A stretch of DNA of 64,000 nucleotides. It comes from an uncultured Chloroflexia bacterium. GTDB taxonomy: Bacteria; Chloroflexota; Limnocylindria; Limnocylindrales; CSP1-4. Of this stretch, positions 1 through 64,000 are shown in pieces. The stretch lies in assembly GCA_963813535.1 (NCBI GenBank), contig CAWEZH010000002.1:224001-288000 (forward strand). The letters run 5' to 3'. The notes under the pieces are model-generated. The model saw only the letters and a list, made by a program, of their open reading frames with translations, was not told where the DNA came from and searched no databases. Both the position numbers and the translations under genes were made by a program. The stretch's first letter is position 1; each line of letters starts with the position of its first letter.

Positions 1-693
1 GCGCTGCGCCAGCAGGTGGGCGTGCAGCTCCAGGAAAGCCAGCTGCCCGATCGCATCCGGGTGGGGGAGGCTCTCGACCTGTATGCCTCCTTCTACGAGA
101 ACCCGGCCGACTGGCGGACGCTGGTCGACGACCTGGGCCTCGCCGACCGGATCGACACGGGATTCGCCAAGCTGTCGGGCGGTCAGAAGCAGCGTCTGTC
201 GATCGCGCTCGCGCTCGTCGGCTCTCCGAAGATCGCCATCCTTGACGAGCTGACGACCGGTCTCGACCCGCAGGCACGGCGCGACACCTGGGACGTGATC
301 GAGGGTGTTCGCGACCGCGGCGTCACGATCATCCTGGTCACCCACTTCATGGAGGAGGCCGAGCGCCTCGCCGACCGGCTCGCATTGATCGACGCCGGGC
401 GCGTCGTCGCACTCGACACTCCGGCCGGGATCGTCCGGCTCGTCGATGCCGAACAGCGGTTGCGCTTCCGCCCGTCCGCGCCGTTCGACGAGACGATCCT
501 CACGAGCCTCCCGGAGGTCCGCGACCTGACCCGTAGCGGGACCACGGTCGTCGTGACCGGGACCGGCAACCTCGTCCACGCCGTCACCAGCGTCCTGGCT
601 CGCCAGCAGATCGTCGCGAACGACCTACGCATCGAGCAAGCCGATCTCGAGGACGCATTCGTAGCGCTGACCGGCCGCAAGCTGGCCAGCTGA
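1..693 (+). CDS. ABC transporter ATP-binding protein (5'-truncated by window edge)
   Basis: Signature LSGGQKQR, Walker B ILDE, H-loop THFMEEAE; DrrA-type exporter ATPase. Confidence 0.9.
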   Translation, partial: ALRQQVGVQLQESQLPDRIRVGEALDLYASFYENPADWRTLVDDLGLADRIDTGFAKLSGGQKQRLSIALALVGSPKIAILDELTTGLDPQARRDTWDVIEGVRDRGVTIILVTHFMEEAERLADRLALIDAGRVVALDTPAGIVRLVDAEQRLRFRPSAPFDETILTSLPEVRDLTRSGTTVVVTGTGNLVHAVTSVLARQQIVANDLRIEQADLEDAFVALTGRKLAS

Positions 694-711
694 GATCAAG
701 GAGTCCCTCTG

Positions 712-1446
712 ATGTCGAACCTCACCAAGATCACCGCGATCGAGGCGAAGCTGATGCTCCGCGAGCCGGCCATCCTGCTCATCGGGCTGCTGCTGCCGAC
801 GGTCGTCCTGCTGGCGATCGGCGTCATCTTCGCCCCGCACAACCCGGATCCGTTGCTCGGCGGGCGGCGCTACATCGACCTGCTCGCACCATCGATGCTG
901 GTCATCACCCTGGCGACGCTCGGCATCCAGACGATGCCGGGCCGGCTGGTCAAGGACCGTGAGAGCGGCGTCCTGCGCCGGCTGTCCACTACGCCGGTCG
1001 AGCCCGGGTTGCTGGTCGTCGCCCAGCTGCTCGTCAACATGGTCGTCGGCATCGGCGGGCTGATCATCCTCGTCATCGCCGGCAACCTCGCGTTCCAGAT
1101 CCCCGTGCCGCAGGACCTGATCGGCTTTGGAGCGGCGTTCCTGCTCGGGATGTCCGCGTTGTTCGCCATGGGGCTGCTCGTTGCGGCCATCGCGCCGAGC
1201 GCCGGTGTGGCAACGGCGATCGCGCTGCCGCTATTCGCGACCGTGATGCTCCTGGGTGGTGTCTATCTGCCGCGCTGGCTGCTGCCGGAGATCCTGGTCC
1301 AGATCGGGGACGTCACGCCGCCGGGCGTGCAGGCGATGCTCGACGCCTGGTCGGGTACGGCGCCCCAGCTCCTGCCACTGGTGATAATGGCCGGGATCAC
1401 GCTCGTGGCCGGGGCCGCGGCGGCGAAGCTGTTCCGTTGGGAGTGA
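712..1446 (+). CDS. ABC-2 type permease
   Basis: About 6 hydrophobic segments, RESGVLRRLSTTP motif, AAGGAG RBS, follows the ATPase. Confidence 0.88.
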   Translation: MSNLTKITAIEAKLMLREPAILLIGLLLPTVVLLAIGVIFAPHNPDPLLGGRRYIDLLAPSMLVITLATLGIQTMPGRLVKDRESGVLRRLSTTPVEPGLLVVAQLLVNMVVGIGGLIILVIAGNLAFQIPVPQDLIGFGAAFLLGMSALFAMGLLVAAIAPSAGVATAIALPLFATVMLLGGVYLPRWLLPEILVQIGDVTPPGVQAMLDAWSGTAPQLLPLVIMAGITLVAGAAAAKLFRWE

Positions 1447-2719
1447 GTGGCTGACGTGACACCGACTCCCGCTCCGAGGGGTGCGGATACGACCTGGGAA
1501 CGCTTGAACGTGGCGTCCATGGACTGGGTCGCGTATCTGACGCTGGCAGCCTCGACGGCCTTCGCGCTCCTCCGACCCGACCGGCAACCAGGCGAGCGTC
1601 TCTTGACGCTCGTCTTGGTCATCGTCGCCACGGTGTGGGTCTACGTGATGTTCACGCGGGTGCCCGAACCCCGGCGGGAACGGCGCGCGTCGGATGGTCG
1701 TCTACTTCGTCGGCCTGCTGGTGCTGGCCACGCTGCTGATGGTCCGCAACCCGATGTTCTTCATCTTCGCCATCAGCGCGTTCTTCCACGCCGGGCTGCT
1801 TCGGCCGATGGCGCTGATCGTGGCCGGCGTGGCCGCCACCTCGATCCTGATCAACACGACCATCACGGGGTTTCCCTGGCCCACCGCCGACCTGTGGTTC
1901 CTCTACGGGACGATCATCGTGATCCAGATCATCGCCATCGGAGGCGGCACCATCATCAGCGAGCGGCTGTCCGAGCTGACCGAGGAGCGCCGCCAGACCG
2001 TGGCGCGGCTCGAGGCGGCGATGGACGAGAACGTCGGACTCCAGCGCCAGCTCGTCACCCAGGCTCGAGAGGCCGGTGTGCTCGACGAGCGGGCCCGCAT
2101 GGCCCGCGAGATCCACGACACCATCGCCCACGGCCTCACTGGGATCGTCACGCAGCTCGAAGCGGCCGAGCAGGCGACCGACCGTCCCGAGGCTCGCCAG
2201 CGGCACATCGCCAACGCCATCCGACTGGCGCGAGAGAGCCTGTCCGAGGCACGACGCTCCGTGGAGGCATCCCGCCCCGAGGCCCTGGAGGGCGTGTCTC
2301 TCGAAGAGGCGCTGACCGATGTGGCGCAGCGGTGGTCGGCCCTGAGTGGCGTGCCGGTCGACGTCACCACGACCGGCGATCCCTTGCCGCTCCACCCTGA
2401 GATCGAGATCGCGTTGCTGCGGACGGCGCAGGAGGCCCTGGCAAATGTCGCCAAGCACGCCACGGCGTCGAAGGTCCGGTTGACGTTGTCGTACATGGGC
2501 GATGAGGTCACGCTCGACGTGCGCGACGACGGGGTCGGGTTCGAGGTCCCGACTGGAGCACGCCAGGGTCGTCCCAAGGGTTTCGGCCTGACCGCGATGC
2601 GTCAGCGGGTCAGCCGGGTCGCGGGCACGTTGGCGATCGAATCCGAGCCGGGCGGCGGCACGGCGATATCGGCACGTGTGCCGGCCATCGGCGCCCCGCC
2701 GGCGGGGTCCGAGTCGTGA
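1447..2719 (+). CDS. Membrane sensor histidine kinase (HisKA_3/NarX-DesK type), apparent +1 frameshift near 1690
   Basis: ERARMAREIHDTIAHG H-box, EALANVAKH N-box, DDGVGF G1, GFGL G2; N-terminal TM part (1447-~1690) is in a different frame from 1694-2719. Confidence 0.85.
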
Positions 2720-3354
2720 GTCCGATCCGGCTCCTGATCGTCGACGATCACCCGGTCGTGCGTGACGGGCTGCGCGGGATCTTCGAGGGCGACCCGGAGT
2801 TCGAGGTGCTCGGCGAGGCGGCCGACGGAGCGGAGGCGGTCGCCATGGCCGAATCCCTGCACCCGGACGTCGTCCTGATGGACCTGCGGATGCCGAATGT
2901 CGATGGCGCCACGGCGATCCGGACCTTGGCCGAGCGCGCCAACCCTGCCCGGGTCCTCGTGCTCACGACGTACGAGACCGACGCCGACGTCGTACCGGCC
3001 ATCGAAGCGGGCGCGATCGGCTACCTGCTCAAGGATTCGCCGCGCGCCGAGCTGTACCGGGCGGTCCGTGCCGCCAACCTGGGCGAATCGGTGTTGGCCC
3101 CGTCCGTGGCGAAGCGGCTGGTCCGGCAGATCCGGACGCCCGCGCAGGACGGGCTGAGCGAGCGCGAGCTCGAAGTGCTGTCGCTCATCGCGCAAGGGGA
3201 GACGAACCGCGGCACCGCCGCCCGCCTGTTCATCTCCGAGGCGACGGTGAAGACCCATCTCCTGCACATCTACGCGAAGCTCGATGTGAACGATCGAGCG
3301 GCGGCCGTCGCGACCGCCTATGAGCGGGGACTGTTGGGGCCAGGTCGGGGCTGA
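2716..3354 (+). CDS. NarL/LuxR-family response regulator
   Basis: DDHPVVR, DVVLMDLRMP receiver; LSERELEVL...TVKTH LuxR HTH; GTGA overlap with the kinase. Confidence 0.93.
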   Translation: MSPIRLLIVDDHPVVRDGLRGIFEGDPEFEVLGEAADGAEAVAMAESLHPDVVLMDLRMPNVDGATAIRTLAERANPARVLVLTTYETDADVVPAIEAGAIGYLLKDSPRAELYRAVRAANLGESVLAPSVAKRLVRQIRTPAQDGLSERELEVLSLIAQGETNRGTAARLFISEATVKTHLLHIYAKLDVNDRAAAVATAYERGLLGPGRG

Positions 3355-3408
3355 GCCGGCTCGGTCAGCATGCGCCCGGGCGGGCAGCCCGTGCTGGCGC
3401 CCGAACGG

Positions 3409-3804
3409 TCACCCGAGCCGGGTCAGGCCTGTGATCCCGTCGAACCCGGTATCGAAGGTGAGCACCCTGTCTACGTCGTAGCGATGCATCACGGCAACGT
3501 GGAGGGCGTCCCGCGCCGACAACCGAACCGCGGATCGCATGATCCGATGTGCCCGCTGCACGTCGGCAGCCTCGATGGGGTAGATCACGTCAACGACTGA
3601 CTCGACAAGGTCGAATGCTTCCTCGATGGCGTCATGTCGCCCGATCGCGGCATAGCGGTGCAGGATCTCCTGGAGGACCTCGGCGTCCGTGCACAACGGT
3701 TCGCTCGCGGCCAACGCCTCCTCGAGCAGTCGCCGGGCTAGGTCCTTGTTCGGATGCTCCGCACCGATCAGGTACATCGGGATGTTGGAGTCGACCAGGA
3801 TCAC
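3409..3804 (-). CDS. vapC: VapC PIN-domain toxin
   Basis: ILVDSNI...EVLQEILHRY...RDALHVA...LTFDTGFD PIN acidic residues; GTG start overlaps the antitoxin stop. Confidence 0.88.
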   Translation of the reverse strand: MILVDSNIPMYLIGAEHPNKDLARRLLEEALAASEPLCTDAEVLQEILHRYAAIGRHDAIEEAFDLVESVVDVIYPIEAADVQRAHRIMRSAVRLSARDALHVAVMHRYDVDRVLTFDTGFDGITGLTRLG

Positions 3805-4067
3805 GTCGGCGGGCTGTCCTCGAGATAGCCGCGTTCGATCTCCGCGAGCATCACCTCGATGTCCGGGGCCGGTGCGGGCGGTCGGAACTGGTATGCGCTG
3901 TGGATCGCTTCGAGCTTGCGGCCGACGTCGGGTTTCGCCCGGTGCTCGCGGGCTTCGCGGAGGCGCTGGCGGACCCACTCGGCCGTCGTCATTCGTTCCC
4001 GCTTGGCCAATCGCTGGATCGAGCGGAGCTCGGCGTCATCCATGAGGACTTGCAGTCGCTTAGTCAC
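3801..4067 (-). CDS. VapB-type antitoxin (RHH/CopG-like)
   Basis: 88 aa, KRLQVLMD beta-strand followed by helices, directly upstream of vapC. Confidence 0.8.
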   Translation of the reverse strand: MTKRLQVLMDDAELRSIQRLAKRERMTTAEWVRQRLREAREHRAKPDVGRKLEAIHSAYQFRPPAPAPDIEVMLAEIERGYLEDSPPT

Positions 4068-4081
4068 CGAGTGAGCCTATC

Positions 4082-4101
4082 TGACTCATCGAGATGAGTC
4101 A
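4082..4101. promoter_or_regulatory. Probable TA autoregulatory operator
   Basis: Perfect palindrome TGACTCATC-GA-GATGAGTCA just upstream of the TAGGCT -10 element of the antitoxin. Confidence 0.7.
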
Positions 4102-4121
4102 ATCAGCGGCGAGGGCGGAGC

Positions 4122-5549
4122 TCAGCCCGAGTCGGCTCCGCGTGGAACCATCAGGCGCCGCAGGGTGAGCGCCACGTTGAGCCGCCGGCCCGCCTCGCCG
4201 TCGAAGCCGTGGCCGAGCAGGTCCTGCGCGCGCTCGAGGCGATACGCGACGGTCCGGTCGGCCAGGTGCAGCCGGCGGGCGGTCGCGCGGCGGTTGCCGC
4301 CGACATCGAAGTACGCCTGCAGCGTCTCGACGAGCTCGTCGCCCATCCGCGGATCGTCGAGGAGTGGCCCGAGCTCACGGTCGATGATCGTCGCGACGAG
4401 TTCCGGGTCGCTCAGCAGGAGCCGCTCGACGCCGAGCTCGGCCACATCGTCGATCACGCCACGCCGGCCGATCCTCGCGGCGACCCGCAGGCCTTCCTGG
4501 AGCTCGACCATCGACCGAGCCAGGGCGGGGACACCGTCGACGCGCATCGCGATCGCCGTCCACGTCTGGTCGACCTCTGGGGTCTCCGCGTGTTGCCGAG
4601 CGCGTGCCCGCGGTGAGAGGACCACCCGCACTGATTCCTGCAACCGCGTCCAGTCGCGCGGGTCCGGTCCGAGGATGGCGACGATCGACCCTCGCCAGCT
4701 GAACGCCACGGGCACCCGGATCCCGCTGTACGGGCCGTCGTTTCCGCCGCGCCGGCTCAGCAGCTGGTCGATCCGCCGGGCGAGTTCATCGAGGTCATCG
4801 TCATCGATACCCGGCTCGTCGGGCGTCGGGTCGACCTCGGGGTCCGGCAGGACCGCGGCGACCCGATAGCTCGCGTAGGGGTCGAGGCCGTAGCGCGTCG
4901 CCAGACGGCGTACTCGCGCCCGCCCACGCGAGTCGGTCGGGACCGAGCCGACCAGCTCGTCGAGCGCGGCACGGCGGGCTGCCACGTCACGCGCAAGGGA
5001 TTCGCGCTCGCTGGCTCGATACCCCTCGGTGACGGCCAGCGATGACAGCTGGGTCCACAGCATCAGCCATCGACCAAGCTCGATGAACCGCTCCGGCCCG
5101 TCGCCGCGTCGGGCCAGCTCGGCCGCCCCGTGCTCCCACATCGAGCGGTGGATGTCCGCATTGACGCCACGGAACAGGAGCAAGCGTCGACCCTGCATGG
5201 CCGCGATCGCGCCCGACTGGTATTGGAGTGCGAGGACGGTCATGAGATCGAGATCGCCGTGAGCAACGGCACGGTCGGCGACCTCGACGAGGGCGTCGTA
5301 CGAGTCAGCCTCGATGCGCTCGCCGAACGGATCCTGGGCCTCGTCGCCCGCCGCCCGGGCGCGCAGGACCTTGATCGCGGCCTCCAGATCGTCGGCGTCG
5401 GCCGCGACGTGGGTATTCAGGTAGGCCAGGCGCACACGCGTGCGCAGCTCGTCCTGCGAGTCGGCGAGGTCTTCGGACAAACCCGCGACGACCGTCTCGA
5501 TCTCCGGCAGGACGGCCGCGATGACATTGGGAGGCGTCGTGGTGGCCAC
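4122..5549 (-). CDS. PucR/CdaR-family transcriptional regulator
   Basis: C-terminal ELVETLQAYFDVGGNRRATARRLHLADRTVAYRL (HTH_30); start uncertain. Confidence 0.85.
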   Translation of the reverse strand: MATTTPPNVIAAVLPEIETVVAGLSEDLADSQDELRTRVRLAYLNTHVAADADDLEAAIKVLRARAAGDEAQDPFGERIEADSYDALVEVADRAVAHGDLDLMTVLALQYQSGAIAAMQGRRLLLFRGVNADIHRSMWEHGAAELARRGDGPERFIELGRWLMLWTQLSSLAVTEGYRASERESLARDVAARRAALDELVGSVPTDSRGRARVRRLATRYGLDPYASYRVAAVLPDPEVDPTPDEPGIDDDDLDELARRIDQLLSRRGGNDGPYSGIRVPVAFSWRGSIVAILGPDPRDWTRLQESVRVVLSPRARARQHAETPEVDQTWTAIAMRVDGVPALARSMVELQEGLRVAARIGRRGVIDDVAELGVERLLLSDPELVATIIDRELGPLLDDPRMGDELVETLQAYFDVGGNRRATARRLHLADRTVAYRLERAQDLLGHGFDGEAGRRLNVALTLRRLMVPRGADSG

Positions 5550-5682
5550 GGAGTCATCGAGTGTACGACCGTCGAGTGCGAAGACTGCACGACCTCGGCA
5601 ATCGACGGACGGCCGGACTGCGACGTCGTGCCCTTGGACTGGAAGCGGCCGCGACGGACGATGTCGCAACTGCAGTCATCGG

Positions 5683-5807
5683 TTTCGCCTGCCGGGGCAT
5701 CCCCCTGCCATCGGTTTGGCGTGAAGCCTGCATCGGCGGATGGCCCCCGTCTCGTCGAGCGCAGGACCCCCGGGCGGAGTCGGCGTATGCCGGCTCCGCC
5801 CGCTTTC
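5683..5807 (+). ncRNA. Candidate small RNA with two C5-loop hairpins and a terminator-like hairpin
   Basis: GGCA-TCCCCC-TGCC inside a longer stem; CCTGC...GGCCCCC...GCAGG; CGGGCGGAGTCGGC-GTAT-GCCGGCTCCGCCCG followed by CTTTC. Confidence 0.4.
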
Positions 5808-5881
5808 GAGCCCGTTCGACGCCGCGGGTCTAAGGTTGCCGCAGACCGTTGTTCACGGGAACGAACCGGAAGGGGTCAACC

Positions 5882-6400
5882 ATGTTCGGCCGTCACAAAG
5901 ACGAGGCTGCACCGGCGAATGTCTTCCAGATGCGCCAGTCGATGGTCTCCATCGGCGACGACTACTGGATCGAGAACGGCGCCGGCCAGCGCACCTACAA
6001 GGTCGATGGCAAGGCGTTCCGGGTGCGGAAGACGCTCGTCATCGAGGACACCGCGGGGCAGGAAGTGGCCACGCTCAAGGAGAAGCTGGTCAGCGTTCGC
6101 GACGTCATGACGATCGAGCGCGGCGGTCAGCCACTCGCGACGGTCAAGAAGGCCATGTTCACGCCGCTGCGGGAGCGGTTCGACGTCGAGGCCACGAACG
6201 GCGTCAAGTACGAGGTCAAGGGCAAGGTCACCGACCACCAGTACGAGTTCGAGCGAGACGGCAACAAGGTCGCGAGCGTCTCGAAGAAGTGGTTCCGGGT
6301 GCGCGACTCCTACGGCGTCGAGGTCGGCCCGAATGAGGATGTGGCTCTCGTGCTGGCTGCGACGGTCGCCATCGACCAGATGACGCACGAGGTCGGCTGA
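5882..6400 (+). CDS. LURP-one-related/scramblase (Tubby C-like) protein
   Basis: SIGDDYWIEN...YKVDGK...KKWFRVRDSYGVE pattern of the YxjI/LURP-one family. Confidence 0.85.
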   Translation: MFGRHKDEAAPANVFQMRQSMVSIGDDYWIENGAGQRTYKVDGKAFRVRKTLVIEDTAGQEVATLKEKLVSVRDVMTIERGGQPLATVKKAMFTPLRERFDVEATNGVKYEVKGKVTDHQYEFERDGNKVASVSKKWFRVRDSYGVEVGPNEDVALVLAATVAIDQMTHEVG

Positions 6401-6499
6401 GGCGAGGTCGGCGGTCGGACCTTTGTCGGCTGATGACCTTGGGCCGCATCGACGGGTGATAAGCGCGGGCCGGCCGGAGCCCGCGGCCCCGCAGACCCC

Positions 6500-8176
6500 C
6501 TAGGCGACCAGCCGCTTGTACCGGATGCGGTGCGGCTGGTCGGCGGCAGTGCCGAGCTCCTTGCGCCGGAAGGCCTCGTAGTCGCTGACGTTGCCCTCGA
6601 AGAACCGCACCTGCGAATCGCCCTCGAAAGCGAGGATGTGCGTCGCGATCCGGTCGAGGAACCAGCGATCGTGGCTGATCACCACGACGCAGCCCGGGAA
6701 CGACTCGAGCCCCGCCTCGAGCGCGCGCAGCGTGTCGACGTCGAGGTCGTTCGTCGGCTCGTCGAGGAGCAGCAGGTTGCCGCCCGATTGGAGCAGCTTG
6801 GCGAGATGGACGCGGTTCCGCTCGCCGCCCGACAGCTGGCCGACCAGCTTCTGCTGGTCGGGGCCACGGAAGTTGAAGCTGCTGACGTAGGCACGGGCCG
6901 GGACCTCCCGGGGCCCGCTCTTGATGACCTCGGCGCCCTGGGTGATCTCCTGGAAGACGGACTTGTCGGCGGCCAGGTCGTCGCGACTCTGGTCGACATA
7001 GCTCATCTCGACCGTGTCGCCGATCGTGATCGAGCCCGCGTCGGGTGGCTCCTGGCCGACGAGCATCCGGAAGAGCGTCGTCTTGCCGGCACCGTTGGGG
7101 CCGATGATCCCGACGATGCCCGATCGGGGTAGCGAGAACGTCAGGTCCTCGATCAGGAGTCGATCGCCGAAACCCTTGCGCAGCCCGTTCACCTCGATGA
7201 CCTGGTCGCCGAGACGTGGCCCGGCAGGGATGGCGATCTCCAGCTCGCGCTCGGTGCGCTTCGCGTCGTTCGACTCGGCGAGTAGCTGTTCGTACGCCGA
7301 CAGCCGCGCCTTGCCCTTCGACTGGCGGGCCCGCGCCGACGAGCGCACCCATTCGAGCTCGCGAGCGAGCGTCCGTTGCTTCGCATCGGCCGTTTTCTGC
7401 TCGCGGGACATGCGCTCGAGCTTCTGCTCGAGCCAGCTCGAGTAGTTGCCGGAGAAGGGGATCCCGCGGCCGTGGTCGAGCTCGAGGATCCACTTCGCGA
7501 CGTTGTCGAGGAAGTACCGGTCGTGGGTCACGGCCACGACCGTGCCGTCGTACTCATCGAGGAAGCGCTCGAGCCAGTCGACCGACTCGGCGTCGAGGTG
7601 GTTCGTCGGCTCGTCGAGCAGCAAGAGGTCGGGATGCTGGAGGAGCAGCCTGGCAAGAGCGACGCGCCGGCGCTCGCCGCCGCTGAGCGTGGTGACATCC
7701 TGGTCATCGGGCGGACACCGCAGCGCGTCCATCGCGATGTCGACATTACGCTCGAGGTTCCAGGCGTCGGCCGCGTTGATCTTGTCCTCGAGCGCCGACT
7801 GCTCGGCACCGATCGCCTCGTAGTCGGCGTCGGGATCGGACCACTTGGCCATGACGGCGTTGTACTGATCGATGAGGTCCTGGACGGGGCGGACGCCGTC
7901 CAGGACGTTGCCCTTGACGTCCTTGCTCGGGTCGAGCTGCGGCTCCTGGTCGAGGTAGCCGACCGTGAACCCCGGTGTCAGCCGGGCGTCGCCGGTGAAC
8001 CCGTCGTCGAGCCCGGCCATGATCTTGAGCAGGCTCGACTTGCCCGCGCCGTTCGGCCCGATGACGCCGATCTTGGCGCCCGGGTAGAAGCTGAGCGAGA
8101 TGTCCTCGAGGACCGTCCGGTCGGGCGGGTAGTGCCTGGCAAGCCGGTACGTGGAGTAGATGAATTCGGCGGGCAT
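6500..8176 (-). CDS. ettA: Energy-dependent translational throttle protein EttA (ABC-F)
   Basis: SFYPGAKIGVIGPNGAGKS, two ABC domains, RELEWVR PtIM linker, C-terminal PHRIRYKRL. Confidence 0.95.
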   Translation of the reverse strand: MPAEFIYSTYRLARHYPPDRTVLEDISLSFYPGAKIGVIGPNGAGKSSLLKIMAGLDDGFTGDARLTPGFTVGYLDQEPQLDPSKDVKGNVLDGVRPVQDLIDQYNAVMAKWSDPDADYEAIGAEQSALEDKINAADAWNLERNVDIAMDALRCPPDDQDVTTLSGGERRRVALARLLLQHPDLLLLDEPTNHLDAESVDWLERFLDEYDGTVVAVTHDRYFLDNVAKWILELDHGRGIPFSGNYSSWLEQKLERMSREQKTADAKQRTLARELEWVRSSARARQSKGKARLSAYEQLLAESNDAKRTERELEIAIPAGPRLGDQVIEVNGLRKGFGDRLLIEDLTFSLPRSGIVGIIGPNGAGKTTLFRMLVGQEPPDAGSITIGDTVEMSYVDQSRDDLAADKSVFQEITQGAEVIKSGPREVPARAYVSSFNFRGPDQQKLVGQLSGGERNRVHLAKLLQSGGNLLLLDEPTNDLDVDTLRALEAGLESFPGCVVVISHDRWFLDRIATHILAFEGDSQVRFFEGNVSDYEAFRRKELGTAADQPHRIRYKRLVA

Positions 8177-8247
8177 GGTCCGTAAGGGTAGGGCAGGAGG
8201 CCGTTCCTCCTCTCGACATCGTCAGCCGACCGCGCTATACGTCGGTC

Positions 8248-8766
8248 ATGACGACGATGCGTCCGCGCGTGGGTTGGGTTCTCGCGGGGATCGGCCTGCT
8301 GGCGATCGCGAGCCTCGCGACGCTGGCCGCTCTGTTAGCCGCCGGCGAGGGCGGCCGGCAAGAGCTAAGCGGCGAGGTCAGGATCGTCGAGAGCCAGATG
8401 GCGCGGTTCGATCGGCAGGTCCATGCGGACACGGCCGACGCCACGCCGAGTCCCGGGAACGTCGACAATGCCCTTTGCCTCGAGCTCGCCCATGCTGTGG
8501 ACGTTGCGCCCGGTCACGCCGTGGTCCTCTATGACCTAGCCGGGAAGGTCATCGGCGAAGGGACGCTCGGCGAGCCCGAGCGATCGATCGACGAGTCGAG
8601 ACCGGCCTACGCCGACACCATCGTGTGTCGGCTGCTGTTCCGTGTCGGGGATGTTCGGCCGACCGATGCGGTCAGGATCGACATCGGCTCTCGCACGCGC
8701 GCGACCTACGACTCAGCGGCACTCGCCAGTCGAGGCTGGTACGTGGAGTTGGAGCTGGGCTCCTAG
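8248..8766 (+). CDS. Hypothetical membrane-anchored or secreted protein
   Basis: N-terminal hydrophobic helix, two Cys. Confidence 0.6.
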   Translation: MTTMRPRVGWVLAGIGLLAIASLATLAALLAAGEGGRQELSGEVRIVESQMARFDRQVHADTADATPSPGNVDNALCLELAHAVDVAPGHAVVLYDLAGKVIGEGTLGEPERSIDESRPAYADTIVCRLLFRVGDVRPTDAVRIDIGSRTRATYDSAALASRGWYVELELGS

Positions 8767-8787
8767 ATCTCGCGACACGCTCATCCG

Positions 8788-8927
8788 CATCTGGAACATG
8801 CCGTGTTACGTCCGACCGCCGAAGCGTGTCGGACCGGGGTTTTAGCCGTCATTTGGAACATGTGATGTTCCAATTGACGAATGAACCGGCGTTCAGCGGT
8901 CGCTCGTAACACGTGATGTTCCAAACG
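8788..8927. repeat. MITE/REP-like palindromic element
   Basis: Inverted ends 8788-8810 and 8905-8927 (19/23 match); central palindrome TTGGAACAT-GTG-ATGTTCCAA at 8853-8873; lies between convergent genes. Confidence 0.65.
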
Positions 8928-8986
8928 TGGGCGAGGAGCACCCGCGGACCCGACGACGAGGGCCCGGCGCAGCCCGCGCTGCCCGC

Positions 8987-10315
8987 TCAGCCGAGGAGCG
9001 TCTCTCCGACGAAGCCACCTTCGGACGCCCCGGGCGGGATGGCGAAGATCGCCGACCCGATATGCCGGATGTACTCATTGAGCAGGTCCGGACCGAGCGA
9101 TCGCTGCAGGGCGATGAACTGGCTAGGCGAGCGCTGATAGGCGAGGAAGAACAGACCGGCATCGAGTCGGCCGTAGGGCGTGTTCCCGTCGACGTAGTTG
9201 TAGCCGCGCCGCAGGATCCGGACGCCGCCGTTGGACGACGGGTGGGCCAGGCGGACGTGGGCGGCCGTGTCGATGACCGGCGCGCCATCGGCGCTCGCGT
9301 CGAAGTCGGGCGTGGTGAACTCGTCGCCGCCGCTGAGGGGCGCGCCCGGTCCCTTCGAGCGCCCGATGATCGTCTGCTGCTCGGCGAGCCGGACCCGATC
9401 CCAGGACTCGATGAGCATCTCGATCTTGCGGACCACCAGGTAGCTCCCGCCGGAGAGCCACGCCGGCTCGCCGGTCGGTACCCAGACGTGATCCTCGAGA
9501 GCGGCCGTGTCGTCGGCCAGGATGTTGGCGGTCCCGTCCCTGAACCCCATGAGGTTTCGGGGTGTCACCTGGGTGGTCGTGGTCTTCGACGTCCGCCCGA
9601 AACCCATCTGCGACCAGCGGATCGCCGCCCGGCCAAAGGCGATGCGCGATAGGTTGCGCACCGCATGGACGGCCACCTGGGGATCGTCGGCGCAGACCTG
9701 GAGACACAGGTCGCCGTGACTCCACTCCGCCTTGAGGGCGTCGCCGACGAACGGTGGGAGACGCTCCAGCTCGGGTGGTCGTCGGGCTGCGACTCCGTAT
9801 CGGTCGACCCCGTCCTTCTCGAACACCCCGGGCCCGAACCCGATCGTGATGGTCAGGCCACTGGCCGTGAGGTCGAGGGCTTCACCCGTATCTTCGGGCG
9901 GCGACTCGGGATCGCCGCCGATGGCCCCGGACGCACTGGTCTCGAGTCCTTGAGTCATCCGAGACGCCGCGTATGACCAGTCCCGGAGCAAGCCGACCAG
10001 GCCCTCCCGATCGGTCCCGTCCGCGATGTCGAAGGCCGCGAAATGGAGGTGGTCCTGGACCGGCGTCGTGATGCCGGCCTGGTGCGGACCGTAGAACGGA
10101 TAGGCCGTGGAGCCACTACTCGAACCCGTAGTCCCGGGTGCCGGATCGCCCGGACGCACGCCGAGCAGGGGACCGGCGAGGCCCCCGACGACCAGCCCGG
10201 CCGTCCCGGTGGCGGCCGCTCCGAGGAGCGCGCGCCGGGACAGACCACGGCGTCCATCCGTCTCCGGCTCGGGCCCCGCGGGCGCCGGACGCTCGGCGAC
10301 CTTGGGCTCGGTCAC
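8987..10315 (-). CDS. efeB: Dyp-type peroxidase/deferrochelatase EfeB
   Basis: Tat signal SRRALL, HQAGITTP, GFRDGTAN, AHVRLAHP, RRGYNY. Confidence 0.92.
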   Translation of the reverse strand: MTEPKVAERPAPAGPEPETDGRRGLSRRALLGAAATGTAGLVVGGLAGPLLGVRPGDPAPGTTGSSSGSTAYPFYGPHQAGITTPVQDHLHFAAFDIADGTDREGLVGLLRDWSYAASRMTQGLETSASGAIGGDPESPPEDTGEALDLTASGLTITIGFGPGVFEKDGVDRYGVAARRPPELERLPPFVGDALKAEWSHGDLCLQVCADDPQVAVHAVRNLSRIAFGRAAIRWSQMGFGRTSKTTTTQVTPRNLMGFRDGTANILADDTAALEDHVWVPTGEPAWLSGGSYLVVRKIEMLIESWDRVRLAEQQTIIGRSKGPGAPLSGGDEFTTPDFDASADGAPVIDTAAHVRLAHPSSNGGVRILRRGYNYVDGNTPYGRLDAGLFFLAYQRSPSQFIALQRSLGPDLLNEYIRHIGSAIFAIPPGASEGGFVGETLLG

Positions 10316-11543
10316 GACAGGATCGTGCTCGTCAGCTGCGAGAGCGGCTCGGCCAGCGCGTTGATCAGGTTCGTCAGATCACGCTTGTCCGCGTCGGTCA
10401 GCTCGCTGTACGTCACGAACCCCTTCTGGAGATCGCCGTGCTTGGCGAGTCGCTCCTCAAGGGCTGAATAGCCATTATCGATGCGCTCGACGAGGTCGAC
10501 GCCGTCATCCCCCTGCGCCACCGCGAAGTCGCGGACGAGCGTGAATGCCATCTTCGAGCCCTCGACGTTGGCCGCGAAGTCCCACAGGTCCGTACCGGAC
10601 CACCAGTCCTCTTCGCCCGTGATCTTGCCGCTGGCAACCTCGTCGAGGAGGGCCATGGCGCCGTTGCTCAGCCAGTCGACGCCCTGGTCGTCGAGGTAGG
10701 TCGTGAAGTCCGCGGAGTGGACGTAGTCGTAGAGCTCGGTGACGTCGTCGACGAGCTGCTTCCCGAGATCGGCCCGCTGCTCGGGCGTCGATGGCTGCCA
10801 GTCCTGCCAGGCATCGGTCTCACCGTCTGCGTTGAGCGTGCCCTTGGCCGGCTCCCAGAGGTCCTTCTCGATCCGGTGGAAACCGGTCCACTCGAGGCCC
10901 TCGGCCTTGGCGTCGACCTCGCGATAGTCGATCCGCGGGTCGAGGTCGCCGAGCGCCTCCGCGACGGGCTCGATGCGCTCGTAGTGGGTGCGGACGTCGG
11001 GGAACTGGTCCTTGGCGGCCACGTCATCGCCGGCGACGTAGAGGTCGACGAACCCCTTGGTTGCCGGCACGAGCTCGGCGACCTGATCCTTGACGAACGC
11101 CGCGTAGGAACGGACCGCCTCCTGCTTGACCTCCGCGTCCGCGACCGGAGATGGCCACCCGCTCGCCCGTCACCGTGAAGGCGTTGCGTCCGACGCCGGC
11201 TCCGACCATCCCGGGCTTGCACAGGGTGACGTAGCTGCCGGGCTGCACCGTCGCGGTCAGTGTCCGGGACGTGCCGGGGGCGATGTTCTCGACCTCGCCG
11301 ATGATCCGCAGACCATCCTCGGCCATGAGATAGAACTCGGTCACCTGCGAGCCCCGGTTCGTCACATCGAACGCGACCGTTCCGCTTGCGGCTTCGTTCG
11401 ACTGCCACCTGGCAGGCGTCGTCCGTCGACGTGACGGCGATCGCGCCACCGGTGACCGCGGCGTTCGGGACGCATGCGGCGATGGCCAGTGTCGCTGCCG
11501 CGGCGATCAGGGCGGGGCGACGGGCAAGGCGGGCCGGGGTCAA
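10312..11543 (-). CDS. efeO: Iron uptake lipoprotein EfeO (cupredoxin plus M75 domains), two apparent +1 frameshifts (~11403, ~11144)
   Basis: Lipobox-like LAIAAC, VTEFY/GEVENI/CKPGM cupredoxin, YERIEPVAE, WTGFHRIEKDLW, KITGEED. Confidence 0.85.
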
Positions 11544-12470
11544 GACTCTCCTCGACTGATCGACGGGGTCGGGTTGACGATCGCCGGGCGTTGGGGTGCG
11601 CCGGCGCGATCGCGACGAAGGAAGATCGTCCCGACGACCACCAGGTAGGTCAGCCAGGCGATGACCTCGAGCCAGGACATCTCGCGGCGCCAGTCCGATC
11701 GTGCCCTTCAGCAGCGCGGCGAGCGCACTGTCCGGTGGGATGGCGTCGCCGATCTGGAAGGCCCAACCGAACGGGAAGCCGGCCAGCCCGACAGCGACGG
11801 TGCCGGTCACAGGATCGATCGGCGCCGCTGCGGTGAATGGCCCAGGCAGGACGCCCGCCTCCTGGAGGTCGTGGATGCCGTAGGCGAGGACACCTGCGGC
11901 GACGACGATCAGGCAGATGCTCGTGACCGTGAAGAACACACGGAGGTTGATGCGAACCATGCCGCGGTAGATGACGAACCCGAGCACGACGGCGACCAAC
12001 AGGCCGGCCAGCGCGCCGGCGAGGGCATCCGCTCCACCGCCGAGCGAGCGAACCATCGACCAGAGGAACAGTGCCGTTTCGACGCCCTCCCGGGCGACCG
12101 AGATGAAGCCGACCAGGACGACGCCCCACAGGCCGCCCGTCGCGAGCGCTCGGGCCATCCCCTGTTCGAGCTCGCCGCGCAGACCACGCGCGGCGCGCTG
12201 CATCCAGAAGACCATGCCGGTGACCAGCGCGACCGCGAGGATCGACAGGGACCCGCCGATGATCTCCTGTGCTTCGAAGCTCAGCGTGTACGCGCCAAAG
12301 GTCAGGACGAACCCGAAACCGAGCGACAAGCCGATGGCGAGGCCGATGCCCAGCCACAGGCGGGGCAGGACGTCACGTCGCTCGGAACGGACGAGGAACG
12401 CGACGAGGATCCCGACGACCAATGCGGCCTCGAGACCCTCGCGCAGGCCGATGACGAAGGTGGCGAGCAC
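11540..12470 (-). CDS. efeU: FTR1-family iron permease EfeU, apparent +1 frameshift near 11685
   Basis: Two REGxE motifs (LREGLEA, AREGVET); C-terminal helix EMSWLEVIAWLTYLVVVG in the shifted frame. Confidence 0.88.
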
Positions 12471-12613
12471 GGGAAGACGGCGACCTTTCGCTAGGGTACT
12501 TGCGTATCGGACGCAAGGTACCTTGTCTCACGAGAATAGGTCAACCTGAGGGTGAACCCGACGAATGCAGCGTTTCTCCGTCGAGTGCTACGGTGGCATC
12601 GAGCGATGGAACG

Positions 12614-12967
12614 ATGACGGTGGAGAAGCCCGATCAGGTCGATCTCGGGGTGCCGCCCAGCGGCCCGGGCTGCGTCGATTGCGATGCGACGGGCGGCTGG
12701 TGGTTCCACCTCCGACGCTGCGCTCATTGCGGCCACGTCGGCTGTTGCGACTCGTCCCCGTCGCAGCACGCCAGCAACCACGCCCTCGATGCGCAGCACC
12801 CGATCGTCCAGAGCTTCGAACCCGGCGAGGACTGGTTCTGGGACTACGCCGGCGAGCAGTACGTGGATGGACCGGCGCTCGCGCCGCCCCACCACCACCC
12901 GCTGGACCAGCCCACGCCTGGACCGGCAGGTCGCGTCCCGCCCGACTGGCAGGAGCGTCTGAACTGA
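12614..12967 (+). CDS. UBP-type zinc finger protein
   Basis: CxxC...WFHLRRCAHCGHVGCCDSSPSQHA...SFEPGEDWFW. Confidence 0.9.
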   Translation: MTVEKPDQVDLGVPPSGPGCVDCDATGGWWFHLRRCAHCGHVGCCDSSPSQHASNHALDAQHPIVQSFEPGEDWFWDYAGEQYVDGPALAPPHHHPLDQPTPGPAGRVPPDWQERLN

Positions 12968-13344
12968 TGGCGGTGGATCAGCCCCGTTCGTCGGCCGCGC
13001 TGGGGCTCGAGCCGATCCGCACGATCGATCGCGACGAGCTCAAGGCGAAGCTCGATCGGGGCGAGGCGTTCAAGCTGATCATGGCCCTCAACCGGTGGGC
13101 GTACGACGCCAAGCACATCCCGGGCTCGCTCCACTTCGACACGCCCGAGGCGCTGTACGCGGCCGTCTCGCCCGAGGACGAGGTCGTCGTGTATTGCTCG
13201 AACGTCGACTGCCTGTCGAGCGTGGCCATGTACCGGGACCTCGTGCGACGGGGATACGCGAACGTGCGACGCTACTCGGGCGGTCTGGTCGATTGGGAGG
13301 AGGCCGGGCTGCCGCTCGAGGGTGAGATGGTGGGTGCGACGTGA
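12967..13344 (+). CDS. Rhodanese-like domain protein
   Basis: HIPGS, VVVYC, YSGGLVDWEEAGLP. Confidence 0.85.
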   Translation: MAVDQPRSSAALGLEPIRTIDRDELKAKLDRGEAFKLIMALNRWAYDAKHIPGSLHFDTPEALYAAVSPEDEVVVYCSNVDCLSSVAMYRDLVRRGYANVRRYSGGLVDWEEAGLPLEGEMVGAT

Positions 13345-13847
13345 ACGAGGAACGGGCGCCGACGACGGCCGGGGCCGAAACGATCGACCATCCCTATGCC
13401 ACCGACCTCGATGCGGAGCGGCGCGGATGGTACGAGGTCCTCGAGCTGGTGCGGTCGCTCACGCCCGACGAGTGCCTCGAACCGGGTTACCAGCGCGACC
13501 CCGACTGGACGGTCCGTGACGTCGTCGCGCACCTGGGCACGTGGCTCGCCGAGGCCCAGCTCCAATTCGAGCGGATGAGCGCGGGCACGTACGAGGGGCA
13601 CGAGATCGATATCGACGCGCTCAACGCCGAGCTGCTGCACGCGATGGTCGGGCAGCCGTGGGACGTCGCCTGGGTGCAGGCCAACGCGGGTCGGACGCGG
13701 ATGATCGAGGAGTGGTGGCTCCTGCGCGAACCGAGCGATGAAGCCGCCTGGTGGATCCGGAAGGCCGCGTGCGACCACTACACGGAGCACCTCGGGCGCT
13801 TGCGCGAATGGCGCGACGAGCTCGTAGCGCGGCGAGGTCAGGCGTAG
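13341..13847 (+). CDS. DinB / mycothiol maleylpyruvate isomerase N-terminal superfamily protein
   Basis: WTVRDVVAHL...HYTEH metal-binding His pattern. Confidence 0.75.
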   Translation: MNEERAPTTAGAETIDHPYATDLDAERRGWYEVLELVRSLTPDECLEPGYQRDPDWTVRDVVAHLGTWLAEAQLQFERMSAGTYEGHEIDIDALNAELLHAMVGQPWDVAWVQANAGRTRMIEEWWLLREPSDEAAWWIRKAACDHYTEHLGRLREWRDELVARRGQA

Positions 13848-13884
13848 GGCGTCGCCCGTCGAACGGGGCTCGCTAGGCGTGAGC

Positions 13885-14259
13885 CTAGCCCTGCTCCGCT
13901 CCCGTCGAGCCCGCGCTCTCGTCCGCGCCCTCGACGTCGACAGGAGCCGGCGCGAGCTCGACCCGGCTCAGGTGACTCGCCTCGACGATCGTCGGCTTGC
14001 CGTCGCGATCCTTCCATCGCGTCTGCACCTGGACCTCGTCGGTCTCGCCGACGAGCCGCAGGACGACCACGTAGCTCGAACCGCCGAGCTCGACCGACTC
14101 GATCGTCGCCTCTTTCGAGGGCAGTGGCAGCAGCGAGATCACCTCGCCGAGGTTGCGCCTGAGCTCGGCACTGACGTCCTGGGTCGCGCGATCGACGTCC
14201 CCGGCGACGATCGCCTCGCACATGGCGCGGGCGTGCTGTCGAACGGTCTGCTCATCCAT
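13885..14259 (-). CDS. Hypothetical protein (NTF2/SnoaL-like)
   Basis: Clean ORF with TATCCT -10 six nt upstream; fold is a guess. Confidence 0.6.
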   Translation of the reverse strand: MDEQTVRQHARAMCEAIVAGDVDRATQDVSAELRRNLGEVISLLPLPSKEATIESVELGGSSYVVVLRLVGETDEVQVQTRWKDRDGKPTIVEASHLSRVELAPAPVDVEGADESAGSTGAEQG

Positions 14260-14331
14260 GTCAGCAGGATAGTGCTCCGTCGAGTGCTACACGACCCTCT
14301 GCGCCCGCGGCCGAGCGAGCGGCGCTCTGGT

Positions 14332-15414
14332 CTAGCGCCGAATACGCAGCAATCGACCGCCCGTGAACATGCCGTCGGTCACGAAGAGCTCGCCACCGCG
14401 GCCGACCACGATGCCGCCCGGCTGCGACAGCTTGCCCTTCACCAGCTCACGGCGCGCCTTGCCGGGCCGCACCTCGAGCAGGACCGCCTTCGGGAAGACG
14501 CCACCGGGCGCGAAGCCGGCTTCGAATGCGAGCCAGCCGCCGCGGGCGATCTGATAGACGTAGAGGGTCCCGTTCCGCGGGTCGAACGCGAGATCCATGA
14601 TCGACGTGAAGCCCGACTTCCAGACCCGGCACGCCTTGGTCTTGTGTGTCACATCGCACACAGCGTCATGGGCGTTCGGGTTCACCCGCCAGACATGGGC
14701 CGAACCAGGTCGACCCGGGAAGCCGACCAGTTGGCCGACATACGCCCATCCGTCCTTGGCGATGGCGATGCTCGTCGGGACAGCCTCGGCTGGGAGGCGC
14801 TTCGGTAGGGTCGGGTCTCCGACTTTGTCGGTCCGCACGAGTTGCGTCTTCCAGCGCGCAACGGTCCATGCGGTGCCGTCGGGCTTGACTCGGATGATGT
14901 CGTTGCCAGCCGCGTCGGCGAGCAGGACATCGTTCGACTTGAGCGCGGCCAGGCCGAAGGGATTGGTCTCGGCCGGGTCCTGCGGGGCAACGTTGTGGGG
15001 GTCGGGGTCCGCGGCCTGGTACGTATGCATGTTCAGGATCGGGCTGATCGTCCCGTCCGGTGCCTGACGATACAGGATCCCGTCGCCGCCGATCGCCCAA
15101 CCGGCACCGTCCGGAGTGACGGCCACGTCGACGATGTTCACCGGGTCGGTGATGGGCGTGACCGTGCCCTTGTGAGCGCCGCGGAACACGTATTCCAGGG
15201 CTGGTGCGGGGGGTGGGCCGTAGGCGCCCTGTCCGATCGCCAGGGAGTTGCGCGTCAGGAGCGCCAATCCTTTCGGCGACGACAGGCCGTCGCGAATGAC
15301 CCGTGCACTGCCTCGTCGATCGTCGTCGTCGGCCGCGACAGGTGACGCCACCGACAGGAACGTGGCTCCGATGATGAGCGCGGCCCCTATCAGGCTGCCC
15401 ACTCGACGCTGCAT
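14332..15414 (-). CDS. ScyD/ScyE-family secreted beta-propeller protein
   Basis: Signal peptide; NPFGL, ADAAGND, EAVPTSIA, YVGQLVGFP motifs; GAGGAGG RBS. Confidence 0.85.
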   Translation of the reverse strand: MQRRVGSLIGAALIIGATFLSVASPVAADDDDRRGSARVIRDGLSSPKGLALLTRNSLAIGQGAYGPPPAPALEYVFRGAHKGTVTPITDPVNIVDVAVTPDGAGWAIGGDGILYRQAPDGTISPILNMHTYQAADPDPHNVAPQDPAETNPFGLAALKSNDVLLADAAGNDIIRVKPDGTAWTVARWKTQLVRTDKVGDPTLPKRLPAEAVPTSIAIAKDGWAYVGQLVGFPGRPGSAHVWRVNPNAHDAVCDVTHKTKACRVWKSGFTSIMDLAFDPRNGTLYVYQIARGGWLAFEAGFAPGGVFPKAVLLEVRPGKARRELVKGKLSQPGGIVVGRGGELFVTDGMFTGGRLLRIRR

Positions 15415-15526
15415 AGCGATCCCTCCTCTTGCGCCCCCTCGGGCGCCGGGGGGAGTCTAGGCCTCGACCGTCGCGCGGGCGTTTCGAGCACCGCTCGAGG
15501 CCACTGCGAGACTGCTCAGGCCCGTG

Positions 15527-16696
15527 CTACCCGCGCGCCGCCTGGAACGCGCGCAGACCCGATTCGACCATCTCGTCGCTCGCGGTGAGCGAGATCCGGA
15601 ACCAACCCGGTAGCTCGACGATCGTCCCCGGCAGCACGAGCGCGCCCAGTTCGGCGAGCCGCCTCGTGAACGCCATGTCGTCCGGGTCGGGCGAGCGGAT
15701 CATGCAGTAGAACGTCCCCTCCGGATTCGTGACCTCGTAGCCCATCTCGCGCAGCGCCGGGACCATCCGATCCCGGCGGGCCTCGAGCGCGCCGATATCG
15801 ATCGATAGCCCTTCGAGGTCGCCGATCGCGTGCTGGAGTACCGCATTCGGGAAGCCCCACCCGGAGGCCAGCTGCTGGACGAAGATGCGGTAGTTGACGG
15901 CCTCGCGATCGGGGAAATCCGGGTGCAGCGCGGCGTACCCGATCCGCTGGCCCGGTGCGAGCAAGGTCTTGCCGTACGTGTAGATCGTGACGGTCGCGTC
16001 GTAGTCGATCGCCGGGCTATGGAACTCGATCCCGTCGAACAGGATCCGGTTGTACGACTCGTCGGACAGCAGCACGATCGGACGACCGTTGCGCCCGGAG
16101 GCCGTGCGCAGCACATCGGCGAGAGCGGCCAGCTCGGGCTGGCGGTAGACCCGACCCGTCGGGTTGTGCGGGCTGTTGACGATGATCGCGCGGGTTCGCG
16201 GGGTGATGGCTGCCGCGATCGCGTCGGGATCGAGATCGAACGCGGGCGCCGACAGCCGGACGCGCACCGGGGTCGCACCGGACGACGTGATCATGAGCTC
16301 GTAGAAGAACCAGGGCGGCGACAGGAAGATGACCTCGTCGCCCTCGTCGCACAGCGCCCGGATCGTGACGCCCAGCGCGCCGAACGCCCCGGCGGTCATC
16401 GCGACGTCCTCCGCGCGGAACGGGATCCCCGTGCGCCCCCGGAGCGACCCGACCACGACTTCGCGAGGCTCAGCTTCGCTGAACTTGTAGGCGAACCAGT
16501 CCTTGTCCCGCGGTGTCGCGGCCCGCTGGAGCGCCGTCACGAGACCGGGCAGCGGCAGCTCCTGAGGGTTGCCGAACGTGAAGTCCGCGATGCCCGGGTC
16601 GAGCTTGTGGCGCTCCCAGTCCCCGCCTGTCATCCAGCCGAACACCGGCGCGACGCTGGCCACCATGCGGTCGATTCGCGGCTCGGCGACCGTCAT
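15527..16696 (-). CDS. PLP-dependent aminotransferase class I/II
   Basis: NSPHNPTG, DESY, TYGKTLLAPGQRIGY. Confidence 0.9.
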   Translation of the reverse strand: MTVAEPRIDRMVASVAPVFGWMTGGDWERHKLDPGIADFTFGNPQELPLPGLVTALQRAATPRDKDWFAYKFSEAEPREVVVGSLRGRTGIPFRAEDVAMTAGAFGALGVTIRALCDEGDEVIFLSPPWFFYELMITSSGATPVRVRLSAPAFDLDPDAIAAAITPRTRAIIVNSPHNPTGRVYRQPELAALADVLRTASGRNGRPIVLLSDESYNRILFDGIEFHSPAIDYDATVTIYTYGKTLLAPGQRIGYAALHPDFPDREAVNYRIFVQQLASGWGFPNAVLQHAIGDLEGLSIDIGALEARRDRMVPALREMGYEVTNPEGTFYCMIRSPDPDDMAFTRRLAELGALVLPGTIVELPGWFRISLTASDEMVESGLRAFQAARG

Positions 16697-17274
16697 AGCG
16701 TGCCCTCCCCATCGGCGGGGACATATTCGAGCAGGACGCTCCCGTTCGGGAACGTCCGCGTGCCGGTCAAGCGCAAGCTGAGCGGCGCATCCAGCGACGC
16801 GAACAACGATTTGCCCTTGCCGAGCGCCATCGGCGCGATAAGGAATCGGTAGTCATCGATCAGGCCGGCCTGGGTCAGGTCGGCAAGGAACTCGGCGCCG
16901 GTGCCGAGCCCGATATCGGGTCCGTCACCGGCCTTCATCGTGCGGACCGCCTCGACGGCATCGCCCTCGATGAGCTCGGCGTTCTCGCGCAGGGCGGGCG
17001 AACCGCGCGAGACCACGTGCTTCGGCGTTTGCTTCCAGATCCGCGCGAACTCGCGCTCGACCTCGGACACGCCTGGGTCGTTGACATCGACATCGTCCCA
17101 GTACGTCATGACGTCATACATGCCGCGGGTCATCACGAGGTCACCCGCGTCGTCCATCACGTGGTTCGCGTAGCGGTGCCCTTCCTCGTCGGGCTCGAAG
17201 CCATCGAGGCCGCCATCGGGGTCGGCGTACATGCCGTCTGCGCTGAGGATGATGAAGTAGGTGACGCGTCGCAT
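16693..17274 (-). CDS. Dihydrofolate reductase (RibD C-terminal) family protein
   Basis: SADGMYAD, GLIDDYRFLIAPMALGKGKSLF. Confidence 0.85.
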   Translation of the reverse strand: MRRVTYFIILSADGMYADPDGGLDGFEPDEEGHRYANHVMDDAGDLVMTRGMYDVMTYWDDVDVNDPGVSEVEREFARIWKQTPKHVVSRGSPALRENAELIEGDAVEAVRTMKAGDGPDIGLGTGAEFLADLTQAGLIDDYRFLIAPMALGKGKSLFASLDAPLSLRLTGTRTFPNGSVLLEYVPADGEGTL

Positions 17275-17321
17275 CCGGATAGGGTAGCCGCGCGCCGTCG
17301 GTAGGTGAGTTCGCGCTACGT

Positions 17322-19397
17322 GTGGACGCCCATACTGGCCCTGTGCCCCGTCCCGACCCAGAGCGACTCCTCGATGACCTGAACGACGCCCAGCGCGAGG
17401 CCGTCCTCGCAACGTCCGGTCCAGTCGCGATCCTCGCGGGGGCGGGCACGGGCAAGACGCGGGTCATCAGCCGACGCACCGCGTACGCGATCGCGACGGA
17501 CGTCGTCGAACCGGACGAAGCCCTCGTCGTGACGTTCACCGACAAGGCCGCGACCGAGATGGTCGAGCGCCTGCGTGCACTCGGTCTGCCGGGCGTCACG
17601 GCGCGGACGTTCCATGCCCACGCTCTCAGCCAGCTCCGCCACTTCTGGCCGCTCTCTCACGGCGGCGACGCGCTGCCGGCCATCCTCGACTCGAAGATCC
17701 CGCTATTGGTGCCGCTGGCCCGGGCATTGCCGGGCCACTATCGGTTCACCCCGGCAAAGGACCTGGCCGACGAGATCGAGTGGGCCAAGAGTCGTCGACT
17801 GACACCGACCACGTACGAGCGCGCCGTCGCCGGTAGCCCGACGACGCCCTCGCGCGAGCCGCCGATCCCGGTCGACCTGTTCGTCCGGCTGTTCGCCGGC
17901 TACGAGCGCGCGAAGGCGCGCGCCGGACGGATCGACTTCGACGATCTCCTCGTCGAGACGATCGAGCTACTCGAAGGGGATGCGGACGCGGCCTCGACGA
18001 TCCGCGCCCGGAAGCGCTGGTTCAGCGTCGACGAGTACCAGGACACGAACCCGAACCAGCAGCGGCTGCTCGAGCTCTGGCTCGGCGACCGCAAGGACGT
18101 GTGCGTCGTCGGCGACGAGGACCAGACCATCTACACGTTCACCGGCGCGACGAGCGCGTTCCTGACCGGGTTCGCCGGCTGGTTGCCCGATGCGCGGGTC
18201 GTGACGCTGGCCGACAACTACCGGTCGTCGCCGGAAGTGCTCGAGCTGGCCAACCGATTGCTCGCCTCGAGCGGTCGCTCCAAGCGGCTCGCCGCGACAT
18301 GCCCGACCGGGCCGGAGCCGACGGTCGTCCGGCACGGGACCGAATCCGCTGAGCTGGCCGCGCTGGCGCTCTGGATCAGAGGGCTGATCGGGGAGGGGAT
18401 CGCGCCGTCCGAGATCGCCGTCCTGGTCCGGATGAATGCCCAGCTCGCGCCGATCGAAGCGGCACTCACACGGGCAGGCATCGCGTACCAGGTGCGCGGC
18501 ATCCACTTCTTCGAGCGCGCAGACGTCAAGGGCGCGATCGATCTCGTGCGCAACGGCAAGATCGAGTCCACCGGGACGGCTCTGTCGCGCTCGGTCCGGT
18601 CGCTGTGGGCCACGCACCTCGGCTATGACGACGACGCCGTGGCAGGGCACGCGGGCGAGGAGGCCCGCGAGCGGACCGCTGCGCTCGACACGTTGCTCGA
18701 CATCCTGGCCACGCTGTCCCGCTCCGATGCCGGCGTCGACGCGACGGGGTACCTCGCCGAGCTCGACCGGCGGCGTGCCGCGGAGCGTGCAGGCTCCGCC
18801 GATGGCGTCAACCTGCTCACCTATCACCGCGCCAAGGGCCTCGAGTGGGACGCGGTCGCCCTGCCGGCCGTCGAGGAGGGCATCCTGCCGATCCGGCAGG
18901 CGGTCGATGACGACGAGCTCATGGCCGAGGAGCTGCGCCTGCTGTACGTGGGAATCACACGGGCTCGACGCCACCTCTCGATCTCGTGGGCGGCCGAGCG
19001 CGAGACGCGCGGGCGCACGACCCGCCGCGAGCCAAGCCGGTTCCTCGCCGACCTGCGACCGCGGCCCCTCGATGGGCAGGCCCGGATCACGCAGCTCCCC
19101 GACCAATTCGCCGTGGACCAGGGCGCCCGTCGCGCGGCATCGGCTGCCCGCGACGCGTCCGGGTACAGCGTCGCCGACGACGACCCCCTCTATGCCGCGC
19201 TCCGCGAATGGCGCACGATCCGCGCGCGGGAGGACGGCGTTCCTGCCTATATCGTCTTCCACGACCAGACGCTCGCCGCGATCGCCGAGTTGAAGCCGCC
19301 GTCCGCCGCGGCGCTTCGACGCGTCAAGGGGGTCGGCCCGGCCAAGATCGAGGCCTACGGCGACGAGGTGCTGGCGCTCATCAGCCGGCTTCGCTGA
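17322..19397 (+). CDS. uvrD2: ATP-dependent DNA helicase UvrD2 with HRDC domain
   Basis: AGAGTGKT, VDEYQD, NYRS, TYHRAKGLEW, YVGITRA, C-terminal HRDC (VPAYIVFHDQTL). Confidence 0.9.
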   Translation: MDAHTGPVPRPDPERLLDDLNDAQREAVLATSGPVAILAGAGTGKTRVISRRTAYAIATDVVEPDEALVVTFTDKAATEMVERLRALGLPGVTARTFHAHALSQLRHFWPLSHGGDALPAILDSKIPLLVPLARALPGHYRFTPAKDLADEIEWAKSRRLTPTTYERAVAGSPTTPSREPPIPVDLFVRLFAGYERAKARAGRIDFDDLLVETIELLEGDADAASTIRARKRWFSVDEYQDTNPNQQRLLELWLGDRKDVCVVGDEDQTIYTFTGATSAFLTGFAGWLPDARVVTLADNYRSSPEVLELANRLLASSGRSKRLAATCPTGPEPTVVRHGTESAELAALALWIRGLIGEGIAPSEIAVLVRMNAQLAPIEAALTRAGIAYQVRGIHFFERADVKGAIDLVRNGKIESTGTALSRSVRSLWATHLGYDDDAVAGHAGEEARERTAALDTLLDILATLSRSDAGVDATGYLAELDRRRAAERAGSADGVNLLTYHRAKGLEWDAVALPAVEEGILPIRQAVDDDELMAEELRLLYVGITRARRHLSISWAAERETRGRTTRREPSRFLADLRPRPLDGQARITQLPDQFAVDQGARRAASAARDASGYSVADDDPLYAALREWRTIRAREDGVPAYIVFHDQTLAAIAELKPPSAAALRRVKGVGPAKIEAYGDEVLALISRLR

Positions 19398-19414
19398 GAC
19401 TGGACGGAGCAACC

Positions 19415-20038
19415 ATGACCGACGAGCACCAGCACGAGCACGACCACGACGGCGGCGATGAGCACCATCACCACGAGCATCGCCCGATGTCGTATGAGGA
19501 GGCGGTCGAGGAGTTCCGCTCCGACAAGGACGAGTTCTTCCGTTCGAACCCGAACAGCCCGATCCCGGAAGGGGAGCGCGCCGGCTTCACCGGCTTGCCC
19601 TATTACCCCGTCAGCACCGCACTCCGGTTCGACGACCTGCCGCTCGAGCCGTACACCGGCGGTGAGCCGTCGGACTTCCAGATCCCGACCTCGGACGGTC
19701 GACTCCGTCCGGCGCATCGGGCCGGCGTGCTGCGGTTCGATGCCGACGGTGAGTCGCGTCAGTTGACGGCATACACGTTCGACGGCGGGGACGGTCAGTC
19801 ACTGTTCGTGCCGTTCCTGGATCAGACGAGCGGCCGCGAGACCTACGGCGCCGGGCGCTATCTCGACCTGGAGCCCGAGGACGACGGCACGTACTCGCTC
19901 GACTTCAACCTCGCCTACCACCCGTCGTGCGTGTACGACCCGAAATTCTCGTGTCCGCTGACGCCCGCCGAGAACCGCCTGCCGATCCGTGTCGAGGCCG
20001 GTGAACGATTGCCGCCGGAGCCTGCTGCGGCCGGATAG
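19415..20038 (+). CDS. DUF1684 family protein with His-rich N-terminus
   Basis: FVPFLDQTSGRETYGAGRYLD, DFNLAYHPSC. Confidence 0.88.
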   Translation: MTDEHQHEHDHDGGDEHHHHEHRPMSYEEAVEEFRSDKDEFFRSNPNSPIPEGERAGFTGLPYYPVSTALRFDDLPLEPYTGGEPSDFQIPTSDGRLRPAHRAGVLRFDADGESRQLTAYTFDGGDGQSLFVPFLDQTSGRETYGAGRYLDLEPEDDGTYSLDFNLAYHPSCVYDPKFSCPLTPAENRLPIRVEAGERLPPEPAAAG

Positions 20039-20062
20039 CGCTGCGCGTTCCGCTCTGCGGGA

Positions 20063-21469
20063 TCAGGGGCGGCGGCCGCCTCCGCGTGGTGCGGTACTCG
20101 TCGGGACCTGCGTGGATCGCCGGCGGCCCGTACCCGACGTCGGACGGGGGTTACGCAGGAAAGTCGGGAGGTCGAGGCCGTCCTCGCTCGGGTCGAGCGC
20201 GGGCAGCTGAGGCTCGGCGTGCTGGACAGATGCGGCGCGGGCTGGCTCAGGACTGGGAGCAGGCTCCGGCTGCGTGGCCGACGCCTCGCGGCCGTTGGAA
20301 GCGTGGGCCTCTACCTCGTCTCGAGGCGCTGCGTCGTGGCGGGGAGGTGCGTCGTGGCGGGGAGGGACCAGGTGGCGGGCACTCGGCTCCGGCCGCGGAT
20401 CGTGTCGGCTCGTCGGTTCGGGTCGCCGTCGACCGTCGAGCCCGGTCGCGATCAACGTGATGTGGACCTCGCCGTCGGACACCTCGCCGACGCTCGCGCC
20501 GAAGATGACGTTCGCCCGGGGATCGACCGAGGCGCGGATCTCGTCCGCCGCCTGTCGGACCTCGCGCAGGCTCAGATCGGCCGGGCCGGCGATATGGAAC
20601 AGGACGCCGTGGGCACCGTGGATGCTCGACTCGAGCAGCGGGCTCGATGCCGCCTGACGCGCAGCCTCGACCGCGCGTTGTTCGCCGCGGCCCTGACCGA
20701 GCCCGATCAATGCCGGCCCCGCGTTCTGCACGACCGAGCGAACATCGGCGAAGTCGAGGTTGATGAGACCTGGCGACGTCAGCAGCTCGACGATGCCCTC
20801 GACCGCCTTGAGGAGCACCTCGTCGACGACGCGGAACGCCTCGAGCGCCGACGCCTCGGGGTCGATGACCTCAGCGACGTGGTCGTTCGGGACGGTGATC
20901 ATCGCGTCGACCTCGGTGATCAGACGCTGGGCCGCTTCCTCGGCGATCTCACGACGTGGCGTCCCTTCGAAATCGAAGGGCTTGGTCACGACGGCGACCG
21001 TCAAGGCACCCTGCTCGCGGGCCTTGGCTGCGACGATCGGCGCGGCACCCGACCCGGTCCCGCCGCCGAGACCGGCGGTGACGAACACGAGGTCGGCACC
21101 CGCGACCGCCTTCGCGATGCGATCGGCATTCTCTTCGGCAGAGCGTCGGCCGGTCTCCGGGTCGCCGCCGGCGCCAAGCCCGCGCGTCACGGCATCGCCG
21201 ATGCGGAGACGAACCTCGGCGCGGGACTCACGGAGGGCCTGGGCGTCGGTGTTGACGGCGACGAAGCCGACACCCGGGAGCCCGACATCGACCATGCGGT
21301 CGACCGCGTTGCCGCCGCCACCGCCGACGCCGACCACGAGGATCGCCCGCGTCTCGGGCCTTCGCCCGCGGCGAAGCCAGCCAGGGAGGGAAGCGAGGAT
21401 CCGCACCGTCAGGAGTCCCAGCAGGACGACGACGATGAGTTGGATGAAAGTCTGGGCCGTCGGGTCCAC
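20063..21469 (-). CDS. ftsZ: FtsZ homologue with N-terminal transmembrane helix
   Basis: VVGVGGGGGNA, NTDAQAL, GLGAGG, GGGTGSG, T7 loop GLINLDFADV, C-terminal LDLPTFLR; N-terminal FIQLIVVVLLGLLTVRILA. Confidence 0.92.
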   Translation of the reverse strand: MDPTAQTFIQLIVVVLLGLLTVRILASLPGWLRRGRRPETRAILVVGVGGGGGNAVDRMVDVGLPGVGFVAVNTDAQALRESRAEVRLRIGDAVTRGLGAGGDPETGRRSAEENADRIAKAVAGADLVFVTAGLGGGTGSGAAPIVAAKAREQGALTVAVVTKPFDFEGTPRREIAEEAAQRLITEVDAMITVPNDHVAEVIDPEASALEAFRVVDEVLLKAVEGIVELLTSPGLINLDFADVRSVVQNAGPALIGLGQGRGEQRAVEAARQAASSPLLESSIHGAHGVLFHIAGPADLSLREVRQAADEIRASVDPRANVIFGASVGEVSDGEVHITLIATGLDGRRRPEPTSRHDPRPEPSARHLVPPRHDAPPRHDAAPRDEVEAHASNGREASATQPEPAPSPEPARAASVQHAEPQLPALDPSEDGLDLPTFLRNPRPTSGTGRRRSTQVPTSTAPRGGGRRP

Positions 21470-21593
21470 CTGACGAGTGTAGTCCGGGGTGGTGCGCGCG
21501 CGGCACGGCTAATCGTCCTCGGGTACGTGGTCCCTTCGGCGGTGACGGCGTCTGACGGGTGGCGGCAAGCGATGGGTAGGGCACTATCCATGG

Positions 21594-22307
21594 ATGCAGC
21601 TCGCCTCATCGCTCCATCGACTCGGCGGCTCCACCGTCGTCAACAGCTACCTCGTCGCCGACGCGACCGGCGTGACGGTCATCGACGCCGGGCTACCCGG
21701 CTACTGGAACGGACTGCCGAACGAACTTGCCGCGATGGGTCGGTCGATCGAGGACGTGCGCGGTGTCGTGCTGACGCATGGCGACACCGACCATGTCGGT
21801 TTCGCGGAGCGGCTCCGCCGTGAGCGAGGCGTGCCGGTGTATGTCCACCAGGCCGACGCTCCCCGTGCGCGCTTCGAGGTGAAGAAGCCGTCGTCGGGCT
21901 GGGGGCCGATGAAGGTCGGTCCGATCCTCGGATTCCTCTGGTACAGCGCCCGGAACGGGGCACTCCGGATCCCGCCACTCAGCGAGGTGGTGCCGTTCGA
22001 CGATGGCGCCACGCTCGATCTGCCGGGCTCGCCGCGCGTGATCCACATCCCGGGTCACACCCCGGGGAGCGCCGCGATCCACGTGCCGGGCGTCGATGCG
22101 CTGTTCGTCGGTGATGCGCTGACGACACGGAGCGTGCTGACCGGTGAGACCGGACCGCGCATCGCGCCGTTCACGCTCGACCCGGAAGCTGCCCGAGCAT
22201 CGTGGCAGCGGCTCGACGGTATCGAGGCGCGCTGGCTGCTCGTCGGTCACGGCGATCCGTGGGACGGCGGCGTCGGCGAGGCGCTCCGGCTGGCGCGGTC
22301 GCGCTGA
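21594..22307 (+). CDS. MBL-fold metallo-hydrolase
   Basis: THGDTDH, PGHTPGS, GDAL, VGHG. Confidence 0.9.
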   Translation: MQLASSLHRLGGSTVVNSYLVADATGVTVIDAGLPGYWNGLPNELAAMGRSIEDVRGVVLTHGDTDHVGFAERLRRERGVPVYVHQADAPRARFEVKKPSSGWGPMKVGPILGFLWYSARNGALRIPPLSEVVPFDDGATLDLPGSPRVIHIPGHTPGSAAIHVPGVDALFVGDALTTRSVLTGETGPRIAPFTLDPEAARASWQRLDGIEARWLLVGHGDPWDGGVGEALRLARSR

Positions 22308-22358
22308 CGGATCCGGTCGACGCCGGTCGACGGCTCCTTCTCGCGAGCCGGTTCTCGC

Positions 22359-23084
22359 CTAGCCGGCCTGGTCGGTCCTCGCGGTTTCGTCGGCCTCGTC
22401 GTCGGTCGCCTCGAGCGCGTCGGCGATCTCGTCGAGAGTCGTGACCACGACCGCGGCGCCCGAGCCCTCCAGGGCTTCCGCCGACACGGCCGACCCCGCC
22501 GTGACGCCGATCGGGATCATCGCTGCGGCCACGGCTGCTGCCATGTCCCACGTCGCGTCGCCGACATACCAGGCCATCGGCGGATCGACGCCCAACTCCT
22601 CCGCGGCGCGGAGCAGCAGGTCGGGCTCGGGCTTGGCGTGCTCGACGTGGCTGGCGTCGACGATGGTCGGTTCCTTGTCGAGGTCCAGGGCCGCGACGGA
22701 CGTCCGGACCTGCTCCTTCCGACTCGACGTGGCGATGGCCGCTTTCATCCCGCGCGCCTCGATCGTGTCGAACAGACGCCGCACGCCCGGCAGCGGGCGA
22801 GGGGACCGGTTGAGTTGCTCGTAGAGCTCGCCGCACCGCTTGTCGATGTCTTCGGCGCGGTCGTCGTCGATCGGCTGGCCGGCAAGGGCGGCGACCTCGC
22901 GGGCGAGTCTCTTGCCATCGACACCGATCAGCGGTCCGAGCTCGTCCTTGCTCGCGGGGATGCCCGCTTCCTCGAAGATTGCCAACCAGGCATCGATGCG
23001 CGTCTGGACGGTATCGACGAGGGTGCCGTCGAGGTCGAAGATCACGGCCTCGGGTGCGGGCAGCTCTCGGTCGTGGGCGGTCAT
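22359..23084 (-). CDS. HAD-family phosphatase
   Basis: FDLDGTLVD, KPEPD, VGDATWD. Confidence 0.9.
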   Translation of the reverse strand: MTAHDRELPAPEAVIFDLDGTLVDTVQTRIDAWLAIFEEAGIPASKDELGPLIGVDGKRLAREVAALAGQPIDDDRAEDIDKRCGELYEQLNRSPRPLPGVRRLFDTIEARGMKAAIATSSRKEQVRTSVAALDLDKEPTIVDASHVEHAKPEPDLLLRAAEELGVDPPMAWYVGDATWDMAAAVAAAMIPIGVTAGSAVSAEALEGSGAAVVVTTLDEIADALEATDDEADETARTDQAG

Positions 23085-23153
23085 GCTCGGGACGGTAGCA
23101 GCGGGAACATCACGTCGAGACGTGATCGACCCGACACAGAACGGGCTCCCGCC

Positions 23154-23804
23154 TTACATCAGGAGCAGGCAGTCTCCGCCGGGGTCCTCACCACGCCCGA
23201 GCGCCGCGAGGCACGCGCGAGCTCCGATGGGGAACTGCTCGCGGAGCTGCGGGACGTCGCGCAACACGTTCCGGTTGTGGCGTGTGTCGGCGACGAGCAG
23301 GATCGCGCGGGTCGCCCCCAAGTCGCGTTGCTTGGCGCGCAGCCGACGCTCGGTGGCCTGGACGTCGTGGAGTCGTGTCTCGGCTTCGACGATGGCGCTG
23401 AATGCCCGTCCGCGCGCCATCCCGTCGGCGCTCCGGAGGTCGCCTTGGATGGGTATCGGGACCTCTGTGCGCCAACGAACGGAACCATCGAGCCTCGCGG
23501 CAAAGCGACTCAGCAGGGCGATGTGCGCCTTATCTCTGATCGGTAGCCCGATCGGGTGAACACCCAGGCTGAGCTCGGCACCGAGCGCGGATGCGAGACG
23601 CGCGAGAAGCTCGATGTCGACGTGGTTGGCGATCCCGGCCTCGATCCTTCGGACCTGCGTGTGGGAGATGCCGACCATCGCCCCGAGGTGGCGGGTGCTG
23701 ATGTCCGCTGTCAATCGGTGGGTTCGGAGCTCCTGGCCGGCACGTCGAAGCAGGTACTCGGCGCGTCGTTTTCCTCGGTGAGCTGCGGATTGCCAGGTTG
23801 GCAT
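23154..23804 (-). CDS. XRE-family HTH fused to a PD-(D/E)XK/DUF559-like nuclease-fold domain
   Basis: ELRTHRLTADISTRHLGAMVGISHTQVRRIEAG HTH; WRTEVPI...RSAD...IVEAETR acidic motif. Confidence 0.7.
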   Translation of the reverse strand: MPTWQSAAHRGKRRAEYLLRRAGQELRTHRLTADISTRHLGAMVGISHTQVRRIEAGIANHVDIELLARLASALGAELSLGVHPIGLPIRDKAHIALLSRFAARLDGSVRWRTEVPIPIQGDLRSADGMARGRAFSAIVEAETRLHDVQATERRLRAKQRDLGATRAILLVADTRHNRNVLRDVPQLREQFPIGARACLAALGRGEDPGGDCLLLM

Positions 23805-23844
23805 GGCAAGAGTCTGATTTGGGGCGATCACCTGCGGCTCACCG

Positions 23845-24017
23845 GCATCTGGAACATCCCGATGTTCCGATCGACCGGCGAAGCTCGCATCACCGCCCGT
23901 TCCGAGGCCCACGAGGGCAGTTCGCCGGTCGTCTGGAACCCCGATTGCGTTCCAAACGCACCTGAGAGTGTCCGATCGGCCCGCTCGCCGGTCAGTTGGA
24001 ACACCGGGAGGTTCCAA
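23845..24017. repeat. Array of three GGAAC-N8-9-GTTCC palindromes
   Basis: 23851-23868, 23934-23954 and 23996-24017; GCATCTGGAACAT (23845-23857) is identical to 8787-8799. Confidence 0.65.
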
Positions 24018-24195
24018 TCGCAGCCAGGACGGCGCGCGGGCGGGTTCGCGGCCCGGACCGCGGCCGACCGGCGGCACGCCACTCACCGTCGATCCGCTAG
24101 ACCCCCGAGCGTAGAATCGGCGCACTCCCGACCCGCCCTCGAGATGCACGCACTTTCGTCCCTCGGACGGGCCGGCGTGTGGAGGTACGCGGACG

Positions 24196-24597
24196 ATGCA
24201 GCACGCATTCCTGATCGACCTCGAGGACAAGCCAGGTGCGCTCGCCGACGTGGCCGAGGCCATCGCCGCGAAGGGCGTCAACATCACGAGCGTGAGTGGG
24301 GCCAGCTGTGGCGATCGGGGCCGCATCGCGATCGCGACCGACGACAACGCCCAGACCCGCGCCGCGCTCGCCGATCTGCCCTGCACCTTCGAGCAGAAGG
24401 AGATCACCATCGCCGCGCTGCCCCACGCACCGGGCACGCTCGCCAAGGCCGCCCGCCAGCTCGCCAACGCGGGACTCGATATCGAGTCGGTGATGCTGAT
24501 GGGTATGCAGGGCAATGACATCGAGGTCGGGTTCGTCACGAGCGACCCGGTCATGGCGCGCAGCGCGCTGGACCGGGTGGTGTCGGCGAGCGGCTAG
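24196..24597 (+). CDS. Tandem ACT-domain protein
   Basis: LEDKPGALADVA...GVNI and PHAPGTLAKAA...GLDI; GGAGG RBS. Confidence 0.88.
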   Translation: MQHAFLIDLEDKPGALADVAEAIAAKGVNITSVSGASCGDRGRIAIATDDNAQTRAALADLPCTFEQKEITIAALPHAPGTLAKAARQLANAGLDIESVMLMGMQGNDIEVGFVTSDPVMARSALDRVVSASG

Positions 24598-25580
24598 TCG
24601 GGCGGCTGCCCGGCGCTGACCACCCGGACCCCGATGTGGTGGTCCTGGTAGGTCGGTGGGTCCTCGAAGTGCCGGTACGCCGCCCTCGCCACGTACGGCG
24701 CCGCCCCCCACCAGCCGCCCTTCTCGACCTTCTTCGTTCCGAGGTCCGGCCCGGTCGGGTCGTCCCGCACCTCCTGCTTGTAGTACGAGCTTGAATACCA
24801 GTCGGCGACCCATTCCATGGCGTTGCCGGCCATATCGACCGCCCCGACCCAGCTAGCACCCTCGGGATACGACCCGACCGGCTCCAGCGAGGTGCTGTCG
24901 ACCACGTTCGCCTTCGCCGGATCCCAGGCGTCTCCCCAGGGGAAGACGACCGACGATGGTCCGCGCGCCGCGAACTCCCACTGGGCTTCGGTCGGGAGCG
25001 CGCCGCCACGCCACGCCGCGTACGCCTCCGCCTCGAACCAGGTGATGCAGACACGCGGGTGTGTCGGCTCGCCGTCGACGCACGCGACCGGCAGCGCGGA
25101 CGCGTCGAGACCCTGCAGCCAGGTCCAGCCCGCCTCGGACCACAGCGACTCCGTGGTGTAGCCGCCCGCATCGACGAATTGCTGGAACGCCTCGTTGGTG
25201 ACCTCGGTCGCGTCGATCCAGTAGCCGTCCGATAGGGCGACCTCGTGCTGTGGTCGCTCGGAGGCCAGCTCGAACCGTGCCCACTCGGGTGGTGCCAGCT
25301 CCCCGGTCGGGTCGGTCTCGTCCGTGCCCATCAGGAATGAACCGGCCGGCACCCACACCTGGGCGACACCGTGCTCGTCCGTCCGTTCCTGGCCGGCGTT
25401 CGCGTCGAGGGTCGCGGCCGCGGTCGCGGATGGGCTCGATGGCGACGCACTCGGACTGTCGGACGGAGCCGCAGACGCGGCGGAGGCAGCGGCCGATCCG
25501 GTGGGCACGCCGCCGGACGGCGCCGCCGCGCAGCCCACGAGGATCAGCGGCAGGACCAGCGCAACGACGCGGACGCGCAT
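24594..25580 (-). CDS. Formylglycine-generating enzyme (SUMF1/FGE-sulfatase) domain lipoprotein
   Basis: Lipobox LVGC; GSFLMG, TEVTN, LPTEAQWEFAARG, DMAGNAMEW. Confidence 0.88.
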   Translation of the reverse strand: MRVRVVALVLPLILVGCAAAPSGGVPTGSAAASAASAAPSDSPSASPSSPSATAAATLDANAGQERTDEHGVAQVWVPAGSFLMGTDETDPTGELAPPEWARFELASERPQHEVALSDGYWIDATEVTNEAFQQFVDAGGYTTESLWSEAGWTWLQGLDASALPVACVDGEPTHPRVCITWFEAEAYAAWRGGALPTEAQWEFAARGPSSVVFPWGDAWDPAKANVVDSTSLEPVGSYPEGASWVGAVDMAGNAMEWVADWYSSSYYKQEVRDDPTGPDLGTKKVEKGGWWGAAPYVARAAYRHFEDPPTYQDHHIGVRVVSAGQPPD

Positions 25581-25720
25581 CGATCTCCTCCCTCGGACGA
25601 TGTGTCATCGCCCCGACGACGCCGGCCCGCTGCCGGTTCCGCGCACAAGATGGTGCATCGGGTCACCAAAGATGTCAGCGGACTGCACAAGACCCGCCCG
25701 GACCGGCGCAGGATAGTGGT

Positions 25721-25894
25721 CCCCCGCAAGGTCCTCCATCGCAGGAGGCCGGATCCCCCATACGGCCTCCATGGCGGCCCGCGGGGCTTCGGCCCCGCGG
25801 ACGCCGCCGGTGCGCGGCTCCCAAAGGCCGTCGCCGGCTCGTCGGCCCGGTGGGTGCTGGCACGTCGCGACCCCCTTTGCGCCGTGCCGGCGCC
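25721..25894 (+). ncRNA. Candidate multi-hairpin small RNA with C-rich loops
   Basis: GGAGGCCG-GATCCCCCATA-CGGCCTCC; CCGCGGGGC-TTCG-GCCCCGCGG; stem with TCCCAAAG loop; GGTGCTGGCACG...ACCCCCTT...CGTGCCGGCGCC. Confidence 0.5.
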
Positions 25895-26205
25895 TCAGGC
25901 CGATTCGATATCGGGTTCCGACGCCTCGAGCGGCTCGCGCATCGCCGAGTAGGCCAGGATCGCAAGCGAGAGCAGGAGCGCGATGCCCATGACGGGCGCG
26001 CCGATCCGCCTGATCTCGGACGACCCGAGGATCAGCCCGATCACGAACACGATCAGCCCGAGGTTCACGCCCCAGAAGATCAGCTGACCGATCCATGACC
26101 GCCGGACCTCGGCCCGGAGCACGAGCACCGTCAGGAACCCAAGTGCGATGTTCGTGGTGATCCCGATGTACGTCGCGTGATCGCTGGCGACGAGGACGTT
26201 GACCG
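25895..26205 (-). pseudogene. Membrane protein C-terminal fragment
   Basis: Three TM segments (ASDHATYIGITTNIALG...) with no clear start codon after the MFS stop. Confidence 0.4.
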
Positions 26206-26214
26206 GACCCGCCG

Positions 26215-27465
26215 CTACGACGGGCGGCGTACCGACCAGGTCGCGACAGCCAGCAGGATCAGCCCGGCGACGGCGATCGCCACGCCAGTGGAGAGGCGGT
26301 CTGCCAGGGGACCCGCCACCAACGACGGTATGAGTGACCCCGCGGACACGATCGATGCCAGCACGCCGAAGACGCGGCCGCGGACATCGGCGGGCGTCGA
26401 CTCGGTGAGATCCGTCTGGGCCGTGACCGCGGTGATCGCGTAGGCCGCCCCGGCCACGATCGCCGTCGCGATCACGATCGGGATCGAGCCGACGCCGACG
26501 CCCATCGCGTGGAGCATCCCGTCCAGCCAGCCCGCGCCGGCGAGTGCCGCGGTCACCGCCCCGAGAACGAGCAGTCCACCCTCCGCGACCCGCCGCCGCG
26601 GCCACCGCCCGCCGAACCGCCGCAACCCGAAGATGCCGACGACGACCCCGATACCCAGCGGGATCACGACGACCCCGAGGTCCTCCGGGTCGAGGCCGAC
26701 GGTAACGGCGAGCGATGGTCCGAGGACGCCGAGCACGCTCGCGACCGATGTCGCCGTCGCCAGCAGCACGATCGGGCGGCTGATCGACGGTTCGTGTCGG
26801 ACCACGGCGAATCCGTCACGGAGCTCGGCGATCGGCTCGCGGAAGGATCGACGTCGCTCGCCGGTCTTGGGCGCGATCGGTGGCGCGCTCGGCAACCCGA
26901 TACAGGCGATGCTCGCGGCGACGTAGAAGGCCGTGACGACCCCGAGCACGAATGACGGGCCCGCCAGTGACACCATCAACGGGCCCAGGAACGCGAAGCC
27001 GACGGCGAACGAGCCCTGGAGGGTCAGGTTGAAGATGCTCATCGCGGTCTCGAGCTGCGGCTTGGGCACGACCCGCGGGATCATCGAGCCCTCCGCCGGC
27101 GTCAACGCCACGCTCATCAGGCTCACCCCGAGGTTGAGGACCAGCACCATCGGGATGTTCGCGCCGGCCAGCGCGAGGCCGGCGGTCAGTGCGGTCCGGA
27201 TCACGTTCGGGACGACGAGCGCCCAGCGCAGGTCGAGCCGATCGACGATGACGCCGGCGAACGGCGAGAGCACGATCTGGGGCAGGACGAACGACACGAG
27301 TAACGCGCTGACCGCGCTGTTCGAACGGGTCGTCGAGAAGACGAGGACCGTGAGCGCATAGAGCGCCATGTTGCCGCCGACCTGGTTGGCGGCCTGGATG
27401 AACCAGAGCCGCGCGAACACCGGGTCACGCAGGATGCTCCGGGCGCCGGCAGCGTCGATCGTCAC
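26215..27465 (-). CDS. MFS transporter (DHA3/H+ antiporter-like)
   Basis: 12-TM pattern, GVIVDRLDLR, RGRVFG. Confidence 0.88.
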   Translation of the reverse strand: MTIDAAGARSILRDPVFARLWFIQAANQVGGNMALYALTVLVFSTTRSNSAVSALLVSFVLPQIVLSPFAGVIVDRLDLRWALVVPNVIRTALTAGLALAGANIPMVLVLNLGVSLMSVALTPAEGSMIPRVVPKPQLETAMSIFNLTLQGSFAVGFAFLGPLMVSLAGPSFVLGVVTAFYVAASIACIGLPSAPPIAPKTGERRRSFREPIAELRDGFAVVRHEPSISRPIVLLATATSVASVLGVLGPSLAVTVGLDPEDLGVVVIPLGIGVVVGIFGLRRFGGRWPRRRVAEGGLLVLGAVTAALAGAGWLDGMLHAMGVGVGSIPIVIATAIVAGAAYAITAVTAQTDLTESTPADVRGRVFGVLASIVSAGSLIPSLVAGPLADRLSTGVAIAVAGLILLAVATWSVRRPS

Positions 27466-27585
27466 GGAGCGGCAGTCTAGGCGACGCTGCCCCGCCGGAT
27501 CTGGCTGCCGATGACGGGAAGAGTCCCAGCCGGATCGACCGGGAGAGTTCTCGGGCGCCGATCCCCCAGATCGACGCCCGAGCCC

Positions 27586-28071
27586 TCAGGGACGATCGAT
27601 CGGTTCGAGGCGGAAGAACGTTCCTGTCGCGACCACGTGGTCATGGGCGCGGTCGTACATGGTTCGGAACGGCTGGCGCTGCACCGCGAGGTGCGCATCG
27701 ATGACCCTCGTCCGCTCGGGGCCGGCGCCGAGTTCCGTGGCCCGCACGACGGTCGTGGATCCATCATGTCGGACGACAGTGCCCGAACCCGCACAGAGGA
27801 GATTGCGGACCCACTGGGCACGGTGTCCGTTGGGATGACCGATGTAGCTCGCGTCGTCAGTGTCGAGGACGACGGCGAAGAACGAACGCTCGAGCCCGGT
27901 CCGCCGGCCGATCACCCGGACCTCCTGGACGGGCCCCAAGACGCCGCGGCGATGGAGGATCCGCGCGACGGCGGTCGGCGTCGTCGCGAAAAGGAGCGAG
28001 AACATCCGCCGGGTCGCGATCGAGCCCTGGGCATCTGCGCTGCTGCCGATCGGCCTGGTCGTCATATCCAT
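27586..28071 (-). CDS. Deazaflavin-dependent nitroreductase (DDN)-like protein
   Basis: GRRTGLER...AQWVRNL motif. Confidence 0.65.
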   Translation of the reverse strand: MDMTTRPIGSSADAQGSIATRRMFSLLFATTPTAVARILHRRGVLGPVQEVRVIGRRTGLERSFFAVVLDTDDASYIGHPNGHRAQWVRNLLCAGSGTVVRHDGSTTVVRATELGAGPERTRVIDAHLAVQRQPFRTMYDRAHDHVVATGTFFRLEPIDRP

Positions 28072-28119
28072 AAGGGCGTCCGGGCGACCGCATTCGTTCC
28101 TTCTGCGCGGATGGTCTCA

Positions 28120-28992
28120 TCAGGTGGAATCGAAGCTCCACTGATCGATATCGATCACTGGCTCGAAGCCGATGGCCTGGTAGATCTTGTTCGAGGTCGG
28201 ATTCGTGATGTCCGTGAACAGGAACACGAACCGGCGACCCGCATCGAGCTGTGCCTGGCTCGCGGCCGCGGTCACAGCGCTCCCGAATCCATGGCCGCGG
28301 TCAGCCGGCGGCGTGTAGACCGGACCGACCCGGATGCCGTGCGGTGTCGGGCCGGTGACACCGGCCATCGAGACCGGCCGGCCATCGTGTTCCCAGAGGT
28401 AGAAGAGCCGCGTGCCGCTCCGCAGCGCGCCGTCGACGATCTCCGCCGGCTCCCACGGATCGTCGCGGTCGAGCGCCTCGCGCAGGAACGCGTCGGACCA
28501 GGCGATCAGCAGATCCCGATCGGCGGGGGTGGCGACGCGGGTCCCACCGGAGACGCCGACCGGTGGCGTAACGCGCTCCAGGCGGTAGATCCGCTCGGCC
28601 ATCGTGCGCTCGGCGAGCTGGCCACGTGGCTCGGCCCACGCGGCTGCGAATGCGCGGGCCATCTCGACAGGGGCGGTCACGCCGGGAACATGGACGCGGC
28701 CCTGCCCGAGGTCGGCGGCCAGTGCCTGGACCGCCTTGGGATCGCCGGTCCATGACAGGACCACGTTGAACGGCGGCGTCATGAGGGCCGCCGCGACGAC
28801 GTCGCCGTTCCTTCGGACCGCGGCGAAGAACGGCGGCGCGGTCATCGGTCGTTCCGGATCCGCGATGAGGTTCGCCGCGATGCCGAACAGGAGGTTGTGC
28901 TCGGCCTCGCGTCGCTCGAGGAATGGTCCGGCCGTGTCGAGGAACGCCCGGGCGTCGGGCAGCCGTTCGACGCGGACGGTGGGCTCCGGCAC
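28120..28992 (-). CDS. GNAT-family acetyltransferase
   Basis: RVGPVYTPPADRGHGFGS, LFTDITNPTSNKIYQAIGF. Confidence 0.9.
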   Translation of the reverse strand: MPEPTVRVERLPDARAFLDTAGPFLERREAEHNLLFGIAANLIADPERPMTAPPFFAAVRRNGDVVAAALMTPPFNVVLSWTGDPKAVQALAADLGQGRVHVPGVTAPVEMARAFAAAWAEPRGQLAERTMAERIYRLERVTPPVGVSGGTRVATPADRDLLIAWSDAFLREALDRDDPWEPAEIVDGALRSGTRLFYLWEHDGRPVSMAGVTGPTPHGIRVGPVYTPPADRGHGFGSAVTAAASQAQLDAGRRFVFLFTDITNPTSNKIYQAIGFEPVIDIDQWSFDST

Positions 28993-29001
28993 CGGACGAG
29001 T

Positions 29002-30279
29002 CTACGCGGCGATGGCCGCCGGATCGGCCGTGGCGCCGGCCTGCCTGGCGGCGCGTTCCTTGCGCCACGCGGGGATGTAGAGGGGCGCCGCCATCGCGCA
29101 GATGACACCGCCGACGACCATCGCCGTCGAGACGCTCGTGCCGTCGGCCAGAGCGGCCAGGACGACGCCACCGAGGGCGCCGGCGGGTTGGGCCATCATC
29201 GAGTTGATCGAGAGCACGGTCGTCCGATGCGAGCCGTCGACCTGCCAGTGGAGCAATGTGGTGTGCATCGGGTTCGATGCTCCGTGGACCGTGTAGCAGG
29301 CCAGGTACGCGACCGCCACGCCGATCGGACCGGCGATCACACCCATCGCCACGATCGTGAGCCCCTGCGCGACGCGCAGGAGCGCCGCGGATCGCGCGAC
29401 ACCGATGCGTCGGCTCAGGATGACGACGCCAGCGGCGCCGGCGGCCGACAGGAACCACGCCGCCGAGCTGAGCGGTCCCATGATCGCGGCGGCCGCCTGC
29501 GTGCCGCCGACGAGCTCCGACATCCGGATCGGGAGGAGGCTCTCGAAGGTGACCATCGAGAAGCCCCAGAACAGCTCGACCAGCACGATCCCGAGCAGGA
29601 CACGCGACGACCGCAGCAGACCCAGGCCCTCGCCGATGATCGCCGGCACCGCGCGGATCGAGGCGACGACGGCTTCCGGGTGACGCGCGTGTGGCATCTC
29701 GGTCATCAGGGCGAAGACCGCGCCGAGGAGGAGTACCTGGACGACAAGCGCCACGAGCAGCGGTAGCAACAACGGATCGATCCCGGGCACCGGATGGAGC
29801 GCGACGAGTGCGCCGGATGCCAGGGCACCGAGGGCGATCCCGAGGCTCAACGCCGCCGTGCCACGACCCAGGCCATGCTGGATCTCGGCGGTCGGGTCGG
29901 CAGCCAGCGTCGCATCGACGTACCAAGCCTCGAGCGGGCCTGAGTCGAGCGCCCGGTAGATGCCCTGCAGCGCCATCGCCGCCGCAAACACCGCCGCCGT
30001 GTCGGCGATCGTGAACAGCCCCATCGACAGGATCGCGACGACCGAGGCGAGCAGAAGGACCGGCCGTCGCCCGAGCGCATCCGACAGCCCGCCGGTCGGC
30101 AGCTCGAGAGCGAGCACGACCAGGCCCTGGATCGCGAAGACGACGCCGATCTCCGTCAGGGACAGCCCGCGTGACAGCGGGATAAGCACGAAGATCGGGG
30201 CGAGGAGACCGACCGGCAGCCAACGCAGCGCCGTCAGCACGAGGAAGCGTCGGTAGGCTGCCCGCGGATCGAGTGTCAC
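29002..30279 (-). CDS. MFS transporter
   Basis: LELPTGGLSDALGRR motif A, RALDSG, 12-TM pattern. Confidence 0.9.
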   Translation of the reverse strand: MTLDPRAAYRRFLVLTALRWLPVGLLAPIFVLIPLSRGLSLTEIGVVFAIQGLVVLALELPTGGLSDALGRRPVLLLASVVAILSMGLFTIADTAAVFAAAMALQGIYRALDSGPLEAWYVDATLAADPTAEIQHGLGRGTAALSLGIALGALASGALVALHPVPGIDPLLLPLLVALVVQVLLLGAVFALMTEMPHARHPEAVVASIRAVPAIIGEGLGLLRSSRVLLGIVLVELFWGFSMVTFESLLPIRMSELVGGTQAAAAIMGPLSSAAWFLSAAGAAGVVILSRRIGVARSAALLRVAQGLTIVAMGVIAGPIGVAVAYLACYTVHGASNPMHTTLLHWQVDGSHRTTVLSINSMMAQPAGALGGVVLAALADGTSVSTAMVVGGVICAMAAPLYIPAWRKERAARQAGATADPAAIAA

Positions 30280-30860
30280 GGACGCTCCCCGCCGTTCGAT
30301 GGCGTGACCGGGAACGTGTGGTGGTACACCGCCACCGGTCGGGCGTCGGGATCCTCAGGGTCCGGGTCCCGGTACCGATCCAACAGGGCGATCAACTCCG
30401 AATGCAACTCGGTGAGTCGGGCCGGGGAGAGCTGCAGCATCGCGTCACCGGACTCGGCGGCGGCGCGCCAGTCGATCGGCCAATCGGCCGCCTGGTCCAG
30501 CCAGCGCTCGTATCGGTCGGCGAACTCCTGGAGGTAGTGGCGCTTCAGCCAGTCGCTCGCGGCCTCGGCGTCCGGGTCACCGGCGACGTCCCGCTCCGTC
30601 CAGCCGTGGCTCGCCGTGCTGGCGCGCCACCAGCGCTCCCGGCCGCGACCCTCCTCGGTCTCGTCGACGAGGCCCACCGACGCCAACTTCCGCAGGTGAT
30701 AGCTGGTCGCCCCGGTATTGGTGCTGAGCGAGCGGGCGAGTGCGGTCGCCGTTGCGGGGCCGGCGGATCGCAGCGCCGTCAGCAGGCGGGATCGGAGCGG
30801 ATGGGCGAGTACGCGGAGGGCCCGCCGATCGAGCCGGAGGGTCGTGTAGGGGGTGGCCAT
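30276..30860 (-). CDS. ArsR-like winged-helix regulator
   Basis: LRVLAHPLRSRLL...SYHLRKLA...GRERWW; GTGA overlap with the MFS gene. Confidence 0.88.
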   Translation of the reverse strand: MATPYTTLRLDRRALRVLAHPLRSRLLTALRSAGPATATALARSLSTNTGATSYHLRKLASVGLVDETEEGRGRERWWRASTASHGWTERDVAGDPDAEAASDWLKRHYLQEFADRYERWLDQAADWPIDWRAAAESGDAMLQLSPARLTELHSELIALLDRYRDPDPEDPDARPVAVYHHTFPVTPSNGGERP

Positions 30861-30879
30861 GCCGTCGGCCACCGTAGCA

Positions 30880-30909
30880 TGCACAGAAGTTATGCACAAG
30901 TATTGTGCA
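30880..30909. promoter_or_regulatory. Probable operator of the ArsR-like regulator
   Basis: Palindrome TGCACAA-GTA-TTGTGCA (30893-30909) plus overlapping imperfect TGCACAG-AAG-TTATGCA; AT-rich patch. Confidence 0.65.
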
Positions 30910-30958
30910 AGTGTCCGGCAGGCGGGTCGCGCTGCGGGACGCGGTAGAGTGCAGCCCC

Positions 30959-31969
30959 ATGATCCTGCGCATCGTGTTCGGTCGTTTCCCGTCCGATATC
31001 GACGCGAATGCCCTGGTCGAGGTGCGCGGACGGCTGGCACGCGCCGCGCGCGATGTCCCCGGGCTCGAGAGCCTCATCGTGGGCGCGCGTCGCTTGCCGA
31101 CGGCCGGTCCTGATGCGCCTGTCGAGGCGGCGATCGTGTCCGTCTGGCGCGACGTCACGTTGATGGCCCGCGCGACCGACGTCGGCGAGCAGGACCGCTT
31201 CCTGGGGACGCGCCTGCAACTCCCGCTCCAGGTCGACGCTGCCGTCCACTACGAGATCGTCGGTCGGACGTTCGGTGCGCTGCCACCGGACGAGGCCGCA
31301 TACCTGCGTCTCATCACGGTCCGAGCCCGGCCGAACGAGGAGGCGAGGCTGATCGAGACGCTGCGCAGCCAGCAGCCCAAGTTCGTCGACCTCGGCCTGG
31401 TGGCGTCCCACCTCGGCCGCCGCGTCATCGGGCCGGAATGCGAGGCGGTGACGGTCGGCGTCTGGCCAGACCGGGCGACCATCCGTCGAGCGACGGGCGG
31501 CCGACCGGAGCGACCGTTGTTCGAGAAGGACCTGGTCGACTGGGTCGACCGACTGCACCTCGAGACGTACGACGGGATCGAGATCGCACCGCGCCTGCCC
31601 GCCGCGAGTGGTCCGCCGATCTACATCATCGACGAGGACCTGCGGATCGTGGACATCACCGCTTCGGCCGCAGCGGCGATCGGTTGGCCGGCCGAGGACC
31701 TGGTCGGCACGTCGGTGCTCGATATCTCGCTCGCCGACCCCGAGTCGCGGGCCGAGCCGTGGGAGGCGTTGATCCAGACCGGTGAAGTCTCGGGCGAGGG
31801 CCCGTGGCTGGTGCCCGACGCCGGTGCCGTGTTCATCCGCTACCACGCCCTGCGCGATGTGCCCATCGTCGGCCGCCACGCGGTCCTCGTCCATCGATGG
31901 CACGAGCCCGCGCCGACGCGCGCCGACCTCGAATCGGCACTCGAGGAGGCGTTTCCCGCCCGGGGGTGA
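30959..31969 (+). CDS. PAS-domain protein with two N-terminal ABM-like domains
   Basis: C-terminal IYIIDEDLRIVDITASAAAAIGWPAEDLVG PAS start; N-terminal repeats with IVSVW/VTVGVW. Confidence 0.6.
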   Translation: MILRIVFGRFPSDIDANALVEVRGRLARAARDVPGLESLIVGARRLPTAGPDAPVEAAIVSVWRDVTLMARATDVGEQDRFLGTRLQLPLQVDAAVHYEIVGRTFGALPPDEAAYLRLITVRARPNEEARLIETLRSQQPKFVDLGLVASHLGRRVIGPECEAVTVGVWPDRATIRRATGGRPERPLFEKDLVDWVDRLHLETYDGIEIAPRLPAASGPPIYIIDEDLRIVDITASAAAAIGWPAEDLVGTSVLDISLADPESRAEPWEALIQTGEVSGEGPWLVPDAGAVFIRYHALRDVPIVGRHAVLVHRWHEPAPTRADLESALEEAFPARG

Positions 31970-32000
31970 CAGCGCTCACGCAGCGGGCCCGTCGCCACGG

Positions 32001-32693
32001 TCACTCCGTGACCAGGCTCACCTCGAAGCTCGTCGGATCGACCTGTTCGGCGAACGTCAGACGGAGTTGCAGGTCGCGCGGGATCGCATCCCCCGAGCAG
32101 CTCGGCCGCGACAGCGTCGCGGACCGACCGTCGGCGTCGATCTCCAGGGTGTGGGTCGTGTCGCAGGGGCTACCCGTCCAGGTCAGGATGAGCACGTTCG
32201 CGTCGGCCGGATCGGCCTGGACGTCGACGCCCTCAGCGACCGAGCCGCCGTCGCGCGGCTGACCCGACTCCGCGGCGACCACGGTCGATGAATGGTCCGT
32301 GATGTCGATCGTCGCGTCGGCCCCGGAGACCTCGACGAGATCAACGTTGAAGAGGGCCGGCTTCGGCCCCGACGTGACGACGGGGGAGGGGCTTACGCTC
32401 GGCGGTGCCGGAACGACGGGCGCAGGCCGGTCCAGGAAGCCACCCGCGATGGCCCCGCCGACGACGATCGCGACGATCAGCCCGACGGCCGCCAGGAGCG
32501 GCACCGGTACGAACAGCGCGTCCCCGAGGCCTCGGCCCATCGGGTCGCGGCGGAGGCTCGCGAGCGGATCGCGGCGACGGGGATGCGCACGGGCGTGCGC
32601 CATGGCAGCGTCGAGCGTGCGCTCCGGCACCCGGACCGTCTCGTCGCCGAACCACGTGGCGATGCGGCGATCGGTGTCGTCGCGGCCCGTCAC
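32001..32693 (-). CDS. Putative membrane anti-sigma factor
   Basis: Overlaps the ECF sigma stop; short cytoplasmic N-terminus, one TM, Pro-rich linker, extracellular domain with two Cys. Confidence 0.65.
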   Translation of the reverse strand: MTGRDDTDRRIATWFGDETVRVPERTLDAAMAHARAHPRRRDPLASLRRDPMGRGLGDALFVPVPLLAAVGLIVAIVVGGAIAGGFLDRPAPVVPAPPSVSPSPVVTSGPKPALFNVDLVEVSGADATIDITDHSSTVVAAESGQPRDGGSVAEGVDVQADPADANVLILTWTGSPCDTTHTLEIDADGRSATLSRPSCSGDAIPRDLQLRLTFAEQVDPTSFEVSLVTE

Positions 32694-33256
32694 GCCGAAC
32701 GCTCCGAGATCCGGTCGACACGGGCATCGGCGTCGAGTGCCGCACGCAGCGCCTGCGTCGCGTAGTGGAGGCGAGAGCCGGCCGTGCCGACCGGGATGCC
32801 GAGGACATCGGCGATCTCCGGGGATGACAGGCCGGCCACATGGTGCAGCGTGAGGACCGCTCGATGGTCGGGCTTCAGGCCACGAAATGCCTGCTCGATC
32901 TGCTCGCGATCGGCCACGGAGCCGATGTCGTCGGGCGCACGGGAGACGTCGGCGTCGTCGGGCAGCAACCGGACGATCGACCCGCCTCCAGGGGCCCTGG
33001 CTTCGCGCTTGGCCAGCGCCACGCTGTTGCGGGTCACGACCCGATATGACCATGCGTCGAACCGATCGGGGTCGCGCAGGCGCGGGAGCTCATCCCAGAT
33101 CGTGACGAGGGTCTGCTGCACGGCGTCCTCCGCTCGATGGTGATCGCGAGTGATCCGGTACGCGATCGCAAAGAGCCGGTTGGCGGACATGCGGACCAGG
33201 CCCTCGAAGGCCTCCTGGTCGCCGCGCTGTGCTCGTTCCACCAGCTCTTGCTGCAC
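32690..33256 (-). CDS. ECF RNA polymerase sigma factor
   Basis: AQRGDQEAF, AEDAVQQ, region 4 EIADVLGIPVGTAGSRL. Confidence 0.92.
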   Translation of the reverse strand: MQQELVERAQRGDQEAFEGLVRMSANRLFAIAYRITRDHHRAEDAVQQTLVTIWDELPRLRDPDRFDAWSYRVVTRNSVALAKREARAPGGGSIVRLLPDDADVSRAPDDIGSVADREQIEQAFRGLKPDHRAVLTLHHVAGLSSPEIADVLGIPVGTAGSRLHYATQALRAALDADARVDRISERSA

Positions 33257-33415
33257 TCGGGGTGCCGCTCCTGTGCGTGGCGTCGCCTCGTGGCCGCCTG
33301 GCGAGTATGAGGACGTCGGTGCCCGATCCTTTCAAAAGATCGTCTGCGGACCCGTGACGGCCGAGTGCCGCGGATGGCACCGCGAGCGATTCACGGCATA
33401 CTCCCAACCGACCCC

Positions 33416-34291
33416 ATGAACCTCGCCGTGCCCCGCCGACCCCGTTTTGCGCTCTCGATCCTCGCGGTCGTGGCCGTCGTCACTGGCGGGTGCACGCCAT
33501 CCGATGGTCCATCGAGCCCCTCGCCGGCGCACACGGTGGCGAACATCTCGAGTCCGCAGCCGTCGCCGAGGGCAAGCGAGACATCACCGCCGCTCGCCGC
33601 GAACCCGCCCGCCTCGCCGTCGCCCCGAGCGACGCCATCGGACGAGCCGGCGTCGGCGACCACCGCACCGAGCACGCCGAAGCCGTCGCCGGCTCGCAAG
33701 GCGTTCGCGATGAACCTCGCCAAGCGCGCGGACTTCGTCGCCCAGTACACCTTCGAATGGTGCGTCGGGGCGAGCCTCCAGATGGCGTTGAACATGGCCA
33801 CCAACGAGGACCGCACCTCGCAACGCGACCAGCAACGGCTGTGGGAGATGGCGCGCGATCGGTCCTTCAGCCCGTTCGGCGGTGCCAACCCGCGTGGCTG
33901 GGTCGCGACGTTGAACGATCTCGGCATCGGCCCCTACGAACTGGTCAGCCTGCCGAGCTTCGATGAGGCGATCGAGACCGCGGCGGCCGCCATCCGCGAT
34001 ACCAAGCGACCGGTCGGCCTGGTGATGTGGCGGGGCCGCCACGCATGGGTGATGAGTGGGTTCGAGGCGACCGCCGACCCGCGTCATTTCGACGACTACG
34101 CGGTCAAGCGCGTCAACGTCCATGACCCGCTGTATCCGCACGGGAGTTCGGTGTGGGGCAAGAGTCCGAAGCCCAACAGCCCGATCTCGCTCGACACGCT
34201 CGCGAAGCAGTACGTCATCCGCGATCGGGGCCGCGTCAACCTCGGCGTGCCGCCGGGCTGGTTGCTGGTCCTTCCGGTCCGCGAGTCGTGA
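33416..34291 (+). CDS. Lipoprotein with C39-like (papain-fold) peptidase domain
   Basis: Lipobox-like TGGC, P/S linker, QYTFEWCVGAS, GRHAWV, VHDP. Confidence 0.6.
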   Translation: MNLAVPRRPRFALSILAVVAVVTGGCTPSDGPSSPSPAHTVANISSPQPSPRASETSPPLAANPPASPSPRATPSDEPASATTAPSTPKPSPARKAFAMNLAKRADFVAQYTFEWCVGASLQMALNMATNEDRTSQRDQQRLWEMARDRSFSPFGGANPRGWVATLNDLGIGPYELVSLPSFDEAIETAAAAIRDTKRPVGLVMWRGRHAWVMSGFEATADPRHFDDYAVKRVNVHDPLYPHGSSVWGKSPKPNSPISLDTLAKQYVIRDRGRVNLGVPPGWLLVLPVRES

Positions 34292-35508
34292 CGCGGAGCT
34301 TCCTCCTCGTCCTGATCGCGGTCATCGTCGTCGCGTGTGGCGGGATCGCACCGAGCCCGACATCGCCGACGGCCGATCCGGCCCGCGATCCCGCCGCGGC
34401 CACCTCGAAACCGACGATCATCCCGGTCCCCGGGCACGAGGTGTACGGCTTCGTTCCGTATTGGGAGATGGACGAGACCATCGCCGAGCACGTCGGCGCG
34501 ACCGCACTGACCACGCTCGGCCTGTTCTCCGTCACGCATCGGCGCAACGGCAGCCTGGATGACCAGAACGGGCTGCGTCGGATCCGAGGCCCCGTCGGCC
34601 AGGCGATGATCCGCGCCGCCGATGAGCGCGGGACACGGGTCGAGATCGTCTACACGAGCTTCGGCGCTACCAAGAACCGGCGCTTCTATGACGAGCCGAA
34701 GGCACAGGACCGCTGGATCGGCGAGATCGTCGGCCTGGTCGAGGAGCTCGGCATCGACGGCATCAACGTCGACGTCGAGGCGTTGCCGATCGACCTCGTG
34801 CCGCAGTACGGCGCATTCGTCGGCCGATTGCGCACGGCCCTTCGTGATCGGTTGCCCGATGCCCAGGTCTCGGTGGCGACGCAGGCGAACGAGGTCGGGG
34901 GCGCGATGGCCGCGGCGGCCGCAGCAGCCGGTGCAGACCGGATCTTCCTGATGGGCTACGACTACCGATGGGCGGGATCCGAGCCTGGCGCGTCGTCGCC
35001 CATCGATCGGCTGGACGGTGAGACGAAGGACCTCGTGTGGTCGCTCGACCTCTACGGTGCGCTGGGCGTGCCGACGGACCGGCTGATCCTGGGACTGCCG
35101 CTGTACGGCGTCACGTGGCCGGTCATCGGCCCCGGGTTCCTTGCGCCATCGAGTGGCCGCGGTGATGCGTGGGTGCCGCGATGGAACCTCGGGGTGTTCG
35201 CCGAACCGGGCTTCGCGCCGACATTCGAGCCGACCGAGAGCGTCGAGTTCTACACCGTGCCGACCGCCTATGCCTCGGCGGCGCCGACGCTGAGCGTGCC
35301 CGGTATCGGCGCGAGCGCCAGCCCCGAGCCCATCGCCTGGAACGCGGTCTACTACGACTCGCCGCGAAGCCTCACGCCCAAGCTGCGTCTCGCCGACGAG
35401 CGGGGACTCGCCGGTGCGGGCTTCTGGGCGATCGGCTACGAGCGGGGTCTGCCCGACTACACGGAGCTCATCGCCGCGTTCCGTTCCGGGCAGCTGCCAC
35501 CGGAGTGA
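34288..35508 (+). CDS. GH18-family glycoside hydrolase lipoprotein
   Basis: Lipobox VVAC, DGINVDVE (DxxDxDxE-like), MGYDY, LGLPLYG, GAGFWAIGY. Confidence 0.85.
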   Translation: MTRSFLLVLIAVIVVACGGIAPSPTSPTADPARDPAAATSKPTIIPVPGHEVYGFVPYWEMDETIAEHVGATALTTLGLFSVTHRRNGSLDDQNGLRRIRGPVGQAMIRAADERGTRVEIVYTSFGATKNRRFYDEPKAQDRWIGEIVGLVEELGIDGINVDVEALPIDLVPQYGAFVGRLRTALRDRLPDAQVSVATQANEVGGAMAAAAAAAGADRIFLMGYDYRWAGSEPGASSPIDRLDGETKDLVWSLDLYGALGVPTDRLILGLPLYGVTWPVIGPGFLAPSSGRGDAWVPRWNLGVFAEPGFAPTFEPTESVEFYTVPTAYASAAPTLSVPGIGASASPEPIAWNAVYYDSPRSLTPKLRLADERGLAGAGFWAIGYERGLPDYTELIAAFRSGQLPPE

Positions 35509-36647
35509 CGTCGGCCGCTCCGATCGAGGTCCTCAGCAGGCGCCGGCTCGGTCGGGCCACGCTCGCTCGTCAGCTGCTGCTCGAGCCGTCGGATCTCGGC
35601 GTGGTCGACGCCGTCGAGCGGATCGGTGGGCTCCAGGCGCAGGAGCCCGCGTCGCCCTACATCGGCCTGTGGGCGCGGCTCGCGTCGTTCGAGGCGGGGG
35701 ACCTGGACCGCGCGATCTCGAGTCGGCGGCTCGTCAAGGGCACCCTGATGCGCTCGACGCTGCACCTCGTGTCGGCCACGGACTATCGGGCGCTGTGGCC
35801 CGCGATCGTGCCGATCCTCGAGAACCAGCGCCGCCAGGACCGACTCGAGCCGCCGTCGGCGCGGCGGATGGCTTCCCTTCGCGCCCGTGTCGCGCGGTTC
35901 GCAGCCGAGCCGCGGTCGCTGACGGAGCTCCGAGACCACGTCGGCGACATGGATGGTCTGCCGGCAGACGAGCTCGTCTGGTGGCTGCGCCGCCGGCACC
36001 CGCTGGCGCATGCCCCATCAGCGGTCCCGTGGTCATTCGGCCGTCGACCGCTGCTCGCCGACGCCGATGCGTGGCTCGCGGCCGGCGCATGGGCAGATCC
36101 GGCCGACGCGATCGAGCACGTCGTCCGGCGCTACCTCGGGGCGTTCGGTCCGGCGTCGGTCGCCGACATCGCGCGCTGGTCGGGGCTGCCGGTCGGTCGC
36201 GTCCGGCCGGGCGTCGAGGCGGTAGACGCGGCGGGTGATCTGCGACGGTTCCGCGCCGACACCGGTCGTCAGCTGGTGGACCTGGTCGATGCGCCGATCC
36301 CCGACGAGGATGTCCCGGCGCCACCGCGTCTCCTGCCGATGTGGGACAGCACGGTCCTCGCGTTCGACGACCGGACGAGGCTCGTGTCCGATGCCGATCG
36401 CGCCCGGATCATCGCCCGCAACGGCGACACACTGCCCATCATCCTTGTCGACGGACTGGTCACGGGCCGATGGTGGGCGATGGTCGACGGCGATCGAACG
36501 CGGATCGAGCTCGAGCCCTTCCGCCGGCTCGCCCGCGGGGACAGGAACGCGCTGGAGGCGCTCGGCGAGCGGCTGGCACGGTTCGTCGAACCGCACGAAC
36601 CCACGGTCTACGCCAGGTACCAACGCTGGAGGAATGACGACCGATGA
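35505..36647 (+). CDS. AlkZ/YcaQ-like (HTH_42) DNA glycosylase family protein
   Basis: RATLARQLLL, GLQAQ (QxQ), MRSTLH, RRYLGAFGPAS, RLLPMWD. Confidence 0.88.
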   Translation: MTSAAPIEVLSRRRLGRATLARQLLLEPSDLGVVDAVERIGGLQAQEPASPYIGLWARLASFEAGDLDRAISSRRLVKGTLMRSTLHLVSATDYRALWPAIVPILENQRRQDRLEPPSARRMASLRARVARFAAEPRSLTELRDHVGDMDGLPADELVWWLRRRHPLAHAPSAVPWSFGRRPLLADADAWLAAGAWADPADAIEHVVRRYLGAFGPASVADIARWSGLPVGRVRPGVEAVDAAGDLRRFRADTGRQLVDLVDAPIPDEDVPAPPRLLPMWDSTVLAFDDRTRLVSDADRARIIARNGDTLPIILVDGLVTGRWWAMVDGDRTRIELEPFRRLARGDRNALEALGERLARFVEPHEPTVYARYQRWRNDDR

Positions 36648-37540
36648 CATCGATCGAGGAACACGCCCGTACCGCGGTCCGACTCGCCACCGAGAACGTC
36701 GCGGGAGGCGAGTTCCCGTTCGCGGCAGTGGTCGTGGCGGACGGCGGGGCGGGGGAGGTCATCGCCACGGGGGTGAACACGTGTCGGCGTGATGCCGATC
36801 CGGCGGCACACGGTGAGGTCGAGGCGATCAAAGCTGCGTGTCGGCGGCTTGGCACGTTCGACCTGTCCGGTTCCATCGTGGTGTCCAGCTGCCATCCCTG
36901 TCCGATCTGTCAGGCCCTTGCCGGTGCGACGGGGATCGCCCGGGTCGTCTATGCCGCCACCCGCGAGCAGGCTGCGGCCGGTGGCTTCGGGTTCTCCGAT
37001 GCGGTGGCTGCGCGGCTCGACGACATCGACGGGGCGCTCGTCCCTCTGGAGCACGTCGAGGTCGATGGCGCCGCTGTGCCGTTCGATGCGTGGCGGGCGA
37101 GCGGTCATCCGTGGACCACCCAGGCACGCCCGATCCACGAGCTGCGTGTCGCGGTCACAGCGCCCGACCACGAGGTCGCGCTCGCGTTCTACCGCGACGT
37201 GCTCGGTCTGCGCCAGCTCGCCGACTGGACCTCACCTGAGGGCAAGGTCGTGGTGCTGGACGGCGGACGGGCGACCCTCGAGCTCATCGACGAGGCGCAG
37301 GCCGGCTACGTCGATGGCGTGGAGGTCGGCCGGCGGGTGGCCGGCCAGATCCGGCTCGCACTCGAGGTCGACGACTCGACGACGCTGGCCGAGGCGGCCC
37401 GTCGGAACGGCGCGGTCCTGCTCGGATCGGGCCCGGTCGAGACGCCATGGGGCGATCGCAACGTCCGGCTCTCCGCCCCGGCCGACCTGCAACTGACCCT
37501 GTACACGGGTCGAGAAGGCGGGACGGACGCATCGACCTGA
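36644..37540 (+). CDS. Nucleoside/guanine deaminase fused to a VOC (glyoxalase) domain
   Basis: PFAAV, DPAAHGEVEA, SCHPCPIC; then ELRVAV...AFYRDVLGL...TPWGDRNVRL. Confidence 0.85.
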   Translation: MTSIEEHARTAVRLATENVAGGEFPFAAVVVADGGAGEVIATGVNTCRRDADPAAHGEVEAIKAACRRLGTFDLSGSIVVSSCHPCPICQALAGATGIARVVYAATREQAAAGGFGFSDAVAARLDDIDGALVPLEHVEVDGAAVPFDAWRASGHPWTTQARPIHELRVAVTAPDHEVALAFYRDVLGLRQLADWTSPEGKVVVLDGGRATLELIDEAQAGYVDGVEVGRRVAGQIRLALEVDDSTTLAEAARRNGAVLLGSGPVETPWGDRNVRLSAPADLQLTLYTGREGGTDAST

Positions 37541-37575
37541 CCGGGTCGCGGCGCCCGGATGCGACAATCCCGGCG

Positions 37576-39324
37576 ATGAGCACCGAGGGGAGCACGACCG
37601 AGGATGTCGACACCCGATCGGACGCCCTCGATGGGTTCGTCGCCTTCGGTCTCGATGCCCGCCTGACGGCGAGGTTGGCCGAGCTGGGCTATGAGGAGCC
37701 CACGCCCATCCAACGCGAAGCGATCCCGGTGCTGATGGCAGGTCGCGACCTGCTGGCCCAGGCTCCGACAGGGACCGGCAAGACCGCCGCGTTCGCCCTT
37801 CCTGCGCTCGAGCGACTGACCGGTGGCCAGGCTGGGCGGGGCCGCCCGCGTGTCCTGGTCGTCGTCCCGACCCGTGAACTGGCGATGCAGGTCGCCGAGG
37901 CCTTCGGGGCCTATGGTCGTGGGGTCGGCAGCCGGGCGATCCCCATCTATGGGGGCCAGCCGTTCAATCAGCAACTCCGCGGGCTACGCGCGGGCGTGGA
38001 CGTCGTCGTCGCGACACCCGGGCGCGCGGTCGATCACCTGAAGCGCGGCTCGCTCGATTTCTCGCAGGTCGAGATCGTGGTCCTCGACGAAGCGGACGAG
38101 ATGCTCGATATGGGCTTTGCCGAGGACCTCGACATCATCCTTGGCGCCACGCCGGCGGAGCGGCAGACCGCGCTCTTCTCGGCGACGATCTCGCCGACGA
38201 TCACCCGTGTCGCGAAGCGCCACCTGCGCGACCCGGCCCGCGTCCAGGTCCATTCCGAGGAGACCGCCGGCGATGGGATCGCCCTGGTCCGGCAGACGGT
38301 CTACGTCGTGCGACGTCCGGACAAGCTGGCGGCCCTGTGCCGCATCCTCGATGTCGAGGACCCGACTTCGGCGCTGGTCTTCGCGCGGACCCGCGGCGAG
38401 GTCGACGACCTGGCCGCTGCACTCAGCAGCCGCGGGCACGACGCCGGCGCGCTCCACGGTGGCCTGGCCCAGGAGGCGCGCGATCGGATCATGGGCCGGT
38501 TCCGGGACGGATCGCTCGATGTCCTTGTCGCCACCGACGTCGCGGCCCGCGGGCTCGACATCGAGCACGTCAGTCACGTCGTGAACTACGACGTGCCGTC
38601 CGACCCGGACGCCTACGTCCATCGCATCGGGCGCACCGGCCGCGCAGGCCGCGAAGGCGTGGCCATCACGCTGGTGGAACCCCGCGAGCATCGACTGCTT
38701 CGCAACATCGAGCAGGCCTCGCGCACAAAGCTGGAGGTCGCTCGTCTCCCGACCGTGGCCGATCTCCGCGAGCGCCGCCTCGAGATCCTGCGCGCCGACC
38801 TCCGCGAGGCGGTGATCCAGGGCGACCACGAACGGCTGCGCGGCGTCGTCGAACCGTTGAGCGAGGAGTTCGACCTCGTCGACATCGCCCTGGCGGCGGT
38901 GTCGCTCATCGAGGGAGCCGAGATCCGCGAGGAAGACGAGGTCGAGTTGGCGCCCGCGGTCCTTGGGGCGGGGGGCGGTTCGCCACCCGGGCCAGGTCGG
39001 AAGTCAGTCGGGCCCGGCCGCGGACCGCGAGCGGGGGACGGGAAGGGTCCGTCGCGTGCGCCCCGCGGACCGCGAGGTCCCGAGTCCGACGGCTGGGCGC
39101 AGCTGTGGATCGGCGGCGGGCGCCGCGCCGGGATCCGACCGGGCGATCTGGTCGGCGCGATCACGAACGAGGCGGGTGTGCCCGGCTCCGCCGTCGGGGC
39201 GATCCAGCTGTTCGATGACTACGCGCTCGTCGACGTGCAGCAGGATCTGGCCCGCAACGTGGCGCATGCGCTTCGTGCCGCCAAGATCAAGGGGCGCAAG
39301 CTGCCGGTCCGCGAGGCCCGCTGA
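37576..39324 (+). CDS. deaD: DEAD-box RNA helicase DeaD/CsdA with DbpA RNA-binding domain
   Basis: PTPIQ, APTGTGKT, DEAD, SAT, HRIGRTGRAG, C-terminal RPGDLVGAI. Confidence 0.92.
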   Translation: MSTEGSTTEDVDTRSDALDGFVAFGLDARLTARLAELGYEEPTPIQREAIPVLMAGRDLLAQAPTGTGKTAAFALPALERLTGGQAGRGRPRVLVVVPTRELAMQVAEAFGAYGRGVGSRAIPIYGGQPFNQQLRGLRAGVDVVVATPGRAVDHLKRGSLDFSQVEIVVLDEADEMLDMGFAEDLDIILGATPAERQTALFSATISPTITRVAKRHLRDPARVQVHSEETAGDGIALVRQTVYVVRRPDKLAALCRILDVEDPTSALVFARTRGEVDDLAAALSSRGHDAGALHGGLAQEARDRIMGRFRDGSLDVLVATDVAARGLDIEHVSHVVNYDVPSDPDAYVHRIGRTGRAGREGVAITLVEPREHRLLRNIEQASRTKLEVARLPTVADLRERRLEILRADLREAVIQGDHERLRGVVEPLSEEFDLVDIALAAVSLIEGAEIREEDEVELAPAVLGAGGGSPPGPGRKSVGPGRGPRAGDGKGPSRAPRGPRGPESDGWAQLWIGGGRRAGIRPGDLVGAITNEAGVPGSAVGAIQLFDDYALVDVQQDLARNVAHALRAAKIKGRKLPVREAR

Positions 39325-39329
39325 CCGCC

Positions 39330-40206
39330 TCAGACGAGCGGCGCGACCTCGCGATCGAAACGCTCCATCAGGCCAATGAGCTCGCCCGGGTCGGTGGCAT
39401 CGAACCACACGGCCAGGTGCTCGACGCCGGCGCTCGGCGAAGGCCCGGATCTCGGCCGCCATCTCCTCGGTACTGCCGCGGATCGCGTAGTGGTTGCTCG
39501 ACGCCGGCCCGAACTCGGTCCATGCGCGGGCCGTCAAGCGCGGCATCGGTCGGCCGGCAGCCTCGGCGGCGGCACGGATGACCGGCACGCGGTCCGCGTA
39601 TTTCGCGGCACTCGTGGCGCTGGAGTGGTACCAGTCGCCCTTTCCCCCGGCGCGCCGCAGGGCCGCCTCGACTCGACCGCCGACGACGATCGGCACAGCC
39701 GCGCCCTGCTCGGGCAGTGGCCGGAAGGCGAAGTCGTCGAACTGGTGAAACCGTCCATGGAACGGTTCTGTCGAGCCCGACCAGAGGTGACGCCACAGGT
39801 CGATGGTCTCGTCGAGGTAGGCGCCACGGACGTGGAACCGATCCGCGACGGCAAGGTTTTCGAATTCCTGCTCGTTCCAGCCGGCACCGACGCCCGCGAC
39901 GAGCCGGCCGCCGCTCAGGGCATCGAGCGAGGCCAGCTCCTTGGCGAGCACCACGGCGTTCCGTTGCGGGACGACGACCACGCTGGTCCCGAGGCGGACC
40001 CGGGCGAACCGCGCCCCGATCCAGACCAGAACCTCGACCGCGTCGAAGTTCGTTCCGTAGTCGTCGGCGGCGGAGGTCGGCACCATCACGTGGTCGGTCG
40101 TCCAGACGGTCGACCAGCCGAGTCGCTCGGCGGTCTCGGCGCCGGCCTCCATGCCCTCGCGCGATGCTCCGTCGCGGAAATTGGGGAGACAGAGTCCATA
40201 GTCCAT
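39330..40206 (-). CDS. LLM-class (F420-dependent) oxidoreductase, apparent +1 frameshift near 39433
   Basis: VWTTDHV, RLGTSV, LAKELASLDALSGGRL; C-terminus AGVEHLAVWF...ERFDREVAPLV in the shifted frame. Confidence 0.85.
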
Positions 40207-40236
40207 GCGCCGAATCCTAGGTGCTATGGTCGCCTC

Positions 40237-40875
40237 GTGGACAGCCGGACGCTGATCAGCGCGTACCGGCTCGGGTTCGCGACACTGACCATCCTCGCGA
40301 TCGTCGCGCAGGCTGCCGACCTGTACACCCGCGGGACCTTCGTTCCCCAGAACTTCTTCAGTTACTTCACGATCCAGAGCAACCTGATCGCGGTCGTGGT
40401 CTTCCTGGGCAGTGTCGCGTGGTGGCGGACGGCGCCATCGCCGAGCTGGGAGCTTATCCGCGGCGCCTCGGTCCTCCACATGACGATCACGTTCGTGGTG
40501 TTCGCGCTCCTCCTGAGCGGGACGAACGTCGACACTGCCCTGCCCTGGGTCGATACGGCGCTCCACCGGGTGATGCCGCTCGCCGTCATCGCGGATTGGC
40601 TCATCGATCCGCCCCGTCACTCGATCCCGTTCCGGACAAGCGTCCGCTGGACGACTTTCCCGCTGCTATGGGCGGCCTACACGCTGGTGCGTGGGGCGAT
40701 CGTCGACTGGTATCCGTACCCCTTCCTCGACCCCGCCAACGGTGGCTACGCTTCGGTGGCCGTGTACGTCCTGGCGATCCTCATCTTCGGGATCGTTCTG
40801 TGCGCGGTCATCGCCTGGGTCGGCAATGTCGTCGGCGCTCGGCGTGGGAACGCGGCGGAGACTGCGACCGACTGA
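40237..40875 (+). CDS. Pr6Pr-family membrane protein
   Basis: FFSYFTIQSN, LHRVMP, WYPYPFLDP. Confidence 0.88.
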   Translation: MDSRTLISAYRLGFATLTILAIVAQAADLYTRGTFVPQNFFSYFTIQSNLIAVVVFLGSVAWWRTAPSPSWELIRGASVLHMTITFVVFALLLSGTNVDTALPWVDTALHRVMPLAVIADWLIDPPRHSIPFRTSVRWTTFPLLWAAYTLVRGAIVDWYPYPFLDPANGGYASVAVYVLAILIFGIVLCAVIAWVGNVVGARRGNAAETATD

Positions 40876-40989
40876 CCGGCCGACTGCAACGTCGCTGGCG
40901 GTCCACCGACGCGCGGCACACATCGCGCGCAAGCCACGCGCTGTTCCAATGGGTCAGACACCCCTAACCCCGAACAGCGGAGACGCCCA

Positions 40990-41457
40990 TTGGATGCCCT
41001 AGCCCTCCTCAAGGACGACCACGAGAAGATGCGAAAGCTCCTGGAGGAGCTCGAGACGACGACCGAACGCGGCGTCAAGACCCGCGAGGAGCTCTTTTCG
41101 AAGATCAAGGGCGAGCTGACCGTCCACGAGATCATCGAGGAAGAGATCTTCTACCCGGCGTTGCGCGACCATCCCAAGGCGAAGGACATCGTCCTCGAGG
41201 GATACGAGGAGCATCACGTCGTCGACCTCGTCATGGCCGAGCTCGAGGACCTGCCCGTCGATGACGAGTCGTGGGGCGCCAAGGCCAAGGTCATGAAGGA
41301 AAACGTCGAGCACCACATGGAAGAGGAAGAGGGCGAGATGTTCCAGAAGGCTCGCTCGATCCTCGACCGCGACGAGCTCGAGGCGCTCGGCCGACGCATG
41401 GAGGCGCGCAAGAGTGCGGCCCAGCAGGAGCTGAACGTCCCGGCCGGGCGCGCCTAA
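40990..41457 (+). CDS. Hemerythrin-domain protein
   Basis: LKDDH, VHEIIEEEIFYP, EEHH, HHMEEEE. Confidence 0.9.
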   Translation: MDALALLKDDHEKMRKLLEELETTTERGVKTREELFSKIKGELTVHEIIEEEIFYPALRDHPKAKDIVLEGYEEHHVVDLVMAELEDLPVDDESWGAKAKVMKENVEHHMEEEEGEMFQKARSILDRDELEALGRRMEARKSAAQQELNVPAGRA

Positions 41458-41563
41458 GCGTCACCGGCGCTGACTGGGCCCAGAAATGGAGGAGCCCGGC
41501 CCTGATGCGGGGCCGGGCTGAGGTCGACGACCATTGGCGCGTAGCCGCTAGGAAAGTCGCCTC

Positions 41564-42571
41564 CTAGTCGAGGTCGCGCAGAAGCTCGGCCAGCATCAGC
41601 GCGTTCGTCGCGCCGTAGTTCGCGTAGCAGTTGTTGAAGAGCACATGCGTCTGCGCCGCCTGACCGGCGGCATCGCGGACCCGCGGTACCCACTCTTCGA
41701 GCTCGTCCTCGTCATAGAGGTAGCGGAAGCGCTCGACGGTCTTGATGTTCTGCGCCTCCCACGTCTCGGCCCGCCGACCGTGGAAGCGGACGACGGCGAG
41801 GTCGGGCGACGTCGCCGCGACGATCGGGGGCACGCTCGACTTGAAGCCCTGCGGGCCGTCGACCATGACGAGGGGGATCTGGCGGTCGCCCAGGAAGGCG
41901 AGCGTCCGTTCGATGTTCTTCTCGTTGAACCATGTCCCGTTGCGGAACTCGACGGCCGGCGTCATGCCGACCTTGCGCAGCCGATCGACGGCATCCTCGA
42001 TGGTGTCCCGGTTCTCCGAGGAGGTGAAGAACCAACGCGGGTACTGCAACAGGATCGAGCCCAGCTGGCCCGCCTCGGCGAGTGGTTCGAGCCCGTCGGC
42101 GAACCACGCCCACACGTCGTCCTTCAGGTCGTCGGGCAGGTCCTTGGCGTAGATCCGCTGCTTCTCGGCGACCTCGGCCGGTAGCGCTTCGCGAAGGTCC
42201 TTCGGCAGCCGCTTGGTCTCGGTCGGCTGGCCGGTCATCAGGGCATGCGCCTTGATGTCGAACGTGAAGTCGGGCGGTGTGCGCTGCACCCACAGCTCGG
42301 ACGTCCGTCGGACCGGCAGCGAGTAATACGTCGCGTCGACCTCGACGAGCGGGAAGCGCGATGCGTAGTACTGGAGGCGTTCCTCGGCGCTGTCGGCGCC
42401 GGTCGGGTAGAACACGCCGGCTGCGGTCATGGTCGGGTCGGTCCACGACGCCGTGCCGATGCGGATCGAGCCGCCGTTCGGGGCATCGAAGGGGTTCGCG
42501 GCCACGTCCTCGGAGCCGTCGAAGGTCGCTGCCGCGGCGTCGGCACCCGGGTCGTGGAGGTTCGTGGCCAT
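41564..42571 (-). CDS. DUF72 (YecE) family protein
   Basis: IGTASW, VEVDATYY, AVEFRN, VRFHGR, FNNCY. Confidence 0.9.
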   Translation of the reverse strand: MATNLHDPGADAAAATFDGSEDVAANPFDAPNGGSIRIGTASWTDPTMTAAGVFYPTGADSAEERLQYYASRFPLVEVDATYYSLPVRRTSELWVQRTPPDFTFDIKAHALMTGQPTETKRLPKDLREALPAEVAEKQRIYAKDLPDDLKDDVWAWFADGLEPLAEAGQLGSILLQYPRWFFTSSENRDTIEDAVDRLRKVGMTPAVEFRNGTWFNEKNIERTLAFLGDRQIPLVMVDGPQGFKSSVPPIVAATSPDLAVVRFHGRRAETWEAQNIKTVERFRYLYDEDELEEWVPRVRDAAGQAAQTHVLFNNCYANYGATNALMLAELLRDLD

Positions 42572-42605
42572 GCCGGTCAGGGTACCGCGACGCTACGATC
42601 GGTCG

Positions 42606-42878
42606 ATGACCGATCGACCGACCAGGAGGCTCGAGATCGGGCTCGACCTCACGGACGACGAACTCGCCGAGCTCGAGCGGGCACTCCTCAAGGCCCGTGC
42701 CACCGAGCTCGGCGAGGTCCGGCGACGCGACGTCCGCCTGAGCGCGGGGTACGGCGATTCGACGACCCGCGAGGTCCTCGACGACGAAGGCCGCCGAGCC
42801 CAGCTCCGCCACGATGCCCTGTCGAAGCTCATCGAGGCGTTACGCCGGCGCTCCTCTCACACGACAGATCGCGCTTGA
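42606..42878 (+). CDS. Small hypothetical protein
   Basis: 90-aa ORF with TACGAT -10 six nt upstream. Confidence 0.55.
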   Translation: MTDRPTRRLEIGLDLTDDELAELERALLKARATELGEVRRRDVRLSAGYGDSTTREVLDDEGRRAQLRHDALSKLIEALRRRSSHTTDRA

Positions 42879-42903
42879 CGTGACGGCCGGTCGGGCCAGG
42901 ACC

Positions 42904-43083
42904 TGGCCATCGGTGCACCAGGCGCACCGTATGGCACCTGACACGGGGTCACCGCCGATCGAACGCGCCGCTCGTACGACACTCCATGCACGAATCGGGG
43001 CGCGGATGCTCAACAGTCCCGGCGCGGTGGCCCCGATCGAGCGCCGTAGGAGGCCGTAGGTGCACGTCATGCACCGATGGCCA
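42904..43083 (+). ncRNA. Candidate 180-nt rod-shaped RNA (6S/SsrS-like)
   Basis: 14-bp perfect closing stem TGGCCATCGGTGCA/TGCACCGATGGCCA; nested stems GCACC/GGTGC, TATGGC/GCCGTA, GGGGTCACCGC/GCGGTGGCCCC, CGCGCC/GGCGCG; internal bubble. Confidence 0.5.
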
Positions 43084-43142
43084 CATCGCGGCGAACGCCA
43101 CGCCGTCCCCGCTCGTCAGGCCGGATCGGCCCGCCCGAAGCT

Positions 43143-43574
43143 CTAGCGCGTCGGCCGGTGGAACCCGTCCTTGTATTGATCCCAGGTCTCGCGAGCGAGG
43201 TCGCGCACCGCGTCGTCGTCGATCGATTCGGGCGCCGTGATATTCAGGCAGCTCCGGCCGATCTTCGTGCCGGGGAAGCGGTCGTGGACGGCCTCCACGA
43301 GGTAGCCGCCTGATCGCTGGCCCATCGAGAACAGCGAGATGTAGCCCTTCCGGTTGGCCAACCCGACCGAGAACCAGCGGCCCTTCGGCTTGCCCTTGCT
43401 ATCGGAGTAGTCGTATGAGCCGTAGCCGATGAGTGGGCCGCCGTAGTCCCACATCGTCACATCGGCGTCCGGGATCGTGGCAGTGATCACGTCGTGCAAG
43501 TGCTGCATCTGCGATCGGCGCGGCTCGGGCAGCGCGTCGATGTGGAGCTGCGCCGCCGCACGTCCCTCGTCCAT
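43143..43574 (-). CDS. DUF1801 (YdhG-like) protein
   Basis: IGYGSYDY, VGLANRKGYISL, IGRSCL. Confidence 0.8.
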   Translation of the reverse strand: MDEGRAAAQLHIDALPEPRRSQMQHLHDVITATIPDADVTMWDYGGPLIGYGSYDYSDSKGKPKGRWFSVGLANRKGYISLFSMGQRSGGYLVEAVHDRFPGTKIGRSCLNITAPESIDDDAVRDLARETWDQYKDGFHRPTR

Positions 43575-43723
43575 CGCCACACGGTACAGGTCCGGAACTT
43601 CCGTACCAGCGACCGCGGCGACGATGGACCGCTTGACGTATCCGGCGTCGGGGCCGATGGTCTGGATACCCAGGCACCCTCCGCCGACGTGGCATTGCCA
43701 GCGCCGGTGGCCCAAGAGTCTCG

Positions 43724-45694
43724 ATGTCCGACCGTCGCTCGCGCCCCCGTCACGGCCGTTCCTTCACGTCGTCCGCACTCGTCCGTGCGACCGTCGTCGC
43801 GTTGCTGCTGTCGCTCGCCGCGATCGCACCGGCGGCAGCTGCGGATCCGACGGCGACGCCAACGGCCACGCCGAGCCCGGACCCGAGCTCCAGCGCGACC
43901 CCCAGCCCCAGCGCGACGGAATCGCCCGAGCCGACCGTCGAGCTGGCGCCCGCTCCGACCCCCAGCCCGACTCCCGGGCCATCGAGCCGGGTCGCCACGG
44001 CAACCCTGGTCGTAACGATGTCCCAGAGTGCTCTGAGCTACGAGCCGAGCACCAACAAGGCCCGGATCCAGATCACGGTCAACGCTTCCGGCGCCGTAGC
44101 TCCGTGGGACTACACCGTGGCGGTCCGTGGCACGACCGTCGGGACCGGATCGAGCTCGGCAGCGTCGGCCAGCGTGACCGTCACCAACGACTGCTCCATC
44201 ACCACCCAAAGCGTGACGGCGCAGGTGACCGACGCCCAGGACCGGACCGCGGGAACCGCGTCGACGCTCGACCGATCGCTGTGTCCGCCGCCACCGAACT
44301 ATCCACACGCCCGTGACCGGATCCTGGCCGGCCCGACGCTGACCGAGACATCGTTCGTCGATCGATTGCGGGCCGTCGGTTCCCCGGCGCTGTCGGAGGG
44401 TCGGTCCATCTATCGAACGCTCGTGGCGGGCGGCGTCAACCCGGCATTCGCCCTCGGAACGTTCCACGCGGAGAGCCACTCGGGCACTCGCGGGTACGCG
44501 ACCACCACGAAGAACTGGGGGAACATCCTCTACTACGAGTGGACGAAGGCATTCGGCGCGACGCCGTACGCACCGGGCAACGGCTACACGTATGCGAAGT
44601 TCCCGACGTGGCACCACAGCGTCCGTGCCCTGGTCGACCTGCTCCAGCGCTACGACCGCAGCGGGTATACGACCGTCAGCTCGGCCTCAGCGCATTGGTT
44701 GGGCTCGATCGAAGGCAGCGACCGACACCTGCGCTACCTCAACAACATCACGGCCGTGATGCGCATCCTCCCCGACGACGCCGTGCCGGTGATGACAGGT
44801 CTCACGGTGCCGACCCGAAGCCGGGCCGCCGTGGGGATCAGCTACTCGGCGAAGGACAACCTCGGCGTGACCGGGTACCAGATCCGCAAGCAGCGTGGAT
44901 CGACCGGCGCCTGGACGTACGAGTCGGTGACCACGCGGAGCCGCACCCTGACGCTGACCACCGGCTGGTGGCGGATCGGCGTCCGTGCGACTGACGCCGC
45001 CGGCAACTGGTCGAGCTGGCGATACGACAGCGTCTCGGTCGATGGGACCAACCCGACGGTGACCGGCCTGAAGGTGTCCCAGACCGTCGTCCGCTCGGTC
45101 GACGCGCGGTTCAGCGCATCGTGGAGCGCGACCGACAACGTCGGTGTCGCCCGGTATCAGTGGCGCACGCGGGGTCGACCGGCCGGCGCCACGTCGGGCG
45201 TGCACTCGACCACGGCCCGGAGTGCGACCTTCGCATTCCCCACCGGCAGCTGGGACCTCGAGATCCGCGCGGTCGATGCCGTCGGCAACGCCAGCCCATG
45301 GCGGACGCAGCGCATCGTGGTCCCGCGCGACGATCGCGCGTTCGCGTTCTCGACCGGCAATGTCCGTCGCGCGATCGCCGATGCGTATCGGCGCACCCTC
45401 ACCGCGAACAACATCCCCGGCAGCGAGCTCACCGTCACGAGCTCGGATGGCGACGCGTTCTACGTGGTCGGGCGGGTCGGCCCGAGGTACGGACGGATGC
45501 GCATCACCGTCGACGGCGTGTCGACGACCATCGACACCGGCTTCTACCAGGGCAAGCGGGCCACGGCGATCCGGGATCGCGTGCTGCTCTTCAGCGCATA
45601 CCTCACGCCCGGCGCGCACACGGTCACCATCACGAACGTGGGTTCGGCGGGCCGGGTCACCATCGCGATCGACGCACTCGATTTCGCCCGCTAG
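43724..45694 (+). CDS. Secreted GH73/glucosaminidase-like cell-wall hydrolase with Ig/Fn3 domains
   Basis: Signal peptide, P/T linker, VNPAFALGTFHAES...NWGNI...YAKF, two DNxGV...DAxGN Fn3-like repeats. Confidence 0.7.
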   Translation: MSDRRSRPRHGRSFTSSALVRATVVALLLSLAAIAPAAAADPTATPTATPSPDPSSSATPSPSATESPEPTVELAPAPTPSPTPGPSSRVATATLVVTMSQSALSYEPSTNKARIQITVNASGAVAPWDYTVAVRGTTVGTGSSSAASASVTVTNDCSITTQSVTAQVTDAQDRTAGTASTLDRSLCPPPPNYPHARDRILAGPTLTETSFVDRLRAVGSPALSEGRSIYRTLVAGGVNPAFALGTFHAESHSGTRGYATTTKNWGNILYYEWTKAFGATPYAPGNGYTYAKFPTWHHSVRALVDLLQRYDRSGYTTVSSASAHWLGSIEGSDRHLRYLNNITAVMRILPDDAVPVMTGLTVPTRSRAAVGISYSAKDNLGVTGYQIRKQRGSTGAWTYESVTTRSRTLTLTTGWWRIGVRATDAAGNWSSWRYDSVSVDGTNPTVTGLKVSQTVVRSVDARFSASWSATDNVGVARYQWRTRGRPAGATSGVHSTTARSATFAFPTGSWDLEIRAVDAVGNASPWRTQRIVVPRDDRAFAFSTGNVRRAIADAYRRTLTANNIPGSELTVTSSDGDAFYVVGRVGPRYGRMRITVDGVSTTIDTGFYQGKRATAIRDRVLLFSAYLTPGAHTVTITNVGSAGRVTIAIDALDFAR

Positions 45695-45717
45695 ACGGCG
45701 CGCCGGCAAGGGCCGCG

Positions 45718-45810
45718 ATACCCCATGGGGGTATTGACACAGGTCTTGACAAATGGGCCTGAAAGACGCATCATTCTCGGCAGTAGGGCTTGTCAAGACT
45801 TGACAGGCCC
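45718..45810 (+). promoter_or_regulatory. dnaG-rpoD promoter region with palindromes and clustered TTGACA
   Basis: ATACCCC-ATG-GGGGTAT; TTGACA at 45734, 45746 and 45800, reverse copy at 45791; GGGCTTGTCAAG-A-CTTGACAGGCCC. Confidence 0.6.
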
Positions 45811-45896
45811 ACAGGTGTGTCCGGGACCATGCGGGTGGTCGGTGGGCAGAAGCGAAACGGCGTCGCCTGGTCAGCGGCGGGGGTAAGGAGCGGAGT

Positions 45897-47798
45897 TTGT
45901 CGGTCGGCGTCACTGCCGAGGTCAAGAGCAAGTTGTCGGTCGTCGACGTGGTCGGCGAGAGCGTCACCCTCAAGAAGGCGGGCACCACGTACAAGGGGCT
46001 GTGCCCCTTCCACGGCGAGAAGACGCCGTCGTTCGTGGTCACCCCTGTTCGCGAGTCGTGGCACTGCTTCGGCTGCGGCAAGGGCGGGGACATCTTCAGC
46101 TTCGTCATGGAGCGCGACGGGATGTCGTTCCCGGAAGCGCTGCGCACGCTGGCGGGCAAGGCCGGCGTCGAGATCGACGAGCGCACCAAGCGTGAGGACG
46201 CCCGCAAGGCTCGGCTTCGCGGGGTGCTCGACACGGCGATCGCCTTCTACCACGCCGTCCTGACCGGCACCAAGGCCGGTGAGCCGGCGCTCGCGTATCT
46301 GCGTGATCGTGGCTTCACGGACGAGACGATCGAGGCCCACCAGCTCGGCTGGGCGCCGGCCGGCTGGGACGTGATGGCTCGGCAGCTCCAGGCCAAGCGG
46401 GGCACCAACCCCGACGACCTGGTCGAGGTCGGTCTGGCGAGTCCGAGCCAGCGCGGTCGCGGCGTCATCGACAAGTTCCGGGCACGCGTCCTGTTCCCGA
46501 TCCGCGACCAGAACGGCAACGCGGTCGGACTTGGCGGGCGGTTGCTCGAGGGGGAGGGGCCCAAGTACCTGAACTCGCCGGCCACGCCGCTGTTCGACAA
46601 GAGCCGGACGCTGTACCTCATCGACCGCGCCAAGGGCCCCATCCGCAAGTCGGAGCAGGCCGTCATCGTCGAGGGCTACACCGACGCACTGATGGCCCAT
46701 CAGGCCGGGTTCGAGAACGTGGTCGCCAGCCTGGGGACCGCGCTCACCCCGAACCACATCGGGTTGCTAACGCGGTACGCCAAGCGCATCGCGCTCGCGT
46801 ACGACGTCGACCCGGCGGGCGAGAAGGCGGGCACGCTGGGCGTGACCGCGTTGGCCGGCCTCATCACCCAGCTCCAGGGTGACGACTCGGGCGTGAAGCT
46901 CGAGGACGTCCGCGTCGTCCGGCTCCCGGCCGGCCAGGATCCGGACGAGGTCGTGCGCGACGAGCCGGCTCGCTGGGAGTCGGCGGTCGCGGCTGCGAAG
47001 CCGCTCGTCGAATACCTGATCGATCACCACGCGTCGCGCCACGACCTCAAGACCGCGACCGGCCGGCTGGCGTTCGCCGATGCGGTGATCCCGGCCATCC
47101 GCGACATCGCCGATCCGCTCCGGCGCGATGAGGCGCTGCAGCAGATGCACCGCGTGTCCGGCATCGACGAGCGGGTGCTTCGGCAGTCGCTCGAACGACG
47201 GATGGCCGCGGTGGGGCCGGGTCAGCGCGACGGGACGAGCCGGATCACTGCCGATGCCGTGCTCGCGTCCCCGGATGCCCTGCCGATCGACGACATCCTG
47301 CGGGCGGTGACCCCGGTCGAGGCGGAGCTGCTGCGGCTGCTCCTGCTCGTCCCCGACCAGCAGATCCGGGTCGCCGAGCAGCTCGGGCCCGACCAGTTGC
47401 CAAGCACGCTCGCCCGGGAGCTGTATCGGGCGATCGTCCTGGCTCGCGAGCCGGACGACCACGGCGTCCATCCGCCCTTCGACACGGTCGCGTTCATGGC
47501 CGGCCTGGCCGACGGGGAGGTCCGCTCGCTCGCCCAGGCAGTCCTCGCGGTCCAGAAACCGCTGCCCGAGGCACGCGAGGTGCAGCGCCTCCTCATCGAT
47601 ATCGAAGGTGCCCGGCTGCGCGACCACATCGACTTCCTCGAGGCATCGCTGATGGAGGCGGAGCGCGAACGCGACCGCACGGCGATCGACCGTCTGCAAC
47701 TCGAACTCAAACTTGCCATCGAAACCCGTCGATCGATCGATCGACGTCGCGAAGACACCCGACTTCTGGCGCGGCCCACCGTGGCCGCGCAGACCTGA
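45897..47798 (+). CDS. dnaG: DNA primase
   Basis: [11 protein letters not shown]...HCFGC zinc finger, KYLNSP, VEGYTD, YDVDPAG TOPRIM. Confidence 0.97.
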
Positions 47799-47821
47799 GA
47801 CCTCGATCCAAGGAGGACCGA

Positions 47822-49540
<1,719 letters not shown>

Positions 49541-49608
49541 GCTTACCGGGCGCTCCGTCCGAGTGACTTCCTCACGCGACGCTAAGCGGGGTGCCGGAGA
49601 ACGACCCC

Positions 49609-49992
49609 ATGGCCAGTGACGGCAAGCCCATCCTGGACGGAGAGGCCGCGGATCAGACCACCGCGGCGGCATTGACGGAGTGGCGAGAGGCGGAGCGCTC
49701 CGTCGCCGTGGCGCGCCGTGGCCGCCTGGCGGCTCAGGCCGCGATGGAGGCGGCAGGGCAGGCGACTGAGGCTGCGCAGAGGACAGCCGATGCCGCAAGG
49801 ACGGCGCTCGAGGCCGCGACGCTCGCCGAGGGGTCAGCTGCCGAAACGGCGCGAGCGGCGCGCGTCGTCGTGCAATCGACGCGACAAGACCTGGCGTTGA
49901 GCGAGGACGATGTCGCCCAGGCCGACATCAACGAGGTCGAGGCTCACGAGCACTATCGGCAGGCGTTCGAGAGGGCGGAAACCAAGCACTGA
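49609..49992 (+). CDS. Ala-rich helical hypothetical protein
   Basis: GGAGA RBS, coiled-coil-like composition. Confidence 0.6.
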   Translation: MASDGKPILDGEAADQTTAAALTEWREAERSVAVARRGRLAAQAAMEAAGQATEAAQRTADAARTALEAATLAEGSAAETARAARVVVQSTRQDLALSEDDVAQADINEVEAHEHYRQAFERAETKH

Positions 49993-50026
49993 CCGTGCCA
50001 CGCCTCGAACCGGCCGGCGAACGTTG

Positions 50027-50248
50027 ATGCGCTACGAGGACCGCGACAAGCTCGGAGTCGCGCGTCGACGCGCGACTCGCGACTGGCTGATGGGGTACGG
50101 GATGGCGGACACCGCGGCCGATTCGTGGTGCGACGCGTGGGAAGCGGAGGCGACCGCACGCGGACTCCACCGGCAGTCACTCGATTTCTGGATGGACGCC
50201 GGCCCGTGGATCGCCGAACGGCTCGATTCGGGCGGGCGGCCCGCCTGA
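50027..50248 (+). CDS. Small Trp-rich hypothetical protein (WCDAW motif)
   Basis: 73 aa: RDWLMGYGM...ADSWCDAWEAEA...FWMDAGPWI. Confidence 0.6.
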   Translation: MRYEDRDKLGVARRRATRDWLMGYGMADTAADSWCDAWEAEATARGLHRQSLDFWMDAGPWIAERLDSGGRPA

Positions 50249-51121
50249 TCACGAAGCTCCGGGCGGCGGATCGCCCGGGTCGTCGCCAGTCGCGACCGGT
50301 AGGCCCTGTTGCGTCCAGTCACTGTATGAGCCGGGGTACAGGACGGCGTCCGGTAGGCCGGCGATGCGCATCGCCAGGGCGTCGTGCGTCGCCGATACGC
50401 CGCTGCCGCACGAGACGACGACCTGGCCCTGCGTGCCATCGGCGCCGAGCGCGCGGTAGCGCGTCGCCAATTCGCCGGTGGCGAGGAAGCGCCCATCGGC
50501 CGCGAGGTTCGCGTCCGTCGGGGCACTGATCGCCGTCGGGATGTGACCGGGATAGGCATCGATCGGCTCGGTCTCGCCGCGGTACCGGGCTCCAGCCCTT
50601 GCATCGAGCAGCCGGACCGTGCCCAGGGTGGAGCGCAGCTTGTCGCGCTCCATCACCCGACGCCAGGTCCCCCGCAGGGATAGCCGCGTGGACGGCCACG
50701 CCGGCTCCTCGGTCGTGAGGGGGAGCCCGGCCGTCGTCCACCCCTGCAGACCGCCGTCGAGCACGGCGACCGATCCATGGCCGAGGTCGTCGAGCATCCA
50801 CCACAATCGAGCCGCCACCCACCCGCCGACATCGTCATAGGCGACGACGGCGTGCTCGTTCCCGATGCCGACGTCGGCCAGCCGTGCCGCGAAGACGGCC
50901 GGGTCGGGTAGGGGATGTCGACCCGGACCGGTCCGAGCCGTGAGGTCGGTATCGATGTCCAGATGGATGGCGCCCGGAAGGTGCCCGGCGTCATACGCAA
51001 GCCGGCCGTCACCCGGACGACCCAGGTACCAGCGACAGTCGACCACGCGAAGTCCCGGGTCCCCCAGCGCTGCGGCCAAAGCCGCCACGGACACGATCGG
51101 CCCGACGAGCCCCGTACTCAT
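50249..51121 (-). CDS. Thiosulfate/3-mercaptopyruvate sulfurtransferase (SseA-like)
   Basis: GHLPGA, GRHPLP, ARLWW, GHIP, active-site loop CGSGVS, YPGSYSDW. Confidence 0.92.
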   Translation of the reverse strand: MSTGLVGPIVSVAALAAALGDPGLRVVDCRWYLGRPGDGRLAYDAGHLPGAIHLDIDTDLTARTGPGRHPLPDPAVFAARLADVGIGNEHAVVAYDDVGGWVAARLWWMLDDLGHGSVAVLDGGLQGWTTAGLPLTTEEPAWPSTRLSLRGTWRRVMERDKLRSTLGTVRLLDARAGARYRGETEPIDAYPGHIPTAISAPTDANLAADGRFLATGELATRYRALGADGTQGQVVVSCGSGVSATHDALAMRIAGLPDAVLYPGSYSDWTQQGLPVATGDDPGDPPPGAS

Positions 51122-51915
51122 CCTCGAAGCGCCCATCGGTCCGGCGTCAGACCGATCGGCGCGTCGACGAGGGCGTCCGCGTCGCCGGACACCGGGCGGA
51201 GCCCGCCGGTCATCCAGTCGCGGTACCAGGGCGACCAGGTCCTCGCCCCCGCCCTGCCGCCGAACCCGTCGTGATACTCGGCGTAGGTTCCGCCGAACGG
51301 CGGCTCATCGGTCGGGCGGCGCGAGGTGAACTTGGCCGCGTCGTGCAGCCCGGGGAGCTCGGCCTCGGACACGCCAAGCCCTCGGTACACCGACTCGACC
51401 TGGTGCAGCCACTCATGCACGTAGCCCTGTTCGGGGTCCGGGTCGGTGGCGAGCGTGCGCCAATGGTCGGTCGAGATCGACGAGAAACCCGCTCCGAACG
51501 TGCCGTCAGACGGGCCGAGCGTGCAGCCCCAGCCGCATTGCGGCACGTCGGGGTCGCCCGGCCAGAGCGCGTAGACCGAGTCGTAGCGAGCGCCGGTGCC
51601 GGCCACCTCGGTCAACTCCGGTCGGACCTCGCGCGGCCCGACCCACCATCGACCGCCGCCACTCGACGACAACGACGTCAGCGGCCGACGCGGTTCGACG
51701 ATGTCGAGCGGCTCAAGGGTCGCCAGCCCTGAGCTCCAGTCGAACACGGTGGCAGGCAGGCGATCGAGCACCGAGCCCACGACATCGCGCTCCTCGCGTG
51801 TCATCACCCGACGCGCCCGTCGCCGCGACAGCCCGGAACCGTACCGGGCGTCGAGGACCGGATAGATCAGCACGAGCGTGCGCCAACGCTGGACCGTCGG
51901 TGGGGGAGCTGTCAC
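51118..51915 (-). CDS. Hypothetical zincin-like protein
   Basis: HEWLH (HExxH) followed by LHD; TACCCT -10 six nt before the GTG. Confidence 0.6.
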   Translation of the reverse strand: MTAPPPTVQRWRTLVLIYPVLDARYGSGLSRRRARRVMTREERDVVGSVLDRLPATVFDWSSGLATLEPLDIVEPRRPLTSLSSSGGGRWWVGPREVRPELTEVAGTGARYDSVYALWPGDPDVPQCGWGCTLGPSDGTFGAGFSSISTDHWRTLATDPDPEQGYVHEWLHQVESVYRGLGVSEAELPGLHDAAKFTSRRPTDEPPFGGTYAEYHDGFGGRAGARTWSPWYRDWMTGGLRPVSGDADALVDAPIGLTPDRWALRG

Positions 51916-52067
51916 GTCGGCAGGGTATCGCCTGCTAGCATCGATGGGTTGGACGTCGAAACCTTCTCGAGCGTCCCTGACCCCGGTTTCGCCAGCAGTA
52001 GCGGCCCTGCGGTATCCTTCCGACCGGCCGCGCGACGTCGCCCAGCGAGCGCGAGGCTCGCGTCCGT

Positions 52068-52142
52068 TCCGGCGTAGCTCAGTGGTAGAGCGGGCGGCTG
52101 TTAACCGCTTGGTCGTAGGTTCGAATCCTACCGCCGGAGCCA
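52068..52142 (+). tRNA. tRNA-Asn(GTT)
   Basis: Cloverleaf TCCGGCG...CGCCGGA-G-CCA, D-arm TAGCTCAGTGGTAGAGC, anticodon loop CTGTTAA, T-loop GGTTCGAATCC. Confidence 0.97.
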
Positions 52143-52199
52143 ATCCCCACTCGGTTGCACAGTTGTGCACGGATCTGTAGGCACGGGTCAGGACGGGAC

Positions 52200-52430
52200 G
52201 TCCGGGGACAGCAGCCTTTGGCCCCATCCCAGTAACTCTGCGATCGCCTGTTGATCGGCCTCGTCCGGCCAGGCGTCGCACCACGCGTCGGGGGTCTCGA
52301 TCGGCATCCCGTGGTCGGCGGGACCGTTGCGGACGGAGACGGTGACGGCGCGTACCGGTGCCGAGATGACTCGGTCGGCAGTCTCTCCTCGGCTCTGCGC
52401 GAGCCAGCGCCAGAACGTGGCAGTGCGCGT
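52200..52430 (-). pseudogene. Degenerate paralogue of the 50027-50248 WCDAW protein
   Basis: HGMPIETPDAWCDAWPDEA, then RSQSYWDGAKG in another frame. Confidence 0.45.
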
Positions 52431-52959
52431 CTTGATGATGCGGGGAGACGAGCAGGAGTCGCAGGAACAGGCCATGACAAGGGTCCCTCCGGTGATATGT
52501 CCTAGTTGCGACAGGAACTCGCGCTAGGAAGCTCTAGGAGTGACGCTAGGCGCTCCTGGTAGCAAGACACCTGCAACCCGGTTGCGGTCCATGTCGGTAC
52601 CGACATCGGACGTCGGGCGCGGAGGCGCGAGGAGAAGTGCTCGGACCCGGAGCGCGACTTTTGCTAGGGGACGACCCGAGCGACCTAGAAGCGAGGGCGA
52701 GCCGATGACCGCGTCGTAAGCGGCGACAGCTCGACTGTCAGATCCCCGGCTCCGGTCCCGGACCCTCGATCCCGCGTCAGCGGCCAGTCGGCACGAATAC
52801 CAGTCGAATCGGTCCGCGGCTATTCGCGCTCGACGCTCCATCCGCGAACATCGCAGGCCAAAGTCGGTCATGCCGGCGTTGACCGTCCCGCCTTCCGCCC
52901 GGCCGCTCGATCCTGGTGGTGGCAGCTGACCTTCGTCTGGTCTGACGCTGCACAGAATC

Positions 52960-52991
52960 GAACGGCCGGCCCCCCCAGAGGCCGGCCGTTC
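52960..52991. terminator. Hairpin, probable terminator
   Basis: GAACGGCCGGCC...GGCCGGCCGTTC 12-bp stem downstream of the 53013 stop. Confidence 0.6.
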
Positions 52992-53012
52992 CGCGGGTAA
53001 GTAGGAGGCGAC

Positions 53013-53444
53013 TCAGTCGAACTCGAGCGGATTACCGCCCCGATGCTCGCTCGGGGCCGGAGACCGGAAGGTCCCGTTCGGGAGTTCCATCCCGCGCTCG
53101 CCTCGGCGATGCTCGATCATGCCGTCATTCAAGATCGTGCTCGGCTTGCGGACGGTGGGGTGGATGTTCACGTAGGGATTTCCCGGCGCCGACTTCGGCA
53201 GCTCGACCGGCTGGGCGACAGCCCCGCCGCGCTCACCGACGCGCTGCTCGAGGAGGCCCGGGTCCTGGAGGATCTGGGTGGTGGTCCTGCTCGGAGCCAC
53301 CGTGCTCGGCGCGGACAGGGCGGTGAAGGCGCCCCACCCGAGCGTGACCATGATGGCCGCGGTCGCCAGTGCGATGCCGAACCGCTCGAGCCACCGATTC
53401 TGCTGCCGTGCGACAGCCTGTCCCTGACTAGCCATGTCTGTCAT
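53013..53444 (-). CDS. Single-TM hypothetical protein with an internal repeat
   Basis: TM FGIALATAAIMVTLGWGAF; repeats ILQDPGLLEQRVGERG and ILNDGMIEHRRGERG; start may be 53435. Confidence 0.65.
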   Translation of the reverse strand: MTDMASQGQAVARQQNRWLERFGIALATAAIMVTLGWGAFTALSAPSTVAPSRTTTQILQDPGLLEQRVGERGGAVAQPVELPKSAPGNPYVNIHPTVRKPSTILNDGMIEHRRGERGMELPNGTFRSPAPSEHRGGNPLEFD

Positions 53445-53539
53445 GACCTCCGTCTCGCACCCTTCGTGGGTGCTTGGTGACGAGACCTTGGAGGTCGCCG
53501 GCTGCAGCCCGGCTACAGTTCGGCTGCAGCGTTCCAGGG

Positions 53540-53577
53540 CGCTTGGTCGAAGGTTCGAATTCCCACCGCCGGAGCCA
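53540..53577 (+). repeat. att-like copy 1 of the tRNA-Asn 3' end (degenerate)
   Basis: CGCTTGGTCGAAGGTTCGAATTCCCACCGCCGGAGCCA. Confidence 0.9.
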
Positions 53578-53705
53578 CTCCTTCGTACGTTGCAGCCTGG
53601 GGGAACCGCCAACCCTCCATCCGTAGCCGCTCTGCAATCAGGCGGTGGTGCCGTGCCTTCTCGCCGAAAACGGAATGCCGTCGAGCGATGCGACTATGGT
53701 GACCG

Positions 53706-56700
53706 ATGAGCCGATTCCCACGCCGCGCGGGTGCTGAAGTGCCACTCGAATTCCGCCTCCTCGGCGAGTTCGCGGTCCTCGCTGACGGTCGACGCCTCGA
53801 CCTCGGGGGTCCCCGTCAGCGGAGCGTGCTCGCGTTGTTGCTCCTGCAGCGCGATCGGGCGATCTCGACCGTGCTGCTGGCCGACAAACTGTGGCCCGAT
53901 GACCAGCCCCTAAGCGCCATCAAGACGATCCAGATCTACGTCTCGCGGCTGCGCCATATCCTGGGCGCCGAAGCCGGAAGGCTCAGCTCCACGGCGTCGG
54001 GCTATCGCCTGGCGGTCGCGGATGACGAGTTCGACGTTGCACGCTTCGAGCGGGGCCTACGCCAGGCTCGCGAGACGAGCGCCTCCGGCGACCAGGACCG
54101 CGCACGCGCACTGCTCGAGGCCGCATTGGCCGAGTGGTCAGGACCCGCCCTGGGTGACATGGCCGACGAGCGTTTTGCGCGAAGCGAGGCTGATCGGCTC
54201 GAAGAGCTCCGGCTGCAGGCCATCGAGGAGCTGTACGAGAGGCGCATCGCCGGAGGCTCCGGCCGCGAGGCCATCGCGGAGCTTCGTCGCCTCGTGGCCG
54301 ACGAGCCCGGCCGGGAGCGGCTGTGGCGGCTGCTGATGCTGGCGCTGTATGCCGACAGCCGCCAGGCCGAGGCCCTCGAGGCCTACCAGGAAGCCCGCCG
54401 GTATCTGGGCGACGAGCTCGGCCTCGACCCGAGCCCGGAGCTCCAGGAACTGGAGCAAGCGATCCTCAATCAGACGGCGCCACTCCCGGCGCGGGACGAG
54501 CTCGAAGCGGCTCCGGCCGTGGCGACAGACGCGCTTGCCGACGAGCCACTCACCTCGGCGGGCAGCGCCGAGGCCGCGGCGCAGCGCAGGCGCCGGGTGG
54601 TCACGGTCCTGCGCGCCGGTATGGTCGGGACCGCAAACGACATCGATCCCGAGATCCTCGAGGCGCTCGGGCGCCGTGCCGAGGAGGTCGTCCGTCGGGC
54701 GATCGAGCGTCACGGCGGCATCATCGACCACGCCGATCAGCACGGTGTGACCGCCGTATTCGGTCTCGCTGTCGCGCGTGAGGACGACGCGTTGCGGGCA
54801 GTCCGGGCCGCCGCCGAGCTGCGCGGCGAAGCGAGCTCGGATACAGGCGTCGCGCGCGTCGTCCTCCGTGTCGGGGTGGCCACCGGCGAAGTCCTTGCCG
54901 GGGCCGGCGACGACGGGCATGGCTTGCTGGTGACCGGTGCACCGCTCCATCTCGCGGGCGTGCTCGCCGAGCTTGCCGCGGGTGGCGAGGTCCTCCTGGC
55001 GCTTGAGACCGAGCGCCTCGTCCGAGGTGCGACCTCGACGGAGCCGGCGATGCTGCACGGCGACGACGATGGCCCGGCGTCGGGAGCCGTGCGCCTCGTG
55101 GCCGTCCTCGAGTCCGAGCCGATCGAGCGCCGGACAACGACCCCGTTCGTCGGCCGGGCCGCCGACCTGGACGCGCTGGCCGCCGCCTTCGAGCGGGTGG
55201 CGGCCGACGCCGTACCCGGCCTCGTGACTGTCACTGGCGCACCGGGCGTCGGCAAGAGCCGGCTCGTCGCCGAGGCCCTGGCCCCCATCGCCGAGCGCGC
55301 CGCGGTCCTGCGGTCGCGCTGTCTGCCGTACGGCGAGGGGATCACCTATTGGCCGGTCCGCGAGCTCGTCCAGATGGCCACCGGGATCGAGCTCGGCGAG
55401 CCGCGGGACGACGCCATCGCCAAGCTCGACGCGATCGTGGGCGGGATCGATCGGGCCGACCTCGTGCGCGGCAGCATCGCGTCGATCATGGGCCTGACCG
55501 ACGAGACGGTGCCCGGCGAAGAGATCACTTGGGCGGTCCGCCGCTTCGTGGAGGTGCTCGCGGCCGAGCGCCCGCTGGTGCTCCTGGTCGACGACCTGCA
55601 GTGGGCCGAGCCGGTACTCATCGACCTGCTCGATCACGTGCTCGACCTCGGTCGCGGCCCGATCCTGCTCATCGCCATCGCCCGCCCCGAGCTCGCAGAT
55701 GTCCGACCCGACTGGCTGGCCCGCTCGAGCCTCGCTCTCGTACGGCTAGACGCTCTCGGCGAGACCGACGCTGCAACGCTGCTGGATCATCTCGCCCCGG
55801 AGCTGCCTCCAGGGGAATTGCGCTCGCGGATCCTGGCGTCCGCCGAAGGCAACCCGCTGTTCGTCGAACAATTCGTCGCCTATGCCACCGAGGAGGCGCT
55901 CGCCGGCCGGCCCACGCTCAACGAGGGAACGGCAGTCGACCTGCCGATCCCGCCCACCATCGGGGCGCTTCTCGCAGCCCGGCTTGACCGCTTGCCCGAG
56001 GCCGAGCGTCACGTCCTCGAGAGGGCTTCTGTCGTCGGGAGGACGTTTTGGACCGGAGCCCTGACCGAGCTTCTGCCAGACAGCGAGCTCCGGGACGTAG
56101 CAGGCCGTCTGGCCCGCCTCGTGCGGCGCGACCTCATTCGACCCCAGCGCACTGACTTCGCCGATGAGGACGCGTATCGCTTCCGTCACCTCCTCATCCG
56201 CGACGCGGCCTACGCGAGCTTGCCCAAGAGCGATCGGAGTGAGCTCCATGAGCGGTTCGCCGGCTGGCTCGAGCGCGTCAACAGACAAGGGGAGCGTGAG
56301 ACAGACGTCGAGGAGATCCTCGGCTACCACCTCGAGCAGGCCTACCGGTACCGCATCGAACTCGGACCCCTCGACGACGAGGCCGTCGCGCTCGGCCGTC
56401 GGGCGTCGACGCGGCTCGCCTCCGCGGGCCGACGCGCCCTGGCCCGGAGCGACTTCCCGGCTGCCGCGAACCTCCTCGACCGCGCGGCGCGGGTCCTCGA
56501 TGAACACAACGGGGAGCGAGCCAGGCTACTCGTCGCGGCGGGCGAGGCCTATCTGGAGATCGGCGAGTTCACCAAGACCGATGGCGTGCTCGTTCAAGCG
56601 GCAGTCGTCGCCGACGACGTCGGCGACGGCCCGGTCCTGACGACCGCCAACCTCGTGCGACTCCAGCTCCAGTTGCGCAGCGAAGCTTCAACGTCGATCG

Positions 56701-57677
56701 ACGACGTCATGCGCGAGGCGCAGGCCGGCATCAAGGATCTGAAAACTTCCGACGACCCGAACGCGCTGGCTCGCGCGTGGCGACTGATGACCCTGGTCTA
56801 TGGCGTGTCTGGGCGATACGAGGCAGCCGGCGATGCCAACGACCGCACGATCGAATATGCACGACGTGCAGGGGATCATGTCCTCGAGAAGCGGCTCTAC
56901 TCGTCGGCAGCGCAAGTGGCTCTATCCGGACCGCTACCTGCCCAGGCTGGGATCAGAAGGTGCGAGGAGTTGGTGCAGATCTCGGAGGGAGACCGCCGCT
57001 CCCAGGCGGTGACTCTGGCGGCTCTGGCCCACCTGCGCGCGATGGTCGGAGATTTCGAGCCGGCTCGAGAGGACTACCGGCGCGGGCGCGCGACCCTTGA
57101 AGAGCTGGGCCTGCGTTTTGACGCCGCGCTCATCTCGATCGACTCAGGGCCAGTCGAACTGCTCGCCGGGGATCCGGTCGCGGCCGAGGCCGAGTTGCGG
57201 AAGGATCACGAGGCGCTCGATGCGATGGGAGAGAGGAACTACATCTCGTCCATCGCGGGGCTTCTGGCCGAAGCGCTGTATCGACAGGGTCGATTCGATG
57301 ACGCGGCGACTTCCGCAGCCTTCAGCGAGGAGGTGGCTGCCCCATCCGACGTCTTTTCGCAGCATCTCTGGCGCGGAGTGCGGGGCAAGCTGTTGGCCCG
57401 GGACGGCGCCCACGATGAGGGCATCGCGCTCGCCAACTCCGGCGTCGAGCAGACCCGGACATCCGACGACATCGAAGGACAGGGCAACGCGCTGATATTC
57501 CTGGCCGAGGCACAGGCGGCGGCCGGGCGCGACGACGATGCCGCCCGCTCGGCGACCGAAGCGCGGACACTGTTCGAGGCCAAGGGGAACATCGTGTCGG
57601 CCGCCAGGGCGGCCGGGTTCGCCTCGCCGGTCGCGATCAGGAGCACCCAGGTGCGGCGGACGGGTCGCATCGGATAG
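53706..57677 (+). CDS. AfsR/SARP-type regulator: wHTH-BTAD, degenerate class III cyclase, STAND ATPase, TPR region
   Basis: FRLLG...LGGPRQR, YVSRLR, RERLWRLLMLALY, ELGLDPSPEL, PFVGR, GAPGVGKS, LLVDDLQWA, EGNPLF. Confidence 0.9.
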   Translation: MSRFPRRAGAEVPLEFRLLGEFAVLADGRRLDLGGPRQRSVLALLLLQRDRAISTVLLADKLWPDDQPLSAIKTIQIYVSRLRHILGAEAGRLSSTASGYRLAVADDEFDVARFERGLRQARETSASGDQDRARALLEAALAEWSGPALGDMADERFARSEADRLEELRLQAIEELYERRIAGGSGREAIAELRRLVADEPGRERLWRLLMLALYADSRQAEALEAYQEARRYLGDELGLDPSPELQELEQAILNQTAPLPARDELEAAPAVATDALADEPLTSAGSAEAAAQRRRRVVTVLRAGMVGTANDIDPEILEALGRRAEEVVRRAIERHGGIIDHADQHGVTAVFGLAVAREDDALRAVRAAAELRGEASSDTGVARVVLRVGVATGEVLAGAGDDGHGLLVTGAPLHLAGVLAELAAGGEVLLALETERLVRGATSTEPAMLHGDDDGPASGAVRLVAVLESEPIERRTTTPFVGRAADLDALAAAFERVAADAVPGLVTVTGAPGVGKSRLVAEALAPIAERAAVLRSRCLPYGEGITYWPVRELVQMATGIELGEPRDDAIAKLDAIVGGIDRADLVRGSIASIMGLTDETVPGEEITWAVRRFVEVLAAERPLVLLVDDLQWAEPVLIDLLDHVLDLGRGPILLIAIARPELADVRPDWLARSSLALVRLDALGETDAATLLDHLAPELPPGELRSRILASAEGNPLFVEQFVAYATEEALAGRPTLNEGTAVDLPIPPTIGALLAARLDRLPEAERHVLERASVVGRTFWTGALTELLPDSELRDVAGRLARLVRRDLIRPQRTDFADEDAYRFRHLLIRDAAYASLPKSDRSELHERFAGWLERVNRQGERETDVEEILGYHLEQAYRYRIELGPLDDEAVALGRRASTRLASAGRRALARSDFPAAANLLDRAARVLDEHNGERARLLVAAGEAYLEIGEFTKTDGVLVQAAVVADDVGDGPVLTTANLVRLQLQLRSEASTSIDDVMREAQAGIKDLKTSDDPNALARAWRLMTLVYGVSGRYEAAGDANDRTIEYARRAGDHVLEKRLYSSAAQVALSGPLPAQAGIRRCEELVQISEGDRRSQAVTLAALAHLRAMVGDFEPAREDYRRGRATLEELGLRFDAALISIDSGPVELLAGDPVAAEAELRKDHEALDAMGERNYISSIAGLLAEALYRQGRFDDAATSAAFSEEVAAPSDVFSQHLWRGVRGKLLARDGAHDEGIALANSGVEQTRTSDDIEGQGNALIFLAEAQAAAGRDDDAARSATEARTLFEAKGNIVSAARAAGFASPVAIRSTQVRRTGRIG

Positions 57678-57875
57678 CCCCGACGACGATCGGCGCGACC
57701 GGATCGACGGGGACCCTCTTTGCGGAGATCGTGCCGGACACCGATCCTGCCGCTCGCCCCGTTGCGGATTCGCGGCGGTGCGACGCTGGTGCAAAACGCG
57801 GCAGGTGTAGGGTCAGCCCGCCTCAGATCGTGTCAGCCGAAGGCGCACGATCCGTGCCTCCCAAAGGAGCTGGCT

Positions 57876-58724
57876 ATGCTGCGCTTCGCGAACCAGCCGA
57901 GGACGACCGGCACCGGCCGGCCCACCCGGGATGGCCATGACAGCACCGGCGACGCGATCAGGGTCGAGATCTACGACCCTGCGACGAACCGGACCGTCGA
58001 CACGGATGCGGATGTGACCCTCACTCTCGGATTGGGCTCCGCACGTGGCAAGCTGATCGGGGGGACCGCGAAAGCGGTCGCCGGGGTCGCCACCTTCCCG
58101 GACCTGTCGATCGATACGCCTGGCCTCTACACGCTCAGGGCCAGCAGCGCGGCCGACACGGACACCCCGGTGTCGGACGGGTTCATGGTGGCCGATACCG
58201 TTGCCACGTGTGATGGCCCGGGCTGCAGCTTCACTGAGACCAAGGAGCGGCACACCTACACGGCAACCCCGGAGCAAGGGTCGGCAGGCGCCAATTGGGC
58301 CTCCTCCGTCAACTTGCCGGGCGTGCAGATCTCGTGCGATTTCGCGCCGTTCGATTACCCAGACGAACGCCAGCCGAACGCGATCTGGTATAGCTACGAC
58401 GACGGGGATACCCGGTCCCCGAAGACGATCGTGATCGTCATCGACAAAGAGATCGTCGATAAGACGCCGGACAACGGCACGTCCGACTATCGCGTCTGCT
58501 ATTCGTCACCGGTGCCTTTCACCGACCGCACGGGCGAGCTGGCCAAGCCGGATCCCTGGGAGGATGGTCCGAGCGCGTACTTCGGGACTACCTGGTTCAC
58601 CGGGCTCCTGCCGGACTGCGACCCGAACGATCCAGTGGCGCCGTGCGTCCTGGGATGGACCGACGATGGCGGCAACCGAGTCGGGACGTTCCTGGCACCA
58701 CCTGGGGATCCCTCCTTCAGGTAG
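57876..58724 (+). CDS. Hypothetical Ig-like Cys-containing protein
   Basis: LRFANQP...GVATFPDLSIDTPGLYTLRA Ig-like strand pattern; AAGGAG RBS; no signal peptide seen. Confidence 0.6.
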   Translation: MLRFANQPRTTGTGRPTRDGHDSTGDAIRVEIYDPATNRTVDTDADVTLTLGLGSARGKLIGGTAKAVAGVATFPDLSIDTPGLYTLRASSAADTDTPVSDGFMVADTVATCDGPGCSFTETKERHTYTATPEQGSAGANWASSVNLPGVQISCDFAPFDYPDERQPNAIWYSYDDGDTRSPKTIVIVIDKEIVDKTPDNGTSDYRVCYSSPVPFTDRTGELAKPDPWEDGPSAYFGTTWFTGLLPDCDPNDPVAPCVLGWTDDGGNRVGTFLAPPGDPSFR

Positions 58725-58917
58725 ACCTTGGCGATCTAAGCTTTCCTCCACGGCTCTGGTCTCACCGGGACTGAGCAGCATCTGGGTCACGAACGAGCGG
58801 GCCATGTTCGGCCGCACCCGGGGCTGGTGCTAGCTCCGATCAGCCTGCGACTGTGCCACTAACGATCGCCTCCACGCTCGCGTCGCCACGCGAGGAAGCA
58901 CGTCGCACTTGCCAGGG

Positions 58918-58954
58918 CGCTTGGTCGCAGGTTCGAATCCCACCGCCGGAGCCA
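58918..58954 (+). repeat. att-like copy 2 of the tRNA-Asn 3' end
   Basis: CGCTTGGTCGCAGGTTCGAATCCCACCGCCGGAGCCA (35/37); extra CGCCGGAGCCA at 58962-58972. Confidence 0.92.
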
Positions 58955-59246
58955 CACTCCTCGCCGGAGCCAATTGTCCTCTCTCGCCGCAGCCAACCCT
59001 CTCTAGGATGCTCAGTCTGAGCACGAAGCTGGGCGTTGACGCCCGGTCAGGTCCACCGTGTATCGGTCGGATCGACCGCTGAAGCTCGGCTAACGATCGC
59101 TGCCAGTAGGAGACGTCTGAATGTAAACGCCGCTGCCAGACGGTTGCGGGAGCCGAGATCCGAACTCGAACGCTCTTGTCGGGCCGCCGAGTTTAGTGCG
59201 GCTCCTACTGTCGACAGACGCTGCGGACGTCCCTTTCTGGCAAGAG

Positions 59247-60947
59247 CTATCGGACGGCCGCCGGGTGGCACGCCGTCGCATCCGTGGCCGAACGCCGGGC
59301 GAGACCCGCAGTGACGAGGGTGGGGTCAAGCCGCTCCCAGGCCTCCACGAGGCCGCTGGCCGAGACTGCGACCCGCCGGTAGCGGGCCTCGAGCTGGCCT
59401 CGGAGGGAGGTCCATCCCTGGCTCGATAGCGTCTCCGCGGACGCCAGCGGGCGACCCATCACGATGACGTAGTCGATCTCACCATCCGGCCGCCTCCGGA
59501 ATGCTTCGAGGTCCACTCCCGGTGGCACATTGAACCCATCGGGATGGGACAGCAACCACCGGAACGGATCGTTGTCTGGTCGGTTCCGGTATAGGTAGAA
59601 CGGGAAGTGACCCTCCCAGTTGCTCAGGTCGTGCCCGCTCGTCGCCGCGGCGATCCGGCCCACCTCGGAGCCGCCGGGATCTGTGCGCCCGAGGGGACCC
59701 GCCGGGGGAAGGGCGAGGTTGGCCTGGATCATGGTCGATCGGAAGGCGACGCACGGCACCAGGGATTCGACTTCCTCGGCCGCGGCGCTGAGGCTCAGCG
59801 TCGTCGGGAGTCGCAGCACGAAGAGCGCCCCCGCAACCGCGAGGAAGGCCGTGGCGGCGACCTGCGCGCCGCGACGCGGTATGTCTTGCGCCGCGAGCCA
59901 CAGGACGAGTCCGTACACGGGGAACAGCGCGAGGCGCTCTGGAATGTAGCTGCCACCGCTCTGGACGCTCGCCGGTGCAACGAGTGCGACGAGCAAGGCC
60001 GAGCCAGCGTAGCCGAAGAGAGCGTCCTCATTGCGTAGCGAGCGGGGGCGCGCGCCGGCCCGCCGCCAGACCGCGACGAGGAGCAGCCCGGCGAGCGTCA
60101 GCGCAAGTCCGACCGCCGCGACTATCTCCAACGGATGGGCCGTCGCGAGGCCGATTGCGAGTCCCAGGATCCCGATGGCCTGGAGGACCGGGTTCAAGAA
60201 GTCGACGGGCGCCGCCGAGCTCGTAGTCAGGAGGAAGATCGCGGCGAGCGCGATCGACGGCAGGGCTCCAATCAGAAGCGGCAGCATCGCCAGTGTCGCT
60301 CGTGCCCCAGCGCGAGCACCGCCAGCCCGCCACGACCCGACGACCCGACTGGCACCCATCACAACCACGAAAAGACCAAGCTCGAGGAACGGCACCAGGT
60401 GGGAGACGTAAACGAGCAGGGCAAGCAGGCCGAAGACGATGGCCGTCCTCGAGCCAGGGGCCAGTCGATGCCGCCACGCGTATCCCGCCGCGACAAGGCA
60501 CAGGGCAACCCCGAAGCTGAAGTCGTAGAAACCGTACTGGAACGCGAACGTGAAAGTCAGCGGGATGGCGAGTAGGGCCAGCCAGTCCCGCCCGGGGTGA
60601 ATGCTCCGCACGGCGTAGAGCAGCCCCAACGGAATGGCGGCGACGTACGCAATCTGGAGGAGACGCTCGGCGCTCGCTGGATCTGAGACCAGCATGGCAA
60701 TTGCGAGCGCCAGCCCGGCCAGGAGGTTCGGGGCCGGGAACGGCGTCACTTCGACATACCGCAGGTGCAGCCCCCCGGCGCCCTGGAGAATGTCGCGGAT
60801 GAGCGCTGCCCCGCCGACGTGGGCAGCCCCGTCGACAGTCAGGTACCGCGGCACCATGAGCAGGAAGGCAGTCTCGGCGAGGACGGCCAGCCCGAGGATG
60901 ACGCGCGCGGAGGGTCGCCACGGCTCCTGCCTGTCGATCGCGCTCAC
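59247..60947 (-). CDS. Polytopic membrane protein, GT-C glycosyltransferase-like
   Basis: First TM followed by YLTVDGAAH, FQYGFYDF, about 11 TMs, soluble C-terminal domain. Confidence 0.6.
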   Translation of the reverse strand: MSAIDRQEPWRPSARVILGLAVLAETAFLLMVPRYLTVDGAAHVGGAALIRDILQGAGGLHLRYVEVTPFPAPNLLAGLALAIAMLVSDPASAERLLQIAYVAAIPLGLLYAVRSIHPGRDWLALLAIPLTFTFAFQYGFYDFSFGVALCLVAAGYAWRHRLAPGSRTAIVFGLLALLVYVSHLVPFLELGLFVVVMGASRVVGSWRAGGARAGARATLAMLPLLIGALPSIALAAIFLLTTSSAAPVDFLNPVLQAIGILGLAIGLATAHPLEIVAAVGLALTLAGLLLVAVWRRAGARPRSLRNEDALFGYAGSALLVALVAPASVQSGGSYIPERLALFPVYGLVLWLAAQDIPRRGAQVAATAFLAVAGALFVLRLPTTLSLSAAAEEVESLVPCVAFRSTMIQANLALPPAGPLGRTDPGGSEVGRIAAATSGHDLSNWEGHFPFYLYRNRPDNDPFRWLLSHPDGFNVPPGVDLEAFRRRPDGEIDYVIVMGRPLASAETLSSQGWTSLRGQLEARYRRVAVSASGLVEAWERLDPTLVTAGLARRSATDATACHPAAVR

Positions 60948-61046
60948 GACGCCCCTATCGTGCGATGGAGGATCCGATGAACGCAACACTCGCGACTGTC
61001 GCTCCGGCAGTGATGCCTGCCGGAGCCTCGGCTCGACCGCCTAGAC

Positions 61047-61620
61047 TGAACAGCCTCCGAGATGTAGCGACACATCTCGGTCATCGTGGGCGCATCTTCC
61101 GGGCTCCGATGAGTGCCTGCAAGGGCGTCCGACCCTGGGTCAGCCGGCCGGTGTGGGTGCGCTCCTCGTTGTAGAAGCGGAGGTATGCGGCAAGGTCGCG
61201 AGTCAGGCCGGTCAGCTTGGGCACCAGGCTGCGCGCGAGCGACGGCCGCCAGCACTCCTCGAGGATTGTCCGCTGGACGCGCTCGACGGCCCATTGGTGG
61301 CCGGCCGACCGGCCCGGATGAACGTCTGCTGAGCGCCCAGCGCGCGGACGCTGTCGCCGAAGACAGCCGAGCGGAACTCGCTGCCGTTGTCGGACAGGAC
61401 CCGCTCGAGCCGCCAGCCGCGGGCGTCCAGGTCAGCCGCCACCCGACGGGCGAGGGCCGATGTCCGGGCCGCACTCGGGTTGCGCGGGGTCGTCGCCAGC
61501 TCGGCCCAGACATAGCTCGTCGCGAGGTCGATCGCGGTGTACTGCTAGACCCGCCCGCTCGTGCCGGCCAAGCGGCCGACGTGGAAGCAGTCGAAGCCGA
61601 CCAGCTCGCCCGGGTTGTCG
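61047..61620 (-). mobile_element. IS481-family transposase remnant (5'-truncated pseudogene) with one terminal repeat
   Basis: PGELVGFDCFHVG...V*QYTAID...VLSDNGSEF...RPATNG/VERVQRT...YNEERTH; in-frame TAG and a frameshift; end-like sequence TGAACAGCCTCCGAGATGT at 61047. Confidence 0.85.
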
Positions 61621-61726
61621 ACGGGTCCCGGCCGACCAGGGCTCCGTTCCAACCTGCGACTGTGCAACTGACAGTCGCCTCTACGCTCGGGCCACCACTC
61701 ACGGAAGCACGTGGCATCGGCCGGTG

Positions 61727-61763
61727 CGCTTGGTCGTAGGTTCGAATCCTACCGCCGGAGCCA
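61727..61763 (+). repeat. att-like copy 3 of the tRNA-Asn 3' end (perfect)
   Basis: 37/37 identical to 52106-52142. Confidence 0.95.
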
Positions 61764-61796
61764 CTCCGTGACTGATCCGGACCGGTCAGGCCTCCC

Positions 61797-62438
61797 TCAC
61801 CTCTCGATGCGGTACTTGAGGTGCGCGACCCCGGGCGCTTCGATCGCGCGGACCTCCACGAGCTTCAGGTTCGGCCCCACACCGTCGAAAAGGCGGGCGC
61901 CTCCGCCCAGGAGGATCGGCGCGACGTGCAACTCCAGCTCGTCGACGAGACCGGCCGCCAGGTACTGGTTGATGACATCGGCGCCGCCGCCGATGAAGAC
62001 GTCCTTGTCGCCGGCGGCATCCCGCGCCCGCTCCAGGGCGGACTCGATCCCGTCGGTGACGAAGGTGAAGGTCGTGTCCGTGAGGATCAGCGGCTCGCGT
62101 TCGTGGTGGGTGAGGACGAAGACCGGCTTGTGGAATGGTGGGTCCTCGCCCCACCAGCCGCGCCATGGATCGTCGCCCCACGGCCCGCGGGTGGCCGGGC
62201 CGAACTTGCCCCGGCCCATGATCTCGGCGCCCACATTCGCCGTCTCCTCGACGACCACGGGATTGCTGGCGTTCTCTTCGCCGCCCTCCAGGCCGTTGTG
62301 CTCGCGCCACACTTTGAGCCGTGTCACCCAATCGTGAAGCCGTTCGCCGCCCTCGCCGAGAGGGTCCTGCTGGCTCTGGTTCGGGCCGGCCACGTAGCCG
62401 TCCAGCGAGGACGAGATGTGCACTCTTACCTTGCTCAT
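61797..62438 (-). CDS. Dihydrofolate reductase (RibD C-terminal) family protein
   Basis: SSLDGYVAGP, PPFHKPVFVLTH, GGADVINQYLAAGLVDE. Confidence 0.9.
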   Translation of the reverse strand: MSKVRVHISSSLDGYVAGPNQSQQDPLGEGGERLHDWVTRLKVWREHNGLEGGEENASNPVVVEETANVGAEIMGRGKFGPATRGPWGDDPWRGWWGEDPPFHKPVFVLTHHEREPLILTDTTFTFVTDGIESALERARDAAGDKDVFIGGGADVINQYLAAGLVDELELHVAPILLGGGARLFDGVGPNLKLVEVRAIEAPGVAHLKYRIER

Positions 62439-62453
62439 GTCCCTAAGTATCGG

Positions 62454-63338
62454 TCAGGCCGTCCCGTCCAGGACCTCGCGCAGCTTGGCGGCGAACGCAT
62501 CCGGGTCTCCGGTCTGGCCGTACTCGCCGCCGAGGAAACCACCATGGTCGCTCGGGAAGGTCACGGGCGACGTCCCCAGTCGCTCGGCCACGGCATGGGC
62601 GCCGCGGTTCGCCATCTCCCCTTCTGACTCCGAGCCTGCCGCCATGACGATCCTCGTCGAGGCGGCACGCAACGCATCGAAGTCGGGCTGGTACCCGATG
62701 GACCCGACCAGGGCCAGCCCAAGGAGGGGGTCGGTCCGCTAGCCATCGTCCTCGGCTGGCATGCCGAACATCTGGGGATCCGGCCCCGGCTGCGCCGCGA
62801 TGTCATCGGTGAACGCTCCGCGGTGGCTCACCACGGCGATGAAGTGGGCCATCCCCGCGCCCCAGCCGCGCTGCTCGTACGTCTCGTGGACCGCTCGGGC
62901 TGCGGCAAGCGCCGCCGTGCCGTCCGGCAGGATCACCGGGAGCGGCGGCTCGTGCGCGACCAGCGTCCGCACATCCTCCGGATGCGTCGTCACGAGCGCC
63001 AGCCCGTTGACCGCACCACCGCTACTGCCGAAGAGGTCGACCGGCCCGCCACCAAGCGCTCCGATGATGCGATGCAGGTCGTCGGCGTGCTGCTCGGGCG
63101 TGGGTGGCTTCGTTGGATCGGTCTGCTCGCTCCGCTCGACGCTGCGCGGGTCGTAGGTCACGACGGTGCGGTCGCCGAAATGTCCGCTGAGGGTCACGAA
63201 GCCCCCGGCGCCCATCGGCGAACCGATGAGGAACAGCATCGGTTCGGCGCTCGCGTCGTTGCGTCGGACGTCGTACGTCAGGGTGGCGCCGGGGACCGTG
63301 AGGGTATGGGTCGTCGGCTTGGTCGCTGTCGTCGTCAT
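62454..63338 (-). pseudogene. Alpha/beta hydrolase interrupted by an in-frame TAG at 62739-62741
   Basis: YDPRS, GSSGG nucleophile elbow, AHEPP; the frame continues after TAG to FPSDHGGF (catalytic His). Confidence 0.8.
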
Positions 63339-63365
63339 CGTGGGACTCCTTGGTCGCTGATCGGT

Positions 63366-63872
63366 CTAGGACCGGGCGGGCGAGTACTCGGCCAGGATCG
63401 CGTCGATCTGGCCGACCGCCTGCTTCAGACCGTCCTCCATACCCATGGCCAGGACCTGTTCCATGGCCTCGGTGCTCGGGAAGATGCTTTCGATCGACAT
63501 CCTCGTTCGGCCGTTGCCGGCCTCCTCGATCGCCACACGGACGGTGTTCATCGGCAGGTCGGTGTTCGTCGAGCCGTCATCGTTGGCGAAACCGTCGCGG
63601 AAGACGATGGACCGGGGCGCATCGACCTCCTCGACCTCCCAGAAGCCCTTCGGCTGGTCGCCCGTCGGGCCGGTCATGTGGTACTCGATCCGCCCACCGG
63701 GCGAGAGGTCGTGCGAGGTCACCGTCGCCGGATAGGTGGGCGGACCCCACCAGCGCTCCAGCAGGCGCGGGTCCGCCCACAGCTGCCAGACCCGTTCGGG
63801 CGAGGTCTCGAACTCCGCCTCCAGCAGCATGGTCAGCGCATTGGGATCCTTGTGGACGGCTGTAACGGTCAT
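63366..63872 (-). CDS. SRPBCC/AHSA1-domain protein
   Basis: PERVWQLWADPRLLERWWGP...GMEDG. Confidence 0.9.
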   Translation of the reverse strand: MTVTAVHKDPNALTMLLEAEFETSPERVWQLWADPRLLERWWGPPTYPATVTSHDLSPGGRIEYHMTGPTGDQPKGFWEVEEVDAPRSIVFRDGFANDDGSTNTDLPMNTVRVAIEEAGNGRTRMSIESIFPSTEAMEQVLAMGMEDGLKQAVGQIDAILAEYSPARS

Positions 63873-64000
63873 CGGTCTGCCTCTCTGGTGTATTCGGTGA
63901 CGAGCTCGGTCATCCGGACGATCCGGCCGCGCCACAGCTCCTCGTACTGGTCGAGCAGACGGCGCGCCACGCGCAGCCCCTCGAGATTCGTGCGGACGAC
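63869..64000 (-). CDS. ArsR-family regulator, C-terminal part (cut by window edge)
   Basis: ARRLLDQYEELWRGRI, typical of ArsR partners of SRPBCC genes; ATGA overlap. Confidence 0.7.
   Translation of the reverse strand, partial: VVRTNLEGLRVARRLLDQYEELWRGRIVRMTELVTEYTREADR

Follow-up and report, generated by a model that had tools for sequence, protein, structure and literature searches.

A predicted self-anchoring FtsZ paralogue with an N-terminal transmembrane helix in a soil Chloroflexota bacterium

FtsZ is the textbook soluble cytoskeletal protein, which reaches the membrane by way of the adaptors FtsA, ZipA or SepF. The genome of an uncultured soil Chloroflexota bacterium, known as a metagenome-assembled genome that is 92.9% complete, encodes an FtsZ that appears to carry a membrane anchor of its own at the N-terminus, and we refer to this protein as TM-FtsZ. 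In the literature searched, no FtsZ with an N-terminal membrane-spanning helix was found. The locus therefore raises two questions: whether the helix is a real part of the protein, and what an FtsZ fixed to the membrane in this way might do beside the canonical copy. Here we describe the gene within a window of 64,000 nucleotides, the whole stretch of DNA that was analysed, together with its relatives in other genomes (Table 1). The explanation that we consider rather likely is that TM-FtsZ is an FtsZ paralogue, catalytically complete by its motifs, that is self-anchored, accessory and polymerising and still engages FtsA.

Table 1. Positions of TM-ftsZ and its features in the window
Feature	Residues	Position	Strand	Remarks
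TM-ftsZ coding sequence		20063..21469	-	468 codons and stop, GTG start; ORF list and translation
Acidic N-terminal tail, predicted outside the cell membrane	1-7	21449..21469	-	Mean N-flank charge -0.96 in 26 sequences
Hydrophobic transmembrane helix (predicted), ~21 residues, near-invariant Arg23	8-28	21386..21448	-	
Juxtamembrane PGW motif and basic patch RRGRRPETR, predicted cytoplasmic side	29-42	21344..21385	-	
Tubulin/FtsZ GTPase domain with G-box GVGGGGGN	43-202	20864..21343	-	Pfam PF00091, 153.9 bits; whole-genome profile match with identical coordinates
Tubulin signature GGGTGSG	135-141	21047-21067	-	Translation
T7 synergy loop NLDFAD, both catalytic aspartates	237-242	20744..20761	-	Translation
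FtsZ C-terminal (GTPase-activating) domain	251-345	20435..20719	-	Pfam PF12327, 98.4 bits
Disordered Pro/Arg-rich C-terminal linker	346-429	20183..20434	-	AF2 pLDDT 40-53, without secondary structure
Conserved C-terminal peptide DGLDLPTFLR, putative FtsA/adaptor-docking motif	430-439	20153..20182	-	
Basic C-terminal tail, 29 residues, 7 Arg	440-468	20066..20152	-	Translation
-10-like hexamer TACACT		21476..21481	-	GTG follows after 6 nt; no intervening Shine-Dalgarno
Conserved upstream boxes		21511..21538	-	Proximal ACGATT, 21511-21516, at -47; distal CGAAGGGAC, 21530-21538, at -69

Gene neighbourhood, start codon and upstream region

The translation opens with MDPTAQT, continues through FIQLIVVVLLGLLTVRILASL and PGWLRRGRRPETRA and passes straight into strand S1 and the G-box ILVVGVGGGGGN, so that the helix runs directly into the GTPase core, as the initial annotation had described. 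One flank of the gene carries RibD_C, UvrD helicase and DUF1684 proteins, the other a metallo-beta-lactamase-fold protein, a HAD hydrolase, an HTH protein, an ACT protein and an FGE-sulfatase. A Pfam search of these neighbours found no division or mur gene adjoining TM-ftsZ at this locus, and the dcw copy is another gene, which confirms the proposed placement outside the dcw cluster. No conserved partner gene is common to the 22 loci compared; a trigger factor-ClpP-ClpX neighbourhood recurs at six loci only, on the other strand. Across the loci compared, TM-ftsZ is a solitary gene found in three or more unrelated contexts, none of which places it beside division genes. A mobile island was ruled out by the flat GC content (0.67-0.72 over 14-28 kb).

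The -10-like hexamer had been taken as support for the GTG start, and its position in other genomes bears this out: all 28 family loci aligned have a TANNNT motif 6-8 nt ahead of the start (background 0.0008 per position), and of 48 further loci 46 have a -10 box at a distance of 5-9 nt. Such a near-fixed distance, together with the lack of a Shine-Dalgarno sequence, makes a leaderless mRNA likely, and we strongly infer from these signals that TM-FtsZ is translated from a leaderless transcript beginning at the GTG.

It is highly improbable that the extension is an annotation artefact, in which translation would begin at the GTG codon of Val22 or Val45 and leave the hydrophobic stretch untranslated, or in which this stretch would be a cleaved signal peptide. 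In this genome Val22 and Val45 are indeed encoded by in-frame GTG, but these internal codons are not conserved, one orthologue (L005) lacks any alternative ATG, GTG or TTG ahead of its G-box, and a start at Val45 would delete strand S1. The distance from the -10 box to the first GTG or ATG is likewise kept in 28/28 loci, and an in-frame stop lies three codons upstream of the start in four of the first seven orthologues. For the first 40 codons, close pairs give dN/dS values of 0.19-0.36, which indicates that the helix region is under purifying selection and conserved as protein; the extension occurs in relatives and is not peculiar to this assembly. Among 120 listed metagenome proteins, 100 span all 60 N-terminal residues. 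As for a signal peptide, the basic residues follow the helix and do not precede it, the reverse of a Sec or Tat layout, and FtsZ needs cytoplasmic GTP.

Two conserved boxes lie further upstream. Of 28 loci, 18 have the proximal one at -47/-46, and the upstream alignment shows a 22-nt spacing in 10 loci; the boxes at about -47 and -69 are probably a transcription-factor site. A relaxed pattern search of the genome found no second intergenic copy; apart from the gene's own site, the only match lay inside a coding region and was judged to be due to chance. An RNA element was also considered upstream of TM-ftsZ and rejected, as Rfam returned only a sub-threshold snoRNA match and RNAalifold gave 0 pairs and no consensus structure. 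Two soil metatranscriptome runs contained 5-6% of the sampled TM-ftsZ words, on short contigs that mostly represent conserved FtsZ parts of other organisms. Two near-identical pieces, of 151 nt with 2 differences and 201 nt with 6, fell in the core, and no contig covered the N-terminus or promoter.

Membrane helix, GTPase core and C-terminus

The best 19-residue Kyte-Doolittle window of TM-FtsZ reaches 2.56 at residues 8-26 (best elsewhere in the protein, 1.45), and the N-terminal segment scores 2.43-3.2 (mean 2.75) in 26 of 26 relatives; the threshold for a transmembrane segment of about 19 or more residues is 1.6. An anchor in the form of an amphipathic helix was considered and rejected, the hydrophobic moment of the segment being low (0.13) and its mean Eisenberg hydrophobicity high (0.77). 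For comparison, the C-terminal tail of the genome's own FtsA has a moment of 0.60 and a mean hydrophobicity of -0.11. Uniform hydrophobicity of this kind is as expected of a bilayer-spanning helix. The AF2 model places a helix over residues 3-34 (pLDDT 82-97), followed by a linker at 34-38 with pLDDT below 50. R23 is kept in at least 90% of TM-FtsZ sequences, and so are P29, R36, P38, E39 and R41 among 130 sequences. Counted against a membrane helix was the near-invariant R23 inside the hydrophobic stretch, which leaves an uninterrupted apolar run of only about 15 residues.

Flank charges follow the positive-inside pattern in all 26 sequences (N-flank mean -0.96; C-flank mean +3.5, range +2 to +5), in keeping with the N-out/C-in topology suggested at the outset. 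TM-FtsZ is thus strongly predicted, by hydropathy, charge bias and the AF2 helix, on which the helix call rests, to be a single-pass N-out/C-in (type III) membrane protein. Residues 8-28 would cross the membrane once with about seven residues outside, while the Arg-rich patch would be cytoplasmic, as would the entire GTPase core, some 10-14 residues from the inner leaflet.

Behind the helix, the protein is an FtsZ by sequence and predicted fold. Residues 40-354 match the TIGR00065 ftsZ equivalog model with 376.4 bits (cut-off 295.2). The core of the AF2 model has pLDDT above 90 and superposes on solved FtsZ structures with TM-scores of 0.90-0.96 at 50-53% identity (Foldseek); the top 50 Foldseek matches are all FtsZ, with target TM-scores of 0.87-0.96. 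The motifs reported earlier are all present, including LDLPTFLR at residues 432-439. Both the GGGTG[ST]G signature and the NxDxxD T7 loop are invariant in 130 relatives, with D239 and D242 of the loop unchanged throughout. A set of 103 canonical FtsZs has 54 columns with conservation of 95% or more; 52 of them were kept in at least 90% of 35 TM-FtsZs, and the remaining two showed L-to-V and I/V changes. Judged by sequence, nothing sets the polymerisation surface apart from that of canonical FtsZ, and the 52 retained columns lead us to predict GTP-dependent polymerisation and GTPase activity. Identity as one of the divergent Tubulin_2-type proteins FtsZl1/FtsZl2 was rejected, a Pfam scan at E up to 0.01 giving only Tubulin and FtsZ_C.

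The C-terminal linker varies in both length and sequence among relatives. The docking motif beyond it is present in 114 of 130 family members, and at least 90% of 130 sequences retain P435, F437, L438 and R439; conservation on this scale indicates that the peptide is held under selection in the subfamily containing this TM-FtsZ. Divergent TM-FtsZ subfamilies have kept the helix and lost the docking peptide. The long basic tail noted previously exists here, but is common only to the closest relative and is short or absent in other members. A complex prediction for residues 1-385 of the genome's FtsA and residues 415-468 of TM-FtsZ gave a score of 0.09, with the mark at 0.34.

The canonical copy, distribution and phylogeny

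The genome contains a canonical ftsA-ftsZ pair 88 kb from TM-ftsZ (at C2:333 kb), in which ftsZ has a GGAGG Shine-Dalgarno sequence, so that TM-FtsZ is indeed a paralogue beside a canonical copy. FtsA is the only known FtsZ tether found; SepF, ZipA and MinC were not found in this 92.9% complete genome. Between the TM-FtsZ core and the canonical FtsZ of the same genome, identity is 56%. Within the genus, core identity is 55-97% for TM-FtsZ versus 85-90% for the canonical copy, and by this comparison TM-FtsZ is evolving much faster.

Carriers of TM-ftsZ make up 19 of the 49 genus genomes searched. Among the 22 that are at least 90% complete, 10 have the gene and it was not found in 12, an absence from which we conclude that TM-ftsZ is dispensable. 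TM-FtsZ is found in at least 47 species genomes; a class-level scan used an E-value limit of 1e-140, too strict for divergent TM types, and FtsZ-like representatives were inspected as the best 150 of 35,521. A housekeeping dcw-cluster FtsZ was discarded as an identity for this protein in view of its unrelated neighbours, its patchy occurrence (10/22) and the separate dcw copy. In the phylogeny, 29 of 30 TM rows fall in one clade (SH-aLRT 98), whose sister group is the canonical Limnocylindrales FtsZ, and a tree constrained to hold all 30 together was not rejected (p-AU 0.63), which answers in the affirmative the earlier question of whether TM-FtsZ forms a clade.

Comparison with other tethered FtsZs and possible roles

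TM-FtsZ shares with canonical FtsZ (TIGR00065; B. subtilis 2RHL/2VAM, S. aureus 5H5G, M. tuberculosis 1RLU; the own dcw copy) the Tubulin and FtsZ_C domains, the GTP-binding loops, the T7 aspartates, the disordered linker, the docking peptide and the fold (TM-score 0.90-0.96). Unlike canonical FtsZ, it has a predicted N-terminal transmembrane helix and basic patch, and its gene is a predicted leaderless, stand-alone, patchy accessory one outside the dcw cluster that evolves faster.

Engineered membrane-targeted versions, FtsZ-mts and mts-FtsZ, were reportedly made by Osawa and Erickson. These are tethered directly without FtsA or ZipA, as TM-FtsZ would be, and the N-terminal version is its closest artificial analogue; the engineered proteins used a MinD amphipathic tag, whereas TM-FtsZ is natural and conserved and combines a predicted integral helix with the C-terminal peptide. 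Among natural proteins, Mycoplasma group 1E FtsZ anchors itself through an amphipathic helix and has in some cases lost the adaptor peptide, according to a preprint (bioRxiv 10.1101/2023.08.29.555414), and Odinarchaeota FtsZ1 also self-anchors through an amphipathic helix (PMC12583498). Together with chloroplast FtsZ1 they have built-in attachment like TM-FtsZ, several at the N-terminus, and the loss of the adaptor peptide in some mirrors the TM-FtsZ subfamilies without it. Their anchors are peripheral amphipathic helices, unlike the uniformly hydrophobic segment described here, and unlike them this TM-FtsZ keeps its docking peptide. FtsZl1 and FtsZl2 are tubulin-superfamily proteins for which a previous analysis proposed membrane remodelling outside cell division (Makarova and Koonin 2010, PMC2875224); as described there they are highly divergent and lie in conserved operons, whereas TM-FtsZ is bona fide by the equivalog model and lacks operon partners.

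Under the explanation that we favour, TM-FtsZ would bind and hydrolyse GTP and polymerise head-to-tail directly on the membrane without the need for an adaptor, as an accessory and non-essential copy beside the canonical pair. Since the docking peptide is kept, it most likely still engages FtsA, and as a subunit with a permanent anchor it would probably become part of the Z-ring or seed it. A transcription factor at the boxes near -47 and -69 probably switches its expression. The self-anchoring paralogue of the initial annotation is supported by the canonical pair, the conserved extension, the start signal, the topology and the clade. As possible roles that annotation had named co-polymerisation with the main FtsZ, tethering of it, or a separate remodelling filament. 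The anchor is probably functional, to judge from the divergent subfamilies that lost the docking peptide with the helix retained and from the similar Mycoplasma pattern. Counted against this explanation are the failure to find the gene in 12 of the 22 near-complete genus genomes, the lack of any conserved neighbour to hint at a partner and the effect of an artificial N-terminal membrane tag, which in vitro turns membrane bending the other way, as cited in the preprint (bioRxiv 10.1101/2023.08.29.555414), and so makes it doubtful whether an N-anchored subunit fits ordinary Z-ring geometry.

The same reversal, from concave dents to convex bulges with an artificial N-terminal tether (cited in bioRxiv 10.1101/2023.08.29.555414), favours a filament independent of the Z-ring, whose N-face tether would bend or stabilise the membrane in the other direction, for example in protrusions, vesicles or shape control. 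This role, which we hold to be somewhat unlikely, also agrees with the solitary position of the gene, away from division genes in at least three unrelated contexts, with its own conserved promoter and upstream boxes, with faster evolution (55-97% against 85-90% core identity in the genus) and with the loss of the FtsA-docking peptide in some subfamilies. The subfamily to which this protein belongs, however, keeps the peptide (114/130), a polymerisation surface indistinguishable from that of canonical FtsZ would make co-assembly hard to avoid, and the linked partner genes typical of remodelling systems are missing. We give little credence to a regulatory instead of a structural role in division, in which the membrane-fixed FtsZ would act on its canonical counterpart by capping, sequestration or nucleation in certain circumstances, for instance delaying division or shifting its site. 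The gene is dispensable and patchy, its promoter looks regulated, and other spatial regulators may be needed because MinC was not found in the genome (92.9% complete); yet the protein has both an intact GTP pocket and an intact T7 loop, and known capping or poisoning variants of FtsZ usually lose one face.

How tether geometry sets the direction and size of the constriction force is still debated, and most work on it has relied on artificial membrane tags. The TM-FtsZ family is a natural test case, in which the predicted integral helix sits at the N-terminal face and some members carry the adaptor peptide while others lack it, and it opens to reconstitution whether an N-face anchor reverses bending, whether a transmembrane subunit can treadmill and whether it co-assembles with ordinary FtsZ. 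For Limnocylindria, which are widespread in soil and groundwater, it predicts an optional, separately regulated second division-type filament. A bolder and quite unlikely reading, drawn by analogy, takes TM-FtsZ as a natural 'inside-out' Z-ring, a second FtsZ machine switched by a regulator and shaping the membrane in reverse through budding, protrusions or a brake on septation. Filaments fixed to the bilayer by their N-terminal face through a tether of about 10 residues would then show the opposite curvature and push outward or resist constriction, and the subfamilies without the FtsA-docking peptide would work wholly independently of the divisome.

Gene layout, translation start and upstream DNA

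The translated gene for the FtsZ paralogue with an N-terminal transmembrane (TM) helix, TM-FtsZ, begins with MDPTAQT, followed by FIQLIVVVLLGLLTVRILASL, PGWLRRGRRPETRA and then immediately the first core strand S1 with the G-box (ILVVGVGGGGGN). The hydrophobic extension and basic patch that the initial annotation had placed ahead of the GTPase core are seen in the translation, and so are the tubulin signature GGGTGSG, the T7 loop NLDFAD and the C-terminal docking peptide DGLDLPTFLR, all described as intact, with an Arg-rich tail of 29 residues after the peptide. With 376 bits, the protein exceeds the cut-off of 295 set for the NCBIfam ftsZ equivalog model.

Coordinates of TM-ftsZ, its protein domains and adjoining features
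Feature	Position	Strand	Remarks
TM-ftsZ ORF	20063-21469	-	468 codons, GTG start; ORF list and translation
-10-like hexamer TACACT	21476-21481	-	6 nt before GTG of TM-ftsZ
Conserved upstream boxes	21511-21538	-	same position in loci L005, L007, L123, L125-L132, L136 and others
DUF1684 protein	19415-20038	+	downstream of TM-ftsZ
Tubulin domain	TM-FtsZ residues 43-202		Pfam scan
FtsZ_C domain	TM-FtsZ residues 251-345		Pfam scan

TM-ftsZ orthologues were gathered from related genomes for comparison of their start codons. The hydrophobic segment and basic patch precede the G-box in all 7 of the first orthologues, and the segment recurs in 26 of 26 aligned relatives, so that the extension is not unique to one assembly. 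An upstream stop lies three codons from the conserved GTG in four of the seven. Translation starting past the hydrophobic stretch is disfavoured, since orthologues do not share the further GTG codons that occur at residues 22 and 45, the compared locus L005 has no other ATG, GTG or TTG between the conserved GTG and the G-box, and dN/dS over the first 40 codons is 0.19-0.36 in the less saturated pairs (0.0-0.26 in the core). Initiation at residue 45 would also remove strand S1.

The TACACT hexamer, cited earlier as support for the GTG start, was confirmed and belongs to a fixed arrangement. A TANNNT hexamer, mostly TAGACT or TACACT, ends 6-8 nt ahead of the start codon in 28 of 28 loci (exactly 6 nt in 23), which span different neighbourhoods and divergent subfamilies, against a background of 0.0008 per position in the same loci; no Shine-Dalgarno sequence was found between hexamer and start in any of the 28. 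Among the motif-scan loci, TANNNT stands 5-9 nt ahead of the start in 46 of 48 further cases. The genome's canonical ftsZ is instead preceded by a leader of the ordinary GGAGG type. This promoter layout would fit a leaderless mRNA with the start codon as its first base.

Approximately 70 nt of upstream DNA accompanies TM-ftsZ across unrelated neighbourhoods. It holds an ACGnnT box, located at -47/-46 relative to the start codon in 18 of 28 loci, and a CGAAGG-type box near -69, the two being spaced by 22 nt in 10 of 28. The boxes yielded neither a consensus RNA fold nor an Rfam family, and no second intergenic copy was found in the genome. They probably represent an activator site at a promoter without a -35 element, through which the signal inducing TM-FtsZ might be identified.

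Membrane helix, FtsZ core and docking peptide

The best Kyte-Doolittle window of 19 residues scores 2.56 in TM-FtsZ of the window and 2.43-3.2 in all 26 aligned relatives; outside the N-terminal segment, the best windows reach 1.45-1.79. The segment has an Eisenberg mean hydrophobicity of 0.77 and a hydrophobic moment of 0.13, whereas the C-terminal membrane tail of the genome's own FtsA has values of -0.11 and 0.60, respectively. Judged by sequence, this is the profile of a predicted spanning helix and not of a surface helix. In the relatives, net charge averages -0.96 for the N-flank and +3.5 (range +2 to +5) for the 15 residues past the helix, which by the established positive-inside rule, relating flank charges to membrane topology, predicts an N-out/C-in orientation. 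An AlphaFold2 model built with a 130-sequence alignment has a confident helix at residues 3-34 (block pLDDT 89, 97 and 82), a hinge of low confidence at 34-38, an FtsZ core modelled with high confidence at 43-342 and, finally, a disordered tail. In the family alignment, Arg23 is near-invariant within the hydrophobic segment and is followed by a conserved Pro-Gly-Trp; this arginine may snorkel to the inner head-group region.

An alignment of 103 canonical FtsZs, drawn from many phyla, has 54 columns with conservation of 95% or more. Of these columns, 52 are retained by at least 90% of the 35 TM-FtsZs compared, and the two remaining ones are L-to-V and I/V. The sole clade-specific core position is Arg41, just ahead of S1. 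Foldseek aligned the model with the solved structures of B. subtilis, S. aureus and M. tuberculosis FtsZ at TM-scores of 0.90-0.96 and 50-53% identity. With core columns nearly all kept and a fold matching solved FtsZs, GTP binding, hydrolysis and head-to-tail assembly would be expected.

The docking-peptide motif is present in 114 of 130 family sequences, P435, F437, L438 and R439 each being kept in at least 90% of them, and the subfamily of the window's protein retains it. Two divergent subfamilies, the 'MDWLTQ' group (11 clusters) and a group around locus L057 and database protein P0142, keep the helix and have no recognisable docking peptide. The same loss is described in a preprint (bioRxiv 10.1101/2023.08.29.555414) for Mycoplasma FtsZs that bind the membrane via their own amphipathic helix, and by this analogy the loss in helix-bearing subfamilies would lend indirect support to the helix as a real anchor. 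Separately, the TM-FtsZ of L177 (genome G332) has no canonical docking peptide and carries WRPVWLRR near its C-terminus, which may be a degenerate one.

Genome context and relation to the divisome

The assembly (3.28 Mb, 92.9% complete) has exactly two FtsZ genes. The second copy, a canonical FtsZ of 409 aa of the kind that the initial annotation proposed to look for, lies 88 kb from TM-ftsZ directly after a full-length FtsA (TIGR01174, 423 bits); the ORF following it is, as we take it from its translation, YggS-like. The search proposed for ftsA and sepF succeeded for the former alone: SepF, like ZipA and MinC, was not found in the 92.9% complete assembly, thus FtsA is the only recognised FtsZ tether in the genome.

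In line with the earlier remark that ftsA, ftsQ, sepF and mur genes are not adjacent, no division or cell-wall gene adjoins TM-ftsZ; a family scan of the flanking ORFs gave RibD_C, a UvrD-type helicase, DUF1684, a metallo-beta-lactamase-fold protein, a HAD hydrolase, an HTH protein, an ACT protein and an FGE-type enzyme. Across 22 TM-ftsZ loci, comparison of 6-7 kb flanks found no gene family common to all and at least three unrelated neighbourhoods. In six genomes (loci L150, L151, L152, L155, L156 and L166) the gene is tail-to-tail with trigger factor-clpP-clpX, ahead of valS. FtsZ is a degradation substrate of ClpXP in model bacteria; as the linkage is confined to these six and not general, it is probably coincidence. 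The DUF1684 protein has a His/Asp/Glu-rich start (MTDEHQHEHDHDGGDEHHHHEH), perhaps a tail that binds metal.

The gene, its start codon, the helix and the intact core are, taken jointly, held with high confidence. The reading as a whole, a self-anchored, polymerising accessory FtsZ of the FtsA-FtsZ divisome, is favoured with moderate confidence, and its link to the divisome is the inferred part. TM-FtsZ would cross the membrane once, N-out/C-in, and its cytoplasmic core would need no adaptor to polymerise there. As an optional extra component under regulation, it would engage the divisome via the docking peptide and probably also by co-assembly; the peptide of such an N-anchored protein would still be able to reach FtsA through the long flexible linker. 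The main rival, an independent remodelling filament, we consider rather unlikely. The geometry of the tether bears on both readings: as cited in bioRxiv 10.1101/2023.08.29.555414, an artificial membrane tag gave concave dents when attached to the C-terminus of FtsZ and convex bulges when shifted to the N-terminus, and by analogy the natural N-face tether of ~10-14 residues could act opposite to the Z-ring.

The literature searched, a set with most subscription journals and supplements outside it, yielded no report of a transmembrane helix in a natural FtsZ, and the word 'transmembrane' is absent from the FtsZ/tubulin evolution paper PMC9871819. Direct membrane binding is described for Odinarchaeota FtsZ1 (PMC12583498), Mycoplasma FtsZ (bioRxiv 10.1101/2023.08.29.555414) and chloroplast FtsZ1 (as cited in that preprint); their helices are amphipathic, whereas that of TM-FtsZ has a spanning-helix profile.

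Distribution and descent

The family falls in Candidatus Limnocylindrales / Limnocylindria (Chloroflexota), according to the source names of two metagenome proteins and most motif-scan records. Scanning 301 genomes of the order with the family profile gave TM-type matches of 587-763 bits, beginning at profile position 8 or lower, and canonical matches of 530-556 bits, beginning at position 41-42; 205 weaker matches lie beyond those listed. Among the matches listed, the TM type occurs in 19 of 49 genomes of the window's genus (10 of the 22 with a completeness of 90% or more), and a sister family with 1.1-Mb genomes has a second full-scoring match in 0 of 42. Two further genera of the window's own family also have carriers, at least three genomes between them. 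One genome of the window's genus, G121, has two TM-ftsZ genes of different subtypes (L156 on contig C3 and L157 on C2) plus a canonical ftsZ. The order- and class-level tallies include six unpublished genomes (G249, G226, G374, G380, G361 and G387), which no TM-FtsZ claim uses.

A phylum-level scan of 401 genomes with the N-terminal profile added one carrier, L177, from another family of the same class, with the N-terminus MDFLANDLTKLLLAAAVVALVAGVAVVRRAR and a TAGCGT box 6 nt ahead of its ATG. Outside the class TM-FtsZ was not found in these genomes, which is to be read as 'not found' and not as 'absent' because scoring was limited to 16 candidates in each genome. When 185,579 species genomes were scanned with a DNA motif for the juxtamembrane-G-box junction, 48 loci were obtained, 47 with the helix; in the sole remaining one, L219 of an uncultured Chloroflexia MAG, the helix region is out of frame with the G-box, owing either to decay of the copy or to a sequencing error. 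A few records carry other phylum names, two of them contigs of 6-7 kb; these labels are probably labelling or binning noise. In metagenomes, 156 proteins match the first 60 residues (E <=0.01); 100 of the 120 matches listed cover all 60, and every named one bears only 'cell division protein FtsZ'.

Whether TM-FtsZ forms a clade was addressed with a maximum likelihood tree (LG+C20 PMSF, quick search) of 66 core sequences, filtered by identity from 139. It does for 29 of 30 TM rows (SH-aLRT 98), and this clade and the Limnocylindrales canonical FtsZ fall together (SH-aLRT 96), apart from Anaerolineae and other phyla. The thirtieth row, P0127, is placed next to the TM clade, and a constraint joining all 30 had the better likelihood and was not rejected (p-AU 0.63). 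Core identity to the genome's own copy within the genus is 85-90% for canonical FtsZ, and TM cores range from 55 to 97%; together with the tree, these sequence comparisons indicate a paralogue that is old relative to the genus, evolves faster and has been repeatedly lost or exchanged.

P0127, a metagenome representative, has a different membrane architecture, with two hydrophobic segments (residues ~8-27 and ~66-81) ahead of the G-box and no docking peptide. N-terminal helices were inspected in the best 150 of 35,521 FtsZ-like representatives. The database proteins P0122 (840 aa), the top score in that profile search, and P0126 (826 aa) contain two complete FtsZ units head-to-tail, without a hydrophobic N-terminus, and are either true fusions or merged gene calls.
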